From: an uncultured delta proteobacterium
Lineage (GTDB): Bacteria; Desulfobacterota; Binatia; UBA9968
Length of the DNA: 64,000 bases
Direction of reading: 5' to 3'
Assembly: GCA_963816145.1 (NCBI GenBank)
Contig: CAWFJP010000003.1
Span: 320,001 to 384,000, forward strand
Position 1 is the first letter of the stretch. The number at the start of each line of letters is the position of its first letter. This document shows, in pieces, positions 1 to 64,000 of this stretch. The translations under genes and the position numbers were made by a program. The notes under the pieces are model-generated. The model ran no database searches. It had not been told where the DNA came from and saw only the letters and a list, made by a program, of their open reading frames with translations.

Positions 1-284
1 GGAGTTTCGTAAACACCGGTGAAACCTTCGGTGATCAGCAGCCATGTCTTGGCGCCCTTGCGTTCCAAGAGCGCATTGGTCGCCACGGTCGTCGCGTGGA
101 AGAGAAAGCTAACGTCCTCCGGCAACCGACCGTTGCCGAAAAACTCGTCGAGCGCCTGCATCACGCCCTGGGTCAAATCCGCCGGCGTGCTCAGAACCTT
201 GGAATTGAAAACTCCGCCGCCTTGCTCGTCGAGCACGGAAAAATCCGTAAACGTCCCGCCAATATCGATGCCGACTCTGTACAT
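1..284 (-). CDS. Hydantoinase A / oxoprolinase family protein, N-terminal part (runs off the window)
   Basis: Manual translation from ATG at 284: MYRVGIDIGGTFTD...KVLSTP...HATTVATNALLERKGAKTWLLITEGF. GIDIGGTFTD and TTVATNALLE are family motifs. Not in the ORF track because its stop lies outside the window. Confidence 0.9.
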   Translation of the reverse strand, partial: MYRVGIDIGGTFTDFSVLDEQGGGVFNSKVLSTPADLTQGVMQALDEFFGNGRLPEDVSFLFHATTVATNALLERKGAKTWLLITEGFTGVYET

Positions 285-359
285 CTTTCAAGCCGCCTTC
301 ATTCGTGGGTCCTTAACCTATTCTCATACTATGAACTGTATCTGCTTTGCGAATCTATC

Positions 360-479
360 GTTCCAGTAGTTCCAAAGGTTCCAAGCTGTTCCAATCGTTT
401 TCGGAGGTCCGGAGGGTTCCGAAAACGGCTGGAACCCAGCGCAGCGATGGAACGGTTGGAACGATTGAAACGAGTTCCA
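360..479. repeat. Inverted pair of ~9-bp-period GTTCCA/TGGAAC arrays around a hairpin
   Basis: GTTCCA at 360, 369, 378, 388; stem CGTTTTCGGA/TCCGAAAACG 396-427; TGGAAC or TGAAAC at 430, 448, 457, 466. Confidence 0.85.
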
Positions 480-483
480 ATAA

Positions 484-1930
484 TTAAGCCCAATAAGTCG
501 TCCGATCGATGGGGATATGCTGCAAGACTTCACCCGCAACGAAATCTTCAATGCGAATCCGTGCCATCGCTTCATCGGGGCACTTCGATACCGGCGAGAA
601 CGGCCGGTCGAGCGGCTTGGTCGCATCGACGATCATCGCCGAAGTTTTGCGCGGGTCGACCATCGACGGATCGATCAAGCTGCCGCGCATGATCTCTTTT
701 ATGATCGACACTTGCAGGTGTGGCTGGACGCGGGTGGCGACAGCCCAGAGGATCTCCGTGGGATCGTAGACGTTGATGTCTTCATCGAAGACAAAAACGT
801 TCTTGCACCAATCCCAGGTCAATACCGCCGCCGCGGCGCGGCCGGGATCGCCCTCGGATAGTTTCTTCATCGAGATGAAAACGTTGAGCAGCGCGTGGCG
901 CCCACTGGTGCAGACCGCCACGACGTTCGGCACCGCTTCGCGGGCGCGGCGCAAATACGCGCCTTCCCGCGCCAGGTCCATCCACGGTTTGTCCCCTTCC
1001 GGCGTGAGAATCGAGGTGTGCATGGCGCCCTTGCGCCGGGTGATCGCCCGAACTTCGTAGTGTGCCGATTGCTGATAACCTTGAAGGCCGAGATAACCAT
1101 TGACCTCGCCGAAGGGTCCTTCGACCATGCGCTTGCCGGGAAGCAAGGCGCCTTCGATGACGATCTCCGCGTCCGCCGGAACCAATAAGCGTTCACCCCA
1201 AGTCTCCGACGGCACGAGACGCAGCGGTTCCTGCATATAACCGCCGATGATATCGTATTCGCTGATCTCGAATCGGCCGCCGTAACAGGCGCCCATCTGA
1301 TAGGCCGGATGATGGCCGATCACCGTCGCCACCGGACACTCTTCTCCCGCTTCCTCGTAGCTGCGGAAGATGCGCCACATATGTTGCAGCGTCATCAAAA
1401 ATCCGGTGTGGTTGCGATCCTTTACCTCCATGCGGTGATAGGAGCAGTTGTAAACCCCGCTGTTGCGGTCTCTGGCGACGCTCGACAGATCGATATACGG
1501 ACCGCCGTCCATTTCATGGTGCTTGAGCAACGGCAGCTCATAGAGGTCCACCGCATCGCCAGTTTGAATAATCTCCTTCACCGGTGCGGTATCTTTGCTG
1601 ACGATTACCGGCCCGATGCTTCCCGCCTCCCGGCGCAAGCATTCGCGCGCCATCTCGGCGCGATCCATGTCCGCCGGCAGCCCCAGCGCGACTTGAATCT
1701 TCTTCTGCGAATTCTCCGCGCTCATGACCACTTTCATGTCAGTCGGCCGGCCATGTGCGTTGAGCGGATTATCGAAGACCAAAACCGGGAATTTTTTCAA
1801 ACGCGCCAAGATGCTTGACGATAGCTGTAATGTCGTAGGTCAGCGGATTGACGGGCTTGGATATATTAACGATCTCGTTCGGGTATGCGTGGCGCATATC
1901 TTCGAGAAACGTTCTGAGGTTTTTAGGCAT
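484..1930 (-). CDS. UbiD-family (prFMN) decarboxylase, +1 frameshift near 1800
   Basis: ORF 484..1809 has DGGPY, YHR, EGPFGE and VFDEDINVYDPTEILWAVATR. A UbiD-like N-terminus MPKNLRTFLEDMR starts at ATG 1930 in a frame offset by 1 nt. Confidence 0.88.
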
Positions 1931-1953
1931 GAAATTGACCCCAATCTTCGGAC

Positions 1954-1977
1954 GGGCGATTCATGAATCGCCCCTAC
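1954..1977 (-). repeat. REP palindrome GTAGGGGCGATTCATGAATCGCCC
   Basis: GTAG tetranucleotide followed by a palindrome; the RAYT stop codon lies inside it. Confidence 0.9.
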
Positions 1978-2539
1978 GTTCTGATTCAAATGCTACCGGA
2001 TTCTCATGGTCGAATTCCCACTGTGCCGGGTTGTCGGAGATGTACTGTCGAATGCGGTTTAGTGATCCGTCGTCACGGATGACGTGTTCGTAATAATTAC
2101 GTTGCCACAGGGGCTGGCCCGACGATCCACGTAAAGCATTGATTTGCTTTGCCGAAACCATTTTGAATCGACCAATCAATTTTGCCAATAACATACGGCG
2201 GCGCTGCGCAACCGGCACCGCGTGTGAGGGCGAATCGTGAATCGTCCCTACAGGCTGATTAATCACGACAACCCCATGCACGTGATTGGGCATCACAACG
2301 AATGCATCCAATTCGATTCCGTCATAGAATCGCGGCAAATCATCCCACACTGAACAAATGATCAGGCCGGCCTGATTCAATTGCATATGCCGATCTACGA
2401 CGTTACCAAACAGGCATTGTCGATCTCTTGCACAAATGGTGATGTAATAGGCCCCAAATCGAGAATAGTCATAACCCTGCAAACGAATCGACTGCCGGTT
2501 ACGTCTCTGGAATGATGAATCCTTGGCCGTTGCTTTCAC
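1961..2539 (-). mobile_element. REP-associated tyrosine transposase (RAYT, Y1/IS200-like HUH)
   Basis: SIRLQGYDYS..GAYYITIC, VVMPNHVHG (HUH) and WQRNYYEHVIRD...YISDNP (catalytic Tyr); flanked by GTAG-type REPs. Confidence 0.92.
2226..2251 (-). repeat. REP copy inside the RAYT coding sequence
   Basis: GTAGGGACGATTCACGATTCGCCCTC, translated in frame as VGTIHDSPS. Confidence 0.85.
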
Positions 2540-2577
2540 ACTGCCTCTGCGTCGCCATGTTCCTAATTTGGTTTTAC

Positions 2578-2603
2578 GTAGGGGCGATTCACGAATCGCC
2601 CTC
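2578..2603 (+). repeat. REP palindrome GTAGGGGCGATTCACGAATCGCCCTC
   Basis: Near-identical to the 1954-1977 copy, in opposite orientation, upstream of RAYT. Confidence 0.9.
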
Positions 2604-2776
2604 CCCGATTATCGCCTCCTGCGGTTCCTATCACGCCAATTATCCATTGGACAACGTCTTCGAAGTCGCAAACCCTCTCGGACTAACGGCTATTCTCCAT
2701 TATCCATTGACTTGCACCCCTCCCACGAGTGAGATATTTCAATAAGAAAGAGCTATTAAGCAAAGGAGTTAATACC

Positions 2777-3859
2777 ATGGGCATTATCGAACGAACCTAC
2801 GGCACGGCGAAGAACGCGCCGACCAATGAATTGCTAATCTCCTCGGACTCCCATGTCATCGAACCGGCGGGATTGTGGCAACGGGAGCTGCCAAAACAAT
2901 TTAAGGACCGGGCGCCGGACTTCGGCGGCCAGCGGCCCAACGATACACCGGGCGGCGCCCAGGACAAGAACAAGCGGGTCGCCGAGATGGCCGCCGACGG
3001 CGTCAGCGCGGAGGTTCTCTACGCCACCCACGGCTTGAAGTGTTTGAGCATAGGCGACCACGAGTTGGAAGCTGCCTGCGCGCGCGTCTACAACGATTGG
3101 CTTATCGACTATTGCAGCGCCGCCCCCGACCGGCTGATCGGCATCGCCATGCTGTCCATGTATGACATCCCCGAGGCGGTGAAAGAGATGGAGCGCTGCC
3201 ACAAGGCCGGCATGCGCGGCTCCGTGATCTGGCAGGTACCGGATCCGGCGCTGCCGTTCTCCTCGCCGCACTACGACAAGTTCTGGGCCGCGTCGCAGGA
3301 TCTCAACATGCCGGTCAACCTGCATATCTTGAGTGGCTTTGGTTACAGCCGCAGCCGTTCCTTCGGCCAGGGCGACACCCCCACCGGCATGACCGCTGAA
3401 CATAACAGCGTCAACATGAAGCTGTTTCAGTCGGTCGATAGCCTTTACGACCTGATCTATTCCGGCGTGCTCGAACGATTTCCCAAACTGAAAATCGTGC
3501 TCGTCGAAAACGAGCTGGGTTGGATACCGTTTGTCTTGGAGCAGTGGGATTACTATTTCAAACGCCACGGCGCCAATCGCGCGGGGTTAGCGATCAAAAA
3601 GCTGCCGAGCGAGTACTTCCACAATCAGATCTACACCACCTTCTTCAACGACGCCGTCGGCGGCCACACGCTGACCTGGTGGGGCCAGGACAACTGCATG
3701 TGGTCCAATGACTTTCCGCACGGCAACTCAACCTGGCCCAACTCGCGCGAGGTCATCGCCCGCGATTTAGGCAACCTGCCGGCCGCAGTGCGCGCCAAAC
3801 TGGTGCGTGAAAACGTCGCGAAGTTGTATAACATTCCGGTGCCGACACCGGTTCAGTAA
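2777..3859 (+). CDS. Amidohydrolase_2 family protein
   Basis: ISSDSHV, YNDWL, PVNLHI, LERFPKLKIVLVE, MWSNDFPH; RBS AAGGAG before ATG 2777. Confidence 0.88.
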   Translation: MGIIERTYGTAKNAPTNELLISSDSHVIEPAGLWQRELPKQFKDRAPDFGGQRPNDTPGGAQDKNKRVAEMAADGVSAEVLYATHGLKCLSIGDHELEAACARVYNDWLIDYCSAAPDRLIGIAMLSMYDIPEAVKEMERCHKAGMRGSVIWQVPDPALPFSSPHYDKFWAASQDLNMPVNLHILSGFGYSRSRSFGQGDTPTGMTAEHNSVNMKLFQSVDSLYDLIYSGVLERFPKLKIVLVENELGWIPFVLEQWDYYFKRHGANRAGLAIKKLPSEYFHNQIYTTFFNDAVGGHTLTWWGQDNCMWSNDFPHGNSTWPNSREVIARDLGNLPAAVRAKLVRENVAKLYNIPVPTPVQ

Positions 3860-3864
3860 ACGCC

Positions 3865-3905
3865 AAACCGCCGCGGTTTGTCACCGACAAGCCGCGGCGG
3901 TTTTT
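3865..3905. terminator. Rho-independent terminator, probably bidirectional
   Basis: AAACCGCCGCGGTTTGTC-ACC-GACAAGCCGCGGCGGTTTTT between convergent genes. Confidence 0.85.
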
Positions 3906-3972
3906 CATCGCCTAACAACAATCCCGCTCTTCAATCCGCTGCCTAAGCGAAAAGCGGATCTCCGCCTGTCGC

Positions 3973-5403
3973 TCAACCAATCCCAGCCAGTTCCTTGGCC
4001 AATCTAACGTACGGACTTAAATCGTAGGCGCCCACGAGCCGCTGTTTGTTGGTGGCCAGGCTGGCGACGTTGAACATCTCGAACAAGAGCTGCCGCGAGC
4101 CGAACGAGTCGCAGGCGTACTCCCAGGCGAGCTTCAACATGCGAAACATTTCTTCGGTGCGATCGTTCTCGCCGACGAAATAGCGCTGGAGGTGGGGGCC
4201 GACCTCTGGATGGTTCATATCGGCTTGGCTCGGCGACATCAGGATACCTGAGCCACACAACTCTCGGATCAGCTGCATCATCTGCGGGTAACCCTCGATC
4301 GAAAAGATGCGCGCTGCCTGGGCCGGTGTCCAGTTGGGCAGGGTTAGGCCCGATGGAGAGCGCACCGGGTTCATCTCAGCAACTTGAATAAATGCTCTCA
4401 TCGTCTCCAGGTAGATGATCGCGTCGGCCAGGGACAGTTGCACATGGGGCTGTTTGAAAGTACCGAGATACTCCGCCATCGAGGCGCAGATGCCGAGCAG
4501 CACCTCCGCCTTGACCGCCAGCCGAACCAGAACATACCAAGGTCCGATGCCCATGGCCCCTTGGAAGAGCCGCGCGTAGAGACCAGGGTCCTCGGGATGG
4601 GATTGGCGCAAATAGAAGACACGTTCCCAAGGTATAAACACATTGTCGAACAGCACCATGGCGTCCATCTCGTCCCAGTGCGGACTCAGCGGATGGTCCT
4701 CGGGGTTGCGCGCCGTCATGGATTCGCGGCAGACGAGCTGGATACCTTGGGCGTTCACCGGCACAGCGAAGTAAACGACCTCATCGGGCTGTAGGTTGGG
4801 TCTGGGTTGGGTGAGGCAGAGAATTTCATTGGCGTAGGGTGCCTGGGTTCCCACGCCTTTGGCCCCGCGCACGACGATGCCGTCGGCCCGTCTCTCCACC
4901 ACCTTCAAGAATTCTTGCTTGGATTCGGGATGGCTTCGGTGGTGAAACGGATCGTTGAAAATGGTGGCGATGCTCAAATCGTTTTCGCGGCAATACTCGA
5001 AATAGCGCGTAACATTCTTCGCGAAATCCGGATTCTCCTGGCCGAAGATATCGCGGCTATCGTGCAGCCCTAAAATCACCGTCGCCAAATGCTGCGGCAG
5101 ACGCGCCGCCACGCCACCGGCCCGCCGCACGAGGAACTCGTACATCTTGCGCTGACGGATCAAATCTTCGACCGATTGGGGCAATAGATAAGCTAAACTC
5201 ACCCGCTCGCCCGTCGCCGGCGAAGCCATGGTCAGCAGCTCCTGATGGGCTGGATCATGTTGTAGATCAAAAACCCCGGCAACGCTGCGCGCGCAGCCTG
5301 CCAAACTCGGATGCGCGGTCACGTCCACCAGTTGACCTTGCAGCCACACGCGCCGCCCATCCCTCAAGCTTTGTAGATATTGCTCTCCTCGACGTATTGG
5401 CAT
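3973..5403 (-). CDS. 4-hydroxyphenylacetate 3-monooxygenase oxygenase-like (HpaB family)
   Basis: GEQYLQSLRDGRRVW, DGIVVRGAK, HPLS..WDEMDAMVLFDNVFIPWERVF, FGSRQLLFE. Confidence 0.88.
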   Translation of the reverse strand: MPIRRGEQYLQSLRDGRRVWLQGQLVDVTAHPSLAGCARSVAGVFDLQHDPAHQELLTMASPATGERVSLAYLLPQSVEDLIRQRKMYEFLVRRAGGVAARLPQHLATVILGLHDSRDIFGQENPDFAKNVTRYFEYCRENDLSIATIFNDPFHHRSHPESKQEFLKVVERRADGIVVRGAKGVGTQAPYANEILCLTQPRPNLQPDEVVYFAVPVNAQGIQLVCRESMTARNPEDHPLSPHWDEMDAMVLFDNVFIPWERVFYLRQSHPEDPGLYARLFQGAMGIGPWYVLVRLAVKAEVLLGICASMAEYLGTFKQPHVQLSLADAIIYLETMRAFIQVAEMNPVRSPSGLTLPNWTPAQAARIFSIEGYPQMMQLIRELCGSGILMSPSQADMNHPEVGPHLQRYFVGENDRTEEMFRMLKLAWEYACDSFGSRQLLFEMFNVASLATNKQRLVGAYDLSPYVRLAKELAGIG

Positions 5404-5484
5404 TTAACTAGCTTTCAACCAACTATTTGCGGTTAGTACAAATGAAAGCGACGCGCCGTCATAGCGAGCCCTTCAGCTTCGTCG

Positions 5485-5514
5485 AAACTATCCGATTACT
5501 TGAAACAAAGTCAA
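5485..5514 (-). promoter_or_regulatory. Candidate sigma70 promoter for the HpaB-like gene
   Basis: TTGACT-18 nt-TAGTTT about 80 nt upstream of the ATG. Confidence 0.4.
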
Positions 5515-5609
5515 TTTGGGCAAAACGGAGGCCAGTTGGAATGTCGGCTCGCACTATGAAAATGAGTTATTGAAAACCTGCTCGCTGGCTAAAACGGATA
5601 CCCCACGGA

Positions 5610-5672
5610 ATTTAACGGATCGGCGGGTGAGCCGTGGACCGCAGGGCCATCGGTTCCATCCGCTGGTTCGAC
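5610..5672 (-). mobile_element. attC-like integron cassette recombination site (no intI in window)
   Basis: Minus strand GTCGAAC-CAGCG-GATGGAAC-CGA-TGGCCCTGCGGTCCA-CG-GCTCACC-CGCCGATCC-GTTAAAT: R''/L''/L'/R' layout with two unpaired bases and R' matching GTTRRRY. Confidence 0.6.
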
Positions 5673-5684
5673 CGCCGCAGGCGG

Positions 5685-5721
5685 GCGCAACCAGCGTGGC
5701 TCACCCGCCGACCCGTTCGCA
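5685..5721 (+). repeat. Inverted, internally deleted copy of the attC-like site
   Basis: GCGCAAC-CAGCG-TG-GCTCACCCGCCGACCC-GTTCGCA; 5698-5717 is 19/20 complementary to 5614-5633. Confidence 0.6.
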
Positions 5722-5778
5722 CGACCTTCTGCGGTCGGGCGAACGTATTACGTTTATACCCGCACAGCAGCACCTAGC

Positions 5779-6700
5779 TTAGTTTATTCGTAGAGCGTCG
5801 GCCAGCGCTTCCAACTGCTCGGTGTAGCGGCAGACTGGATTCAAAATCAGATGGTTCACGCCAGTCTCAGCCAGCTCCTCGATCTTGCCACGTACATCTT
5901 CCGGCGTGCCGTAGAACCCCGACTGCGCCGCTCCCTTGGTGTTGCGATAAACGGTCATGAACCAGCGCTCGAGTTCGGCGCGTGCCACATCGGCGTGTTC
6001 GTGCACGGACAGGAAAACGCGCTTCGACAGCGGATAGCTTGCCGGATCGCGGCCGGCGCGTTCCAGCTCCTCTTTCATCAGCGCGATGTCGCGGCGAAAC
6101 GCTTCGAAGCTGCCACCGCCCGCTCCCATCCAGCCGTCGGCGATGGCTGCGGCGCGCCGAATCGCGTCGGGGTGAGTGCCGCCGAGCCAGATCGGCGGAC
6201 CGGGCTGCTGTACCGGCTTTACACCGAGCTTCGCTCCCGTGAGCTGAAAGATGGTGCCGCTGTAATTGACTTCCGAGTCTATCCAAAGACGTCTGATCAG
6301 CTCCACACTCTCGCGAAACCGCGCCACGCGCCGCTCGCTGGGGATCTGAAACTCGGCGTAGTGACTGCTTCGTCCCAAGCCTGCCCCGAGAATCGCCCGG
6401 CCGCCGCTCAAGTAATCCAGATGTCGCAATCTGGTGCGCAACGTGGATCGGGTGGTGCAATGGCAGCACCATCACCGACACTCCCAGTCGAATCTTCGTC
6501 GTCACGGCCGCGGCATAAGTCAGCGCCACTACCGAGTCGAGGCAAAAGACATGGTCCAGGGTATTCTCGGTCACCCAAAGGTCGCGGAAGCCGAGCTCTT
6601 CAGCGCGCTGAGCGACCCGGCGCACCGCGGCGATATCGATTGGTTCCGGAGAACGATGCGGCAACGAAAAGCCGAAAGTTATTTTATCGATGAGAGCCAT
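5779..6700 (-). CDS. LLM-class (luciferase-like) flavin/F420 oxidoreductase, +1 frameshift near 6421
   Basis: N-half (AEELGFRDLWVTE, AAVTTKIRLG, HPIHVAHQIAT) joins C-half (LDYLSGGRAILGAGLG, KPVQQPGPPIWLGG, DGWM) by removing one base. Confidence 0.85.
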
Positions 6701-6856
6701 GGTGCGAAATCAACTCACCTTCCATTCGGGCTTAATCGTAGCAATCAATCAGACTTGTATATGCCCATTAGACCCGCACGCCGCGCGTTAGACATGGCAG
6801 GTTCGGTTGCGTTCGTATCGGAAATCTCTGTCACAAATGCGTATGAACGCAGCAAC

Positions 6857-7252
6857 TCACTTGCCGAAGTCTTCGGCCCTCAGCTCGATCGGCTTGCCAT
6901 GCGGCGTGCGATGCATGGCGTGCTCCCAGGCTTGGAAATGGTCGGTGAGCGCCTGCGCGGAGGTCGCGCCTTTTTCGGCGACCATGCGTTCGAGGGTGGC
7001 GAGCCAGTGGTGGTAGTAGGTATCGCCGGTGTCGGGATCGCCGGCGGCCTGGGCTTTCTTGATTTCCTCGCCAAGCATCGCGGACCACTCGGGCCAGGCG
7101 AACAGACCTTTTTCGTGTAGCGCCAGCGCCATCGCGAATGCATGGGCTTCCCAGGGCGCGCGAAAGACCGGACCGGCGGCATCGCGCGGGATGCCCGGAA
7201 CCGCTTCGGCGGCTTTGCGTGCAGCTTCAGGCTCGATCAACTTTTCAGACAT
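6857..7252 (-). CDS. Nitrile hydratase accessory/activator protein (P14K-like)
   Basis: PVFRAPWEAHAFAMALAL, YYHHWLATLE, TPHGKPIEL; directly downstream of the beta subunit. Confidence 0.9.
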   Translation of the reverse strand: MSEKLIEPEAARKAAEAVPGIPRDAAGPVFRAPWEAHAFAMALALHEKGLFAWPEWSAMLGEEIKKAQAAGDPDTGDTYYHHWLATLERMVAEKGATSAQALTDHFQAWEHAMHRTPHGKPIELRAEDFGK

Positions 7253-7904
7253 GTTCCAGATACGGCTCGAACGCTTCGATGGAAACTTTCAACGTGGGGT
7301 CCGCGTCCGCGCCCCAAAGCTCTTGGGCTTCGAAACGCACTGTGTATAGCCACTGCGGATCGTCGCCTTTGCCGGCAGCGACCGAGTCGGGAAAAGCGTG
7401 AGTGCCGTGCAGGCGCTCGACCATACCGATGTGGCCGCGCGCGTAGCGCGGCAGGCGTGTATGCGTCTTCGGGTGAATGTTCTTGGTGCGCACGCGGTCG
7501 CCGATTTTGAACTGAGCCGGTCTTTGCGCGGGTCGATAAAACGAGCCGCGCTTGGTGACCTTGTCTATATCGTCCAGGGAGAAGGCTCCGCGAGTTTTAC
7601 TTTTTGCAGGGCGCAGGGCGCGGCCGGCGGCAACTTCGTCGGCGTCGATTAGGCCGCGTTCGATGAGCAGGTTTTGATTACGGACAAACCATTTCTCATA
7701 GTATGGCCGACTCAAATAAAAAGCCGGCGTCATAATTTCAATTGCGTAGCGGCTGGTGTCAATGGTCCAAGCGCGGAACACACCGATGGCGCGGCTCATC
7801 GCCAGCACGCGCCCCTCCCAGCGATGATGAAAGACCGGCTCGTTGAACTCGGGCTCGACCTTGCCGAACCCGTCCATGCCGCCCATATCGTGCACGCCGT
7901 CCAT
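7245..7904 (-). CDS. nthB: Nitrile hydratase beta subunit
   Basis: MDGVHDMGGMDGFG, WEGRV, HTRLPRYARG, YTVRF..ELWG; true start at 7904 overlaps the alpha stop. Confidence 0.95.
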   Translation of the reverse strand: MDGVHDMGGMDGFGKVEPEFNEPVFHHRWEGRVLAMSRAIGVFRAWTIDTSRYAIEIMTPAFYLSRPYYEKWFVRNQNLLIERGLIDADEVAAGRALRPAKSKTRGAFSLDDIDKVTKRGSFYRPAQRPAQFKIGDRVRTKNIHPKTHTRLPRYARGHIGMVERLHGTHAFPDSVAAGKGDDPQWLYTVRFEAQELWGADADPTLKVSIEAFEPYLEHV

Positions 7905-8530
7905 CAGGCCACCTCGCTGGGCTTTTTCACCAATCCAGTACCGACCATACTGTCGCGCGTAATCAACTTGGCGAGCTGCGCCTCGCTCCAACCTTCGGTG
8001 CCAGCCGGACGCATGGGCACCACCATGTAGCGCGTCTCGGCGGTCGAGTCCCAAACCCGAATCTCGGTCTCGACCGGCAAAGTCACACCGAAATCCGCCA
8101 GCACCCCGCGCGGATCTTTTACAACTCGCGAACGGTAGGCGAAGGACTTGTACCAGGTTGGCGGCAGGCCGAGCACATCGGTCGGATAGCAAGAGCACAA
8201 TGTGCAGACGATCATGTTGTGCAGCTGCGCCGTGTTCTCGACGGCGATCAGATGCTCGCCCACCCGTCCCACCTGATCGGCAATCGTCGCGACTGCCTTG
8301 CTGGCGTCGTCAAGAAGCGATTGTTTAAAAGTCGGATCGTTCCAAGCCTTGGCGATGACCTGTGCGCCGATATGCGGGCCGATTTTGGTTTCATATAGCT
8401 CGACGATGCGATCGAGCGCGGCGGGTTCGATATATCCTTTGTCGACCAAAATGGTTTCGAGCGCGCGCACCCGCAGATCCATCTCGGAAAGATTCGAGCC
8501 CTCGTCGTGATCATGATCATGTTCAGCCAT
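7904..8530 (-). CDS. nthA: Nitrile hydratase alpha subunit, cobalt type
   Basis: VCTLCSCY metal motif (Thr/Tyr indicates Co type), His-rich N-terminus MAEHDHDHD, GLPPTWYKS..YRSR. Confidence 0.95.
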   Translation of the reverse strand: MAEHDHDHDEGSNLSEMDLRVRALETILVDKGYIEPAALDRIVELYETKIGPHIGAQVIAKAWNDPTFKQSLLDDASKAVATIADQVGRVGEHLIAVENTAQLHNMIVCTLCSCYPTDVLGLPPTWYKSFAYRSRVVKDPRGVLADFGVTLPVETEIRVWDSTAETRYMVVPMRPAGTEGWSEAQLAKLITRDSMVGTGLVKKPSEVA

Positions 8531-8589
8531 AAGCGAAATATAACCAAGGAAACCGGCGGCATGCAATCGAAATATTGCCTCTGCATCTA

Positions 8590-8724
8590 CCCTCACCCCA
8601 GCCCTCTCCCATCGGAATGGGCGAGGGTGTCGGATGCGGATCACGATGCGAGTCGAAGGGTAGCACTTTTTTGAGCAATCCAAGTTCCCTCGCCTGCCTT
8701 TGCGGGAGAGGGTTAGGGTGAGGG
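8590..8724. repeat. Inverted pair of CCCTCACCC..CCCTCTCCC..GGG.GAGGG REP-like palindromes
   Basis: 8590-8627 and a reverse-oriented copy at 8687-8724. Confidence 0.8.
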
Positions 8725-8793
8725 AATCGCTTAATGAAGTCGTTGACTGCTGGAGACAAACCAAAAGTTGCGGATGCGAAAACTGTCCCCCTC

Positions 8794-9539
8794 TTAATGA
8801 AAGATACTTCCCCCATCCACCACGATCGCCTGCCCGGTCATAAAGTCGCTGTCGGGGGAGCAAAGGAAAATCAATGTGCCCATCAGATCGTCCGGGCGTT
8901 TGCAACCGTTTGATCGAGCGCTCTTTGAGTTGCAATTCGGTTAGCGCTTTGGGAGCATTCTGCCCTTCGTGCTCGACCAGATCCCGGGGCGATGGCGTTG
9001 ACGCAGATGCCGAACTCGCCGACTTCCCGCGCCAGCGAACGGGTCATGCCGATGAGCGCCGCCTTCGATGCAACGTAGTGGAGAAAGTTCGGCGTGCCCC
9101 AGTAGGCGGTCGATGACGAGATGTTGATGATTTTACCCTGCCGCTGCTCTTTCATCTGCGGGAACACCGCCTTAGCGCAAAGAAAGGGTCCCTTAATATT
9201 GACCGCGGAGACTTTATCCCATTCATCGCCGCTGATTTCGTAAAACGGATGGCGCTGGATGTTGATGAAGATCGCTGCGTTGTTGATGAGAATGTCGATG
9301 CGGCCGAACGCTTTCACCGCCTCGGCGGCCATCCGGTTGGTGTCGTCTTCTTTCGACACATCGACCTTGAGCGCCAGCGCTTTGCCGCCCTTGACTCGAA
9401 TCTCTTCGGCGGTCACTTCTCCGTCGAGAATGTCGGCGATCACCACCGCCGCACCCTCTTCGGCCAAGCGCCGGCAGTATGCCGCGCCGATGTGGCGCGC
9501 GCCGCCGGTGACGATGGCAACCTTGCCTGCCAATCTCAT
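8794..9539 (-). CDS. SDR oxidoreductase, two +1 frameshifts (~8981, ~8893)
   Basis: MRLAGKVAIVTGG, NNAA, YVASK; corrected C-terminus APGLVEHEG...TPDDLMGTLIFLCSPDSDFMTGQAIVVDGG, stop at 8794. Confidence 0.85.
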
Positions 9540-11158
9540 GTCAGCCCCTTCAGATGTTCGCGGAAGTCCACTGGATTCCACCAGGTCTTTAACCCCAAGC
9601 TCTCGGCAATTACCTTCGCGGCGTTGTAGCCCGGCGCGCCGGTAATGTTGCCGCCCGGATGGCAGGACGAGCCGCACATGAACAATCCATCGATCGGCGT
9701 TCTATACTGCCCCCAGCCAGGAAACGGCCGGTTCTCCAACGCCTGATCGCCGGAGTATTCACCGACCATCCAGTCACCGCAGTACATGTTCTTGTCATGG
9801 CGCTCGATATCGAGTGGCGTGGTCGAATCGGTCGAAAGAATATTGTTCTCGTCCAGATTCGGCGCGAACTTCTGCCACACCGCCAGCTGTTTTTTGAACC
9901 AATCGTCGCGCGCTTTGTCCCAATTCAACGGATTGCCCCAAAGATTGTAGGTCATCAGCTGCCACATGAATGCCGTGGCTTTGCCCGGCGGCGCCTGGGT
10001 TGGGTCGTGATAGGACGGCGTGGCGCCGTTCATGAATGGTTTGCGCGGTAATTGTCCCGTGCGGCAGTCTTCGAACAGATTCTGCAAATCTTCGTAATCT
10101 TCCAGGCCGACGATATGCATGAACGAGCCGGCGACCTCGGGATACTTCTCTTCGGTGATATACTTGGGCCGCTCGTTAAGCGCCAGATTCGTCGCGAAGA
10201 TCGGCGTGGTCTTGGAGAAGCGAAAATTGCTCGCCAAGTCGGCGAACTTCGTATCGAGATTTTCCTTGCCGACGAGTTTGATAAAAGTCTCGACCGGATT
10301 GACGTTGGACGCGACAAATTTGCGCGCCTTGATCACCGTGCCGTCTTCCAACACCACCGCGGTGGCCTGTCCCTTGTCGACCAGTATTCTTTCAACCCCA
10401 TTCGCTTCGATATAATCAACGCCGTTATGGGACATCATGTGCGCCAGATTGTCACCGAGGGCATGCGACGTGCCGCGGCAAAGCTGCGGGTTGACGCCCC
10501 AGGCGATCATCGCCGGGATCAGATAACCGGTCTGCGGGGCATCCAACTCGTAGCCGCGCATCACGCCGAGAAAGCCGATGAAAGCGCGCACGCGCGGATG
10601 CTCGAAATGTTGCAACACGAACTCTTCCGGGGTGGTATCGAAATATTTTAGATATTCGCGCCCTTCCGCGGTTTTTTCGAGCAAGGGTTTCTTTTCGTCG
10701 AACGGCAGCGGCACGGCGTAGGTTTCGGTGAAGACGATCTTCTGCACCACAGGCTGCCAGCGCGTCCAGATATCCATGAACGACGCCGCATCTTTCTTGG
10801 AGAAGCGCTCGATGGTCTCGACGGTCTTTTTCACGTCGCTGAACCAGCCCAAATAAGTCTTGTCGAGAAAGTGATGCACGACGCCGGGGTCAGGCCGGTA
10901 GTAATGAATGCCGAAGTTCTCTAGCTCCAGATCTTTGTACCAGGGCAGCATCATCAAGCCGCGATGGAAGACGGAATGAATGTTATGCCAGAAGCCGGCA
11001 TAGTTGCGGTCCTCGTGGGAATCGAGGCCGCCGCCAACTTCCATGTTCTTCTCGACAACCATGATTTTCTGGCCGCACTTGGCCAGATATCCAGCGCAGA
11101 TCATGCCGTTGTGACCGGCACCGATGACGACGCCGTCGTATTCTAGGATTTTTGCCAT
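9536..11158 (-). CDS. COG1233 phytoene-dehydrogenase-like FAD oxidoreductase
   Basis: IGAGHNG dinucleotide motif; C-terminal YRTPIDGLFMCGSSCHPGGNITGAPGYNAA. Confidence 0.88.
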   Translation of the reverse strand: MAKILEYDGVVIGAGHNGMICAGYLAKCGQKIMVVEKNMEVGGGLDSHEDRNYAGFWHNIHSVFHRGLMMLPWYKDLELENFGIHYYRPDPGVVHHFLDKTYLGWFSDVKKTVETIERFSKKDAASFMDIWTRWQPVVQKIVFTETYAVPLPFDEKKPLLEKTAEGREYLKYFDTTPEEFVLQHFEHPRVRAFIGFLGVMRGYELDAPQTGYLIPAMIAWGVNPQLCRGTSHALGDNLAHMMSHNGVDYIEANGVERILVDKGQATAVVLEDGTVIKARKFVASNVNPVETFIKLVGKENLDTKFADLASNFRFSKTTPIFATNLALNERPKYITEEKYPEVAGSFMHIVGLEDYEDLQNLFEDCRTGQLPRKPFMNGATPSYHDPTQAPPGKATAFMWQLMTYNLWGNPLNWDKARDDWFKKQLAVWQKFAPNLDENNILSTDSTTPLDIERHDKNMYCGDWMVGEYSGDQALENRPFPGWGQYRTPIDGLFMCGSSCHPGGNITGAPGYNAAKVIAESLGLKTWWNPVDFREHLKGLT

Positions 11159-11180
11159 AACCTATTTCTGTAGAAACACA

Positions 11181-11260
11181 TGGAACCTTTGAAACCACTG
11201 GAACGATTGGAACAAGCCACGACCGTGGTTCGAATCGTTCCAAAAGTTCCAGCGGTTCCA
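11181..11260. repeat. Symmetric 4+4 inverted array of 9-bp-period TGGAAC/GTTCCA units
   Basis: TG(G/A)AAC at 11181, 11190, 11199, 11208; central hairpin; GTTC(C/G)A at 11228, 11237, 11246, 11255. Confidence 0.88.
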
Positions 11261-11275
11261 ATCGTTGTCAATCCG

Positions 11276-12856
11276 TTAAAGGTTTAGATCCTTTTTCATC
11301 ACCTTCCAGCAGTTATACCCCGACCCCGCAATCACAGCGTCGGCCGGATGCATTGCCACGCCGACCTGATACAGCCCTTGAATCGGCGTGCGGTAGTCGG
11401 AGATCTGCTCGATGGGGCGCATCTCGCCCATCTGCGTCGGAATCTTGCGCGCCACCCAGACCGAGCCGCGGCGCATGTTGGGCCAGCGCCCGGACATGTA
11501 ATAGGGCTCCATGGCTACTTTCATCGTGATGTTCTCGTCGGTCAAGTTGGTCGCATAGCGCCGCCAAATCTTTAGACACGTCGTCAAGAAATCCATCCTT
11601 TAGTTTGACCCAGTCCTGCGGATTTTTGCCTTTCAATTGAAACGGCACTGGCAAGATAGACCGATGCCGCGTGCTTGCCGGCGGGCGCCTGCAAGGGGTC
11701 GAAGGCGGTCGGACAAATGGCATGGAGACAGGCGTGGGTCGGGAAACTCGCCGGCGCGAATTTCTTGCCACATCGATTCGAGATCGGCCGGTTTCTCCGG
11801 TCCGATGTTGACGTTCATCGCTTGGCCGACCGCTGGGTCGTTGGCTTCGTGCAGGGCGTAACGCACCGGCGCTTTCAATGCCAGATGCACCTGAAAATAG
11901 GAAAACTCGTCGACCTGGATGTCCTTCACCCGCTCGAAGAATGTCCGCGGTAGATAATCCTCCCCCACCATGTCGACCAATGTCGCATAGGGATCGGCGT
12001 TCGACACCACCGCGAGCCGGGCATGCCATTCTCGGCCGTCGCGCAAGCGCACACCGATGGCTCTGCCGTCGGCGTTGATGAGGATTTTCTCGACATGATG
12101 CACCGCACGGATCTGCCCGCCGTTGCCGACATAGGCACGCTGCAAGACCTGGGCGATGGAATGCGAACCGCCGCGCGCCAGCTCGGGCTTCTCATCGCCG
12201 GCGATCAGCTTCAACACCTCGATGCCGCCGGCGGCGTAATCGATGCCGACGCCGCGCGGAATCGCCATCTGCGACAGCACCAGCGTCTTCACTGCGTTAT
12301 TCTCAAATAGTTCATCAACGACTTGCCGCGGCGTCAGCTGCCAGAGCCGTTTGAACTCCTTGCCTTCCGGTTCACTGTCCAGTTTCTGCAAAATCGCCCC
12401 GCTCTGTTGCGGCGACTCATAGTAGTAGGGGATCAAGTAATCGCGGATCAGCTGGTGAAACCGATGATGCAGGAGGCGCCAAGTTTCGCCGTCTTTGGTC
12501 GAAAGCCGTTTGATCGACGTAACCGTATGTTCGATGGACTGATGGTGCGCAATCGATTGACCGTCGGCGAGCAGCAGCGCGCTGATGACCGGCGGGGCGA
12601 CGAACTCGGCGTGGTGGCCATCTTCCCATTTCAGCTCTTTCCAGACCGGCGAGACTTCGCGGTTGTCTTGGAAATAAGCCAAGGTGTTGTGCCAGTAGCC
12701 GGGCCGCGTGATCTCCTCACTGGCGAGCCGTCCGCCGTTCTCCAACCGGCTCTCGCAGATGACGGTCTTGAGACCGGCCATACCGAGATAAGTGCCAAGG
12801 GCAAAATTATTTTGCCCGGCGCCAATCAGAATAACATCCCATTCACTGTCGACCAC
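11276..12856 (-). CDS. Second COG1233 FAD oxidoreductase, three +1 frameshifts (~11741, ~11653, ~11599)
   Basis: IGAGQNN N-terminus; corrected bridge CPTAFDPLQAPAGKH...VPFQLKG; C-terminus YRTPIQGLYQVGVAMHP...GYN. Confidence 0.82.
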
Positions 12857-12872
12857 GAAATCCCCCAACAAG

Positions 12873-12905
12873 TGGAACCCCTGAAACGTTTGGAACCTTT
12901 GAAAC
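12873..12905. repeat. 9-bp-period TG(G/A)AAC array, 4 units
   Basis: Units at 12873, 12882, 12891, 12900. Confidence 0.8.
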
Positions 12906-12918
12906 CTTCTTGCGCAAC

Positions 12919-13935
12919 TCAGTTTTGCAAGAAGATCTTCCGGTACTCCGCCATCTTTTGCGCAAATGCCTCTTTATCCATCTCGATCATATCGACCAAC
13001 TGGATCTTGTTGGCATCCGGCAACGGCGGATAAATGCCCTTGCGAGTGACGAACTCGCCGATATTGGCCATGATCTTAAGGCTTTCTTCGCCGAGAAAGA
13101 AATCGATAAAAGCTTTGCCGCCGTTCACATGCGGCGCCTTGTTGGCCATGGTGATAGATTGTCCGTCGCCCATGAATTTCCCCAAACGGACGTAATCCAG
13201 CGGCACACCGGTGCGACCGTAGAAGACCACGTTTTTCAAAAATGCCACGCCGATGGGCGCCTCTCCCGTGGTGATACGCTCACCGGCAGGTGTCAGCGAC
13301 GACACCAACAGCGGTTTTGACGCAGCCAGGTCATGAATGAACTTATCGGCCCGCTCCTGCCCGATTATCTTGTGCAAGCTGGCGAGCCATTGGGCTGTCG
13401 TGGTGTGCTGGCTTGGATCGGGAAACACAACCTTACCTTTGTACTGCGGTTTTACCAGATCTTCGAGCGATTTGGGCGCATCAGCCGGTTTGACGATGCT
13501 GGTGTTGTAAACCACGCCGATCACCGTGCTGCGATAGGCCGGACCGAGATTGGGATCGATGACGGTTTTGGGGAAAGCCTTCGCCGACGGCGAATCGTAT
13601 TTGGCCAAAAGGCCATCCTTTTGAATCAGCCGGAGCGTCGAAGTCGTGGTCAACACGACGTCGGCCTGCGGTTTGCCGGCGCGCGCTTCAGCGCTCACCC
13701 GGTCGGTCACCTTATTCGCCGCATCGCGCCAGTAGTCGACCTCGAGCCCGGTCTTCTTTTTGAACGCCGCGGACAACAAGTCCATGGTATCGTTTTCCAG
13801 CGAGCCGTAAACCACGACTTTGCCGCCTTCTTTTTTCGCCGCTTCGATCAGTTTAGCATCCTGGGCGCGAGCATCGCTGTGCCAAACCAGCAGGGATAAA
13901 GCGAGGATTGCGAGCGTTTTCGAATGTTGCATCAT
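12919..13935 (-). CDS. ABC extracellular solute-binding protein (AfuA/FbpA-like)
   Basis: Signal peptide, AAKKEGGKVVVYGS, YNT..V....PKSLEDL..P.YKG, APHVNGGKAFIDF. Confidence 0.85.
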   Translation of the reverse strand: MMQHSKTLAILALSLLVWHSDARAQDAKLIEAAKKEGGKVVVYGSLENDTMDLLSAAFKKKTGLEVDYWRDAANKVTDRVSAEARAGKPQADVVLTTTSTLRLIQKDGLLAKYDSPSAKAFPKTVIDPNLGPAYRSTVIGVVYNTSIVKPADAPKSLEDLVKPQYKGKVVFPDPSQHTTTAQWLASLHKIIGQERADKFIHDLAASKPLLVSSLTPAGERITTGEAPIGVAFLKNVVFYGRTGVPLDYVRLGKFMGDGQSITMANKAPHVNGGKAFIDFFLGEESLKIMANIGEFVTRKGIYPPLPDANKIQLVDMIEMDKEAFAQKMAEYRKIFLQN

Positions 13936-14133
13936 GATAAACGGTGTCCTTTCCTATTCTTGGTGGAAGACCCTTAACTGCGTTATATCTATTAGCCTCA
14001 TGCCAGCATCGAGGCGCCACACGCTCGGTTGTACCGAGAAAGATTCTTCTAGGCAACACGAAAGATCGCCGCCTGGCGTGTTGTTCCATTGTCTGACCTG
14101 GTCCCATTTGCTAACCTAGCAACCAAATTGGAT

Positions 14134-15252
14134 ATGACCGCACAAGAAAAGCTTAAAAAAATCCGCGAAGAATTAAAACAAATGTTCCTCGAGCGCGGCG
14201 ACCTGATCGACGGCGCTCTGGCGGCATTGCTGTCGGCGCAGCATTTGCTGATCATCGGCCCGCCCGGCACGGCCAAGTCCATGCTCGCCGACGAGCTGTG
14301 CCGGCGCATCGAGGGGGCGAATTACTTTCAGTGGCTACTCACCCGCTTCACCACGCCCGAGGAGATCTTCGGCGCGGTGAGTCTCAAGGCCCTCGAGCAA
14401 GACGACTACCGCCGTGTCACCAACCGTAAACTGCCGGAAGCGCATATCGCCTTTTTGGACGAGATCTTCAAAGCCAACTCGTCGATCCTGAATTCGATAT
14501 TGACGCTGATCAACGAGCGGCTGTTTCACAATGGTAAAGAGATTGTCAAAGTGCCGCTCTTGACCCTGTTCGGCGCCAGCAACGAACTGCCCGAAGAAGA
14601 AGAGCTGACCGCGCTCTATGACCGCTTTCTGCTGCGCTTCGTGGTCGGCTATATCACCGAGGACTTCCGCTTTCTGCGCATGCTCGAGTCGCAAACCGCG
14701 CCGGAACGAACGATCTTGTCACTCGCCGATCTCAACGAAATCCAGCAGCAGACGCGCCAGGTCACGATCCCAGCTCACGTCTATCGCAGCATCGCCGATA
14801 TCCGCCGCGAGCTGAACAAGAAAAACATCCAAGCGTCGGACCGGCGCTACCACCAATGTCTCGGCCTGCTTCAGGCGTACGCCTTCATCGAAGGCGAAAC
14901 CGAAGTTTACGAAAAGCATCTCTTCTTCCTCGAGCATGTGCTGTGGCGCGACCCCGCCGAGCATGAACCGGTGCGAAATACGATTCGCGAGCTGCTGCTC
15001 GGTTACGAGGAAGAAATCACCGAGCTTTTGTACGAATCCCGGGAGGTTCGCGAATCGGCATTGCAAGCCGGCCGCTCCAGCGAAGAACGCGCACGCGCCT
15101 TGATCGAGTTGCATACCAAGCTCAAAAATATTCTCGTCAAAGTCGATCTGATCCTCGACAAAGCTAAACGCATGGGCCGGCCGCTCGATCGCGTCAATAC
15201 CGTGCGCGGCGAGATCGAACAGTTGCAGAAAGACATGCTGGAGCAGTTCTGA
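14134..15252 (+). CDS. ravA: RavA-like MoxR AAA+ ATPase
   Basis: GPPGTAKS, LLTRFTTPEEIFG, FLDEIFKANSSILN, GASNELP, ALYDRFLLR. Confidence 0.85.
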   Translation: MTAQEKLKKIREELKQMFLERGDLIDGALAALLSAQHLLIIGPPGTAKSMLADELCRRIEGANYFQWLLTRFTTPEEIFGAVSLKALEQDDYRRVTNRKLPEAHIAFLDEIFKANSSILNSILTLINERLFHNGKEIVKVPLLTLFGASNELPEEEELTALYDRFLLRFVVGYITEDFRFLRMLESQTAPERTILSLADLNEIQQQTRQVTIPAHVYRSIADIRRELNKKNIQASDRRYHQCLGLLQAYAFIEGETEVYEKHLFFLEHVLWRDPAEHEPVRNTIRELLLGYEEEITELLYESREVRESALQAGRSSEERARALIELHTKLKNILVKVDLILDKAKRMGRPLDRVNTVRGEIEQLQKDMLEQF

Positions 15253-16827
15253 TGCCGCCAAGGCAGACCAAGAAAGCGCCGGCCAAACGGGTCTTCCAGC
15301 CACTTCCCAGATAACAGCTTTTGGATCGACAACGACGCCTACGACCGGCGCGTCTGGGAACACCTGCGCCGGGAATCGCCGTCCCTGCGCGAATTGGAAA
15401 ACAACGGCGCCACGCTGTTGCCGCACTTCGGACCGCTCTTGCAGGATATTTTTTGCCTGCTCTTCAAGAACAACATTCATTACCATGCTGACTCCGAAGT
15501 CTTGCCGAGCGCGCTGCTCAACCGCAAATTCCTCGACGCCGTTCACCAGGGCAGCCAGTACGACTTTTTGCGCGACCAAACTTTGTTGAATGAAGCCCAT
15601 GCCGGCCTTTCGACGCTGATACTCGGTGAACGGCTGCTCGCTCTTGTGCGCGAGGAAAAGTTTCTCAATCGGCGCGACCTGCGCGATCTCTGGGATATTC
15701 AGAAACAAGAAGACCTGGTCAGTCAGAAGATCGAAGAATACGACAATGCCGACACCATCCCCGAGGATCAGCTTTCCGAAACGGGCAAGAAGGCCTTGCA
15801 GAAAGCCAAGGAAAAGATGGCGGGTGAGGTCCAAGGCGCCGAAGCGCTGCTGCACCATAAGACCGCGCAACTCAAAGAAGACTTGAAGCAGCTGGCAGCT
15901 CAGGCGAAGAATCGAATGCAAGCCGAAGCGATCAAGGTCGCGCAGGAACTCGAAGACGCCACTGAAGAAGCCGAAACCTGGGGCAACACCATCGGCACCG
16001 GCGAGAAATCCCCGCCGGGGCAGAAACTGGAATTGGGCCGCCGGTTGGCCGGCAATGAGAAGCTGAAAAAGCTGGCGCGCATGGTCGGGCGCATGAAGTT
16101 TCATGCCCAGGCGTTGCGCAAAAAGGTTTTCGAGCGGTCGAACGAAGAACTCCTGGAAATCGAACAAGGCGACGCGCTCCATCGCTTGCTGCCGCACGAA
16201 ATGCTGAGCCTGCACCATCCGCTCCTGCGCAAGGACTTTTACCGCCGCTTTCTCGATCAGGAGCTGATTCAATACTCGCTGCGCGGCGTCGAAGAAAAAG
16301 GCAAAGGACCGATGATTGTCTGCCTCGACGGCAGCTCGTCGATGTCGGGTGACAAAGAGATCTGGTCCAAAGCGGTGACGCTAACGCTACTGGAAATCGC
16401 CCGCAAACAGCGCCGGCTGTTTCGCTCGATCTGTTTCTCCTCGGCGGAGACACCGCTGCAAGTCCTCGACATGAATCCGCGCGACCGCTACGAGGTCGAG
16501 ACCAAGACGATCATGGATTTAGCCGAATACTTCCCCGGTGGCGGCACTGACTTTCAAAAGCCGCTCGACGCCGCGTTGGAATGCCTGCGCGAATCCCGCT
16601 TCAAGAAAGGCGACGTTATTTTCATCACCGATGGCGAGTGCCAGGTCGATCCCCAGTGGGCGGAACATTTTCGTGAGGAAAAAGAAAAACTCGGCTTTTC
16701 ACTCTTTTCGATCTTGATCGACATGGGGCCGGCATCTCTGGGGACACTCAAAGAATTCAGCGACCGGATTTCGACCATCAAGCAATTGACCGGCGACGAG
16801 GCGAAAGAGATCTTTGTCAAGTTTTAA
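15252..16827 (+). CDS. viaA: ViaA-like VWA-domain protein, +1 frameshift near 15306
   Basis: RLLPHE, KGPMIVCLDGSSSMSG (MIDAS), GGTDFQKPL, ITDGE; ATG overlapping the ravA stop is 1 nt out of frame. Confidence 0.8.
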
Positions 16828-16878
16828 TGCCGCTGGGAAAATGTCTGAATCCCTCCCCGTCCGGAAAATTTTAGACTT

Positions 16879-16958
16879 GTCATGCCGGCGTAGGCCGGCA
16901 TCCAGGTTGGATTTCGGTTGTATCAAAAATACGAGATTCCGGCCTACGCCGGAATGAC
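16879..16958. repeat. Inverted pair of GTCAT.CCGGCG...GCCGG.ATC palindromes
   Basis: GTCATGCCGGCGTAGGCCGGCATCC ... GATTCCGGCCTACGCCGGAATGAC. Confidence 0.85.
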
Positions 16959-17077
16959 GCGGATAAGGATAGACCTCTTGTCGGTGGAGGCTTTGGACCC
17001 CATCGGCCTTAACCTCAATTCATTCAATTCTTTCGCGTGATCCCCTTCATCAGCCGCATCCACTCACTCTTCACTCC

Positions 17078-18205
17078 TTACGCCGATTTCCGCGGGTACA
17101 GCGCATCGATCATCGCCCGCTTATGATAGAGCGGTGTGCCGAGATACTGATACAGCGAATGGGCCAACACGCTGTGCGCCATGAGTGGATGCTTGTAGTC
17201 GGTGCCGGCGCCGGCAAAAACCATGTGGGAAAAATTACACGACTGATAATACCCTTCGCTGGCGACCGCCTTGGCTTGGTGCACGCTAGACCGCGCCTCA
17301 ATGCCGGCGTCGAGTTTCCACAGGGTTTCGTACGTGATCCAACGGGCGCCGTCGAGATGGATCGAGATGTCTACGCAGTGATCCTGCACTCGCTGAAAGC
17401 GGCCAATGGGCTGGCCGAAGACCACGCGGGTGCGAGTATATTCGTTGGTCATTTCGAAAATTTCCTGGCACGCGCCGACTTTGTAGGCGCACAGGATCGG
17501 CAAGACTTTGCCCAGCGCCGACTCCACCACCGACCAGCCGCCGCTCATGCCGTTGAGCAGCCCGTCCCTGCCGACGGAAACGCCGTCAAGCTTCACCTCA
17601 GCCGCGCCGATCATGAAGCCGTCGACAACGTTTACCGTCACGCCCGGAGCGTTGCGGTCTACTAGCGCCAAAACAACTTGGCCGACCTCGTCACGCGCCG
17701 CGATAACGAAATGGCTCGCCGTCGCACCGTCCTGAACGAAGCGTTTGGTGCCGATGAGTTTATAACCATCGCCCGATTTGAATGCCCGCGTCTGCACCGA
17801 GCGGGGTCCGAATTGAATTTGATCGTCGGAGAGCGCCGGGATCACCACGGCGCTACCGTCACATATCTTCGGTAACCAATCTTTCTTCTGCTGCGCCGAA
17901 CCGCCGTCGAGAATCAGTTGCGCCGCCAGCACGCCGCACGAAAAATAAGGCCCCGGCAGCGGGCCGCGGCCGAGCTCTTCAAAGACTACCGCGCAATCGG
18001 TGCAAGACGCCCCGCCACCGCCAAATTCATCCGGCACGATCATGCCCAACCAGCCCAAATCGGCGGTCTTCTTGTAGAGCTCGGGTATGAACGCGACCTT
18101 TTTCTGATACCAGTCGGTAATCACATAGGGCGGTGCTTCAGACTTGAGAAAATCCGCCGCCACCTTTTTCAACATCTTCTGGTCGTCATTTAATTTGAGA
18201 TCCAT
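17078..18205 (-). CDS. Acyl-CoA dehydrogenase family protein (short partner subunit)
   Basis: LGWLGMIVPDEFGGGG, EELGRGPLPGP, RVVFGQPIGRFQRVQDH. Confidence 0.88.
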   Translation of the reverse strand: MDLKLNDDQKMLKKVAADFLKSEAPPYVITDWYQKKVAFIPELYKKTADLGWLGMIVPDEFGGGGASCTDCAVVFEELGRGPLPGPYFSCGVLAAQLILDGGSAQQKKDWLPKICDGSAVVIPALSDDQIQFGPRSVQTRAFKSGDGYKLIGTKRFVQDGATASHFVIAARDEVGQVVLALVDRNAPGVTVNVVDGFMIGAAEVKLDGVSVGRDGLLNGMSGGWSVVESALGKVLPILCAYKVGACQEIFEMTNEYTRTRVVFGQPIGRFQRVQDHCVDISIHLDGARWITYETLWKLDAGIEARSSVHQAKAVASEGYYQSCNFSHMVFAGAGTDYKHPLMAHSVLAHSLYQYLGTPLYHKRAMIDALYPRKSA

Positions 18206-18242
18206 GAGACTTCTTTCCTCTCTGCATTCTTGGTACTGCTAC

Positions 18243-18291
18243 TCCCCCTCCTATTTCCTCCCCCGCAAGCGGGGGAGGATGAAGGTGGGGG
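18243..18291. repeat. Long hairpin/REP-like palindrome
   Basis: CCCCC..TTCCTCCCCCGC-AA-GCGGGGGAGGA..GGGGG. Confidence 0.6.
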
Positions 18292-18333
18292 TGCGCCCTT
18301 TGCTAAGTCCTTTGCGGCCAAACCCTCTTCTTC

Positions 18334-19548
18334 CTAAACCGTCGTCGGTGCCGCTTCTTGCGCCGGACGGCCCAGGCCAAGCCGGCGCGCGATGATCAGC
18401 CGATCCGTGTCCAGCGTGCCGCCGCCGTGGAGCCAGCCCGGACCGCTGCGCACGGTGTACTCGAAATCCGCCACTTCATGCACCGAGTTGTCCGGCACCA
18501 AGGCGTCATAGCCGAGAATCCGCTGCACCCGTTCGGAGTTGCGCAGCCGGACCATGCGCTGGAAATAGAGATACTGCGGCCCGCCGTAGGTATGCGGTTC
18601 GCGCACATAGCGGTGCCAGAAATTGCGCAGACCCATCAAGCGCTGCACGTCAAGGTCGATCAGCATGTCGGCGATCTCGTCGCGGATATCCTGATCTTCC
18701 ATCAGGCTTTCACCGTCAAAATTGGTTTTTTGGCAATGCTCGATAATCCGTTTGAACAGCGGCTGTTCCGCCACGCTACCGCCGCCGCCATGCTCCAGTT
18801 CCAAATAGCTGTTGGCGACTTTCCAGCCGTTGTTCTCGCCGCCGACCAGATATTTGGCGGGCACCCGCACGTTGTCGAAAAATACGGCATTCTTGATGCC
18901 CATCATCAAGTGCATGTGCTGCAGGGTGATTCCCGGCAAATTGGCGGGGATATAAAGCCAGCCGAGATTCTCGTGGCGTTTGCCGGCGGGGTTGGTGCAA
19001 ACAAATGTCCAAAGATAATCGGGCGGCAGGTGATGTCCGACCAAGACCTTCTGGCCATTGACTACATAGTGATCGCCGTCGCGGATCGCCTTGGTCTGGC
19101 AGTTAGCGACGTCGCTGCCGCCCTGCGGCTCGGTCAAGACTTGCCACACCGCCAGTTCGCCGCGCGCCATCGGCGGCAAGAACTCCAATTTTTGCTCTTC
19201 AGTGCCGAACTTCATCAAGGCCGGCGCCACCAAACGCGCTAGGGTATAGAACACCGAGCCCAAAGACAGGCCGTACCGATCGATTTCGGTTTCGAGAACG
19301 AACTGGTGATCCAGGCTCAGACCGGCGCCGCCGTATTTCACCGGATAGGTTGGAAACAACCAGCGCTTTTGTCCTAATTTGCCCGCCAGCGCGCGGCGAA
19401 ATTTATACTCTTCATCGTTCTCACGGGTAGACCAGTTGCCCGACCAGCGCAGGTGCTCGCTGCCCTTCATATTCTCCGCCAACCAGGCGCGCACTTCTTG
19501 GCGAAACGCGCTGATTTCCGGGGTATCCTGCTGTAGACTGAAATCCAT
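18334..19548 (-). CDS. Acyl-CoA dehydrogenase family protein
   Basis: YGGAG, LTEPQGGSD, GDHYVVNGQK, VFFDNVRVP...VGGENNGW, GGT....IIARR. Confidence 0.9.
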   Translation of the reverse strand: MDFSLQQDTPEISAFRQEVRAWLAENMKGSEHLRWSGNWSTRENDEEYKFRRALAGKLGQKRWLFPTYPVKYGGAGLSLDHQFVLETEIDRYGLSLGSVFYTLARLVAPALMKFGTEEQKLEFLPPMARGELAVWQVLTEPQGGSDVANCQTKAIRDGDHYVVNGQKVLVGHHLPPDYLWTFVCTNPAGKRHENLGWLYIPANLPGITLQHMHLMMGIKNAVFFDNVRVPAKYLVGGENNGWKVANSYLELEHGGGGSVAEQPLFKRIIEHCQKTNFDGESLMEDQDIRDEIADMLIDLDVQRLMGLRNFWHRYVREPHTYGGPQYLYFQRMVRLRNSERVQRILGYDALVPDNSVHEVADFEYTVRSGPGWLHGGGTLDTDRLIIARRLGLGRPAQEAAPTTV

Positions 19549-19619
19549 TGTTATTCTCCTTTTTTGTTACGCTTTCACTTGGTAAAATTTGACTGCTTCT
19601 TAGCACCGCGCGAAAAGCC

Positions 19620-19676
19620 GTAAGGGGTCAGGGGTAAAGGGTGGAGTGGTCCGCTCCGCAACGCCTGACGCCTCGC
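19620..19676. repeat. Degenerate heptamer arrays (GTAAGGG / ACGCCTG)
   Basis: GTAAGGG GTCAGGG GTAAAGG followed by ACGCCTG ACGCCTC. Confidence 0.5.
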
Positions 19677-19687
19677 CAATCTTCCAG

Positions 19688-20206
19688 TCAGACATTCCAA
19701 TCTCCTCCGACCAGCCGCGGAATAATCGGATGGAGAATGCGATAGGACAAACCCCATAGTCGATGCTCACCGATACGATAGTACGATACCTGTTCGGCTT
19801 TCTGCCAAGTCGGGAAGCGGTCGATCATCTTGTCGTGAGCACCGGGAATAACCAGATCGCTGAGTCGGACGTCGACGATCTCGGCAACCTCGCACTCGGC
19901 GATCTCCCAGCGCTCCGGCACCGCGATCCGCGCCACGTAAGGGAAAACTCGATAACCCGTGGTGCGCGTCTGCTCCATTGGCAGCTCGGCCAAGATATCC
20001 TCGCGCGGCACGATCAAGCCGAGCTCTTCGCGAGCTTCGCGCAGCGCGGTATCGAGCATGGTGTCGTCTTCCGGATCATGCTTGCCGCCTGGAAAGGCGA
20101 TCTGCCCGCCATGCACGCCGCCAGGCTTGCGCAAAATCATAACGATGTGCAGTTCGCCAACTTGCGAGCGATAGACAGGAATGAGCACGGCGGAGTCGAT
20201 CATCAC
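19688..20206 (-). CDS. Nudix hydrolase, CoA pyrophosphatase (NudL-like)
   Basis: HGGQIAFPGGK..TALREAREELG, LWGLS. Confidence 0.88.
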   Translation of the reverse strand: MMIDSAVLIPVYRSQVGELHIVMILRKPGGVHGGQIAFPGGKHDPEDDTMLDTALREAREELGLIVPREDILAELPMEQTRTTGYRVFPYVARIAVPERWEIAECEVAEIVDVRLSDLVIPGAHDKMIDRFPTWQKAEQVSYYRIGEHRLWGLSYRILHPIIPRLVGGDWNV

Positions 20207-20326
20207 GATTTACCTGAACTTTGCTTCTACTACACTTGGCCGTCCTGTGGCAAAGATTGGCGCGATTTTAGTAATTGCACAGCCAAGGGGTTGTGATATG
20301 AGACAGGCGACGTTGAGGGGCGAAGC

Positions 20327-21934
20327 ATGGAGAAACTGCCAAATTTTCTATTCATCATCACCGATCAGCACCGAGCCGACCATTTGGGCTGTTACGGCAA
20401 TCAGATCGTCAAAACGCCGAGCATCGACCGCTTGGCGCAAGCCGGCACTCGCTTCGACAACTTTTACGTGGCGACGCCGATCTGCATGCCTAACCGGGCG
20501 ACTTTCATGACCGGGCGCATGCCATCGCTCCACGGTGCGCGGCAAAATGGCATTCCTCTTTCTCTCAGCGCAACCACCTTCGTCGAGATCCTACGGTCGG
20601 CCGGCTACGACACCGCGCTGATCGGCAAGTGCCATCTGCAAAGCATCAGCGGCGCTCGTCCGACCATCGGCATGCCGGAAGCCGATCCTGACCGGATTCA
20701 GCCGCCGGAACATTTACGCGAGGCCGACAAGAGTTGGCTCAGCCATGGCCGCTACGATCAGGAACTGCGCTCGACCTGGCAAAACGATCCCGACTTCGGG
20801 CTCGCGCTCCCCTACTACGGATTTAGCCATGTCGAGCTCGCTGTCGGCCATGGTGACGAAGTCGTCGGCCATTATGACCGCTGGCTTAAGGAGCGCGAGC
20901 CCAACGGTGACGCAATGCGCGGGCGCAAGAACCAATTACCGGGCAACAACTTTGTCGCGCCCCAGGCCTGGCGAACGGCGATGCCGGAAGAACTCTATCC
21001 GACCGCCTACGTCGCCGAGCGGACCATCATGTATTTGGAAAACTATTCGCGCAGCGACCGCTCCCAACCGTTCTTCCTGCAATGCTCGTTTCCCGACCCG
21101 CACCATCCGTTCACGCCGCCGGGGCGCTACTGGGACATGTACAATCCGCAAGAGATTCCCTTGCCGCCGTCATTCAACCCCGGCGAGCGGCCCATCGTGC
21201 CGCACCTGCGCCGGCTCTACCAAGAACGCAGCGCTGAGGAAGCCAACAAGGACGGCCAACGCACCTTCGCCGTCACGGAACGAGAAGTACGCGAGGCCAC
21301 CGCGCTCACCTATGGCATGATCTCAATGATCGACGACGCCATCGGCAGTATTTTGGGCTGGCTTAAAACTCTGCGCCTCGATAATGACACCGTGGTGATT
21401 TTTACCAGCGATCACGGTGACTTCATGGGTGATCATCAACTATTGCTCAAAGGCGCGCTGCATTACCGCGGCCTGGTTCGCGTACCGTGCATCTGGAGCG
21501 ACCCGGCGAACGAGACCACCGGCATGCTCAATTCCGGATTGTGCGGCACCATCGATCTCGCGCCAACGATATTGCACCGTGCCGGTCTGGCCGGTCATAA
21601 CGGCATGCAGGGGAAAAGCTTGCTATCCGCACTGGCGGCCGAAACGACAGGCCATGAATCAGTGCTCATTGAGGAACACCAGCGGCGCGGCTATATGGGC
21701 TTGGCGAACAACTTCCGCGCCCGCAGCTTGATTACCAAACAGCACCGCTTGACCATCTACGAAGGCGTCGGCTGGGGCGAACTCTACAATTTCTCGACCG
21801 ATCCCGATGAACTCGACAATCTCTGGAATGACCCAAGCGCCCAAACCTTGAGACATGAACTGACCGAACAGCTAGCGCGAAAGATGATGGAAATGACCGA
21901 CACGAGCCCGCTGGCGACGCATCACGGACCGTAG
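20327..21934 (+). CDS. Formylglycine-dependent sulfatase
   Basis: PNFLFIITDQ, CMPNR (CxPxR), GKCH, PHHPF, FTSDHG. Confidence 0.9.
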   Translation: MEKLPNFLFIITDQHRADHLGCYGNQIVKTPSIDRLAQAGTRFDNFYVATPICMPNRATFMTGRMPSLHGARQNGIPLSLSATTFVEILRSAGYDTALIGKCHLQSISGARPTIGMPEADPDRIQPPEHLREADKSWLSHGRYDQELRSTWQNDPDFGLALPYYGFSHVELAVGHGDEVVGHYDRWLKEREPNGDAMRGRKNQLPGNNFVAPQAWRTAMPEELYPTAYVAERTIMYLENYSRSDRSQPFFLQCSFPDPHHPFTPPGRYWDMYNPQEIPLPPSFNPGERPIVPHLRRLYQERSAEEANKDGQRTFAVTEREVREATALTYGMISMIDDAIGSILGWLKTLRLDNDTVVIFTSDHGDFMGDHQLLLKGALHYRGLVRVPCIWSDPANETTGMLNSGLCGTIDLAPTILHRAGLAGHNGMQGKSLLSALAAETTGHESVLIEEHQRRGYMGLANNFRARSLITKQHRLTIYEGVGWGELYNFSTDPDELDNLWNDPSAQTLRHELTEQLARKMMEMTDTSPLATHHGP

Positions 21935-21963
21935 CCAATATCCCGGTTCTATGCAAAAACGAC

Positions 21964-22001
21964 TGGAACCGCTGGAACGTTTGGAACAGCGGCGAAGCCG
22001 C
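21964..22001. repeat. 9-bp-period TGGAAC array (3 units) plus small hairpin
   Basis: TGGAAC at 21964, 21973, 21982; GCGGC-GAA-GCCGC. Confidence 0.78.
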
Positions 22002-22972
22002 TAAACATAGTGTTGTATGCGCTCCAAACTCGGCGCGAAAAACAGTTCTTCGACCTTTGGATTCTTTTTGATCATCCCCTGTTCGAATTCGTAACGAATC
22101 ACCGCTTCTAAGGCTTTGCGATTATCGTCGAGATTGTACGGCCAGGGGTCGGGGCCGAAGATTTCCCTTTGCTCGCGCATCAAGTCTTGCACCCAGACCA
22201 GCGCGAAACTGCGCGGGTCGCTGTTGCGGGAGTAACAGATTTGTTTGGCTCGCTCGAAGGCTTGCACCAGACTGATGCCGACCCACGGATGTTTTTCAAG
22301 AATATGATTTTTCACCACCACCGTGTGCATGATCGGAAAGTGGCCGCCGTTTTTGTAATATTCGATCTCGGCTTTTTTGGGATCGGGAAATAGCAGCGCC
22401 ACTTTGGGATTACCCGAGCGCATTGACGGCAGAGTCTCCGGATAAAGCGAGGCTTCGAGTTCGCCGTCGATTAGCATCTGATCGATATTTTTGCCGTGCG
22501 GCACGCGCTTGACGTTCATCCAAGCCGCCGGTTCGAACGGGATATCCTCTTCCTCCTGGCACCACCACTCGATGGTCTTTAAATCGACGTTGTAATGATC
22601 CTGCAGAATGCCGCGCATCCACAGCCCAGCGGAATTTTGCAAAGTATCGAGCGCGACGCGCGTACCGTTCAAATCGGACGGTTTTTCGATGCCGCAGGCG
22701 GTGCGCTTGACCATGTACTGATGACGGAAACGGCGGTGCGGGAACACTGGAATGGCGTTGTAGCCGCAGCCCTTGTCGCGCGACACCAGATAACCGACCA
22801 GCGACAGCTCGCAAACGTCGAACTCTTCATGTTTCAACATGCGGCCATGGCGCTCCGGCGACGCCATCGTCAGAACGTTGAGATCGATCCCCTGGGGCTG
22901 GATTTCGCCGTTGATCAATGGGCGCAAAAAGTCATAATCGCCGCAGGCCAAGGTCAACTGGAGTTTTGCCAT
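22001..22972 (-). CDS. 4,5-dihydroxyphthalate decarboxylase-like protein (periplasmic-binding fold, no signal peptide)
   Basis: LTLACGDYD, FDVCELS, IPVFPHRRFRH, FPIMHTVVV, GPDPWPY. Confidence 0.8.
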   Translation of the reverse strand: MAKLQLTLACGDYDFLRPLINGEIQPQGIDLNVLTMASPERHGRMLKHEEFDVCELSLVGYLVSRDKGCGYNAIPVFPHRRFRHQYMVKRTACGIEKPSDLNGTRVALDTLQNSAGLWMRGILQDHYNVDLKTIEWWCQEEEDIPFEPAAWMNVKRVPHGKNIDQMLIDGELEASLYPETLPSMRSGNPKVALLFPDPKKAEIEYYKNGGHFPIMHTVVVKNHILEKHPWVGISLVQAFERAKQICYSRNSDPRSFALVWVQDLMREQREIFGPDPWPYNLDDNRKALEAVIRYEFEQGMIKKNPKVEELFFAPSLERIQHYV

Positions 22973-23563
22973 TTACTCGCCTTTCACATGTTGCCGGTAA
23001 AGTTCCGGTGTATCGATATCGAGAGTGATGCCCACATCGTCCGTGTCGATCTCCAGCGTGTCCTGGCGATGGGCATTGACCACCGCCTTGGCGCCTTGGT
23101 CCAGCGGCGCGTTGAGTAATTCGTCGAACAGCGGCCGCGAAAATATCACCGGGTGGCCCCGTTTGCCTTGGTGGCGCGGGACAACGATGGAAAACTTCGA
23201 CCCGTCAAAGCGCTGCAGCATAAGGCGCACCAGCTTGGGATCGATGTATGGATGATCGACCAAATGCACCATCATGCCGACGCAATCCTTCGCCGCTTGC
23301 AAATGGCGCACAGCGACTTGCAGCGACGATAGCTGCCCCTGCTGGTAATCCGGATTGACGAGAATCTCCACCGGCAGATGGGTGATCCGGCGCCGCAGCT
23401 CCTCTGCGTTGAAGCCCAAGACGACAACGATACGCTCGACACCGCCCTGCTTGAGCGCGCCGACGATCCGATCGATGAAGGTCTGGCCGTCGATCGGCAA
23501 CAGCGCCTTGGGCCGGCCCATCCGGCTCGATTCTCCGGCGGATAGAACTACGGCAACGATCAT
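22973..23563 (-). CDS. mocA: Molybdenum cofactor cytidylyltransferase-like nucleotidyltransferase
   Basis: LSAGESSRMGRPKALL, GQLSSL, DHP, RGHPVIF, DIDTPE. Confidence 0.75.
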   Translation of the reverse strand: MIVAVVLSAGESSRMGRPKALLPIDGQTFIDRIVGALKQGGVERIVVVLGFNAEELRRRITHLPVEILVNPDYQQGQLSSLQVAVRHLQAAKDCVGMMVHLVDHPYIDPKLVRLMLQRFDGSKFSIVVPRHQGKRGHPVIFSRPLFDELLNAPLDQGAKAVVNAHRQDTLEIDTDDVGITLDIDTPELYRQHVKGE

Positions 23564-23595
23564 GGGCGAATTCGTCGAAGATTGTGGTAGCGAAG

Positions 23596-23691
23596 AATCT
23601 TCCTTAACCCATCTTTTTCAAAGAGGGGGCAAAAGCCAAGCTCCACGTCCACCACCCTCCCACTTTGAAAAAGGTAGATTGAGCGGAATTT
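23596..23691. repeat. Degenerate inverted pair of CCC.CTTTTTCAAAGAGGG-type palindromes
   Basis: AATCTTCCTTAACCCATCTTTTTCAAAGAGGGGG ... CCCACTTTGAAAAAGGTAGATTGAGCGGAATTT. Confidence 0.6.
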
Positions 23692-23752
23692 TCTTAAAGT
23701 TAGAAATCCAATCAAACATGAAAACGAATCTAAAGTTACCTGGGATGCGGAT

Positions 23753-24745
23753 TCATTTGTAAATCTTGTCGATGAAGCCGCTTTTCTCTAGTTCCCGCAC
23801 GATGCTGTCGTCTACGATATCCTCGACACGCAAAGTAGCACCGGGCTTTCGCGAAAGCGCCTCTTTGATCTGAACCTCAGTTCCTTCTCGGGTTACCAAT
23901 GGAACGCGATCATGCAACTTTACGTTGGCGGCCCAGGACGACTCTAAGAACTGCAAATTATTCTGACGCGTGTACTTGGCGATGAATTTCATGGTCTCTT
24001 GCTTACGGGTCTTAAGGAAATGGGTCGCTTCGATCAGCGCCATTGTGAGCTTTCTCATGGTTTCACGGTTGCTGGCGAGATAATGTTTTGTCGTCGTAGA
24101 GCAAATGTACGGAAAGTCGAAACGCTTTTGAAAATCCGCCGTGCTGATCATAATCCGATGAGGCATGCCCTTGGCGAGATGAATCGTTCCGGGAGGTGAC
24201 GGAAAGCCGACGATCTTACCCGACCTAAACGCCGCCGCCCGCTCCGACGGGCCACCTACCTGGATGATCGGCACATCCTTTACCGGCTCCAATCCTAAGC
24301 CTTTGATCAACGCCCGCGCAGCGACATCTGACGCGCTTCCAACCCGGCTGATGCCAACACTTTTCCCTTTGAGATCTTCCGCCGACTTGACGGATTCCTG
24401 GACAATTAACTCGTACGGGAGTGTGTTGATATAACACGCACTCATCACCAAATTGGCGCCGCCCACCACCGCGCTCGCGACCGCGCCGCCCGAGCTGTTC
24501 GCGACTTGGATATCACCCGAAACAAGGGTGGATACGCTCATTGTCGAGCTTTGGATGAAAATGAGTTCAACGTCCAGACCGTACTTCCGGTACATGCCGC
24601 CGTCTAACGCGATAAACCATACAGCATTCGAGGCGTCAGCCGAGCTGTAGGCGATCTTCAAGCGCTCCTGAGCCGCGCTGTGAGTGTAGCTCCCAATAGA
24701 AAATACCAGAAAAAGCGATAAGCTAGTGGTGATCCGGTGTATCAT
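23753..24745 (-). CDS. ABC substrate-binding protein, SsuA/NMT1 type
   Basis: Signal peptide, KYGLDVELI, DLKGKSVGISRVGSASD, ELEKSGFIDKIY. Confidence 0.85.
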   Translation of the reverse strand: MIHRITTSLSLFLVFSIGSYTHSAAQERLKIAYSSADASNAVWFIALDGGMYRKYGLDVELIFIQSSTMSVSTLVSGDIQVANSSGGAVASAVVGGANLVMSACYINTLPYELIVQESVKSAEDLKGKSVGISRVGSASDVAARALIKGLGLEPVKDVPIIQVGGPSERAAAFRSGKIVGFPSPPGTIHLAKGMPHRIMISTADFQKRFDFPYICSTTTKHYLASNRETMRKLTMALIEATHFLKTRKQETMKFIAKYTRQNNLQFLESSWAANVKLHDRVPLVTREGTEVQIKEALSRKPGATLRVEDIVDDSIVRELEKSGFIDKIYK

Positions 24746-24883
24746 GCCAATCAAACCTCCTGCCTCGAACAACTCAGATAGTGATATTGAGTGAATCTAA
24801 TATTGATTTAACGCAACAGAGAGGCGGGAATCAACAATCGGGAAACGCTAATTGGGGTTCATGGGGTGGCGAGCTTGTCATGC

Positions 24884-25987
24884 TCACTGTTCCGCGGGTA
24901 GCGCCATGCATTCCCCGGCAGGTAGCTCGACCCAGACCTGCGTGCCCCGGCGCACCTGCAAGGTGTAACGCTGGTGGGTCTGTAAAGTATTTTTGCCGAG
25001 TTCGATAGCGCAATCGAGATATTCACCGAGAAACATCGCGGCACCCACCTTACCTTCGATAATATTGCCGTCATCGGTAGGCTTTTCCAAGTTCACGTTA
25101 ATGCTCTCCGGCCGGACAACAACGACGACATTGCTGCCGACCGTAAGGCCGTCCAGCAACATGCATTTGAGCTTGCCGTCCCCCGTTGCAACCTCACCCG
25201 TGCCATCAAACTCGATTTTGGTGACTTGGCCGGTCATTTGATTGGTCGATCCGATAAAATTGGCGACGAACTTACTCTTCGGCTGAAGATATACCTCGCG
25301 CGGAGCGCCTTCTTGAATGATCACGCCGCCATTCATGATCGCGATTTTGTTCGACATCGAGAGGGCCTCGATCTGATCGTGAGTGACGTAAACCGTGGTT
25401 ATGCGCAGCCGTCGCTGCAATTCCCGCAATTCGAAGCGCATGCGCTCGCGCAGTTTGGCGTCGAGATTGCTCAAGGGCTCGTCCAAAAGCAACACCTGAG
25501 GCTCGCGAACCAACGCGCGCGCCAAGGCCAGACGCTGCTGCTGCCCACCGGACAATTGCGTCGCCATGCGATCCTGGTACTCGCCGAGTTCTACCTGTTC
25601 CAAGGCGGTCGTGACTTTCTTTTTGACGTCGGCGTTACTGACTTTCTGTTTTCCGACACGTAGCGGGAAAGCGACATTTTCGAAGACCGTGAGATGAGGC
25701 CAAATGGCGTAGCTTTGAAATACCATGCCGATGGGCCGCCGATACGCCGGCACAAAAATCCCTTCGGAATCTGCATAAACTTTTTGCCCGGCAACAATGA
25801 TTTCCCCGCCGTTGGCTCGTTCCAATCCAGCGATACAGCGCAGCGTGGTGGTTTTCCCACAGCCCGACGGGCCGAGCAAAGTGTAGAAACGACCGTCCTC
25901 AACATTGAAGCTGATATCGTTAACGGCCTTGACCCCGGCGTTGGAGCCATCCTCGTAAATCTTTACCAGCCCCTTTACTTCAATCAC
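24884..25987 (-). CDS. ABC ATP-binding protein (FbpC/PotA-like)
   Basis: GPSGCGKT, LSGGQQQR, LLLDEP, VTHDQ; TOBE-like C-terminus. Confidence 0.93.
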   Translation of the reverse strand: MIEVKGLVKIYEDGSNAGVKAVNDISFNVEDGRFYTLLGPSGCGKTTTLRCIAGLERANGGEIIVAGQKVYADSEGIFVPAYRRPIGMVFQSYAIWPHLTVFENVAFPLRVGKQKVSNADVKKKVTTALEQVELGEYQDRMATQLSGGQQQRLALARALVREPQVLLLDEPLSNLDAKLRERMRFELRELQRRLRITTVYVTHDQIEALSMSNKIAIMNGGVIIQEGAPREVYLQPKSKFVANFIGSTNQMTGQVTKIEFDGTGEVATGDGKLKCMLLDGLTVGSNVVVVVRPESINVNLEKPTDDGNIIEGKVGAAMFLGEYLDCAIELGKNTLQTHQRYTLQVRRGTQVWVELPAGECMALPAEQ

Positions 25988-26005
25988 AAAAAGCCTCGCA
26001 ATTTC

Positions 26006-27730
26006 TTATGTCTGGATGCCAATCTTGCCGGTAAGCTTGTAGAAGATCGCGACGATGGTCAATAGCGTGGCGATCATCAAAACGCCGATGGCGGCGACTA
26101 CGGTCACTTGGCCCTGTTCAAACATGGTGAAGAGTAAAATCGACAGTACCCGGCTTTCGCCGGTGGCGAGCAGAACCGACGTCGAAAACTCCCGAAATGA
26201 AACGATAAAAATATAAATCCAGCCCGCCACCAAGCCCGGCCGCAACAGCGGCAATGTGACGCGCTTGAAGGTTTCCCACCACGAGGCGCCGGAAGCCGAG
26301 GCAGCCTCTTCGAGTTCGCTGTGGATTTGCAAAATCGAGCCAGAGGCCGAGCGCATGCCATAGGGTATATAACGAGTCACATAAGCGATGAGCAAAACCC
26401 AGATGGTGCCGTAAATCGGCAGCGGGAAAGCCACGTAGAGCAGAATCAGCGACATGCCCATGACAATGCCCGGGATTGTGATCGGCACAAAAGCTAGGAA
26501 GTCCAAGATCCAAGCACCGCGAAGCTTACTCTTGTAGACAATCCAAGCGATCAATGATGTCAGCACCATCGCTACGGTTGCCGTAAGCGTCGCCAGAATA
26601 ATGCTGTTTTTCATCGCATCCCAGAATGGGCGAAAGCCGTTCAAGTAGCGGTAATTTTCGAGAGTCAGCTTGTCCAGCGCATCCCATCCCGGAGTGGCGA
26701 AAAAGGGCAAAAACGAAGCCCAAAACAACACGAGAAAAGGCAGCAGCACAACGAATATGAAATAGCTCAGCAAGAAGCCGAGCCCAGCCCAGCGCCACGC
26801 CCCCAGTTCGAACTGTCGCGGCCGGAAAGCTTTGCCGGTGACGGTTTGAAACTTCTTGCTTTCTTTGGTCGACCGCGTGTACAGCCAGACGCCGACCGCG
26901 CTCAACAACAGCAACCCAACCGCCAATGCGCCGCCGCGGCCGTAGTCGGGTGGATACTCGTTGAAAGCCAGGTATATCTCACTCGTGTAGACATAGATCC
27001 GCGCTGGGATACCGACCAACGCGGGAGTCTCGAAGGATTCGAGAGTGCGAACAAAGAGAATCAGTAAAACCGATCCAGCCGTCGGCATGAGCAAACGCAG
27101 GGTGACGCGCTTGAAGGTTTGCCAGGTGCCGGCACCGGACATCATGGCCGACTCTTCAAGAGACGGGTCCATGGACTTGAACGCCGCCACCATCAGAAGA
27201 AACGCCAACGGCACCTGCCCCACCGAGTGCACCCAGATCATGCCGGGCAGGGAGAAGACGTTGAATGGCGGCGAGGTTAGGCCAAAGAGATTCATGAGCC
27301 AGACGTTCAGATAGCCAAACTTCGGACTGAGTAAAAAGATCCAGGCGATCGATTCCAGCACACCGGGAAGAATCAACGGCACCACGGCGAGGGGCACAAA
27401 AATCTTACGAAGGGGCGTATTGGTGCGCTCGGTGAGCCACGCGAGCATCGTTCCAAGGGTAAAACTAAGAATCGCCGAACCTGCCCCAAAAATCAAAGAA
27501 TTCGCGAACGTCGAGTAAGTGTATTGGCTGGCATAGGCGGCTTGATAGTTTTTGAGCGTATAGACGAACTCGCGCGGCGCAACTTCGGCTTGAAAGCTGC
27601 CTACAATAAGCATCAAAAGCGGCAAGACTGCTAGATAGATGAGGACGCCGGCGCCGGCCAGTGGAATCAGCCATGCCGGATCAAAATAAAAACTCGCTCT
27701 GTCAGTCCGCGTCATTGTAGCAGTGGCCAT
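26006..27730 (-). CDS. ABC permease, FbpB-like duplicated type
   Basis: Two EAA loops (SLEESAMMSGA, ELEEAASASGA) and multiple TM segments. Confidence 0.92.
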   Translation of the reverse strand: MATATMTRTDRASFYFDPAWLIPLAGAGVLIYLAVLPLLMLIVGSFQAEVAPREFVYTLKNYQAAYASQYTYSTFANSLIFGAGSAILSFTLGTMLAWLTERTNTPLRKIFVPLAVVPLILPGVLESIAWIFLLSPKFGYLNVWLMNLFGLTSPPFNVFSLPGMIWVHSVGQVPLAFLLMVAAFKSMDPSLEESAMMSGAGTWQTFKRVTLRLLMPTAGSVLLILFVRTLESFETPALVGIPARIYVYTSEIYLAFNEYPPDYGRGGALAVGLLLLSAVGVWLYTRSTKESKKFQTVTGKAFRPRQFELGAWRWAGLGFLLSYFIFVVLLPFLVLFWASFLPFFATPGWDALDKLTLENYRYLNGFRPFWDAMKNSIILATLTATVAMVLTSLIAWIVYKSKLRGAWILDFLAFVPITIPGIVMGMSLILLYVAFPLPIYGTIWVLLIAYVTRYIPYGMRSASGSILQIHSELEEAASASGASWWETFKRVTLPLLRPGLVAGWIYIFIVSFREFSTSVLLATGESRVLSILLFTMFEQGQVTVVAAIGVLMIATLLTIVAIFYKLTGKIGIQT

Positions 27731-27770
27731 AGAACACCTTCTGGAGATAACCGCGGCGAATACGGGTCAG

Positions 27771-28787
27771 CTATCTCAGGCTGAATATTTCCTTCCAAAT
27801 CTTATCGTACTTGGGAAATTCTTTAAGGTCGGCCGCAGTGATAAAATAGGTTTTTTCTGTTTTGGTTTTATCGACCGGGTCAACCTTGGGATGAGCGGGA
27901 TTGCGACCCCCTTGGGCCATGACTTTTTGCCCATCAAGACTCGCGACCCAGCGAGCAAACAGCAAGGCGGTGTTCGGATGCGGCGCGTTCTTGAAGATCG
28001 CCGTACCGTTGATCGAAGCGACACCTTCGCTCAGCATGTAATTGACCGGCGCACCCTTCTTGATCCGGCTCGGATAATGATGCGAGTAACAGGTCAGGCA
28101 CACCGCGGCTTGGCCGGCGACCAACAATTCGGCCAATTGCGAATGCCCCTTATGAAACTCGACGTTTTGCGCGGCGATTTTCTTCCAGTAATCGATCGCC
28201 TTCTCGTCGCTTTTGAAACGATACTTGGCAAAGGCCAAGAGCATTTCAAGGTCGCGAGGCTCGGCGATCATGCGGCCTTTCCAACGCGGGTTAAGAAAAT
28301 CGTCGTAGGATTTCGGTTCCTCGTCTTTCTTGACCAGATTGGTATTCCAGGCGGCGATGAAATACTGGAGGTCTGACGAGGTCCAAAAAGAACCTTTCAG
28401 CCCGGCGGGATAATCCGCCGCTTCCGGCAAGGTAATTTCTAGCAATAACCCTTGATCGTGGGCCTGAGTGACGTTTTCCAGGGGAATCTGCAGCACATCG
28501 CCTAGCGTCTTGCCGCCGCGCGCCTCGGTGACGGCCCGAGCGACTAATTTATCAGAAGTGGCATCGACGTGATTGATTTTGATACCGGGAAATTTTTTTT
28601 CAAAAACCGGTAATATTTTCTCGGCATTAACCTGCGCTAACGTGCCGTAAAAATTAAGCGTCCCGCCTTCTTTTAGCGCCTTTTGATGAAGCTCTTCGAG
28701 TGATTGCCCCCGCACGGTAGTGGCGGCCAATGGTCCAAGCAGCCATATAGCTAAAGTGAAAGGGACAATTCTATTGATAAACCGCAT
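27771..28787 (-). CDS. ABC solute-binding protein, tandem paralog 1
   Basis: Signal peptide; KALKEGGTLNFYGTLAQ; CLTCYSHHY; APHPNTA. Confidence 0.88.
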   Translation of the reverse strand: MRFINRIVPFTLAIWLLGPLAATTVRGQSLEELHQKALKEGGTLNFYGTLAQVNAEKILPVFEKKFPGIKINHVDATSDKLVARAVTEARGGKTLGDVLQIPLENVTQAHDQGLLLEITLPEAADYPAGLKGSFWTSSDLQYFIAAWNTNLVKKDEEPKSYDDFLNPRWKGRMIAEPRDLEMLLAFAKYRFKSDEKAIDYWKKIAAQNVEFHKGHSQLAELLVAGQAAVCLTCYSHHYPSRIKKGAPVNYMLSEGVASINGTAIFKNAPHPNTALLFARWVASLDGQKVMAQGGRNPAHPKVDPVDKTKTEKTYFITAADLKEFPKYDKIWKEIFSLR

Positions 28788-28891
28788 ACAACCAAATCCT
28801 CCAATCGAATATTCTGTAGATCACCGGCGTCACAAAGGTTAGGTTTTTTACCAGGCGACGCACGCGGTTTCAACACGGCCTCATTTTTCAA

Positions 28892-29914
28892 TTACCTAAG
28901 TTTGAAAACTTCCTTCCAGACTTTTTCGTACTTGGGAAACTGCTGAATGTCGTCGGCGCCGATGGCGTAGATTTTCTTCGGGCGCACCGGCAAAATGGGC
29001 TCAACATTGGGATGCGCCGGCGTGCGGCCGCCTTTGGCGTAAGCTTCCTGTCCTTCCTTGGACTCCGCCCAGCGGGCAAACAACATCGCGGTGTTTGGAT
29101 GCGGTGCATCCTTCGCGATCGAGACCGCGATGATGCTCGCTATGCCTTCCGACAGCATGTAACCGAGAGGCGCCCCTTTCTTGATCCGTGAGGGGTAGTG
29201 ATGTGAATAACAAGTAAAGCAAGCCGCCGCTTGGCCCGCCACCAGCAGTTCCGCAAGATCGGAATGGCCTTTGTGAAACTCAACGTTATTGGCGGCGATT
29301 TTGACCAGAGTCGCACGGGCCTTTTCCAAGCTATTGTATTTACGCGTCAAACCGATCACTAACTCCGCGTCGCGCGGTTCGGCGATCAATCGGTTCTTCC
29401 AGCGCGGATCGGCGAAGTCATCGAGGGACTTCGGTTCTTCATCCTTTTTCACCTTATTCGTATTCCAAGCGCCAACGAAAAAGATCATATTATTGGCCAG
29501 CCAATAGCTGCCTTTCAGATCGCTCGGATACTCGGCCGCTTCGGGAATCGGTTGGTCCAGCAATAGTTTCTGTTCGTGCAACTGATTGATATTTTCAAGA
29601 CCGAACTCGAAAACGTCAGAGAAAACCTTGCCGCCGCGCGCCTCGGTGATCGCCCGCACCGCGAGCTTGTCGGAAGTCGCGTCGACATGATTGATTTTGA
29701 TGCCGGGAAAACGCTTTTCGAACACCGGATAAATCTTTTCGGCGTTGATCTGCGCCAGCGAGCAATAGCAATTAAGCGTGCCGCCTTCCTTAAGAGCTTT
29801 CTTATAAACCTCATCGAGTGTTTCGGCGCCCGCTCCCCATGTCATGCCGACCAGAACTAGGCCCACTAAACCACCGAATACAGCTATGTTTCGAAATTTG
29901 TGAATACCGATCAT
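28892..29914 (-). CDS. ABC solute-binding protein, tandem paralog 2
   Basis: Same motifs as its neighbours (CFTCYSHHYPSRIKKGAP). Confidence 0.88.
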   Translation of the reverse strand: MIGIHKFRNIAVFGGLVGLVLVGMTWGAGAETLDEVYKKALKEGGTLNCYCSLAQINAEKIYPVFEKRFPGIKINHVDATSDKLAVRAITEARGGKVFSDVFEFGLENINQLHEQKLLLDQPIPEAAEYPSDLKGSYWLANNMIFFVGAWNTNKVKKDEEPKSLDDFADPRWKNRLIAEPRDAELVIGLTRKYNSLEKARATLVKIAANNVEFHKGHSDLAELLVAGQAAACFTCYSHHYPSRIKKGAPLGYMLSEGIASIIAVSIAKDAPHPNTAMLFARWAESKEGQEAYAKGGRTPAHPNVEPILPVRPKKIYAIGADDIQQFPKYEKVWKEVFKLR

Positions 29915-30031
29915 GAAACCTCCCTTTTACGAACCCCCGTCAATTTTTATGTCTGGCTTGGGGCTGCGATCGCATTTGATTCATACATGTCTGTTTTCGC
30001 GCTTAAATCGGATAACCAAGACAAACTCATT

Positions 30032-30280
30032 TTAGCGGAGATTAATTGCTTCTTTCCAAATCTTTTCGTACTTTTTCCAATCCTTTATCTCTTCAGTGCC
30101 GATGGGGTAAATTTTCGCTGGACGAATTTTGATCTGTGCCAGGGTGCCGTAAAAATTGAGCGTGCTTTCCTCTTTGAGGGCTCTTTGATAAAGCTCGTCC
30201 AGAGTTTCGCTGCGAGCTCCCGGTATCATGCCGAGCAGAAATAGCGTGATCAATCCTACGAATTTAACGGTAAGGTACAC
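30032..30280 (-). pseudogene. Internally deleted in-frame mini-paralog of the flanking SBPs
   Basis: Signal peptide + ETLDELYQRALKEESTLNFYGTLAQI fused directly to the C-terminal KIRPAKIYPIGTEEIKDWKKYEKIWKE. Confidence 0.85.
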
Positions 30281-30423
30281 ACTTTTCGCATTTCGATCAT
30301 AAAACCTATTCTCGCGACAGTCAGCACAATGTGGCGAGCGCTGTTCTCGATTCCAGCGCTCGCGCTACAGATTGACTCATTCCGTTCAAGCGCCCAGTTC
30401 AAGATGCCAAGAGCGAACGAAAT

Positions 30424-31443
30424 CTACCGGAGCTTAAATGTCTCCTTCCAGACCGTCTCATATTTTTTCCAATCCTTGATTTCCGCGGTGCCGATCGGGT
30501 AGAGCGTCGCCGGGCGAATTTTTTCGACCGGCTCGACCTTAGGATGCGGCGGTAGGCGACCGCCTGCCGCATAGGCTTTTTGCCCTTCTTCACTGGCGGA
30601 CCAGCGATAGAACAGCTGGGCCCCGTTGGGATGGGGAGCGTCTTTGGCCAAGGCATCGGCGGTGATCGTGGCGATGCCTTCGGTGAGCATAAATCCGAGC
30701 GGCGCGCCCTTTCTGATTCGCGATGGATAGTGATGCGCATAACATGTCACGCAGGCGGCAGCTTGGCCAGCGACGAGGAATTCAGCAAGCTCGGAATGCC
30801 CTTTGTGGAATTCAATATTGTTGGCTGCGAGCCGGCGCAGAAAGTCAAAAGCTTTTTCATCGCTCTTAAACTTATGGCGGGCCAAACCTATCAGCAATTC
30901 GACATCGCGCGGCTCGGCGATCAACTTACCCTTCCATTTCGGATCCGCGAGGTCATCGAACTGCTTGGGCTCGTCTTCTTTTTTCACCAAGTTGGTGTTC
31001 CACGACGCGGTAATGATCACCATGTCCGCGGCCAACCAATTTGAGCTCTTAAGATTGGCCGGGTAAGCGGCGGCTTCCGGCGGCAGCCAGTCAACCGTCA
31101 ACTTCTGGTCGATCACCTGGAGGACATTCTCAAGCGCCATTTGAAACACGTCGGCAAACACCCGCCCGCCGCGCGCCTCCGTGATCGCTCTGGCCGCCAG
31201 TTTGTCCGCTGTGGCGTCGATGTGATTGACCTTCATGCCGGGAAACCGCTTCTCGAAAACAGGCAGAATTCTTTCCGCATTGATCTGCGCCAGAGTGCCG
31301 TAGAAATTGACGGTCCCGCCTTCTTTGAGGGCTTTCTTGTGAAGTTCGTCGAGCGTTTCAGTTTGCGCTGCAAAACCAGAAGGAATAAACCCAAAGAAAA
31401 TTAAAATTAAAACCCACAATTTGATGCCTTTTGTCATTGCCAT
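30424..31443 (-). CDS. ABC solute-binding protein, tandem paralog 3
   Basis: Same family (CVTCYAHHY); RBS GGAGG before ATG 31443. Confidence 0.88.
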   Translation of the reverse strand: MAMTKGIKLWVLILIFFGFIPSGFAAQTETLDELHKKALKEGGTVNFYGTLAQINAERILPVFEKRFPGMKVNHIDATADKLAARAITEARGGRVFADVFQMALENVLQVIDQKLTVDWLPPEAAAYPANLKSSNWLAADMVIITASWNTNLVKKEDEPKQFDDLADPKWKGKLIAEPRDVELLIGLARHKFKSDEKAFDFLRRLAANNIEFHKGHSELAEFLVAGQAAACVTCYAHHYPSRIRKGAPLGFMLTEGIATITADALAKDAPHPNGAQLFYRWSASEEGQKAYAAGGRLPPHPKVEPVEKIRPATLYPIGTAEIKDWKKYETVWKETFKLR

Positions 31444-31475
31444 AACCCCTCCTTGTTCTCTTCCGTTCAACTCGA

Positions 31476-32558
31476 TTATTTTTTGGCCGGCGTCTTTAAC
31501 ACGGTCTGCAATTTGTTCTTCAAATCGTTGGGCATGCCGAGAAACTCGGTGACCAGCTTGGTGATGGTACTGCCGATCAACGGATCGATTTCCAGGCGGC
31601 CCTTGTCAGCATCGGCGATCAGTTCCTTGTCTTTGAACACTTTGGCAAACGCGCTTTCGAGCGCCGCGGCTCGGTCGGGCACTGTCCCTGGAGGCAAGAG
31701 GTAGACTTTGCCGAAGTCGTTGGGCGTGCTGGTGCCGTACTTGAGCAGCAATCGCTGTTCTTCCGAGCGAGCAATCTTCTGGATGGTCGGCACGTTGGGG
31801 ATGATCAAATCTTTCATCGGGGTTTCGGTGAGTTGAGCCAAAATCACCCATTCGCCGCTTCTGACTTTATCCATGGACGTCACTTTCGAAGATGTCCAAG
31901 TGTTGAAGAAGCCGTCAACCTCGCCGCTGTCCAACGCCAAGCGCACATCAGCGGTGCCCTTGTAGCCGGAAACCACCTTGAGATTGGTATTGAGGACTTC
32001 TTTGACCATGATCGGCGCATGCTCGACGGTGGAGCCAGGAATTGCCCCCATGGTCAGCAGCTTGCCTTTCTCACCTCTGACATCGTCGAACTTGGTGATA
32101 CCGGTGCGCTTATGGGCGATCATTAGGTAGCTCTCACTTACCGGCACGGCGAGATAGCGGAACTTGCCCATATCGTATTGTACCGCCGGATTGCCGAAGA
32201 GCTGCTCCAATACGATGGGACCGGAGATGTTGCCTATGACCGTGCCGTCTTTGGGCGCGGCGTTGTACATATGATTGGCCGCGATCATGCTGCCGACGCC
32301 GGCCATATTGTCGACCAACACGTTCGGATTGCCGGGTATGTAGCGCGACAGGTGGCGCGCGATCAACCGGGAATATTGATCGTAGCCGCCGCCGGCTGAA
32401 AAGCCGACGACGATACGCACTGTCTTGCCGCGGTAAAAATCGGCGACGGCTTTCTCGTCAAAGCCGGCTTTCGGAGCGACCGGTTGGGCCGCCCATAGCG
32501 ATTGCGTACAAATCGTGAGACTGACAATCACCGACAAAATCCAACTTGCTAAACTCAT
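31476..32558 (-). CDS. Tripartite tricarboxylate transporter binding protein (TctC/Bug-like)
   Basis: FYRGKTVRIVVGFSAGGGYD, PGNP...NMAG, GYKGTAD..LA...GEVDG. Confidence 0.85.
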   Translation of the reverse strand: MSLASWILSVIVSLTICTQSLWAAQPVAPKAGFDEKAVADFYRGKTVRIVVGFSAGGGYDQYSRLIARHLSRYIPGNPNVLVDNMAGVGSMIAANHMYNAAPKDGTVIGNISGPIVLEQLFGNPAVQYDMGKFRYLAVPVSESYLMIAHKRTGITKFDDVRGEKGKLLTMGAIPGSTVEHAPIMVKEVLNTNLKVVSGYKGTADVRLALDSGEVDGFFNTWTSSKVTSMDKVRSGEWVILAQLTETPMKDLIIPNVPTIQKIARSEEQRLLLKYGTSTPNDFGKVYLLPPGTVPDRAAALESAFAKVFKDKELIADADKGRLEIDPLIGSTITKLVTEFLGMPNDLKNKLQTVLKTPAKK

Positions 32559-32669
32559 CTAGTTACCTTCCTGCATGTTGCTCTTTATGGTTGCACCCAT
32601 CGATCGGATCTCGTGTTGATGATTTAGACGATGGCGAAGACTGGACCTTCAGATACTTAAATTACCGCT

Positions 32670-33641
32670 TTAAAGGTTTTCCAGTTTCTTCAATGTCGCG
32701 CCGTAATCCTCCACCGCTTTGTCGATCGGATAATCGGGCTCATAGCCGAGCTGATCCTTGGCGCGCGAGAAGTCGCTCGATAACCGGGACTCTGGATAAG
32801 GCATGGGATTTTCAGCTTTGACCAGCTCGATGTTGGAGCCGGGGAATTTTTGGCGGATCGCTTGAACGATGTCCTCGCCGCTAACCATGTCGGCATTGCC
32901 GATATGAAAGAGCGTATCCTTGAACTTGTCCTTACACACCGCCAGGACAGTTCCCTTGGCGGCATCCTTGCCGTAGAGAATTTCCGACGGACCATAAGGC
33001 CAATTAATCTTTGCCGCCTCGCCTTTGACTGCGGCGCGAACCATTTGTTGAATCGCGATCTCCCGCGTCGCTTTGAGCGCCGCCGGTGACGGTCCATAGA
33101 GCCCGCCGGTGTAGCGAAGGCAGATGAACTCAAAGCCGTAGCGTTTGGCGTAGGCGCGGCCCATAAATTCGCAGCTCGCCTTGGTCGCAGCGTAAACCGA
33201 CGGTGGGTTCATCGGGATATTCTCGTCGATTTGCTTGATGCCCTCGCCAAGAGAACCAAGATAGACGGTTCCGGAACTCGGGAATACCACGCGCTTGACG
33301 TTTTCCAGGCGGGCCGCCTCAAAGACATTGATGGTGCCCATGAAGTTCAGACGCACGCCGCTGTAGGGGCGGCGCTGGACCTCCTCACCGAGAAAGGCTG
33401 CCAGGTGAATGATCTGATCGCAATCGTGGTCGCGGACCGCCGAGATCAGCGCCGGCATGTCCGCCATGTCGCCGCGGATCATCGTCACCTTGCTAGTGTC
33501 GACGCCGACGGCGCCGAGCAACCGCTCGTTGAGCGCGACGTCAAAGATGACCGGGCGCTCGCCGCGTTCCATCAGCATCTGGACTGCATAGGCGCCGACC
33601 AAACCTGAACCGCCGGTAATCAGAATGCCCTTCTTAGCCAT
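32670..33641 (-). CDS. NAD-dependent epimerase/dehydratase (extended SDR)
   Basis: ITGGSGLVG, IHLAA, YAATK. Confidence 0.88.
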   Translation of the reverse strand: MAKKGILITGGSGLVGAYAVQMLMERGERPVIFDVALNERLLGAVGVDTSKVTMIRGDMADMPALISAVRDHDCDQIIHLAAFLGEEVQRRPYSGVRLNFMGTINVFEAARLENVKRVVFPSSGTVYLGSLGEGIKQIDENIPMNPPSVYAATKASCEFMGRAYAKRYGFEFICLRYTGGLYGPSPAALKATREIAIQQMVRAAVKGEAAKINWPYGPSEILYGKDAAKGTVLAVCKDKFKDTLFHIGNADMVSGEDIVQAIRQKFPGSNIELVKAENPMPYPESRLSSDFSRAKDQLGYEPDYPIDKAVEDYGATLKKLENL

Positions 33642-33726
33642 CTTAAAGCCCCCATGACCAAAGTCGTGCTTTCAGTATATCAAACGAGATATTGAGTCAA
33701 CGTGTATTTCCAGGGATTTGCCAATA

Positions 33727-33741
33727 GTTGCAAATTGCAAC
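33727..33741. promoter_or_regulatory. Perfect palindrome GTTGCAA-A-TTGCAAC, candidate operator
   Basis: 7-1-7 inverted repeat in the AT-rich spacer between divergent genes. Confidence 0.5.
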
Positions 33742-33852
33742 CATCCTACAAGTTTAACTTATACAGCGAAATAACCGCCCCGGTATGTTGACCAAAGATT
33801 AAATTCCCGCATTATGTCGGCCGTAACGTCTAACGGAATGGAGGAAAGCCTG

Positions 33853-34845
33853 ATGTCCATCAAAACCACTTTATCCACGCTAGCGGTACTGATCGCGGCG
33901 CTCCTTCTAAGCCAGCAGGTCTTCGCTCAAGAAAGACTGCGCCTGGCCTGGGCCGGTTTCAGCCCGACCAATAGTCCCATCTGGGTAATTGAAGATCGAA
34001 AACTCTTACAGAAACAAGGCGTCGAACCGGAGATCATTGCGATTAGCGCCAGTCCGACGGTTCTACAAGCGCTTCTCGCCAATGAAATCGAAGCGGCGAG
34101 CATCTCGGTAACCACTCTGACAAGCTCGCGCCTAGCCGGTGCCGATACGGTAATGATCGTTGGCGTGGTGCCGACTTTTGTCGACCATATCATTTCGCTC
34201 TCGGGCATTTCTAAAGTCGAGCAACTGAAGGGCAAAATCGGCGGCGTCAATCGCCTGGGCAGCACCTCGGATTTGGGCCTTCGGCTGGCATTGAGAAAAC
34301 TCGGAGTCGATCCGGAAAAGGACGTAAAAATCATCCCCGTAGGAGGCAACCCCGAGCGCTTTGCGGCGCTTTCCAAAGGGGTGACCCAATTCACTATTAT
34401 GCCGGAGCCATTTCTGACTCAGGCGGAGCGGCTCGGCTTTCGTAATCTCTATAATGTTTCCGAACTGAAAATTCCATTTTGGTGGAACGGAATATTGACC
34501 CGTGACAGCATCGTCAAGGCTAAACGGCCGCTGATGCTAAAGCTCGCCCGCGCCATGGTCGAAGCAATCCATATTATCAAGACCGAAAAAGACTACGCCA
34601 TCAGAATCTTCAAAAAGAATCTCGGCGTATCCGACCCTGAAGGCTTGGAACGAGCCTACAAAGATTACTCGAATATTTTCCCGGAAGTTCCCTACCCAAC
34701 AGCCGATGGCGTCAAGACCATGCTCGATGACCTTGCGCCGAAAAACCCAAAAGCGGCAAGCGCCGATCCGACGGCATTTGTCGATCAGAGCCTAATCAAA
34801 GAATTAGACTCGTCAGGCTTCATCAAACAGCTGTACAAGAAGTAA
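33853..34845 (+). CDS. ABC substrate-binding protein, SsuA/NMT1 type
   Basis: Signal peptide, QLKGKIGGVNRLGSTSD, ELDSSGFIKQLY. Confidence 0.85.
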   Translation: MSIKTTLSTLAVLIAALLLSQQVFAQERLRLAWAGFSPTNSPIWVIEDRKLLQKQGVEPEIIAISASPTVLQALLANEIEAASISVTTLTSSRLAGADTVMIVGVVPTFVDHIISLSGISKVEQLKGKIGGVNRLGSTSDLGLRLALRKLGVDPEKDVKIIPVGGNPERFAALSKGVTQFTIMPEPFLTQAERLGFRNLYNVSELKIPFWWNGILTRDSIVKAKRPLMLKLARAMVEAIHIIKTEKDYAIRIFKKNLGVSDPEGLERAYKDYSNIFPEVPYPTADGVKTMLDDLAPKNPKAASADPTAFVDQSLIKELDSSGFIKQLYKK

Positions 34846-34869
34846 CTTGCCCGACGCAGGGTGTGATTT

Positions 34870-34903
34870 GGGGAGTGAGGCGCGCAGCCTTGCTCCCCTT
34901 TTT
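34870..34903 (+). terminator. Rho-independent terminator
   Basis: GGGGAGTGAGGC-GCGCA-GCCTTGCTCCCC-TTTTT. Confidence 0.65.
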
Positions 34904-35030
34904 ACACCAAGTCACATGGCGCTTTGCGCAATACCGGCCGGCCGTGAGAGCTTGAACGCTTGAAATTCGTTGATCGACTGGGATAAGGAACATTGATCCG
35001 AAGCGCCAAAGTACAGGGGAGGCAGGACTC

Positions 35031-35864
35031 ATGGCGGAAATCATTTTAAAAGACGAGCACGACATGCTCCGTCCAGGACTCGGACGACTGAAGGGTAAAG
35101 TTGCGATCATCACCGGCGCCAACAGCGGCATAGGCCGCGCCACCGCGCGGTTGTTCGCGCGCGAGGGTGCGAAGGTCGTGTGCTGCGATATTCAGGAAAC
35201 CATCTCGCCGCGCATCGACATTCTGATCAAGGAAAAAGAAGCCGGCGACGCAGTGTTCGCCCATTGCGATGTCACCAAGCAGGAAGACTTGGATCGCGCC
35301 GTCAAGACTGCCGTCGACACTTTTGGCAAGGTCGATATACTTTACAACAATGCTGGCGCCGGTATTCGCAAGAAGGTCCACGAACACACCGACGAGGAAT
35401 GGAATTTTGTCGTGAATACCAACTTGAACGCCATGTACCGCGGCGCCCGCGCGGTGATGCCGCAGTTCATCAAACAAGGCAGCGGCAACATGGTGACGAC
35501 CGCGTCGACGTTCGGTCTACTCGCCTCGGCGGAATATCCGGGCTACTGCGCCACCAAGGCGGCGATCATCAATCTGACCCGGGAAATGGCCATCGATTAC
35601 GGCCCGCTGGGAATCCGCGTCAACTGCGTCTGCCCCGGCGCCATCGAAACGCCGCGCTTCAGAGGGTTTCCACCGCGGCCGACGCTCGGTGAAGGCATGA
35701 CCGACGAGCAAAGAAAGAAGATGGGCGCCAGCAATAAAGCGCTGCTGAGAATGGGCCGTCCCGAAGAGATCGCCTACGGTGTGCTCTTTTTAGTGTCTGA
35801 CGAAGCAACCTTCGTCACCGGCCACGCCCTGGTGGTCGACGGCGGACAAACCATCGCGGTGTAG
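35031..35864 (+). CDS. SDR oxidoreductase
   Basis: TGANSGIG, NNAG, YCATK, VDGG. Confidence 0.92.
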   Translation: MAEIILKDEHDMLRPGLGRLKGKVAIITGANSGIGRATARLFAREGAKVVCCDIQETISPRIDILIKEKEAGDAVFAHCDVTKQEDLDRAVKTAVDTFGKVDILYNNAGAGIRKKVHEHTDEEWNFVVNTNLNAMYRGARAVMPQFIKQGSGNMVTTASTFGLLASAEYPGYCATKAAIINLTREMAIDYGPLGIRVNCVCPGAIETPRFRGFPPRPTLGEGMTDEQRKKMGASNKALLRMGRPEEIAYGVLFLVSDEATFVTGHALVVDGGQTIAV

Positions 35865-35876
35865 AGCGAAGATCCC

Positions 35877-35939
35877 GAGTAATGGAGTACTGGAGCTCTG
35901 AAGCGACGGATTGTTGCAAGAATCCGAGCTCGATACTCC
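35877..35939. repeat. 8-bp-period GGAGTAnT repeat with inverted partner
   Basis: GAGTAATGGAGTACTGGAGCTC ... GAGCTCGATACTCC. Confidence 0.55.
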
Positions 35940-35940
35940 T

Positions 35941-36462
35941 TTATTCCGTCTTCTTCTTGATGCATTCACAACTCTGCACCGGGCAGCTTTCACGGAACTG
36001 TTGAAACGCCAAATACGCGTCGGTGGCACTTTCGGCGTAAGGTATCTTTTCAGCCTCAACGTCGTAGATCAGATCCGTCGCGGCAATCCGGCCCCACCAG
36101 GGACGCATGAAAAGCAGTCTCTCATTGACCCACTTCACCTCTGAAAGACCGAAGAGTTCGGCAAACTCGATGCGAATCAGATAAGTCTTCTCGGCGTAGA
36201 TCGTTACCGTGCCGCTGGGCCGGCCGCCTTCGGTGATAAAGAAATAACCTTTGTTCGGCGAAAAAATACCCGGTTTAAGCAGCGTGTTGTTGAGTTTACG
36301 GATTACCGTGTTGGCTTGCCAAACGGCGTCCAAGTCGCCGCCATGAATGCTGCGCTCTTCCCGCCAGCAATCCGGTGGCGCGCCGGGCCAGAGTCTTTCA
36401 GCTGCATTGCCGACTGTAGCGCAAGCGAAACAAACGCTCAGAAGAACAATTCGAAAAAACAT
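35941..36462 (-). CDS. Hypothetical exported protein
   Basis: Signal peptide from MFFRIVLL; beta-rich body with WVNERLLFMRPWWGRI; Cys-rich tail. Confidence 0.65.
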   Translation of the reverse strand: MFFRIVLLSVCFACATVGNAAERLWPGAPPDCWREERSIHGGDLDAVWQANTVIRKLNNTLLKPGIFSPNKGYFFITEGGRPSGTVTIYAEKTYLIRIEFAELFGLSEVKWVNERLLFMRPWWGRIAATDLIYDVEAEKIPYAESATDAYLAFQQFRESCPVQSCECIKKKTE

Positions 36463-36606
36463 GGATAGCCCCGTACCGAGGATCTGCCGAAAGTAGACCA
36501 TCGATCCATCCCGTGACGGAAAGCTGCCTAGTGCAGGAATCCAACGGATTGTCATCGTTGCACTCGAGCTTGCGCTTAATCGGCAAGATCACGACGATAT
36601 TCAACG

Positions 36607-37479
36607 TCAACCAGCAGAGCCAACGGGAGGCGAAACTAGCCTCGGCGCGAGCGCCCCGGCAGATTGACCACCCAGTAGATACTCCCGAGCGAACACCTCG
36701 ATGGCGTGGGCAAGATCATTGGCCGTGCGCTCGAGGTTCGCCTGCGCGCGCAAGTTTCTCCCAAGCTCCAACTGAATGGCATCGATCTTTGTTCCCTGGT
36801 GGCTGCCATAGGTACGGGTGGTAAAACCGCCGGTGTAGCGCGTCTCGCGATCTTGGCCGGTCAAGTCCGGCAGAATTTTATAACCGATCGACGCGAGGTG
36901 TCCCAACACGCTCTTGGGTCCGCTCAGTGCAGCATTGCCAAATTGTTTTTGCAGTTGGCTAACGCTCCGACCGTTATCAGTGCCGCGGAAAATGGTCTCT
37001 GGTAGCGCCCCTTGGGCATGAATATCGAGCAACAGGCCGCCGCCCCACTGTTGTCGAATCGTCTCAGCCGATTCTTGAATCGCGCGGTGATAGCTCTCGT
37101 AATAGGGTTTGGCTTCCGGCGTTTCATAGGCTGCCCTCGGTTCGCGGTTGGCGTCGATAAATTTACGCTCGAAACGGGCGATGATCAGAAACGGTGTGAT
37201 GCCGAATTTTTCGCGCAGCTTAAGCGCTACGGTTTCAGCCAGCTCCGCCGTGTTGCCGTCTCGCTCGGCGGTGAATTGCGCCACACCGACACCCCGGCGC
37301 GGCGCGATACCCGGGATCGCCTCTCGGCCGCCATGGGGTGCCGCAAGAATGACCGGCAATGTGCCGGCCCACAAAGTTAAAAGTTTGTCGTTCTCGCCAA
37401 GATTTTGCGCGACCGCATAGGAATGCAACAGCGCGACAGCCGCAAACAACAAACAGCGGATAACTCGGACTCTAGTCAT
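36607..37479 (-). CDS. N-formylglutamate amidohydrolase-like Zn-peptidase-fold protein, exported
   Basis: APHGG, DANR, YH, LLDIH, IQLE; signal peptide. Confidence 0.7.
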   Translation of the reverse strand: MTRVRVIRCLLFAAVALLHSYAVAQNLGENDKLLTLWAGTLPVILAAPHGGREAIPGIAPRRGVGVAQFTAERDGNTAELAETVALKLREKFGITPFLIIARFERKFIDANREPRAAYETPEAKPYYESYHRAIQESAETIRQQWGGGLLLDIHAQGALPETIFRGTDNGRSVSQLQKQFGNAALSGPKSVLGHLASIGYKILPDLTGQDRETRYTGGFTTRTYGSHQGTKIDAIQLELGRNLRAQANLERTANDLAHAIEVFAREYLLGGQSAGALAPRLVSPPVGSAG

Positions 37480-37548
37480 TCGTGAGCTGTGACCTGGTGC
37501 CGGCAAGTGTCTCCAACTCCTCTGCGACTGCCCGGCTGGGCAAATCGG

Positions 37549-38274
37549 TTATTTGGGCTCCGGCATCTTGGCAGAAAGTTTCTTCACGAACTCGGGAGGA
37601 AACGGCTCGGCTTTGAGGTCACGCGCGCGCTTGGCTTTGACCCATGCTTCGGAATAGCGCTCCTGATCGTATAGCGAGATCGCCCACTCGCGCCAGCCGG
37701 ATGCAAACTTGGGATCGTTTTCCAAGCTTTCGGTGAAGCGGCTATTGGCGACGATGAAATGATGCGCCCGCTCCAATTGCTGGTCAGCGCCAAGCCGAGC
37801 GGCGTACTCCGAATGCACGTTGCCGAGATCGGCGAGCAATGCCGGTCTCTGGGTCGGATCGTCGATCAACTCTCGCGCGGTCTCAAGTTGCTCTATGGCA
37901 TCCAACAATCTGCCCCGCTCGCTCAGGATCGCGCCGAACCCCCAGAATGCGCTGTAATTTTTTGGATTGAGCAGCCAGGCATGATTGAAACGCACCATCG
38001 CCGCATCGAGTTGCTTGGCTCGCACCGCTGTCCAACCCTGCGTCGCGAAGGCCATGCTCGCCGCTTGGCGGGTCTTATAGCGCAGTGTGTTGTCACGAAT
38101 AAACGCTTCATCGGCTTGCTTCTGCTTGTCCGATCGGGCAACTTTCGGCTGGCCGAACATGGGCAGCGTGTCCGTGATGTCCGAAGTTTCCGCGGCCCGC
38201 GCCACTGCCGTCAGCGACATGACTAACCCTAAGACCAAGATCCCCAAGAAACCAAAGCCGCGCAAAGTTCTCAT
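37549..38274 (-). CDS. Exported TPR-repeat protein
   Basis: LPMFG, AMVRFNHAWLLNP...WGFG; helical repeats. Confidence 0.75.
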   Translation of the reverse strand: MRTLRGFGFLGILVLGLVMSLTAVARAAETSDITDTLPMFGQPKVARSDKQKQADEAFIRDNTLRYKTRQAASMAFATQGWTAVRAKQLDAAMVRFNHAWLLNPKNYSAFWGFGAILSERGRLLDAIEQLETARELIDDPTQRPALLADLGNVHSEYAARLGADQQLERAHHFIVANSRFTESLENDPKFASGWREWAISLYDQERYSEAWVKAKRARDLKAEPFPPEFVKKLSAKMPEPK

Positions 38275-38337
38275 TCAAACGACCGCCTTTAACTGACGCA
38301 TAGTCGCTGCTTTTCTGATTAGACGCAATAACTCACC

Positions 38338-38366
38338 TTGACACCTAAAAACATCTAAGGCTATTT
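38338..38366 (+). promoter_or_regulatory. Sigma70-type promoter
   Basis: TTGACA-17 nt-TATTTT, ending 31 nt upstream of ATG 38398. Confidence 0.6.
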
Positions 38367-38397
38367 TGACGGCAAATCAATTTACTGGAGAAATTTT

Positions 38398-39168
38398 ATG
38401 ATTCAAGGATTGAAAGACAAAGTGGTCATCGTCACCGGCGGCGGCCATGGCATCGGGCGAGCCTATTGTCACGGCTTCGCCGAAGCGGGAGCAAAAGTCG
38501 TGGTCGCCGATATCGACGCGCCGGCCGCCGAAAAAGTCGCCGGCGAGGTGGTCAAACAGTTCGACGGCAAAGCGCTGGCGGCGAAAGTCGATGTTGCCAA
38601 CGAGCAATCGACCAAAGACATGGCCAAACTGGCGCTCGACAAGTTCAATCGCATCGACGTGCTGGTCAACAACGCGGCAATCTTCTCGACCATTCCGATG
38701 AACCGCGGCGGCATCGACACCATTGACCCAGCAGAATGGGACCGCATGATGACGGTCAATCTCAAAGGTTTATTTTTCTGCACCCGCGCCGTGTTGCCGG
38801 CCATGCGCCAACAAAAGGCCGGTAAGATCATCAACATTTCTTCCGGCACCGCGCTCAACGGCAGCGCCGGGCGCATCCATTACGTCACCTCGAAGGCAGG
38901 TGTAATCGGCTTCACCCGGACTTTAGCTCGTGAAGTCGGCGAAGACAACATCAATGTCAATGCCATCGCCCCGGGCTCGACCTTGTCGGAAGAAAATCCC
39001 ACCGAAGAAGTTCTCAAGATGCGCGGCGCCCGCTTGGCCGACCGCGCGTTGAAGCGCGTGCAGTTGCCCAAGGATCTCGTCGGCACCATGTTATTCCTCG
39101 CCTCGCCGTTGAGCGACTTCATGACCGGGCAGACCGTTGCCGTCGACGGCGGCGTCTGCTTTCTATAG
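38398..39168 (+). CDS. SDR oxidoreductase
   Basis: TGGGHGIG, NNAA, YVTSK; paralog of the SDR at 8794-9539. Confidence 0.92.
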   Translation: MIQGLKDKVVIVTGGGHGIGRAYCHGFAEAGAKVVVADIDAPAAEKVAGEVVKQFDGKALAAKVDVANEQSTKDMAKLALDKFNRIDVLVNNAAIFSTIPMNRGGIDTIDPAEWDRMMTVNLKGLFFCTRAVLPAMRQQKAGKIINISSGTALNGSAGRIHYVTSKAGVIGFTRTLAREVGEDNINVNAIAPGSTLSEENPTEEVLKMRGARLADRALKRVQLPKDLVGTMLFLASPLSDFMTGQTVAVDGGVCFL

Positions 39169-39178
39169 AAGTAATCCC

Positions 39179-40015
39179 ATGGCCGGATATCAACACCGCA
39201 CGATTCACATCGGCGACATTAAAACCCATTTCCTGGAAGCCGGCAGCGGTCCCGATCTCGTTTTGCTACATGGCGGTGAATACGGCGCCTCGGCGGAGAT
39301 CACTTGGCGCCATAACATCGAAGCGTTGGCTAAAACGTTTCACGTCATTGCTCCGGATACCTTAGGTTGGGGACAGACGGACAAAGTTTACAGTTTCAGC
39401 GACCCCGCCGGCCTGCGCATCAAACATCTGCAGCGGTTCCTCGAATCGTTGGGCATCGGCAAGGCGTTCTTTGTCGGCAACTCCGCCGGCGGCGGCCTGG
39501 TGTTGCGCGCGTCGGTGCGCCAACCGGCGCCGCTGCAAATTCGCAAAATGGTCACCATCTGCGGCAATGCCAGTGTGTTTAAGACCCATTCGCAAGCGGA
39601 CTTGGAAAACTATACGCCGTCGCTGGATAACATGAAAAAGATCGTTGCACTGCTTTTCCACGATAAAAAGTGGCAGAGCGATGAAATCATTCGCGAGCGT
39701 TATGAAAGCTCGATCTTGCCCGGCGCCTGGGAAACCCTGTCGGCGGCGCGCCTGCGCAGCCCCGTGCATCAAGTCCGCTCGACCACCGACGAGTTCGTCA
39801 AGCAGTTGGCGCAGTTGACCATTCCGCTGCTGCTCATGTCCTGCGAGCATGATCCGCTCAACCAAAGCGATTGGGACCTGAACTTGCAAAAAATTATCCC
39901 CGGCTCCAAGGTGCATCGCTTTGAACATTCGGCCCATGAGCCGCAGATCGAGGAGAGCGAAGAGTTCAATCGGGTGCTGAGCGAATTTTTACTAAGCGAG
40001 GGAAACAAACCATGA
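39179..40015 (+). CDS. Alpha/beta hydrolase, meta-cleavage-product hydrolase-like
   Basis: LLHGG, VGNSAGG nucleophile elbow, AHEPQIE. Confidence 0.8.
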   Translation: MAGYQHRTIHIGDIKTHFLEAGSGPDLVLLHGGEYGASAEITWRHNIEALAKTFHVIAPDTLGWGQTDKVYSFSDPAGLRIKHLQRFLESLGIGKAFFVGNSAGGGLVLRASVRQPAPLQIRKMVTICGNASVFKTHSQADLENYTPSLDNMKKIVALLFHDKKWQSDEIIRERYESSILPGAWETLSAARLRSPVHQVRSTTDEFVKQLAQLTIPLLLMSCEHDPLNQSDWDLNLQKIIPGSKVHRFEHSAHEPQIEESEEFNRVLSEFLLSEGNKP

Positions 40016-41022
40016 AGATCGGAAGGATCCGGCAGATCGGGCCGAGCGGTCTGATCGTTTGCGTCGTTGTGGGTGTTTTGGCATCGGCGAGCGCCCACGC
40101 CCAGCTCACCCGGCTCAAGACTTCCTACAGTGCCTTGACTGCGAATATGGCAGCTTACTGGCTCGCCAAAGAGGCCAAGATTTTTGAAAAACATGGTTTA
40201 AGCGTCGACGTAGTACTGATCGAAAGCGGCGTGACCACGGTGCAGGCGCTCACCGCCGGCGAAACCCAGATCGCCATGGGCGGCGGCACGGTTGCGGTAA
40301 GCAGCAATCTCGCCGGCAGCGACATCGTGTCGATATCCAGCATCGAAAGCCGTATGCCCTATGCGCTGCTCACACAAAAAGAAATTAAGACCTTCGAGCA
40401 ACTCAGAGGAAAAAAGATGGCTGTCTCGCGCTTCGGCAGCGCGTCCGATTTGGCCGCGCGCTTGATCCTGCAACGCTACGGCCTAATACCCGACAAAGAT
40501 GTGACCCTCCTCCAAACCGGCGGCACCAGCACACGGCTATCCGCGTTGAGTAAGCGTAGTATCGACTCAACGGTGCTAACCCCCGAGTTTTTCAACCTCG
40601 GCAAGAAAGCCGGCTTTACTATCCTGGTCGACCCAACTCAATACGACATCCCCTTTCCCCAGCTTGAAGTGATCACCAGTCGGGCTTTTTTGAAATCGCA
40701 ACCGGATATCGCCACACGTTACATGCGCGCCATCATTGAAGGCATCCACATGGTGAAAAATAATCCCGAACCGTCGATCAGTGCGCTCAGGAAATATTTA
40801 AAGATCGACGACCGTGAAGCCTTGGAAGAAGTCTATCGGCTGTACAAGGAACTCTATCAACCGATTCCCCACCCGTCCCCAGCCGCGATCCAAACTCAAC
40901 TTACTTGGATGGGTGAGAAAGATCCGCGCGCCAAAGCTGCCAAACCCGAACAGTTCATCGATGGCTCAATTTTGCGTGAGATCGAGAAAAGCGGTTTCGT
41001 GGCGAAACTCTACCAAAAGTAG
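40012..41022 (+). CDS. ABC substrate-binding protein, SsuA/NMT1 type
   Basis: KHGLSVDVV, RGKKMAVSRFGSASD, EIEKSGFVAKLY. Confidence 0.85.
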   Translation: MKIGRIRQIGPSGLIVCVVVGVLASASAHAQLTRLKTSYSALTANMAAYWLAKEAKIFEKHGLSVDVVLIESGVTTVQALTAGETQIAMGGGTVAVSSNLAGSDIVSISSIESRMPYALLTQKEIKTFEQLRGKKMAVSRFGSASDLAARLILQRYGLIPDKDVTLLQTGGTSTRLSALSKRSIDSTVLTPEFFNLGKKAGFTILVDPTQYDIPFPQLEVITSRAFLKSQPDIATRYMRAIIEGIHMVKNNPEPSISALRKYLKIDDREALEEVYRLYKELYQPIPHPSPAAIQTQLTWMGEKDPRAKAAKPEQFIDGSILREIEKSGFVAKLYQK

Positions 41023-41049
41023 CACCGCCCCTGGCAGCTCACGACTAGG

Positions 41050-42000
41050 TTACTTCACCTTGATGCCAAGATCTCGCTGCGCTTCGCGTAGAATTGACAG
41101 ATCGGAGACTTCGCTGAGTGCGATTTCCCGATCGACTCTCGTCACCGACTTGATGTCTTCGATGAGTCTGCGCAGACCGTCTTCCGGCAGATTCCCGTCG
41201 TCGTTAAAACCCTTCACCAGCGAGCTATAAAGCGCGGTGGCGGCCTCTTTATCGAGCCGGTACGTGCTCATCAACACTTCGATGGTTCCATCGCGATTGG
41301 TGTGCATGTAGCGGTTGGCTTTGATGCCGGCCCTGATCAGCCGGCGAATCTCATCTGGCCGCTCCTTGATCTTCCGCGAATGAGCGATCAGGCCGCTGAT
41401 CGGGTAGGTAAATAGATCTTCCGCTCGCGCCAAAACGTTCAAACCCAACCTCCGACTACGATAATCCCACGGCACCGGCATCACCTGAGCATCGATCTGC
41501 CCCTGGCTCATTCGAACCAGCGCGGTCTCGCCGCCGGGACTACCGATAAATTTCATGTCTTTGTCGGGGTCATAGCCAAAATGCTTCATCATCAACCTTG
41601 CGACCAGATCAGGGGCGGTGCCCGGCGAAGCGCCGATGGTCTTGCCCTTGAGGTCTTTGATGGTTTTGATCTCGGCGCGACTGACCAACACGAAATGCGC
41701 CACAGGCCGAAAGCAAACCACGATCCTGGTCGGCAGCTGGCCCTGAACCATGGCGCGTATGGCCGAGCCAAAGCCCGTGAAGTAGTCGATGTCGCCGTTT
41801 GCCAGCGCCACATTTGCCACCGGTCCCGTAATCGTAATAAGCTCAGCATCGAATCCCTCGTCCCGCAAATAACCGCGCTTTTGCGCCAAGGGAAGCGTGA
41901 ATTGGCCCGCGTCGTTAGGCATGCCGATGCGAATCCTGTCCGCCGCTTGAGCTGAAGTATGCAGCACGCAAATAACCATGAAGGTGGCGAGGTACAGCAT
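41050..42000 (-). CDS. ABC substrate-binding protein, SsuA/NMT1 type
   Basis: Signal peptide, DLKGKTIG, DLSILREAQRDLG. Confidence 0.83.
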   Translation of the reverse strand: MLYLATFMVICVLHTSAQAADRIRIGMPNDAGQFTLPLAQKRGYLRDEGFDAELITITGPVANVALANGDIDYFTGFGSAIRAMVQGQLPTRIVVCFRPVAHFVLVSRAEIKTIKDLKGKTIGASPGTAPDLVARLMMKHFGYDPDKDMKFIGSPGGETALVRMSQGQIDAQVMPVPWDYRSRRLGLNVLARAEDLFTYPISGLIAHSRKIKERPDEIRRLIRAGIKANRYMHTNRDGTIEVLMSTYRLDKEAATALYSSLVKGFNDDGNLPEDGLRRLIEDIKSVTRVDREIALSEVSDLSILREAQRDLGIKVK

Positions 42001-42017
42001 CTTTCATCCCTCCAGAG

Positions 42018-43433
42018 CTAGTCAATGGCCGGCCGGGTTTTGCCAAATCCTGTCATCTGCTCAAAAGCATGAGCAAGTTGCAGCACGGCAAGATCGTCGC
42101 GGTAGCGACCGACGAGTTGAATGCCCACGGGCAAACCATCCGGTGTGAATCCCGCCGGCACGGAAATCGCCGGACAAAAGGTCGACGTGATCCAGTAAGC
42201 CGATTTCATCCAATCGAGATAGGTCTCCATCTTTACGCCGTCGATCTCATGGGGCCAATCAAGCGTGGCGTCGAAGGGCGGCACTTGGTTCACAGCGCAG
42301 ATGATAAATTGATATTTTTCCTGGAATCGGCGCATGCGCTGCAATAGTTCACCATGCAGATGCATCGCCCGGGCGATATCGTCACCGGACAATTTCTGCC
42401 CCTGCTCGATCTGCCACACCGCTTCGGGTTTCATCTTGTCGCGATGGTGTTCAAGCAGCGGCCCGAGGCTGTGCCAATAGTGCCATGCGCGCAGTGTCAA
42501 AAACACTTCATCGGCCCCGGTCAAATCCGGCACGACATCTTCCACCACACTACCGAGATCGACGAATGTCTGGCGTTGCCAATCGAGCACGTCGCGGACG
42601 TGCCGATCAAGCGGCAAGCCGCCAAGATTCGGGCACCAGGCGATTCGTATTTCCCGAAAATCGCGATCCAGCCGTTGCGCAAAGATCGCGGGCTCCGATG
42701 GGTAACAGGCAGGATCGCGCGGATCAGCACCGGCCATGACACTCAACAGGAGTGCCGTGTCCGCCACTGAACGCGCCATCGGCCCTTTAACGGTAAAGCC
42801 CAAGAACGGCAGCGCCACCGGCGCGCTCGGCACCAAGCCGACGCTTGGCCGCAGCGCCACGATATTGTTGAAGTTGGCCGGATTGCGTAGCGAGCCGCCG
42901 AGATCGCTGCCGCTGGCGAGCGACAACATCCCCGCCGCCAATGCCGCCCCCGCCCCACCGCTGGAGCCGCCGGCACTCTTGGTGCGGTCATAAGGGTTGA
43001 GGGTCATACCATAGACGTCGTTGTAGCTATGCGAGCCCATACCGAACTCGGAGATGTTCGTTTTGCCGATCGGCAAAACACCGGCGCACCGCAAGCGCTC
43101 GGCCAGCACGGAATCCTCCGACGGCATGAAGTCTTTGAAGATGAGAGAACCGCGGGTCATCGGAAAACCTACAACCGGGTCGAGTTCTTTGAAGGCGAAG
43201 GGCAGACCGTGCAGCGGCCCAACATCGTCGCCGCGAGCCAATCGACGATCGGCATCTTCAGCGAGCGCGAGGCATTGATTGTCCGGCAGCTTGGCGACGA
43301 TGGCGTTTATTTTGGGATTCAGCTTTGCGATCTGGGAAAGGAACGCCGACATGACCTCACGCGCTGATACTGTACCGGCACGTAGCAATCCCGCTAGTTC
43401 GCGGGCGCTCTTGAAGCAGAGTTCGTTGCTCAT
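42018..43433 (-). CDS. Amidase (amidase-signature family)
   Basis: GPLHGLPFAFK, GKTN, GGSSGG, GSDLGGSLRNPA; start MSNELCFKSA at 43433. Confidence 0.92.
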   Translation of the reverse strand: MSNELCFKSARELAGLLRAGTVSAREVMSAFLSQIAKLNPKINAIVAKLPDNQCLALAEDADRRLARGDDVGPLHGLPFAFKELDPVVGFPMTRGSLIFKDFMPSEDSVLAERLRCAGVLPIGKTNISEFGMGSHSYNDVYGMTLNPYDRTKSAGGSSGGAGAALAAGMLSLASGSDLGGSLRNPANFNNIVALRPSVGLVPSAPVALPFLGFTVKGPMARSVADTALLLSVMAGADPRDPACYPSEPAIFAQRLDRDFREIRIAWCPNLGGLPLDRHVRDVLDWQRQTFVDLGSVVEDVVPDLTGADEVFLTLRAWHYWHSLGPLLEHHRDKMKPEAVWQIEQGQKLSGDDIARAMHLHGELLQRMRRFQEKYQFIICAVNQVPPFDATLDWPHEIDGVKMETYLDWMKSAYWITSTFCPAISVPAGFTPDGLPVGIQLVGRYRDDLAVLQLAHAFEQMTGFGKTRPAID

Positions 43434-43526
43434 CAAATTGTTGAACAACCTTGTTCTGTAAGTCGAAAGAACAAAGTTTATCGGCCTTAAGTTGCGGACT
43501 CCGGAATCCGTGATTCCAACTTTGTC

Positions 43527-43596
43527 GTCACCCCGGTGAAAACCGGGGTCCATCCCCATCCCCCTTAACCTGGATACCGTTTTCCAACGGTATGAC
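43527..43596. repeat. Inverted pair of GTCA.CCCGG..CCGGGGTCCA / TGGATACCG..CGGTATGAC palindromes
   Basis: Same architecture as 16879-16958. Confidence 0.75.
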
Positions 43597-43729
43597 GGAC
43601 GCTGCCCGTCACCTGGCTGTCCACATGACTCAATCGTGAGCCATATCGATGGGCGGGCATGATGCATTTTCACTTTGCCGGAGGCCGAGAACTGCCAATT
43701 TCGCGCGAAAGCAGCCAGCCCGGACGCTA

Positions 43730-44266
43730 CCGGTTCTTTTGGCGGTAATGGCGGCGCGACGATGTGCTTGGCAATCTGTTCGGTTTCCCAGAGCCTGGAG
43801 AATTTGAGCGCGCGCGGGCAGTGGCTATAGGATTCCTCGACGTCAATGAGCAAGCCCTGAAGGATCTACGCCCTAGCGTCGGCGTTAAAGATCTCCGATT
43901 GAATGTCTTTCACTCGCCTCTATCGACTACTTTTGACCGGCCGTTGATACGGACGGTGTTATCATGGCCGGGAACGAGAAAGATCAATCCAACCTTGGGG
44001 TTGGTTTCCAGATTGCCGTAACCGTGGAAAAGCTTGTTACCGGCCACATCGGGAAGTAATAACTGCCTGTCATTGCGGATCTTAACAAAACCGGGCCGGC
44101 CGCCTTTAGGCGAAGCGTCGCAATCGCCCGCGGCATTGCTGGTAGCCGTCGCGCAGAACGGTGAATGGCGAATGAAATCTTGAATCCACTCGGCCATATA
44201 TGCCCGCACCTCGCCTTTGATGCGCGCCGCGGGAAATCCGAACTTTTCTTGATACTTATTTCCCAT
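43730..44266 (-). pseudogene. Pyridoxamine 5'-phosphate oxidase-like FMN-binding protein, disrupted
   Basis: CDASPKGG.PGFV, PDVAGN, NPKVGLIFLVPG; frameshift near 43911, in-frame TAG 43866-43868, then VEESYSHCPRALKFSRLW; its own stop appears lost. Confidence 0.8.
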
Positions 44267-44290
44267 CGCGAATCCTCATAGCCTAGTGAA

Positions 44291-44848
44291 TCATTTCTTG
44301 GGATCGAGAAAATTCAAACGCTCCGCCATCGGCGTCTCCGGAAATACGTAGCCGCAGGCCTTACACGTGCGCATTTTTACGTCGCCGTTGAATTCCCCAT
44401 AGACCGCCGACACCTGCGACGGAATATTTCCCTGGTTCACCACGCGGGAAAGCACCAGCTCATCGCAATTCTCACAAAACCAGGCGAACTCTTCTTTCTC
44501 TTCCTGACGCCGTTTGCGCTCGATCACCAAACCCCAGGTGTTTTCAAACCGGCGCGGCGAATGGGGCAAGCCGCCGGGACACACGAAGATCTCGCCTTCT
44601 TTGATCCTGACACTCTGGCGCCGCTCGCCTTCCGGCTTCACAACCAACTCCATATCGCCTTCAACTTGATAAAAGAACTCATCCCCCGGCTCGATATGAA
44701 AGTCGAGCCGCGTGTTCGGCCCGCGCAAGATCATGACAAGAAAATCCTTCTGGTGCGCCAGCAGCTGATTGGTTCGAAACGGCGGGTTGAACAAGTGCTG
44801 GTTGTCGCCAACCCACTTCTTCAAGTGGAAAGTCGAAAGCAAATCCAT
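44291..44848 (-). CDS. nbaC: 3-hydroxyanthranilate 3,4-dioxygenase
   Basis: GPNTRLDFH, EFFYQ, PHSPRR, GLVIERKR and rubredoxin-like CENC/CKAC. Confidence 0.88.
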   Translation of the reverse strand: MDLLSTFHLKKWVGDNQHLFNPPFRTNQLLAHQKDFLVMILRGPNTRLDFHIEPGDEFFYQVEGDMELVVKPEGERRQSVRIKEGEIFVCPGGLPHSPRRFENTWGLVIERKRRQEEKEEFAWFCENCDELVLSRVVNQGNIPSQVSAVYGEFNGDVKMRTCKACGYVFPETPMAERLNFLDPKK

Positions 44849-44849
44849 T

Positions 44850-45626
44850 TTACTTCTTCAACTTTCCGCACTCTCGCGCCACACCGTCGGTGATCGCCCA
44901 CCATATGCCCAATCCTTTGCGCAGGGCTTTCACCACGCGCACTTGCAGCTCGTTGGTGGTGGCGAACTGTTCGACCAGGTCGTAACCTATGTTGCTATGT
45001 TCGGTGTCGGCTTCGCCATGCTCGGCGAAGAACTCGATGTCGTTGGCTTTCAACCCATAGTGATCTTTGAAGGCACGGAAGAATTTGCCGCCGGTCAAAT
45101 GGTTCGAGTATTCGTTGCAGCAATTCGTCGCGGCGACTTGTTCGAGTATATGGTTGCTGCGCAGGGCGATGTCCATCCAACCGACCCGCGCCAAAACCGT
45201 GGTCGGCAGGAAGTCTTCTTCGATCTCACAGCGCTCTAGCTCCTGCGCCGGCACGCCGATGGCATCGCCAAAGCGCAGAAACAATGCGCGATGGCCGAGT
45301 ACCTTTCGCGGCGATCCCTCGAAATAGCTATAGCCAACCTCGGAGTGAATGATATCGACGAACTTCTTGTGAATCTCGGGATCGTGAATCCCTGACATCT
45401 GGCAGCGAACCAGCTTTGCCGTGTTGATCGCGACATTGCATGCAAAGATGCCCCAGGCCTCCTTGGCCCAGATGCGCACGGCTTCGACCGGCAGCTTGCC
45501 GTCGAACAGGTCGCGATAGAACGGATGATGGAGCCGCGCATGGCGGTTCTTCACCTCGTCCATTAAAAATTGGCAAAGTTCCTTGGTTGGCAAGGTTTCG
45601 CCGCTTAGGACAGCTTCGATTGACAT
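44850..45626 (-). CDS. Heme-oxygenase-like diiron enzyme (CADD/PqqC/TenA superfamily)
   Basis: HPFY..L..GKL, E...H, NE and FFAEHGEADTEH (H-x3-D-x2-H) ligand pattern. Confidence 0.8.
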   Translation of the reverse strand: MSIEAVLSGETLPTKELCQFLMDEVKNRHARLHHPFYRDLFDGKLPVEAVRIWAKEAWGIFACNVAINTAKLVRCQMSGIHDPEIHKKFVDIIHSEVGYSYFEGSPRKVLGHRALFLRFGDAIGVPAQELERCEIEEDFLPTTVLARVGWMDIALRSNHILEQVAATNCCNEYSNHLTGGKFFRAFKDHYGLKANDIEFFAEHGEADTEHSNIGYDLVEQFATTNELQVRVVKALRKGLGIWWAITDGVARECGKLKK

Positions 45627-45671
45627 GATTCACCTCGACAAGAATCTTGGAAGGACGGCTTTCATCCCGCC

Positions 45672-46184
45672 CTAGAATTCAGAATTGCTTTTTGCGTTCT
45701 TTGGCCCTTTGCGGTTAATTTCTCTTTCTCTTCCGTCTCTCTTGGTCGCGGCACTTGGGTTCCGACGATTATCGAACTTGAATTTGTTGGCGTTGCAGGC
45801 GATCTCGACGCGGTTGCCGTCCGGGTCGAGAAAACTCACCGAGCGGTTGCCGGCTACCACCAGGGTCTCGGGCCCGCTGACCACCGGGATCTTGCGCCGT
45901 TTCAAGATCGGATAGAGCCGATCGATGATTCCGTTCTTGTCGACGTAGATGCAGAAGTGATGCAGCTTCGCCATCCCATTGCCGCTGACATGCTTGGCGC
46001 CCTTGGGCAAAGCCTGCAGCGCGATATCGTGATGCTCGCGGCCGAAGCTCATGAACGTCATTTTGGTTTGTAAGTTGCGCGCCGACACCTTGAGACCAAG
46101 GATGGTCCGATAGAATTGTTCGGATTTTTTCAAATCCTTGACATTAAGGACGATATGACCGAGAACGCCATTGCTGATTTTCAT
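45672..46184 (-). CDS. VOC/glyoxalase family protein
   Basis: LGHIVLNVKD...FY, EHHDIAL, LHHF, FLDPDGNRVEI. Confidence 0.85.
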   Translation of the reverse strand: MKISNGVLGHIVLNVKDLKKSEQFYRTILGLKVSARNLQTKMTFMSFGREHHDIALQALPKGAKHVSGNGMAKLHHFCIYVDKNGIIDRLYPILKRRKIPVVSGPETLVVAGNRSVSFLDPDGNRVEIACNANKFKFDNRRNPSAATKRDGREREINRKGPKNAKSNSEF

Positions 46185-46320
46185 AGGAAGCCTCAATTAA
46201 TCTTGCACCGGCGGGACTGTCAAGATCAATGATGCGATAAATTGCTGAGAAGCGGTTTGACAAGCCTTCGACGAATACGGGATATTCGCCAGTGTCGATA
46301 AATTCAACGAGGAGAATTCC

Positions 46321-47028
46321 ATGAAAATCATGGTCGTTATGGGCGAATACCCACCAGCGGAAGGCGAGCACCGCCGCCAAGCCGTGCTCAAGTGCGCTTC
46401 GCCTGGCACAGAGATCGGCTTTGACGTCATCAAAGCGACGTTCTTCCGCCATTCTAACTCGCAGGTGAATTCACTGTCGGCGGGACCACTGGTCGCCGAA
46501 GTCGCTATCAAGGCCGAAGCCAACGGCTACGACGCGGTCGTCCCTTTCGGCACTTTGGACGCCGGAGTGGAACTGTCGCGCAACCTCGTCAAGATCCCGG
46601 TGGTCGGCGCCGGCCAATCCGTTCTCCATTTAGGCGCACAGCTAAGCAACCGACTCGGCGTGGTCGCCTATGAAGACAAGAGCGTGCCGTTCATGCGCAA
46701 GCAGATGCACGCCTGGCGCGTCGCCGATTACGTCGTCGGCATCCGCGGTATCGGCATTCCGCTGCCCGAAAGCAGCAAAAATCGTGACGCCATGCGCGGC
46801 CGCTTCATCGAAGTCGCCCGTTACCTGATCGACCAGTGCGACGCTGAAATCATCGTGCCCATGGGCGTTACCATGGTGCCGGTGCAGTATTCGCCTCAGG
46901 AAATGGAACAAGAGCTTGGCGTGCCGGTAATGAACGCGCTTAAGACCAGCATCCAGACCGCCGAGATGCTGGTGCGCATGGGTTTAACGCATAGCAGGCG
47001 AACTTATCCGCGCCCGGCGGTGCAGTGA
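46321..47028 (+). CDS. Asp/Glu/hydantoin racemase family homolog lacking the catalytic Cys residues
   Basis: ASPGTEI, AEANGYDAVV, IPVVGAG, LGVPV, SRRTYP. Confidence 0.72.
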   Translation: MKIMVVMGEYPPAEGEHRRQAVLKCASPGTEIGFDVIKATFFRHSNSQVNSLSAGPLVAEVAIKAEANGYDAVVPFGTLDAGVELSRNLVKIPVVGAGQSVLHLGAQLSNRLGVVAYEDKSVPFMRKQMHAWRVADYVVGIRGIGIPLPESSKNRDAMRGRFIEVARYLIDQCDAEIIVPMGVTMVPVQYSPQEMEQELGVPVMNALKTSIQTAEMLVRMGLTHSRRTYPRPAVQ

Positions 47029-47046
47029 GATTGGCAATGGCTTTCG

Positions 47047-47916
47047 ATGCGTAAGTTTGAGTTGCTTGAACCGAGATCGCTGGCGGAGGCTTGCGCGATT
47101 CTCGCTAACGACGGCGATGCCAAGGCGATCGCCGGCGGCACGGCGCTGCTGACAATTATCAAGCAGGGACTGCTGCTGCCAAAGACATTGGTCAACCTAA
47201 AGAAGATCGGCGATGCCGGCGCAATCACCTTCGATCCGGTCAACGGGTTACGCATCGGCGCCCTGGCAACGATCAACGAGATCGAAACATCGGAAACCGT
47301 TCGGCGGCACTACCCGGCGCTTGCCGAAGCCTGCCATGTCGTCGCCAACATCCGTATCCGCAACATGGCCACCATCGGCGGCAATCTTGTCCACGGTGAT
47401 TATCAATCCGATCCGCCGACAGTGCTGGCGGTTTTGAATGCTCGTGTCGAACTGATGAGTGCAGACAAAATTCGCCGGCTTGCACTGGCTGATTTTCAAC
47501 TTGGCAGCTATGATACCGCGCTTCAGCCCGGTGAACTGCTTTCCGCCGTGGTCATTCCACCGCTTCCCCAGGGAATGCGCGGTCATTACGTTAAGTTCAC
47601 CACCGGTTCTTCGGAAGAGCGCCCCTGCGCCGGTGTTGCTGCGTTGGCGCGCATCGATAGTGGTGTTTGCCATGAGCTGCGCCTCGCGGTAGGAGCAGTG
47701 TCGGCGAAGCCAGTGCGCATTGGTGCAGAATCGCTCGCCGGCGGCAAATCGCTTAACGCCGATCTAATCGCGACAATCACTATCGAAGCCGCAAGCGCTA
47801 TCGACCCCATCGACGATGTCCGCGGACCGGCGGATTACAAGCGCCATCTGGTCGGTGTTTTGACCCGGCGCGCGCTGCAAGCACTGTCGAACAGCACAAC
47901 GGAGAGCAAGTCATGA
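47047..47916 (+). CDS. Molybdenum hydroxylase FAD subunit (CoxM/XdhB-like)
   Basis: IAGGT, IRNMATIGGN, DDVRGPADYKR. Confidence 0.9.
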   Translation: MRKFELLEPRSLAEACAILANDGDAKAIAGGTALLTIIKQGLLLPKTLVNLKKIGDAGAITFDPVNGLRIGALATINEIETSETVRRHYPALAEACHVVANIRIRNMATIGGNLVHGDYQSDPPTVLAVLNARVELMSADKIRRLALADFQLGSYDTALQPGELLSAVVIPPLPQGMRGHYVKFTTGSSEERPCAGVAALARIDSGVCHELRLAVGAVSAKPVRIGAESLAGGKSLNADLIATITIEAASAIDPIDDVRGPADYKRHLVGVLTRRALQALSNSTTESKS

Positions 47917-50192
47917 CTCTCGTCGGCACCAATGTCGAAATGGTCGGCGGCCGTGCCAAAGTCAGCGGTGCGGTGAGCTACGTCGCCGATATGGAATTTC
48001 CCGGCCAACTCTACGCCAAGGCGCTGCGTAGTCCCTATCCCCATGCGAAACTGCTGCGCATCGATGCCGGCAAAGCCGCAGCGCTCCCCGGCGTGCGCGC
48101 CGTGGTGACGCGCGACGATCTCACGGGACTGAATCCCTATTTCGGAACTGGCGTCGAAGACCAGCCGGTGCTGGTCATCGACAAAGTGCGCTGCGTCGGC
48201 GACATCGTCGCCGCGGTCGCTGCCGAGAGTCGCGAGATCGCTGAAGAGGCGGTGACGCTGATCGAAGCGGATTATGAAGAATTGCCGGCAGCGACCGACA
48301 TTCTCGAAGCGGCCAAGCCCAGCGCGCCGATCGTCCACGAGCAGCATGTCGACAAACGCGCCGGTGGCAACATCCACGGCGTCTACCGCGCCACCAGTGG
48401 TGATATCGAGCAAGGCTTTAAAGAATCCGACGAAATCATTGAAAATATTTATAAAATCCCGCCGGTGCAGCATGGCCACATCGAGCCCCATGTGGTCACC
48501 GCGTTGTGGGAGCCCAGCGGCAAACTCGTAGTCCACACGCCGAGCCAAACGCCATCGCCGCTGCAGGAGCAGATCGCTAAGGTTTTCCAATTGCCGCTCA
48601 ACCGCGTGCGCGTCATCGTGCCTTTTATCGGCGGCGGCTACGGCGGTAAGAACCACGCGCGCATTGAACCGGTGGTGGCGCTCTTGGCGCGCAAGGCGCG
48701 CCGGCCGGTGCAGTGGATTCTCACCCGCGACGAAGTCTTTCTCACCGGACGGCGCTTCGGCGCGGTGGTGAAAATAAAAACCGGCTTCAAGCGCGACGGT
48801 CGGCTGTGGGCGCGCAAAGTCGAGGCCTGGTACGACATGGGCGCCTACGCGCTCTCCGGTCCGGCGAACACCAAGAACGCCTGTATCATCGCCGGCGGGC
48901 CGTACAACATTCCTCATCGCGATTACACGACCTACGCCGTCTACACCAATCTGCCGCCGGCGGGCCCGTACCGCGGCGTCGGCGCGTCGCATGTCTGCTG
49001 GGCCTACGAATCGGACATCGATGACATCGCCCGGCGCTGCCATCTCGACCCGCTTGAAGTCCGGCTGAAAAATTTGCTTCGTGAAAACGACCGTTTCATT
49101 ACCGGCGAGCCGATGATTTCGGTCGGCGTGTCCGAGTGCGTCAAGCAAGTTGCCCAATCCATCCATTGGCAATCGGGAGCGGAGCAATCCTTGCGAAGCG
49201 ATGCAATAGTCCGCGGCAAAGGGGTCGCAGTGGCGATCAAGAGCACCTCGACGCCGAGCACTTCCGCTGCCAGTGTGCGGCTCAATGCCGACGGCTCGGC
49301 GATTTTGCTTACCAGCACTTCCGATATGGGCCAGGGAGCGCAAACCGCGTTGGCGCAGATCGTTGCCGATGAATTAGCATTGCCTTTCGAGCGTGTGTCC
49401 GTGACCTTCCCCGACAGTGACGTTACGCCCTACGACAAGTCAACGAGTTCGAGCCGAGCGACGTTCCATATGGGCAAAGCGGCACAAATGGCGTGCGGCA
49501 AGATCCGCGAACAACTATTTCAAGCGGGCGCGAAAAAATTGGAAGCGCGCATCGAAGACTTGGAGCTGCGCGATAGCCGATTGCAAGTCAAAGGAGTGCC
49601 GGAAAAGAATCTCACCTACCCACAGATCTTCAAAGCGATCTACGGCGAAGCCAGCGGCAGCCTGTTCGGCAGCCATACCCTGCGCACCGAAGGCGGCGTC
49701 GACGCCGTCACCGGCCAAGGCAAGGGATCGTCTTTCTGGTTCTATTCAGCCGCCGGCGCCGAAGTCGAGGTCGATACCGAGACCGGCAAAGTCCGTGTCT
49801 TACAAGTCGCTAGTGCCGTTGATGTCGGTAAGGCGGTTCATCCATTGCAATGCAGCCTGCAAAACGAAGGCTCCGCCCTGGCCGGTCTCGGCTCGGCGCT
49901 GTTCGAAGAGATGCGCTACGACAACGGCCAGCCGATCAACAGCAGTTTTCTCGACTATCTGTTGCCGTCAATGCTCGATCATCCCGGCGAATTTCAATCG
50001 CTGCTGGTGGAAACACCCCATCCCGACGGCCCTTGCGGCGCCAAAGGCATGGGCGAGGCCGCCCTGCCGCCCATGGCGCCGGCCATCGGCAACGCCATCG
50101 CCAATGCGCTGGGCGGCGCGCGCGTCCGCGACCTGCCGGTGAAGCCGCATAAAATCGTCGCCGCGTTGAACAGATCCAAGGAGCACCGCTGA
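47913..50192 (+). CDS. Xanthine dehydrogenase family molybdopterin subunit
   Basis: GGGYGGK, PYRGVG, GQG, AKGMGE. Confidence 0.92.
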   Translation: MTLVGTNVEMVGGRAKVSGAVSYVADMEFPGQLYAKALRSPYPHAKLLRIDAGKAAALPGVRAVVTRDDLTGLNPYFGTGVEDQPVLVIDKVRCVGDIVAAVAAESREIAEEAVTLIEADYEELPAATDILEAAKPSAPIVHEQHVDKRAGGNIHGVYRATSGDIEQGFKESDEIIENIYKIPPVQHGHIEPHVVTALWEPSGKLVVHTPSQTPSPLQEQIAKVFQLPLNRVRVIVPFIGGGYGGKNHARIEPVVALLARKARRPVQWILTRDEVFLTGRRFGAVVKIKTGFKRDGRLWARKVEAWYDMGAYALSGPANTKNACIIAGGPYNIPHRDYTTYAVYTNLPPAGPYRGVGASHVCWAYESDIDDIARRCHLDPLEVRLKNLLRENDRFITGEPMISVGVSECVKQVAQSIHWQSGAEQSLRSDAIVRGKGVAVAIKSTSTPSTSAASVRLNADGSAILLTSTSDMGQGAQTALAQIVADELALPFERVSVTFPDSDVTPYDKSTSSSRATFHMGKAAQMACGKIREQLFQAGAKKLEARIEDLELRDSRLQVKGVPEKNLTYPQIFKAIYGEASGSLFGSHTLRTEGGVDAVTGQGKGSSFWFYSAAGAEVEVDTETGKVRVLQVASAVDVGKAVHPLQCSLQNEGSALAGLGSALFEEMRYDNGQPINSSFLDYLLPSMLDHPGEFQSLLVETPHPDGPCGAKGMGEAALPPMAPAIGNAIANALGGARVRDLPVKPHKIVAALNRSKEHR

Positions 50193-50193
50193 G

Positions 50194-50655
50194 ATGAAGC
50201 TCGCCATCGCCGCCACGATTAACGGCCAGCGCGAAGAGTTAGCCGTCACCCCGCATCAAACGCTTTTGGAATTCCTGCGTGACGACCTGAAGCTCAAAGG
50301 CGCCGTCGAAGGTTGCAGCGTCGGCGTCTGTGGTTCCTGCACGGTGCTAATCGACGGCAAGCCGGTCAGTTCTTGCCTGACCCTCGCCGGCAACATCGAA
50401 GGCAAATCAGTCACGACCATCGAGGGGCTGTCGCAAAATGGCGAACTCGACCCGGTGCAGCGAGCGTTCTTGAAACACCAAGCCTTCCAATGCGGCTTCT
50501 GCACCACCGGCATGATCCTGGCAGTCAAGGGTTTGCTGAACGCGCACCCGCATCCGAGCGAAGCGCAGGCCCGCGATTATCTTTCCGGCAATTTATGCCG
50601 TTGCGGGACCTATAAAGAAGTATTGGCGGCGGTCAAGGAGCTGAGCGGCGAGTGA
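50194..50655 (+). CDS. Molybdenum hydroxylase 2Fe-2S subunit (CoxS-like)
   Basis: GCSVGVCGSC..C, QCGFC, NLCRC. Confidence 0.93.
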   Translation: MKLAIAATINGQREELAVTPHQTLLEFLRDDLKLKGAVEGCSVGVCGSCTVLIDGKPVSSCLTLAGNIEGKSVTTIEGLSQNGELDPVQRAFLKHQAFQCGFCTTGMILAVKGLLNAHPHPSEAQARDYLSGNLCRCGTYKEVLAAVKELSGE

Positions 50656-50714
50656 GCCGATAGGCATTACCAGTCATGTTGAGAATATCGGCCAGCGGTT
50701 AGAGCGGGGGCAAT

Positions 50715-51599
50715 TTGAAACGCTTGCTGATATTTTCTCTGTTCATAGTCGCGCTTTTGTCGTGGAAACAAATTATCCACGCCGCCGAGCCCGCTGCGGC
50801 AACTCCCGTTCGGATGAAATGGCTGGGCACCGCGGGCTGGGAGATTCAGGTCGGCTCGACGACAATCCTGATCGATCCGTTTATTACCAGACATGAAGCC
50901 GCTCCCACTGTGGAATGGAAAACCGACGAAGCGGAAGTTCTGCGCGTCCTTAACAAGGCCGATTTCATTTTTGCCGGTCACAGCCATGCCGACCATATCG
51001 CCGATATTGCCTTCATCGCCAAACGCTTCGGCGCGAAAGTTATCGGTTCGAGAACCACAACCAACATCGCCATCACCGCCGGCGTCGACAAGGCGCAAGT
51101 CACGACCATCGCCGGCGGCGAAAAACTCGAATTCAAAGACTTCACAGTCCAGGTCGTCGAAAGCAATCACGGCACGCTCACGCGCGGTGGCCGGCGCCGC
51201 CAGCCGCGGTCGGCTGAAATCTTGAAACCCTGGAATGGGCCGATTACCGGAAAGTCGTTTGTCGAAGGCGGCAGTTATCTCTATTATTTCACCTTCGGCA
51301 ACCGACGCGTCTTACACCAAAGCACCGGCAGTTTTATCGAAGCAAACTTGAAAGGGTTGCAGCCCGACGTCGCGATTCTCGCGGAAAACCGCAACTATCA
51401 ATGGTCCGAGGCGATCAAGATCCTGCAACCGAAGACGGTTATCATTCACCATTACGACCAGTGGCGCAGCGCCTTAGCCCTGGGAATTCCAGATGCCAAT
51501 CTCCGCAGGGCGCAGCGTTTTGAGCGAGATATCAAGTCCATCAACCCACAGATCAAAGTGATCATCCCGGAGCACCTGCAACAGATCACTCTTGAGTAA
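50715..51599 (+). CDS. Exported MBL-fold metallo-hydrolase
   Basis: WLGTAG, LIDPF, HSHADH, HHYD; signal peptide. Confidence 0.85.
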   Translation: MKRLLIFSLFIVALLSWKQIIHAAEPAAATPVRMKWLGTAGWEIQVGSTTILIDPFITRHEAAPTVEWKTDEAEVLRVLNKADFIFAGHSHADHIADIAFIAKRFGAKVIGSRTTTNIAITAGVDKAQVTTIAGGEKLEFKDFTVQVVESNHGTLTRGGRRRQPRSAEILKPWNGPITGKSFVEGGSYLYYFTFGNRRVLHQSTGSFIEANLKGLQPDVAILAENRNYQWSEAIKILQPKTVIIHHYDQWRSALALGIPDANLRRAQRFERDIKSINPQIKVIIPEHLQQITLE

Positions 51600-51624
51600 C
51601 AGCAATCAGGACCGCCCATCAGAC

Positions 51625-52422
51625 ATGTCTGACGACACCCTTTGTTACTGGAAACACGACATCGAACCGAACGACGCCTTCCCCTGCTACGACGGCAAGA
51701 GCAGGGTGTGCAGCAGTTGCTGCGTCGAGCGTTGCCCCAAGGAAACTCCGATGTGGTTCGCCGCCTGCGCCCGCGCCGGCCATCCGACGTGGCCGAGCGT
51801 CGACCGCGGCCGGCGCGTGCCGTCGAAGCTGGTGGTTTTGGAATCCTACTGGGACAGCCGCTTGTTTCAGACCATGACGGTCAAGGGCTTCTTCGAATCC
51901 ATGGGACCGCTGCTCGATCCGCCGCTCCAGCTCGCCCACCGCTTCGTCGAGTCGCAGCGTGGATTGGCCCATTACACCGCGGCTCCCGACGGCCTGCTCT
52001 GGCGTGATGCCGGCGCCGCCGACGCGCCGATCTGCTACCTCGCCTTTCACGGCGCGCCGAGCCAAGTGATTTCAGTATTGGATTCCATCGGCGAGCAGGA
52101 GCTGTGCGACGCTTTCAAAGGCTTCGGCGTCAAACCAAGCCTTGTCTATTTCGCCGCCTGCAGCGTTCTGCGCGATCAAAAGGGCAAGCAGTTCGCCAGA
52201 AAGTTTCTCGAGGCGTCCGGCTGCCGCGCGGTGCTTGGCTACACCACCGATGTCAATTGGATGCTCAGCCTGGTCACCGACATGCTTTTTCTGCACCGCT
52301 TCTACCGCGACGAGGACCCATGGAGAAACTTGCGCAAAATCTACGAATCGGTGCTGAACGATTTCAAACCTACCGGCGAGATCGGCTGGACGCTGATCGA
52401 GAACAAGCTCAAATCCGGCTGA
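51625..52422 (+). CDS. DUF6642-like caspase/CHAT-fold protein with N-terminal Cys-rich domain
   Basis: LESYW, YLAFHG, YFAACS, GYTTDVNW; N-terminal C-x13-C-x7-CxxCCxxxC-x10-C-x4-H. Confidence 0.6.
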   Translation: MSDDTLCYWKHDIEPNDAFPCYDGKSRVCSSCCVERCPKETPMWFAACARAGHPTWPSVDRGRRVPSKLVVLESYWDSRLFQTMTVKGFFESMGPLLDPPLQLAHRFVESQRGLAHYTAAPDGLLWRDAGAADAPICYLAFHGAPSQVISVLDSIGEQELCDAFKGFGVKPSLVYFAACSVLRDQKGKQFARKFLEASGCRAVLGYTTDVNWMLSLVTDMLFLHRFYRDEDPWRNLRKIYESVLNDFKPTGEIGWTLIENKLKSG

Positions 52423-52469
52423 TACAGCGCCGCGCGGGTCAGCTTTATGAAGTGGTTCAGTTAGACCGG

Positions 52470-52536
52470 GATCTCTCACTTCGTTCGAGATGACAAATCG
52501 ACGATATTGCTGCCATTTCGAGCGTAGCGAGAAATC
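52470..52536. repeat. Inverted pair GATCTCTCACTTCGTTCGAGATGAC / GCCATTTCGAGCGTAGCGAGAAATC
   Basis: REP-like palindromic doublet. Confidence 0.75.
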
Positions 52537-52688
52537 GTTCTTGGCTCGAAGACTTGTTTCCGACGCCAACTGAAACCCGACCCAGCTTTAAGAAGCCCCG
52601 ATAACTTGCTAGAAATAGTCATAAGTCGCAGTTTTTAGAACTGCAACCTTCTACTACACAAAATCACGATCGCAAGGACTGAATCACC

Positions 52689-53792
52689 ATGCTGAGAGCT
52701 GGAATCGTCGGTCTGCCCAACGTCGGCAAGTCGACTCTATTTAACGCCATCACCCGCACCCGCAAGGCCGAGGCGGCGAACTATCCCTTTTGCACCATCG
52801 ACCCCAACGTCGGCATGGTTACCGTCCCTGATGCGCGGCTCCAAGTCTTGCAGCAGATGGTCAAGACCAACGTGGTCATTCCGGCGGTGATTGAGTTCGT
52901 CGATATCGCCGGTCTGGTCAAGGGCGCGAGCCAAGGTGAGGGACTGGGCAATAAGTTTCTCACCCATATCCGCGAAGTCGATGCCATCGTTCAGGTGGTG
53001 CGCTGTTTCGAAGACCCCGATGTGCACCATGTCTCCGGCAGTATCGATCCGGTGCGCGACATCGAGGTCATCAACACCGAGCTCATGCTCGCTGATCTTG
53101 AAACGGTGAAAAAACGCCGCGAGCGCATCGCCAAAGAGATCAAACGCGGCGACAAGAGCGCCGCCGCCGAAGACGCGCTCTTGATGAAAATCGAAACCGC
53201 CCTCGACGCCGGCAAACCCGCCCTCACCGTCGACTTCACGCCCGAAGAACACGCGCTGTCCGCCCAGTTTTTCCTGCTCTCCGACAAACGCACCATCTTT
53301 GCCTGCAACGTCAAGGAGTCCGACCTCGCCACCGCCGATCAAAATCCCTACGTCCTAAAAGTGCGCGAGTATGTCAAGACCCATCTGGCTTGCGAAGCGG
53401 TCGTCATCAGCGCCCAGATCGAGAGCGATCTCGTCGATCTCGAACCAGCCGAAGCCGAAACGTTTCTCAAAGAGCTTGGCGTGCAAGAGAGCGGCATCGG
53501 CGCGCTGATCCGCGCAACCTATCATCTGCTCGGCTTGCGAACCTTTCTCACCGCCGGCGAAAAAGAAGTGCGCGCGTGGACCATTCATGCCGGCGACACC
53601 GCTCCCAAAGCCGCCGGCGTCATCCACTCCGACTTTGAACGCGGCTTCATCAAAGCCGAGACCGTCGCCTACGACGATCTGGTCAAATGCGGCTCCGTCG
53701 CCGCCGCCCGCGCCAAGGGGCTCTACCGCATGGAAGGCAAAGAATACGTCGTCGCCGATGGCGACGTGATGCTGTTCAAGTTCAACGTCTAG
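52689..53792 (+). CDS. ychF: Redox-regulated ribosome-binding ATPase YchF
   Basis: [55 protein letters not shown]. Confidence 0.97.
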
Positions 53793-53819
53793 TTGAGTTA
53801 GCAGATTCGGAAATTTCAT

Positions 53820-53897
53820 CGCAGAGGCGCAGAGGACACGGAGTAGCACGTTTCATTGGGAACATTTCTGAACTCTGCGTTCTCAGCGTCTCTGCGT
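53820..53897. repeat. Inverted CGCAGAG / CTCTGCG short-period arrays
   Basis: CGCAGAGGCGCAGAGGACACGGAG ... CTCTGCGTTCTCAGCGTCTCTGCG. Confidence 0.8.
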
Positions 53898-54013
53898 TGG
53901 CAACCTTTTCTAGCCGGAAAGTTAATCTTCACGCCATTCTCGCCCTTCGCTCTAGCTGTAGGTTATAGTATTCTCGATCGAACGTCGGACCCCGCCTAAC
54001 GAGGAGGACCAGC

Positions 54014-55729
54014 ATGTCGAGTGATTTTCAAATAACCGGAACTAACACGGCCGCCCTGTTTACCCTCAAGATCCACCGCGGCGACGGTATGGCACTGCTG
54101 GCAATGAACTGGAAAAAAGGCCAGCCGCCCAGAGATTTTGTCGGCTTCGCCATCGAATATAAAGAACCCGGCGGCAGTAAGTTCTTCGCCTTAAAGAATC
54201 GCTTGAGCTTTGCCAAGGCCAGCGGCGCGGTCGATCCGAACATCCTGTCGACCTTGCGATCACCGATCCAGAAATTTCGCTGGGTCCATTTTCCCCGCAA
54301 TGCCGAGCTCGACGGCGATTTTACCTACCGTGTCGCGCCGGTGTTCATGAATGACCATGACGAGCTCAGTTCTGGTGATACGCAAGAAGTTGCCATCGAA
54401 CTGAGGCGCGACACTTACCCCGGCAAACTCAACGTCGCGTTCACGCGCGGTTTCGTCTCGTCGCAGGCGTTTGTCGATCGATACGAATCCGTCGCGCCAA
54501 TCTCGACCTTGATCCCTGACGATGCCGATAAAGGTTTATCGTTTATCCCGACGCACCCCAAGGCAAACGAAGCGTTGGCGTGGATGGGCTTTGAGGCGCG
54601 CCACGCTATCCTTGAAGTGCTTGACCAAGCGATCGCCGATAAAAAAGCCCAGGTCAGAGCGATCGCTTACGATCTCAGCGAGCCCGACGTCGTCTCACGC
54701 CTTGAGCAGCTCGGATCCCGGCTAAAGATCCTCATCGACGACAGCGGCGACCATGGCGACGCCGGGTCGGGCGAAACCCAATCGGCGCAGCGCCTGTCGG
54801 CCTCAGCCGGACCGGCCAACGTGAAGCGCCAACATATGGGCCAACTGCAACACAACAAGACCATCGTGGTCGACGGGCCAAAGTTGAAAACCGCCGTCTG
54901 CGGCTCGACCAATTACACATGGCGCGGCTTCTTCGTTCAAGCCAACAACGCGGTCATCCTGCGCGGTAGGAATGCCATTAAACCCTTCCTTTCGGCATTC
55001 GACGATTATTGGAATAATCAAACCGCCGGCAAATTTGGTAACACTATTTCCGCGGCGTGGACGAGTCTTGGTTTAGATGGCATCAGTGCGAAGGCTACGT
55101 TCTCGCCGCACTCCGCGGCAAACGCTATCCTGCAATCGATTGCCGACGACATCGGCACCAAAACAAACTCGTGCTTGTTCTACTCCCTGGCCTTCCTGTA
55201 CCAGACACCCGGAGTCATGTTGGATGCGATAAAGAAAGTCTCCGACGATAACAAGTTGTTTGTCTATGGCATTTCCGACAGAAAAGTCGGCGGCATCGAC
55301 TTGCAAAAGCCCGACGGCAATGTGTCGCCGGTTTTTCCTTCGGCGCTGGGGAAAAAACTCCCTGAGCCTTTCAAATCCGAGCCCGTCGGCGGCAGCGGCA
55401 ACCGCATGCATCACAAGTTTTTGGTCGTCGATTTCAACAAACCGACCGCCCGCGTCTATCTGGGCTCGTACAATTTCTCCGCCACGGCGGACACCAAGAA
55501 CGGCGAGAACCTCCTGCTCGTTCGCAACCGCCGGATCGCGGTCTCCTACATGATCGAAGCCTTGCGCCTGGTCGATCACTATCACTTTCGGGTAGCACAG
55601 CAGGAAGCCAAGACCGCCAAAACCAAGCTGCAGCTTGCCAAACCACCGCGCCTGCCGGGAGAAGCGCCCTGGTGGTCCGAGTATTATTCAAATGCGATAA
55701 AGATTCGTGACCGGGTTCTATTTGCGTAG
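54014..55729 (+). CDS. Phospholipase D superfamily protein, two HKD motifs
   Basis: HNKTIVVD..GSTN and HHKFLVVD..GSYN; no signal peptide. Confidence 0.88.
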   Translation: MSSDFQITGTNTAALFTLKIHRGDGMALLAMNWKKGQPPRDFVGFAIEYKEPGGSKFFALKNRLSFAKASGAVDPNILSTLRSPIQKFRWVHFPRNAELDGDFTYRVAPVFMNDHDELSSGDTQEVAIELRRDTYPGKLNVAFTRGFVSSQAFVDRYESVAPISTLIPDDADKGLSFIPTHPKANEALAWMGFEARHAILEVLDQAIADKKAQVRAIAYDLSEPDVVSRLEQLGSRLKILIDDSGDHGDAGSGETQSAQRLSASAGPANVKRQHMGQLQHNKTIVVDGPKLKTAVCGSTNYTWRGFFVQANNAVILRGRNAIKPFLSAFDDYWNNQTAGKFGNTISAAWTSLGLDGISAKATFSPHSAANAILQSIADDIGTKTNSCLFYSLAFLYQTPGVMLDAIKKVSDDNKLFVYGISDRKVGGIDLQKPDGNVSPVFPSALGKKLPEPFKSEPVGGSGNRMHHKFLVVDFNKPTARVYLGSYNFSATADTKNGENLLLVRNRRIAVSYMIEALRLVDHYHFRVAQQEAKTAKTKLQLAKPPRLPGEAPWWSEYYSNAIKIRDRVLFA

Positions 55730-55790
55730 AGCTGCTGCGAAAGAGCCTGTCAAAGTACTTCGAGACCTCCGCCTGATGTCCGGCTTCCCG

Positions 55791-55803
55791 AATATAAAAG
55801 CAA
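55791..55803 (+). promoter_or_regulatory. Ada box (AAT-N6-GCAA)
   Basis: AAT-ATAAAA-GCAA about 70-80 nt upstream of ada; matches the E. coli A-box/B-box layout. Confidence 0.65.
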
Positions 55804-55870
55804 GAAGCGGAGTGCAACGCACCCGAGTGGTTGTTAATTTGGCGTCATAATTACTGAGAGAGGAACGCCA

Positions 55871-56950
55871 ATGAATCCAACTACTGACGATACACGTCAT
55901 AGAGCCGTCACAAAGATTGACCCACGCTGGTCGCTTCTGGCTACTCGCGATCCGGCGGCCGACGGACAATTCTTTTACTCCGTGAAATCCACCGGCGTTT
56001 ATTGCCGCCCTTCTTGCGCCGCACGGCTGCCGCGACCGGAGAACGTCCAGTTCCATGCGACTTGTGCCGATGCCGAGCAAGCCGGATTTCGTCCATGCAA
56101 GCGCTGCAAGCCGAGACAGTCATCCGTAAGCGCACAGCATGCGACAAAGATCGCTGCAGTGTGCCGGCTCATCGAAACCTCCGAGGAGCTGCCTAGTCTC
56201 GCAGAGATGGCAAAACACGCCGGACTAAGTGCCTATCACTTCCATCGCCTTTTTAAGTCGACCACGGGTGTAACACCGAAAGCCTATGGCGCGGCGAAAC
56301 GCGCAGCACGGGTTCGCGAAGAACTGAAGCGCAGCGGTTCCGTGACCGAAGCGATCTATAGCGCCGGCTACAACTCCAACGGTAGATTCTACGAAGACGC
56401 GGATCGGGTTTTGGGTATGACACCGACAAATTTTCGCGCTGGCGGCGCTGACACTAAAATTTGTTTCGCCGTCGGCGAGTGCTCGCTTGGAGCGGTCCTG
56501 GTTGCGGCGAGCGATCGCGGCGTGTGTGCGATTTTTTTGGCTGACGAACCAGAGACGCTCGTCCGCGAGCTGCAAGACCTCTTTCCGCGCGCCCAGCTAA
56601 TCGGCGGCGATGCCGAGTTTGAGGCGTCGGTTGCTAAATTAATCGGTTACGTTGACAACCCGGCGCGCGGCCTCGATCTGCCGCTCGACGTCCGTGGCAC
56701 CGCATTTCAACTGCGGGTTTGGCAAGCGCTACGGGAAATACCTGCAGGGTCGACGGCAAGCTACACGGAAGTAGCCAAGCGAATCGGTGCTCCCAAGTCC
56801 GCCCGGGCCGTGGCCCGCGCCTGCGCCGCTAACGTTCTGGCGATCGCCATCCCTTGTCACCGCGTGGTTCGCACCGACGGCAGCTGTTCCGGTTACCGTT
56901 GGGGTATCGAGCGCAAGCGGGCACTGCTCAAGAAAGAGTCTCAGGCGTAA
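55871..56950 (+). CDS. ada: Bifunctional Ada regulator / O6-methylguanine-DNA methyltransferase
   Basis: YCRPSC and RPCKRC Zn site, AraC HTH, IPCHRV. Confidence 0.96.
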   Translation: MNPTTDDTRHRAVTKIDPRWSLLATRDPAADGQFFYSVKSTGVYCRPSCAARLPRPENVQFHATCADAEQAGFRPCKRCKPRQSSVSAQHATKIAAVCRLIETSEELPSLAEMAKHAGLSAYHFHRLFKSTTGVTPKAYGAAKRAARVREELKRSGSVTEAIYSAGYNSNGRFYEDADRVLGMTPTNFRAGGADTKICFAVGECSLGAVLVAASDRGVCAIFLADEPETLVRELQDLFPRAQLIGGDAEFEASVAKLIGYVDNPARGLDLPLDVRGTAFQLRVWQALREIPAGSTASYTEVAKRIGAPKSARAVARACAANVLAIAIPCHRVVRTDGSCSGYRWGIERKRALLKKESQA

Positions 56951-56976
56951 GGAATGCTCTCACAAGACAGCATTGG

Positions 56977-58110
56977 CTATTTCGCCTCTTTCACCTTCAC
57001 AATCTGCTTGAGCAGATCGAACATCGGCGTCATGTCGGCGTACTTGGGATCGGAAACGTCGAAATATTTCCGCCCCGGCGTCATGCGCATCGACGATGCG
57101 AGCATGTCCTTGGGAATATCGAGGCGCCGTGAGTTCGGGGCATCTTCGCCGTAGAGATCCGGATATTTTTGCAAGGCGAGCTGCCCGCGCCGGGAAAGAA
57201 ACCAATTCACGAACACTTTGGCAGCATTGGGGTTTGGCGCGCCCTTGATAAAACTTATCGAGCCGCCGCCGGAGGTGACATTGAAGCCTTCTTTCCACTC
57301 GACTTGGTCCAGTTCATCGACCGGCAAGCCCTGCTGCTTGGCTCGGTTGGTATCGCGGCAACCGACGCATAGCGCGAACCGTCCTTGCGCCAACCAGTCG
57401 GTGATTTGTCTTCGATCGCGGCCGAAAGTGGGCTGCATTTCGCCGAATAATTTTTTGAGAAACTCAGGACCGAGCTCGGGCTGATAGTAGTAATGTTGCA
57501 GCGATGCGCCCAATCCGGTGCCCAACGGGTCTTGAGAGACGATCTTGCCTTTCCACTTGGGCGCGACCAAATCCCAGTAGGATTTGAACTCCTTGGGGTT
57601 TACCAGATTAGTGTTGTAATAAAATCCCGATGAGGTCGGATTGGCAATATAGACCAACACGTGGCGCTGCTCAGCGTCGGTAAAACGTATTCGCCCCTCG
57701 TACCACTTGCTCTCGTCGAGCACTTCCGGCAGGACCAGAAGCGACTTGATCGAGTCGAGAGCCTTTCCTTCGTAGAGGACTTCGTAGTTGGTATTTGCGC
57801 CGCCGCTGAACAGATCGGCAACCACGTGTCCGGCACGGATTTCGGTAATGATCCGGGTTCCCAGTGAATTGCCCGCGCCATTGACGGTAACGAGCTTGAT
57901 CTCGGGGAACTCTTTGCGGAATTCGTTGAGCAGCGGTTCGCTGCCGTAGCGGCCGACATAAAAATTCAGCCTGCCCTCTTTTTTGGCCGCGGCCACGGTC
58001 TGCTCCCAATTCGCCTGCCAGGCCGGCTTGGCATCGGCGGCGTTGCCTACCGACCTTGAACCAAGAACAATGAGGGCTAAGAGAGCAATTCGAATATGGG
58101 TCATGGTCAT
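56977..58110 (-). CDS. ABC solute-binding protein
   Basis: WEQTVAAAKKEG, YNTNLV, APNPNAAKVFVNWFLSR.GQ. Confidence 0.87.
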   Translation of the reverse strand: MTMTHIRIALLALIVLGSRSVGNAADAKPAWQANWEQTVAAAKKEGRLNFYVGRYGSEPLLNEFRKEFPEIKLVTVNGAGNSLGTRIITEIRAGHVVADLFSGGANTNYEVLYEGKALDSIKSLLVLPEVLDESKWYEGRIRFTDAEQRHVLVYIANPTSSGFYYNTNLVNPKEFKSYWDLVAPKWKGKIVSQDPLGTGLGASLQHYYYQPELGPEFLKKLFGEMQPTFGRDRRQITDWLAQGRFALCVGCRDTNRAKQQGLPVDELDQVEWKEGFNVTSGGGSISFIKGAPNPNAAKVFVNWFLSRRGQLALQKYPDLYGEDAPNSRRLDIPKDMLASSMRMTPGRKYFDVSDPKYADMTPMFDLLKQIVKVKEAK

Positions 58111-59252
58111 TTTCCTTCACGCCCCTTCATAAATTCCTTAACCAATTGAAAAATTGGCGTCATGTCGGAATGCTTGGCATCGGAGAAGTCGAAGTAACGA
58201 CGTCCTTCGACCAGCCGGCTGGGTGTCGGTAGCATATCTTTGGGAATGTCGATGCGCCGCGAATTGGGCGGGTCTTCGCCGTAAAGATCTTCGTACCTCT
58301 GCAGCGCGATTTGGCCGCGCCGCGAAAGGAACCAATTGATGAAGACCTTGGCAGCGTTTGGATGCGGCCCGCCCTTGATCAGACCCAGAGAACCGCCGCC
58401 GGAGGAAATATGCGCGCCTTCCTTCCAATCGACCATATCCAGATCGTCCACCGGTAATCCCTGTTTGTTGGCCTTTTCGGAATCGCGACAACCCAGGCAC
58501 AGAGAAAACTTCCCTTGGGCGAGCCAGTCGGTCATCTGCCGGCGGTCTTTCGAATAGACCACTTGCTGCTCGACGAACAGTTTGCGAAGAAATTCCGGAC
58601 CGAGATCGGGATTGTAGTAGAAAAACTGCAGCGACGGTCCGATACCGGTGCCGGTGGGCTCTTGCGAGACGAATTTGCCTTTCCACTTGGGCTGGACCAG
58701 GTCCCAGTAGGATTTGAATTCGTTGGGATTGACCAGGTTGGTATTGAAATAGAGACTCGCCGAGGTCGGATTGGCGATGTAGATGAAAACATATTGCTGT
58801 TCGGGGTCGTTGTAGCGATGCTAGCCGCCATACCACTTGGACTCGTCAAGCGCTTCAGGCAGGACCAAGGCTGACTTGATCGAATCAAGCACCTTGCCTT
58901 TGTAGAGAAACTCGAAGTTGGTCACCGCCCCGCCGCTGTAAAGATCCGCCACCATACTGCCCGAGCGCGCCTCCGCGACGATGCGCGTGCCCAGCGAATT
59001 GCCGGCGCCGTTGGTTGTAATCAGTTTGATCTCGGGAAACTCCTTGCGAAATTCGTTGAGCAACTTCTCGCTGCCATAGCGACCGACATAAAAATTCAGC
59101 CTGCCTTCTTTTTTGGCCGCGGCCACGGTTTTATCCCATTGCGCTTGCCAGTTAGAGCGGTTATCCGCCGCATTGAGGGACAGCGCTGAACTGAGCCATG
59201 ATAGGATTACCAACAGGATCACGAAGCCTAACCGCATATTGAACCGCGCCAT
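58107..59252 (-). pseudogene. SBP paralog interrupted by a single in-frame TAG at 58821-58823
   Basis: SKWYGG*HRYNDPEQQYVFIYIANPTS continues in the same frame and aligns with the neighbour's SKWYEGRIRFTDAEQRHVLVYIANPTS. Confidence 0.85.
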
Positions 59253-59265
59253 TCGCTTGCCCGCC

Positions 59266-60492
59266 CTATTTCTTCGCCGGAAGCACTTCGTCGAGCAATT
59301 TATAGAGCGGCGTCAAATCCTTGGTGTCGGGCTCATCGGTATCGAAATAGGACATTTTGTCGCGCCGCGCTTGACTTGAGGGGATATGATCCTTGGGCAC
59401 GTCGATGCGCCGCGAATTGCGCGCGTCGCCGGGTATGCTGACGATTTTCTGAAACAGCGCCTGGCCATCGCGCGACAATAGCCAATTGATGAACACCTTG
59501 GCTGCGTTGGGATGGGGCGCCCGGTTCATCAGAGCCAACGAACCAAACGCCGACGACAAGTTCACGCCTTCCTTGAAATGATTGGGCTCGAACTCTTCCA
59601 CCGGCAGCCCCTGATTCTTCGCCCTATGAATCTGCCCTCCCTGGATCGGCAAGATCACACTGAACTTGCCCGCGCCCAGCCAATCCACCGATTGGCGCAG
59701 ATCGCCGCTCATGGTCACGTCCATCTCGCTGAAAAAGCGCCGCAAGAACTTTGGCCCCAGCTCCGGACTGTAATAGAGAAATTGCCAGGGAATTCCCGCG
59801 CCGCGCACACGCCGAATATCGCTGGAGAGGATTTTGCCTTTTAGTTTTGGGTTAAACAAATCCCAGTAGCTCTTGTACTCGCGCGGATCGATGAGCTGCG
59901 TGTTATAGGCAGCGCCCGCGCCTGCCGAGACATTGCCCTCGTAAACGAAGACAAATTCCCCCTCCTTGTCGGAGAACTTAAGTTTGCCTTCCCACCATTT
60001 GCTAGTGTCCAACACTTCGGGAAGGATCAACGCCGGCTTGATCGGGTCGAGCATCTTGCCCAAATAGAGGGCTTGGTAAAGCGAGACGCCGCCGCCGTTG
60101 TAGACGTCGAGCAAATACTTGCCGGCCCGACGCTCGGCGACAATGCGCTGGGTAATATCCGTACCGGCGCCGGTGATGTAATTGACCTTGATCTTCGGGT
60201 AAGCCTTCTGAAAAGCTCCGGACTCGATGACCGCGCCGTAGCCTCCGATGGAAACGTTGACCTGCCCCTCCTGCTCCGCCGCCCGGACGGTGCGCTCCCA
60301 CTCGGCCTGCCACTTCGCCGCCTCACCGGCTTCCGCCGCAACCGAAGTCAACAACGCTACCACCACCCAAAGCCATTTTGGATTTTGGATTTTAGATTTT
60401 GGATTGGGGATACGAGAGCTGGTCGTCGCAAGACCGCTAGGGACTTTTATCCGATAACCCAAAATCCAAAATCTAAAATCCAAAATCGCCAC
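59266..60492 (-). CDS. ABC solute-binding protein with repeat-encoded N-terminus
   Basis: GTG 60492 after GGAGG; WQAEWERTVRAAEQEG; APHPNAAKVFINWLLSR. Confidence 0.83.
   Translation of the reverse strand: MAILDFRFWILGYRIKVPSGLATTSSRIPNPKSKIQNPKWLWVVVALLTSVAAEAGEAAKWQAEWERTVRAAEQEGQVNVSIGGYGAVIESGAFQKAYPKIKVNYITGAGTDITQRIVAERRAGKYLLDVYNGGGVSLYQALYLGKMLDPIKPALILPEVLDTSKWWEGKLKFSDKEGEFVFVYEGNVSAGAGAAYNTQLIDPREYKSYWDLFNPKLKGKILSSDIRRVRGAGIPWQFLYYSPELGPKFLRRFFSEMDVTMSGDLRQSVDWLGAGKFSVILPIQGGQIHRAKNQGLPVEEFEPNHFKEGVNLSSAFGSLALMNRAPHPNAAKVFINWLLSRDGQALFQKIVSIPGDARNSRRIDVPKDHIPSSQARRDKMSYFDTDEPDTKDLTPLYKLLDEVLPAKK
60375..60487. repeat. Inverted heptamer arrays (ATTTTGG)n / (CCAAAAT)n inside the CDS
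   Basis: Four or more units at 60375-60405 and four at 60459-60486. Confidence 0.9.
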
Positions 60493-60509
60493 TTTGGTCC
60501 TCCGCTGCG

Positions 60510-61631
60510 TCAATTGCGAATGTCCTGCAACAACCAATCCGTCGGAAATTCTCGCCCAAGCCCCTTCTTCTTGATCAGCTCTAAAGTCGCGCCGCCGACC
60601 GAGGCGAACTGAATGCCTTGTATCTGATTGCCGCCCATGCCGAGGATCGCTTCGCCATCTCGAGGGCCGTCGCCACCATCAAAAACCGCTTTGAAGCTCA
60701 CCACCTTGCGCCGGTCGAAGGCGCCCTCGCGGGCGATTTCCGGTATGCGCGCCAGATCTTCCGGTTGGCCCGCTACGTAGGCGCGATGGGTGCCCGAGAT
60801 TTTCTGCGCCTTGCTCACATTCATCGACTTGGCTTCTTCGCCAATGCTAGCGGGCGCGAAGGTATAAAACGCGCGGATTCGCTCCGCCGACGATTTATCC
60901 AGCTCCACGGAACCTTTCACGGTCGTCACAAAGGCACCGGCGGCGAGATCGCGGCCAGGAATGACCGGGATCGTCGAATCGGTGCAGGCTGCGACGATCT
61001 GCGCGCCTTTAACCGCCGCCTGCGCCGAATCCATCGGCACCACGTCGATGTTCAAACGCCGGCCAAGTTTTCCCGCAAAAGCGTCGCGATTCTTTTTGGT
61101 CGGGCTGTAGACTTGAACGCGCTTGATCCGCCGAACTGCGGCAAATGCCAACCCATGGGTCCAGGCCATGCCGCCGGAGCCGAGCATGGCGACGGTATCG
61201 GCGTCTTCAATCGCCAGATATTTCGCCGCCAGCCCCGCCGTGGCGCCGACGCGCATATGCTGCAAATGGCCGTCGTTCATCACAGCTAGGGGTTCGCCGT
61301 TGGCCGTGTTGAAGAGCAGGATCAGGCCGCAGAACAATCCCGGCTTCTGGCAATATTTTTCCTGGGTCTTGGCGCCATCGCCATGGTCGGTCCAATAGGC
61401 GATGTCGGACTTGATCCGGGTGGCAAACACGCCATAGCGCCGGCTCGTGCCTTCCATCGATCCCCACTGATAGTAGCCGCGCGGATCGGCGCAGGGCGCC
61501 CAGACGTCGATGCGCGGCCGGCAAACGGCATCGCCGCGATAATATTCTCTAACCCCTCCCTCGATGGCATCGATACAGGTCTTCATATCGAGCACCTGCT
61601 CGATGTCTTGGTTGCTGATCAGGAGAGCCAT
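60510..61631 (-). CDS. Ornithine cyclodeaminase / mu-crystallin family protein
   Basis: LFNTANGEPLA, MRVGA, LGSGGMA, VYSPT, CTDS. Confidence 0.87.
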   Translation of the reverse strand: MALLISNQDIEQVLDMKTCIDAIEGGVREYYRGDAVCRPRIDVWAPCADPRGYYQWGSMEGTSRRYGVFATRIKSDIAYWTDHGDGAKTQEKYCQKPGLFCGLILLFNTANGEPLAVMNDGHLQHMRVGATAGLAAKYLAIEDADTVAMLGSGGMAWTHGLAFAAVRRIKRVQVYSPTKKNRDAFAGKLGRRLNIDVVPMDSAQAAVKGAQIVAACTDSTIPVIPGRDLAAGAFVTTVKGSVELDKSSAERIRAFYTFAPASIGEEAKSMNVSKAQKISGTHRAYVAGQPEDLARIPEIAREGAFDRRKVVSFKAVFDGGDGPRDGEAILGMGGNQIQGIQFASVGGATLELIKKKGLGREFPTDWLLQDIRN

Positions 61632-61692
61632 GAGTTACTTAGAACTTTCCGGCGTACTAAGCCGACATGGGGGCTCGACGCCAAAGATTTTT

Positions 61693-61767
61693 TTCACCAC
61701 GAAGGACACGAAGGTTTCCGATAATCAAGATTCCGAACTTCGTGCTCTTCGTGTCCTTCGTGGTGAA
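61693..61767. repeat. Inverted 9-bp-period CACGAAG / CTTCGTG arrays
   Basis: TTCACCACGAAGGACACGAAG ... CTTCGTGCTCTTCGTGTCCTTCGTGGTGAA. Confidence 0.85.
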
Positions 61768-61818
61768 GATCTCTTTTGCAAACTCCGCTGCGACCGAATT
61801 GGACTGCTACGCTTACTG

Positions 61819-64000
61819 TTAATCACGCTTCCGCAACGCCCAGTAAATTTTCTCCGCCGACAACGGCAGATCGAAGAGCCGCACGCCACAGGCATCGGCG
61901 ATGGCATTGGCAATGGCCGCGGCCGTCGGCACGTTGGGGTTTTCCGCGATTGCCTTGCCGCCGTAGGGAGTCGGTCCGGTTGGACTCTCGACCAAAACCG
62001 TCTTTAAAGGCGGCACATCGGCGATGCACGGCAGCTTCGCTTCGCCCAAACTGAGCGTGGCGATCTTGCCGTCGACAAGCGGATTCTCTTCCATAGTCGC
62101 AAAACCGAATCCGGTAACGATACCGCCTTCGATCTGCCCGGTTAGCGTCAGATGATTGAGCACCGTGCCGGTGTCGTGCGCCGTGGTCAGATTCAAAACC
62201 TTGACGCCGCCGGTATTTGGATCGACCTCGACCTCGGCCACCTGGGCGGCGAAACCGGTCACTTTAGGCATATCCTTGGGCACGTAATTGGTCAGGTGAA
62301 AAACCGGCCCACCGTTTTCTTTGACCGCCAGGGCGATCATCTTTTCAGTAGTTGTGAACTTCTTGTTGGGCGCGGTGAATTTGCCGCCCTGCTGTTCGAT
62401 CTCTGCGGGCTGGCAACCCAACTCGCGCGCCGCCAACGCGATCAACTTGGCGCGCACTTCTTGGGCCGACTGATTAACCGCGTGGCCGGAGGTGTTGGTT
62501 TGTTTGCTACCACCAGTGCCGGGATCGAAGGGCAAGCTGTCGGTGTCTTTGAACACCACTCCGACTTTTTCCGGCGGCAGGCCGAGCGCCTCACAAACCA
62601 TCTGCTGGCTGACCGTGTAATATCCCGGCCCGACGTCCGGCACGCCGGTGAGAATATTCACCTTGCCGTCAGCCTCCAAGGTCAATGCCGAACTCGCTTT
62701 GCCTTCCGGCGTGCCGCGATCGTAGAGCGCCATGCCCCAGCCGCGATTCTTTTTGGCCCCACCCTTTTTCCAACCGGAAGTTTTGACGATGCGCTCCAAC
62801 ACTTCGCCCATCAGAATATGGCTCCATTTTTCACCCATGGGATTGGCGTCGCCGTCGTGCAAAATATTCCTGCGCCGCAGCTCCAGCGCTTCGATGCCCA
62901 TCTCCTTGGCGATGATGTCCAGCTGCGATTCGAAGGCGAACGCGACCTGCGGACTGCCCGGCGTGCGCGTCTGCGTGCAGGGCACTTGATTGGTGTAGGA
63001 ACAAAAAGTCTGCACGTCGATGGCCGGGCAGCGGTACATGCTCGCCAAGCGCCGCCCACCGAGCACAGTCACTTGCGGATTGGCCTTTTGCGAACCATAG
63101 GCCCCGCCACTGAAGTAAATATCGCCTTTGACGGCGACTAGTGTGCCGTCGGCGGCGACACCGGTTTTTAAAGTGATCACCGACGGATGGCGATGGCCGC
63201 CGACCAAGATTTCCTCGCTGTAATCGAACACCAACTTCACCGGTTTGCCGCCGGCAGCTTTCGATAGGTAGTAGGCGATCGGCACGTCGATCAACGACGC
63301 CTTGGCGCCGAAGTCGCCGCCGACATGAACGATATGAACCTTGATCTTCTCTTGAGGCACGCCGAAGTCTTCCGCCATCTGTTCGCGCAACCCCCAGGGC
63401 CCCTTGTTCGACGCCCAGACTTCAACCCGGCCATCGTCATGCACCTGCACCGTGCAAGCGCAGGGCTCGATGTAGCCGTGGTGCGACAACGGCGTGCGAA
63501 AGGTGTGTTCGAAGACGCGTGCAGATTTGGCAAAGCCGGCTTCCATATCGCCGTTTTTCCAGCGCACGTAGGATTGCAGGTTATGGCCGGACATCCCTTC
63601 CGGCAGTTTCGGTGCGTTCTTGTATTTGGTGCGATCCTCATGTATCAACGGCGCGCTCGGCTTGAGCGCTTCCACCGGATCGTCGACATAGGGCAGCTCT
63701 TCGTATTCGAAGTCGATCAAGCCCACCGCTTCGTCGGCGATCGCCTCACTGTCCGCGGCCACCGCGGCGATCGCGTCCCCTGCCATGCGCACTTTGTCGT
63801 AGGCCAACACCGGCTGATCTTTCACCCGGGTGCCAACGAAAATATCTTTTACATCGGCTCCAATCAGCACGGCGCGCACGCCTTTCAACGCCCGCGCTTT
63901 GGTGGTGTCGACTTTGACGATGCGTGCGTGGGCCACCGAAGCACGCAAGACCTTCGCCCACAACAATCCTTCAAACGGCAAATCCGCCGCATATTTCGTC
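61819..64000 (-). CDS. Xanthine dehydrogenase family molybdopterin subunit (5' end outside window)
   Basis: Frame open to the window edge (TKYAADLPF), HGYIEP, GGDFGAK, GQIEGG, GKAIAE. Confidence 0.9.
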   Translation of the reverse strand, partial: TKYAADLPFEGLLWAKVLRASVAHARIVKVDTTKARALKGVRAVLIGADVKDIFVGTRVKDQPVLAYDKVRMAGDAIAAVAADSEAIADEAVGLIDFEYEELPYVDDPVEALKPSAPLIHEDRTKYKNAPKLPEGMSGHNLQSYVRWKNGDMEAGFAKSARVFEHTFRTPLSHHGYIEPCACTVQVHDDGRVEVWASNKGPWGLREQMAEDFGVPQEKIKVHIVHVGGDFGAKASLIDVPIAYYLSKAAGGKPVKLVFDYSEEILVGGHRHPSVITLKTGVAADGTLVAVKGDIYFSGGAYGSQKANPQVTVLGGRRLASMYRCPAIDVQTFCSYTNQVPCTQTRTPGSPQVAFAFESQLDIIAKEMGIEALELRRRNILHDGDANPMGEKWSHILMGEVLERIVKTSGWKKGGAKKNRGWGMALYDRGTPEGKASSALTLEADGKVNILTGVPDVGPGYYTVSQQMVCEALGLPPEKVGVVFKDTDSLPFDPGTGGSKQTNTSGHAVNQSAQEVRAKLIALAARELGCQPAEIEQQGGKFTAPNKKFTTTEKMIALAVKENGGPVFHLTNYVPKDMPKVTGFAAQVAEVEVDPNTGGVKVLNLTTAHDTGTVLNHLTLTGQIEGGIVTGFGFATMEENPLVDGKIATLSLGEAKLPCIADVPPLKTVLVESPTGPTPYGGKAIAENPNVPTAAAIANAIADACGVRLFDLPLSAEKIYWALRKRD

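Follow-up and report, generated by a model that had tools for sequence, protein, structure and literature searches.

A solo 128-nt non-coding unit beside hpaB as a probable integron cassette of uncultured Binatia

The window, i.e. the whole stretch of 64,000 nucleotides analysed here, carries at positions 5616..5743 of the minus strand an ORF-less unit of 128 nt, which is very likely a solo copy of a non-coding integron cassette mobilised by integron integrases; its crossover points are 5744|5743 upstream and 5616|5615 downstream. Carriers of its cassette family are the integrons of a single family of uncultured soil bacteria within the Binatia. An earlier sequence-only reading had described the element as ORF-less, integron-derived and based on attC, which is borne out by a canonical attC within the unit and by copies in cassette arrays; all sequence features listed in that reading are present where it had placed them. 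Its array of three micro-cassettes has to be given up: four copies in the genome itself and 88 public copies represent one 128-nt unit that moves whole, and the internal GTT/AAC pairs, which had been taken for cassette borders, are stems of this unit.

Borders and copies of the unit

A search of the unit's own genome (7.8 Mb, 31 contigs), which had been proposed together with the sequence-only reading, located the stretch 5613-5745 at three further places with an identity of 95-98%. The four copies (one in the window, two on contig C15, and one on contig C30) are 128-133 nt long; three of the four lie in cassette arrays, and identity ends at identical bases in all of them. Read on the minus strand, the unit starts with TTCGCC straight after a G and ends with ...CCCG; the bases that follow are of the TTAGG type in the arrays and TTAAAT in the window. 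G|TT starts and TTAGG-type continuations agree with the core-site consensus and are typical of integron crossovers. The preceding attC finishes exactly at the first G|TT of the unit at C15:194592 and C30:523561; at C15:200827, the unit starts 12 nt past the GTT of the preceding attC. Each of the three array copies is followed by another cassette, and removal of the unit leaves a core site of the GTTAGG type. The TTCGCC start is complementary to GTCGAAC and to GCGAAC at six of seven positions, and start and second box covary, GTTCAC occurring with GTGAAC. Public contigs end at 5613/5617 and at 5746/5748, i.e. at both ends of the unit, and one public run contains variants with a different continuation after 5617 and before 5748. 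The short contigs of four public DNA runs contained no joints indicative of an empty site or an excised circle.

Two integron integrases are encoded on C15; they scored 468 and 466 bits against TIGR02249 (cut-off 265), are full length and stop-free, and are 73.7% identical to each other. Each intI is followed, on the same strand, by an attI-like region in which TATAC motifs are repeated and, beyond it, by an array, a layout described as the 'inverted integrase group' in PMC3575428. The arrays consist of small minus-strand ORFs with hairpins of the classical attC type between them, which are composed of a 7-nt R'', two unpaired bases, 6 bp, a bulge, about 6 bp, and a further bulge. Both C15 copies of the unit are in the second array, whereas the C30 copy belongs to a short, integrase-less array with an attI-like start. 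Both intI and related attC sites, on whose existence the sequence-only reading depended, are thus found in this genome, and they are also found in its relatives. As to the surroundings, C15:180300-203300 (L193, L194) comprises two complete integrons, 17 kb apart, with each intI transcribed towards the cassettes; a partial intI-like fragment is located within the second array (C15:191761-192156, plus strand). The C30 array (C30:522300-524300, L003) consists of the attI-like start, a cassette with a 210-aa ORF, the micro-cassette, and two pairs of small ORFs (91+91 aa and 62+108 aa), which look toxin-antitoxin-like by eye.

For the detection of attC sites, we used a home-made covariance model, named R1, which is based on 24 ordinary attC sites and a structure set by hand; 17 of the 24 training rows are neighbours of the unit, and seven originate from its own genome and the related genome G014. 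In C15:176000-204000, R1 identified 20 sites at E < 0.01, all on the minus strand; three of these are training rows and two are units. A canonical attC was seen by R1 in every copy of the unit examined. Scores were 18.5-27.8 bits for five other copies that were matched and 19-61 bits for ordinary attC sites. The window copy reached 12.9 bits, which corresponds to an E-value of 0.74 in a 135-kb search and of 0.0019 in a 351-nt search; the best other scores in the 64-kb window, 10.8 and 10.3 bits, are barely below this value. The covariance search with this home-made model did align a canonical site in the window, but with a weak score, which counts against the cassette reading. In addition, we used a simple heuristic, which looks for AAC...GTT with paired arms. 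Its weak thresholds cause a high background; it is useful in arrays and blind to sites whose R box pairing comprises only 3 bp. The neighbour counts given below are from a constrained version of this heuristic.

The 23-nt motif of the leader hairpin was found at 12 loci of a genome collection (MAGs labelled Binatia, 'Deltaproteobacteria' or 'Eisenbacteria'), and the identical 23-mer in at least 143 metagenome stretches. Among the matches listed, 80 loci were fetched, and deduplication resulted in 88 distinct copies. GTTCGCA, GTTCGCC or GTTCACC directly precedes the leader hairpin in 79 of the 88 copies, and both arms of the long stem are present in 52 of the 81 copies with enough sequence. The lengths of these 52 units are 128 nt (30 cases), 129 nt (9), 127 nt (1), 130 nt (1), and 55-95 nt (11), the short units being internal deletions between short direct repeats. 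In units of 55-59 nt (L052, L056, L068, L085, L089, L090, L104, L119, and others), the canonical attC is gone and the repeats are GCGG/CGCGG. Since the same deletion occurs in different flanks, either it is recurrent or the short form is still mobile. The 7-mer after the unit, which agrees with the core site, consists of GTT, followed by A (40 of 51 cases), G (39 of 51), any base, and C (40 of 51).

An attC-like hairpin is anchored exactly at the upstream border in 51 of 83 testable copies vs 5 of 184 control anchors. Judged by the bulge arm, 44 of these 51 neighbours have the same polarity as the unit, one has the opposite polarity, and six are ties. In L099, L080 and L065, the unit follows the 3' end of an intI at a distance of 155-233 nt; by eye, the flanks in L099 and L080 are attI-like, which suggests that the unit occupies the position of the first cassette. 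Several more copies abut attI-like sequence by eye, without a formal count. A 'TATTAAGTGA' flank, which ends with ...CACTTAATA before the crossover, is common to L064, L065, L078, L088, L113, L119, L123 and L125; among these eight copies, the end of an intI is nearby in L065 only. With up to two mismatches, the motif occurs in eight of 401 sampled genomes of the class, all of which belong to the window's own family: besides the genome studied here, these are seven of 63 others of this family, as compared to none of 337 genomes in other families. Six of the nine unit-bearing genomes have an intI above the cut-off; three unit-bearing MAGs, 91-96% complete, have none above it, which is another point against the cassette reading.

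Competing folds of the unit

The unit is composed of a 63-nt attC and, preceding it, a 65-nt leader; the latter begins with TTCGCC and comprises a hairpin of 30 nt as well as a partial, inverted copy of an attC arm. The consensus boxes of attC sites are RYYYAAC and GTTRRRY. According to R1 and to an alignment of copies, the attC in the window (5610..5672, minus strand) has canonical geometry: R'' GTCGAAC (5666-5672), a 2-nt spacer, 6 bp, a bulged G, 6 bp, a bulged A, 6 bp, a 3-nt loop, and a hybrid R' GTTAAAT (5610-5616). The same geometry is found in 16 ordinary attC sites of the own genome and G014. Model and alignment agree with two elements that the sequence-only reading had named, a full attC-like site ending in GTTAAAT and an inverted, internally deleted attC copy.

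In the leader hairpin P4 (5715..5744, minus strand, 30 nt), a second R''-like box, GCGAAC, is paired with TTCGC plus the G before it. Its inner stem comprises 5-6 bp, with a private G-to-T change in the window copy, and one G-C pair of the outer stem is replaced by A-U in 4 of 45 aligned rows (GTTCAC/GTGAAC). The inverted partial copy of the attC arm (5698..5717, minus strand) pairs with 5614-5633 and forms the long stem P1 of a rod-like fold; there is one A.C mismatch in the window copy, and compensatory changes were observed at three positions, in 14-19 of the 45 rows. The inner hairpin P3 of the rod (5661..5696, minus strand) uses as one strand 5666-5672, i.e. the R'' of the 63-nt attC. Hairpin P2 (5629..5656, minus strand), with a GCA triloop on the plus strand and a 1-nt bulge, is common to both folds, and two of its pairs are altered on both sides between two sequence types. 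A GTT...AAC hairpin lies around 5664-5691, and all three small hairpins contain CCGCAG, twice on the plus strand and once on the minus strand. Because the leader holds an inverted copy of the attC arm, a single strand can fold in two ways, as a rod or as an attC hairpin; these exclude each other, since the same bases are used. The competing folds with common bases proposed by the sequence-only reading are thereby confirmed.

Folding both strands as RNA, which had also been proposed, gave -100.3 kcal/mol for the minus strand (z -5.1) and -89.1 kcal/mol for the plus strand (z -4.6); in both cases, none of 200 shuffles was as good. The consensus rod comprises P1, the leader hairpin and a pair of inner hairpins; of its 50 base pairs, 13 are maintained through changes on both sides in the 45 aligned copies. 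For the 63-nt attC hairpin on the plus strand, 97.0% of the cells are paired in these copies, as compared to 90.8% in shuffles and 22-47% with partners slid; three of its pairs are altered on both sides between the two sequence types. The alignment (A1) includes two rows from the genomes G005 and G035, which also enter the tallies given above and whose features recur in loci of public collections, e.g. L048 and L087. Note that the complementarity of the inverted halves could come from gene conversion and not from selection on structure.

The plus strand, i.e. the bottom strand of the cassette, carries the G.T pairs of the attC. When DNA parameters were applied to the window copy and two other copies, the C30 copy being left out, the bottom strand folded as attC with -14.2 kcal/mol in the window and with -15.6 and -16.7 kcal/mol in the two others; the best fold of the top strand (-10.4 to -14.5 kcal/mol) is not the attC shape. 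The most stable fold, with about -57 to -64 kcal/mol vs about -14 for the attC fold, is a near-perfect, bulge-free rod. That the rod is far more stable is a point against the cassette reading: Bouvier et al. 2009 (PMC2727003) report that attC stems paired throughout are poor substrates in recombination assays and that real attC sites need spacer and bulges.

Two other interpretations of the stems were considered and rejected. The perfect 20-bp stem 5614-5633:5698-5717 was tried as the attC itself; it lacks spacer and bulges, and R1 aligned the canonical 63-nt attC instead. Domain V of a group II intron, as indicated by a GAGCCG...CGGTTC hairpin, had no match in Rfam; the pair that would have to serve as the wobble of the catalytic triad is unpaired in 15 of 45 copies, and this key pair is broken in the second sequence type. 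The Rfam scan at E up to 10, suggested with the sequence-only reading as one whose family match would speak against it, produced a single chance match (Scr1601, E 4.7). As a separate observation, the loop of the leader hairpin is flipped in L015 and L042 (minus), L092 and L115, with CAGA for TCTG, as if a small palindrome had been inverted; L015 is from genome G005, and L042 is the public record of that contig.

The chromosomal site beside hpaB

The element is located in a gap of 375 bp between two minus-strand monooxygenase genes. The gene of the HpaB family (3973..5403, minus strand; Pfam HpaB_N 279 bits, HpaB 175 bits) lies 212 nt downstream of the cassette. On the other side, a luciferase-like monooxygenase gene (5779..6700, minus strand) is distributed over two frames with a frameshift near 6408-6441; it is absent from the corresponding place in related genomes. 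Contigs of the public runs X1 and X5 have one base fewer at 6422 of this gene, and the frameshift may therefore be specific for the assembly or the strain. From the stop of the luciferase-like gene to the cassette extends a 34-nt spacer (5745..5778, minus strand), which contains the 'attI-like' stretch 5748-5764 and in which R1 found no attC (4.9 bits). The conserved chromosomal flank (5560..5615, minus strand) starts with TTAAAT and is common to related genomes as far as the crossover. A scan for promoters and terminators found neither kind of site inside the 128-nt unit; the single promoter-like site is located between cassette and hpaB (5514 to 5487). The ORFs across the unit (88 and 53 aa) had no Pfam match.

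A TIGR02249 profile search identified no intI on the window's contig, C3, the matches of the genome above cut-off being on C15 only, and neither the heuristic nor R1 detected further attC-like sites in the 64-kb window. For these two reasons the window copy is regarded as solo. Hairpins of repeated GGAAC/GTTCC words, which occur at 11180-11261 of the window and at C15:12209-12345, C15:204503-204587 and C30:543975-544047 of the same genome, look like a separate repeat family.

The site was compared with two related genomes, G019 and G014. The homology of the hpaB flank with both of them stops exactly at the crossover, ...TTAAC|G on the plus strand. It resumes at the stop of a nitrile hydratase accessory gene (6857-7252); the variable segment is consequently that between this gene and the hpaB flank, and the genome studied here has the micro-cassette as well as the luciferase-like gene in it. 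In G014, another attC, 60 nt long, ends at this crossover; it scored 29.1 bits with R1 and is preceded by an ORF of 498 aa (L037:265-1851); this G014 cassette is solo as well. Inspection of G019 revealed a stretch of 143 nt there that contains an attC-like hairpin. R1 found no attC beside the hpaB flank at this locus, and the attC assignment in G019 is accordingly one made by inspection alone. The presence of another cassette in G014 and of an attC-like hairpin in G019 at the same crossover points to an old, re-used attachment point and not to a random site.

About 10 nt from the crossover, the G019 flank (L025/L036) contains the 12-nt word TCTATACGGAAC, which is the repeat motif of the attI of integron 1; it runs opposite to the orientation of the cassette. 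Judged from the sequence, the site at the hpaB flank may descend from an old attI. The stretch 5748-5764, on which the sequence-only reading had based its attI call, shares 14 of its 17 bases with the real attI of integron 1 (shuffle p 0.018), at a differing distance to the crossover. Both flanks of the window copy were compared with three real attI regions, i.e. in 12 comparisons, of which this match is the one weak hit; with its differing spacing and p about 0.02 for one of 12 tests, the call remains weak. The window copy may have arrived by insertion at a genomic site of the attG type, as such sites are termed by Loot et al.; alternatively, it may have been inserted into an older attC, which was later lost.

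Proposed mechanism, alternatives and known systems

If the unit is a cassette, the integron integrases encoded elsewhere in the genome would excise it as a small circle, which would be re-inserted at the G|TT core of an attI or attC and, rarely, at a chromosomal site as in the window. The leader might act as a lock, which limits the folding of attC and hence excision. The family is tied to integrons and not to any one gene, and there is neither promoter nor terminator inside the unit; we therefore read the window copy as a passenger. It is probably without function for the host and at most provides a stable hairpin between two genes.

Rather doubtful is the further idea that the unit is a minimal selfish cassette with a rod/open toggle as a lock, which spreads among the integrons of one Binatia family. 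It would then consist of an attC and a leader antisense to its own attC arm and would be about the smallest possible integron parasite. In single-stranded DNA, the rod would hide the R and L boxes of its own attC, and the open form would recombine; the 30-nt hairpin would hide the cleavage site of the upstream neighbour's attC. Such a lock would set the rate of excision and could stabilise or insulate neighbouring cassettes. Occasionally, the unit would spread to chromosomal attachment points, e.g. upstream of hpaB.

Several findings are also compatible with a different mobile repeat (a MITE, a non-autonomous IS derivative, or an element targeting core sites), which is moved by another enzyme and is cassette-like only in looks: GTT at both ends could be a 3-bp target duplication, the best fold is the near-perfect, bulge-free rod, and attC-targeting elements exist, namely IS1111-attC and group IIC-attC introns. 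We consider this origin improbable, because the unit has neither terminal inverted repeats nor a conserved target on its upstream side, because its removal restores the GTTAGG-type core site, because it contains a canonical attC in the polarity of the array, and because the three loci 155-233 nt past the end of intI are situated where capture by the integrase places new cassettes. The 128-nt block with fixed ends, which is present in the four copies of the genome and in 39 of the 52 full public copies, is difficult to reconcile with the original proposal of the sequence-only reading, i.e. a remnant platform with attI and without intI plus three hairpin-only micro-cassettes. Internal GTT...AAC pairs are indeed present, and the upstream 17-mer does share 14 of 17 bases with a real attI; however, the sub-units were never seen moving alone, the short forms are internal deletions, and on a contig that, in the profile search, had no intI above the cut-off, the attI match is misspaced and not significant after 12 tests, which makes a platform very improbable.

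A structured RNA (sRNA, attenuator, or leader switch of the HpaB-like gene) would fit the strong folding of both strands, the two exclusive folds with common bases, and the G.U-type pairs, which favour the plus strand. We nevertheless judge it to be highly improbable. Apart from the chance match, no Rfam family was found at E up to 10, and public RNA runs contain at most 0.07 of the sampled words. Moreover, the element is absent upstream of hpaB in related genomes, which have other sequences there, and the family is found in cassette arrays and not beside one type of gene. The hpaB switch that the sequence-only reading had considered is unlikely for the same reason, the unit going with integrons and not with hpaB, and additionally because the promoter-like site lies only between unit and hpaB, i.e. 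downstream of the unit, which itself contains no terminator-like site. Membership in the REP/BIME repeats was rejected, as there are only four copies of 128-133 nt and not many dispersed palindromes of 20-40 nt.

Under the preferred reading as an integron cassette, the identity of the unit explains a puzzling structured intergenic repeat for annotation. Cassettes are usually viewed as carriers of genes; the 128-nt unit carries only a recombination site and its mirror image. Conserved and widespread as it is, it would illustrate in a clear case from nature that a cassette can be selected for self-propagation or for some influence on the array. It also lends itself, as a naturally occurring substrate, to work on the control of attC recombination by rival DNA folds. 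The solo copy and the G014 cassette show that a chromosomal attachment point remote from integrases has been used more than once. Both non-coding cassettes and solo attC sites (SALIN) have been described before; new are the very small size, the self-complementary design as a rod, and the host, Binatia. The literature searched, which is incomplete, yielded no paper on integrons in Binatia and, supplements aside, no description of a cassette so small or so self-complementary.

Among the known systems, non-coding cassettes are the closest. For Vibrio, Boucher et al. 2006 (PMC1382264) report conserved paralogous families and raise the idea of selfish elements; the gene-less Vibrio cassettes tested by Blanco et al. 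2024 (PMC11014356) are about 450-650 bp long and mostly act as promoters; and Tansirichaiya et al. 2019 (PMC6557892) describe gene-less cassettes with promoter activity in Treponema integrons. Like these, the Binatia unit is ORF-less, bounded by attC, and a member of conserved paralogous families within one lineage. It differs from the Vibrio cassettes by its length of 128 nt, by the lack of a promoter-like site in our scan, by an intI pointing towards the cassettes, and by a 65-nt leader most of which is reverse-complementary to the unit's own attC arm.

SALINs, as defined by Loot et al., consist of a CDS plus an isolated attC, and a GWT insertion motif is reported for them. In agreement with this type of element, the window attC is far from intI and other attC sites, the integrases are encoded elsewhere in the genome, and the flank of the window copy opens with TT next to a G, in keeping with the GWT motif; in contrast, the unit has no CDS, and its crossover has been re-used by another cassette in G014. 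With REP/BIME repeats, the unit has in common that it is a short, GC-rich, strongly folding intergenic repeat; it differs in having four copies in 7.8 Mb, three of them in arrays, a length of 128 nt, and fixed G|TT borders. Finally, the attC of the unit resembles the canonical attC as described in PMC2727003 with respect to the R''/R' boxes, the unpaired spacer, the bulges of the R''-L'' arm, and the better folding of the bottom strand. Unlike the canonical site, it lies within a longer perfect stem to which the cassette's own leader contributes, and the two folds compete.
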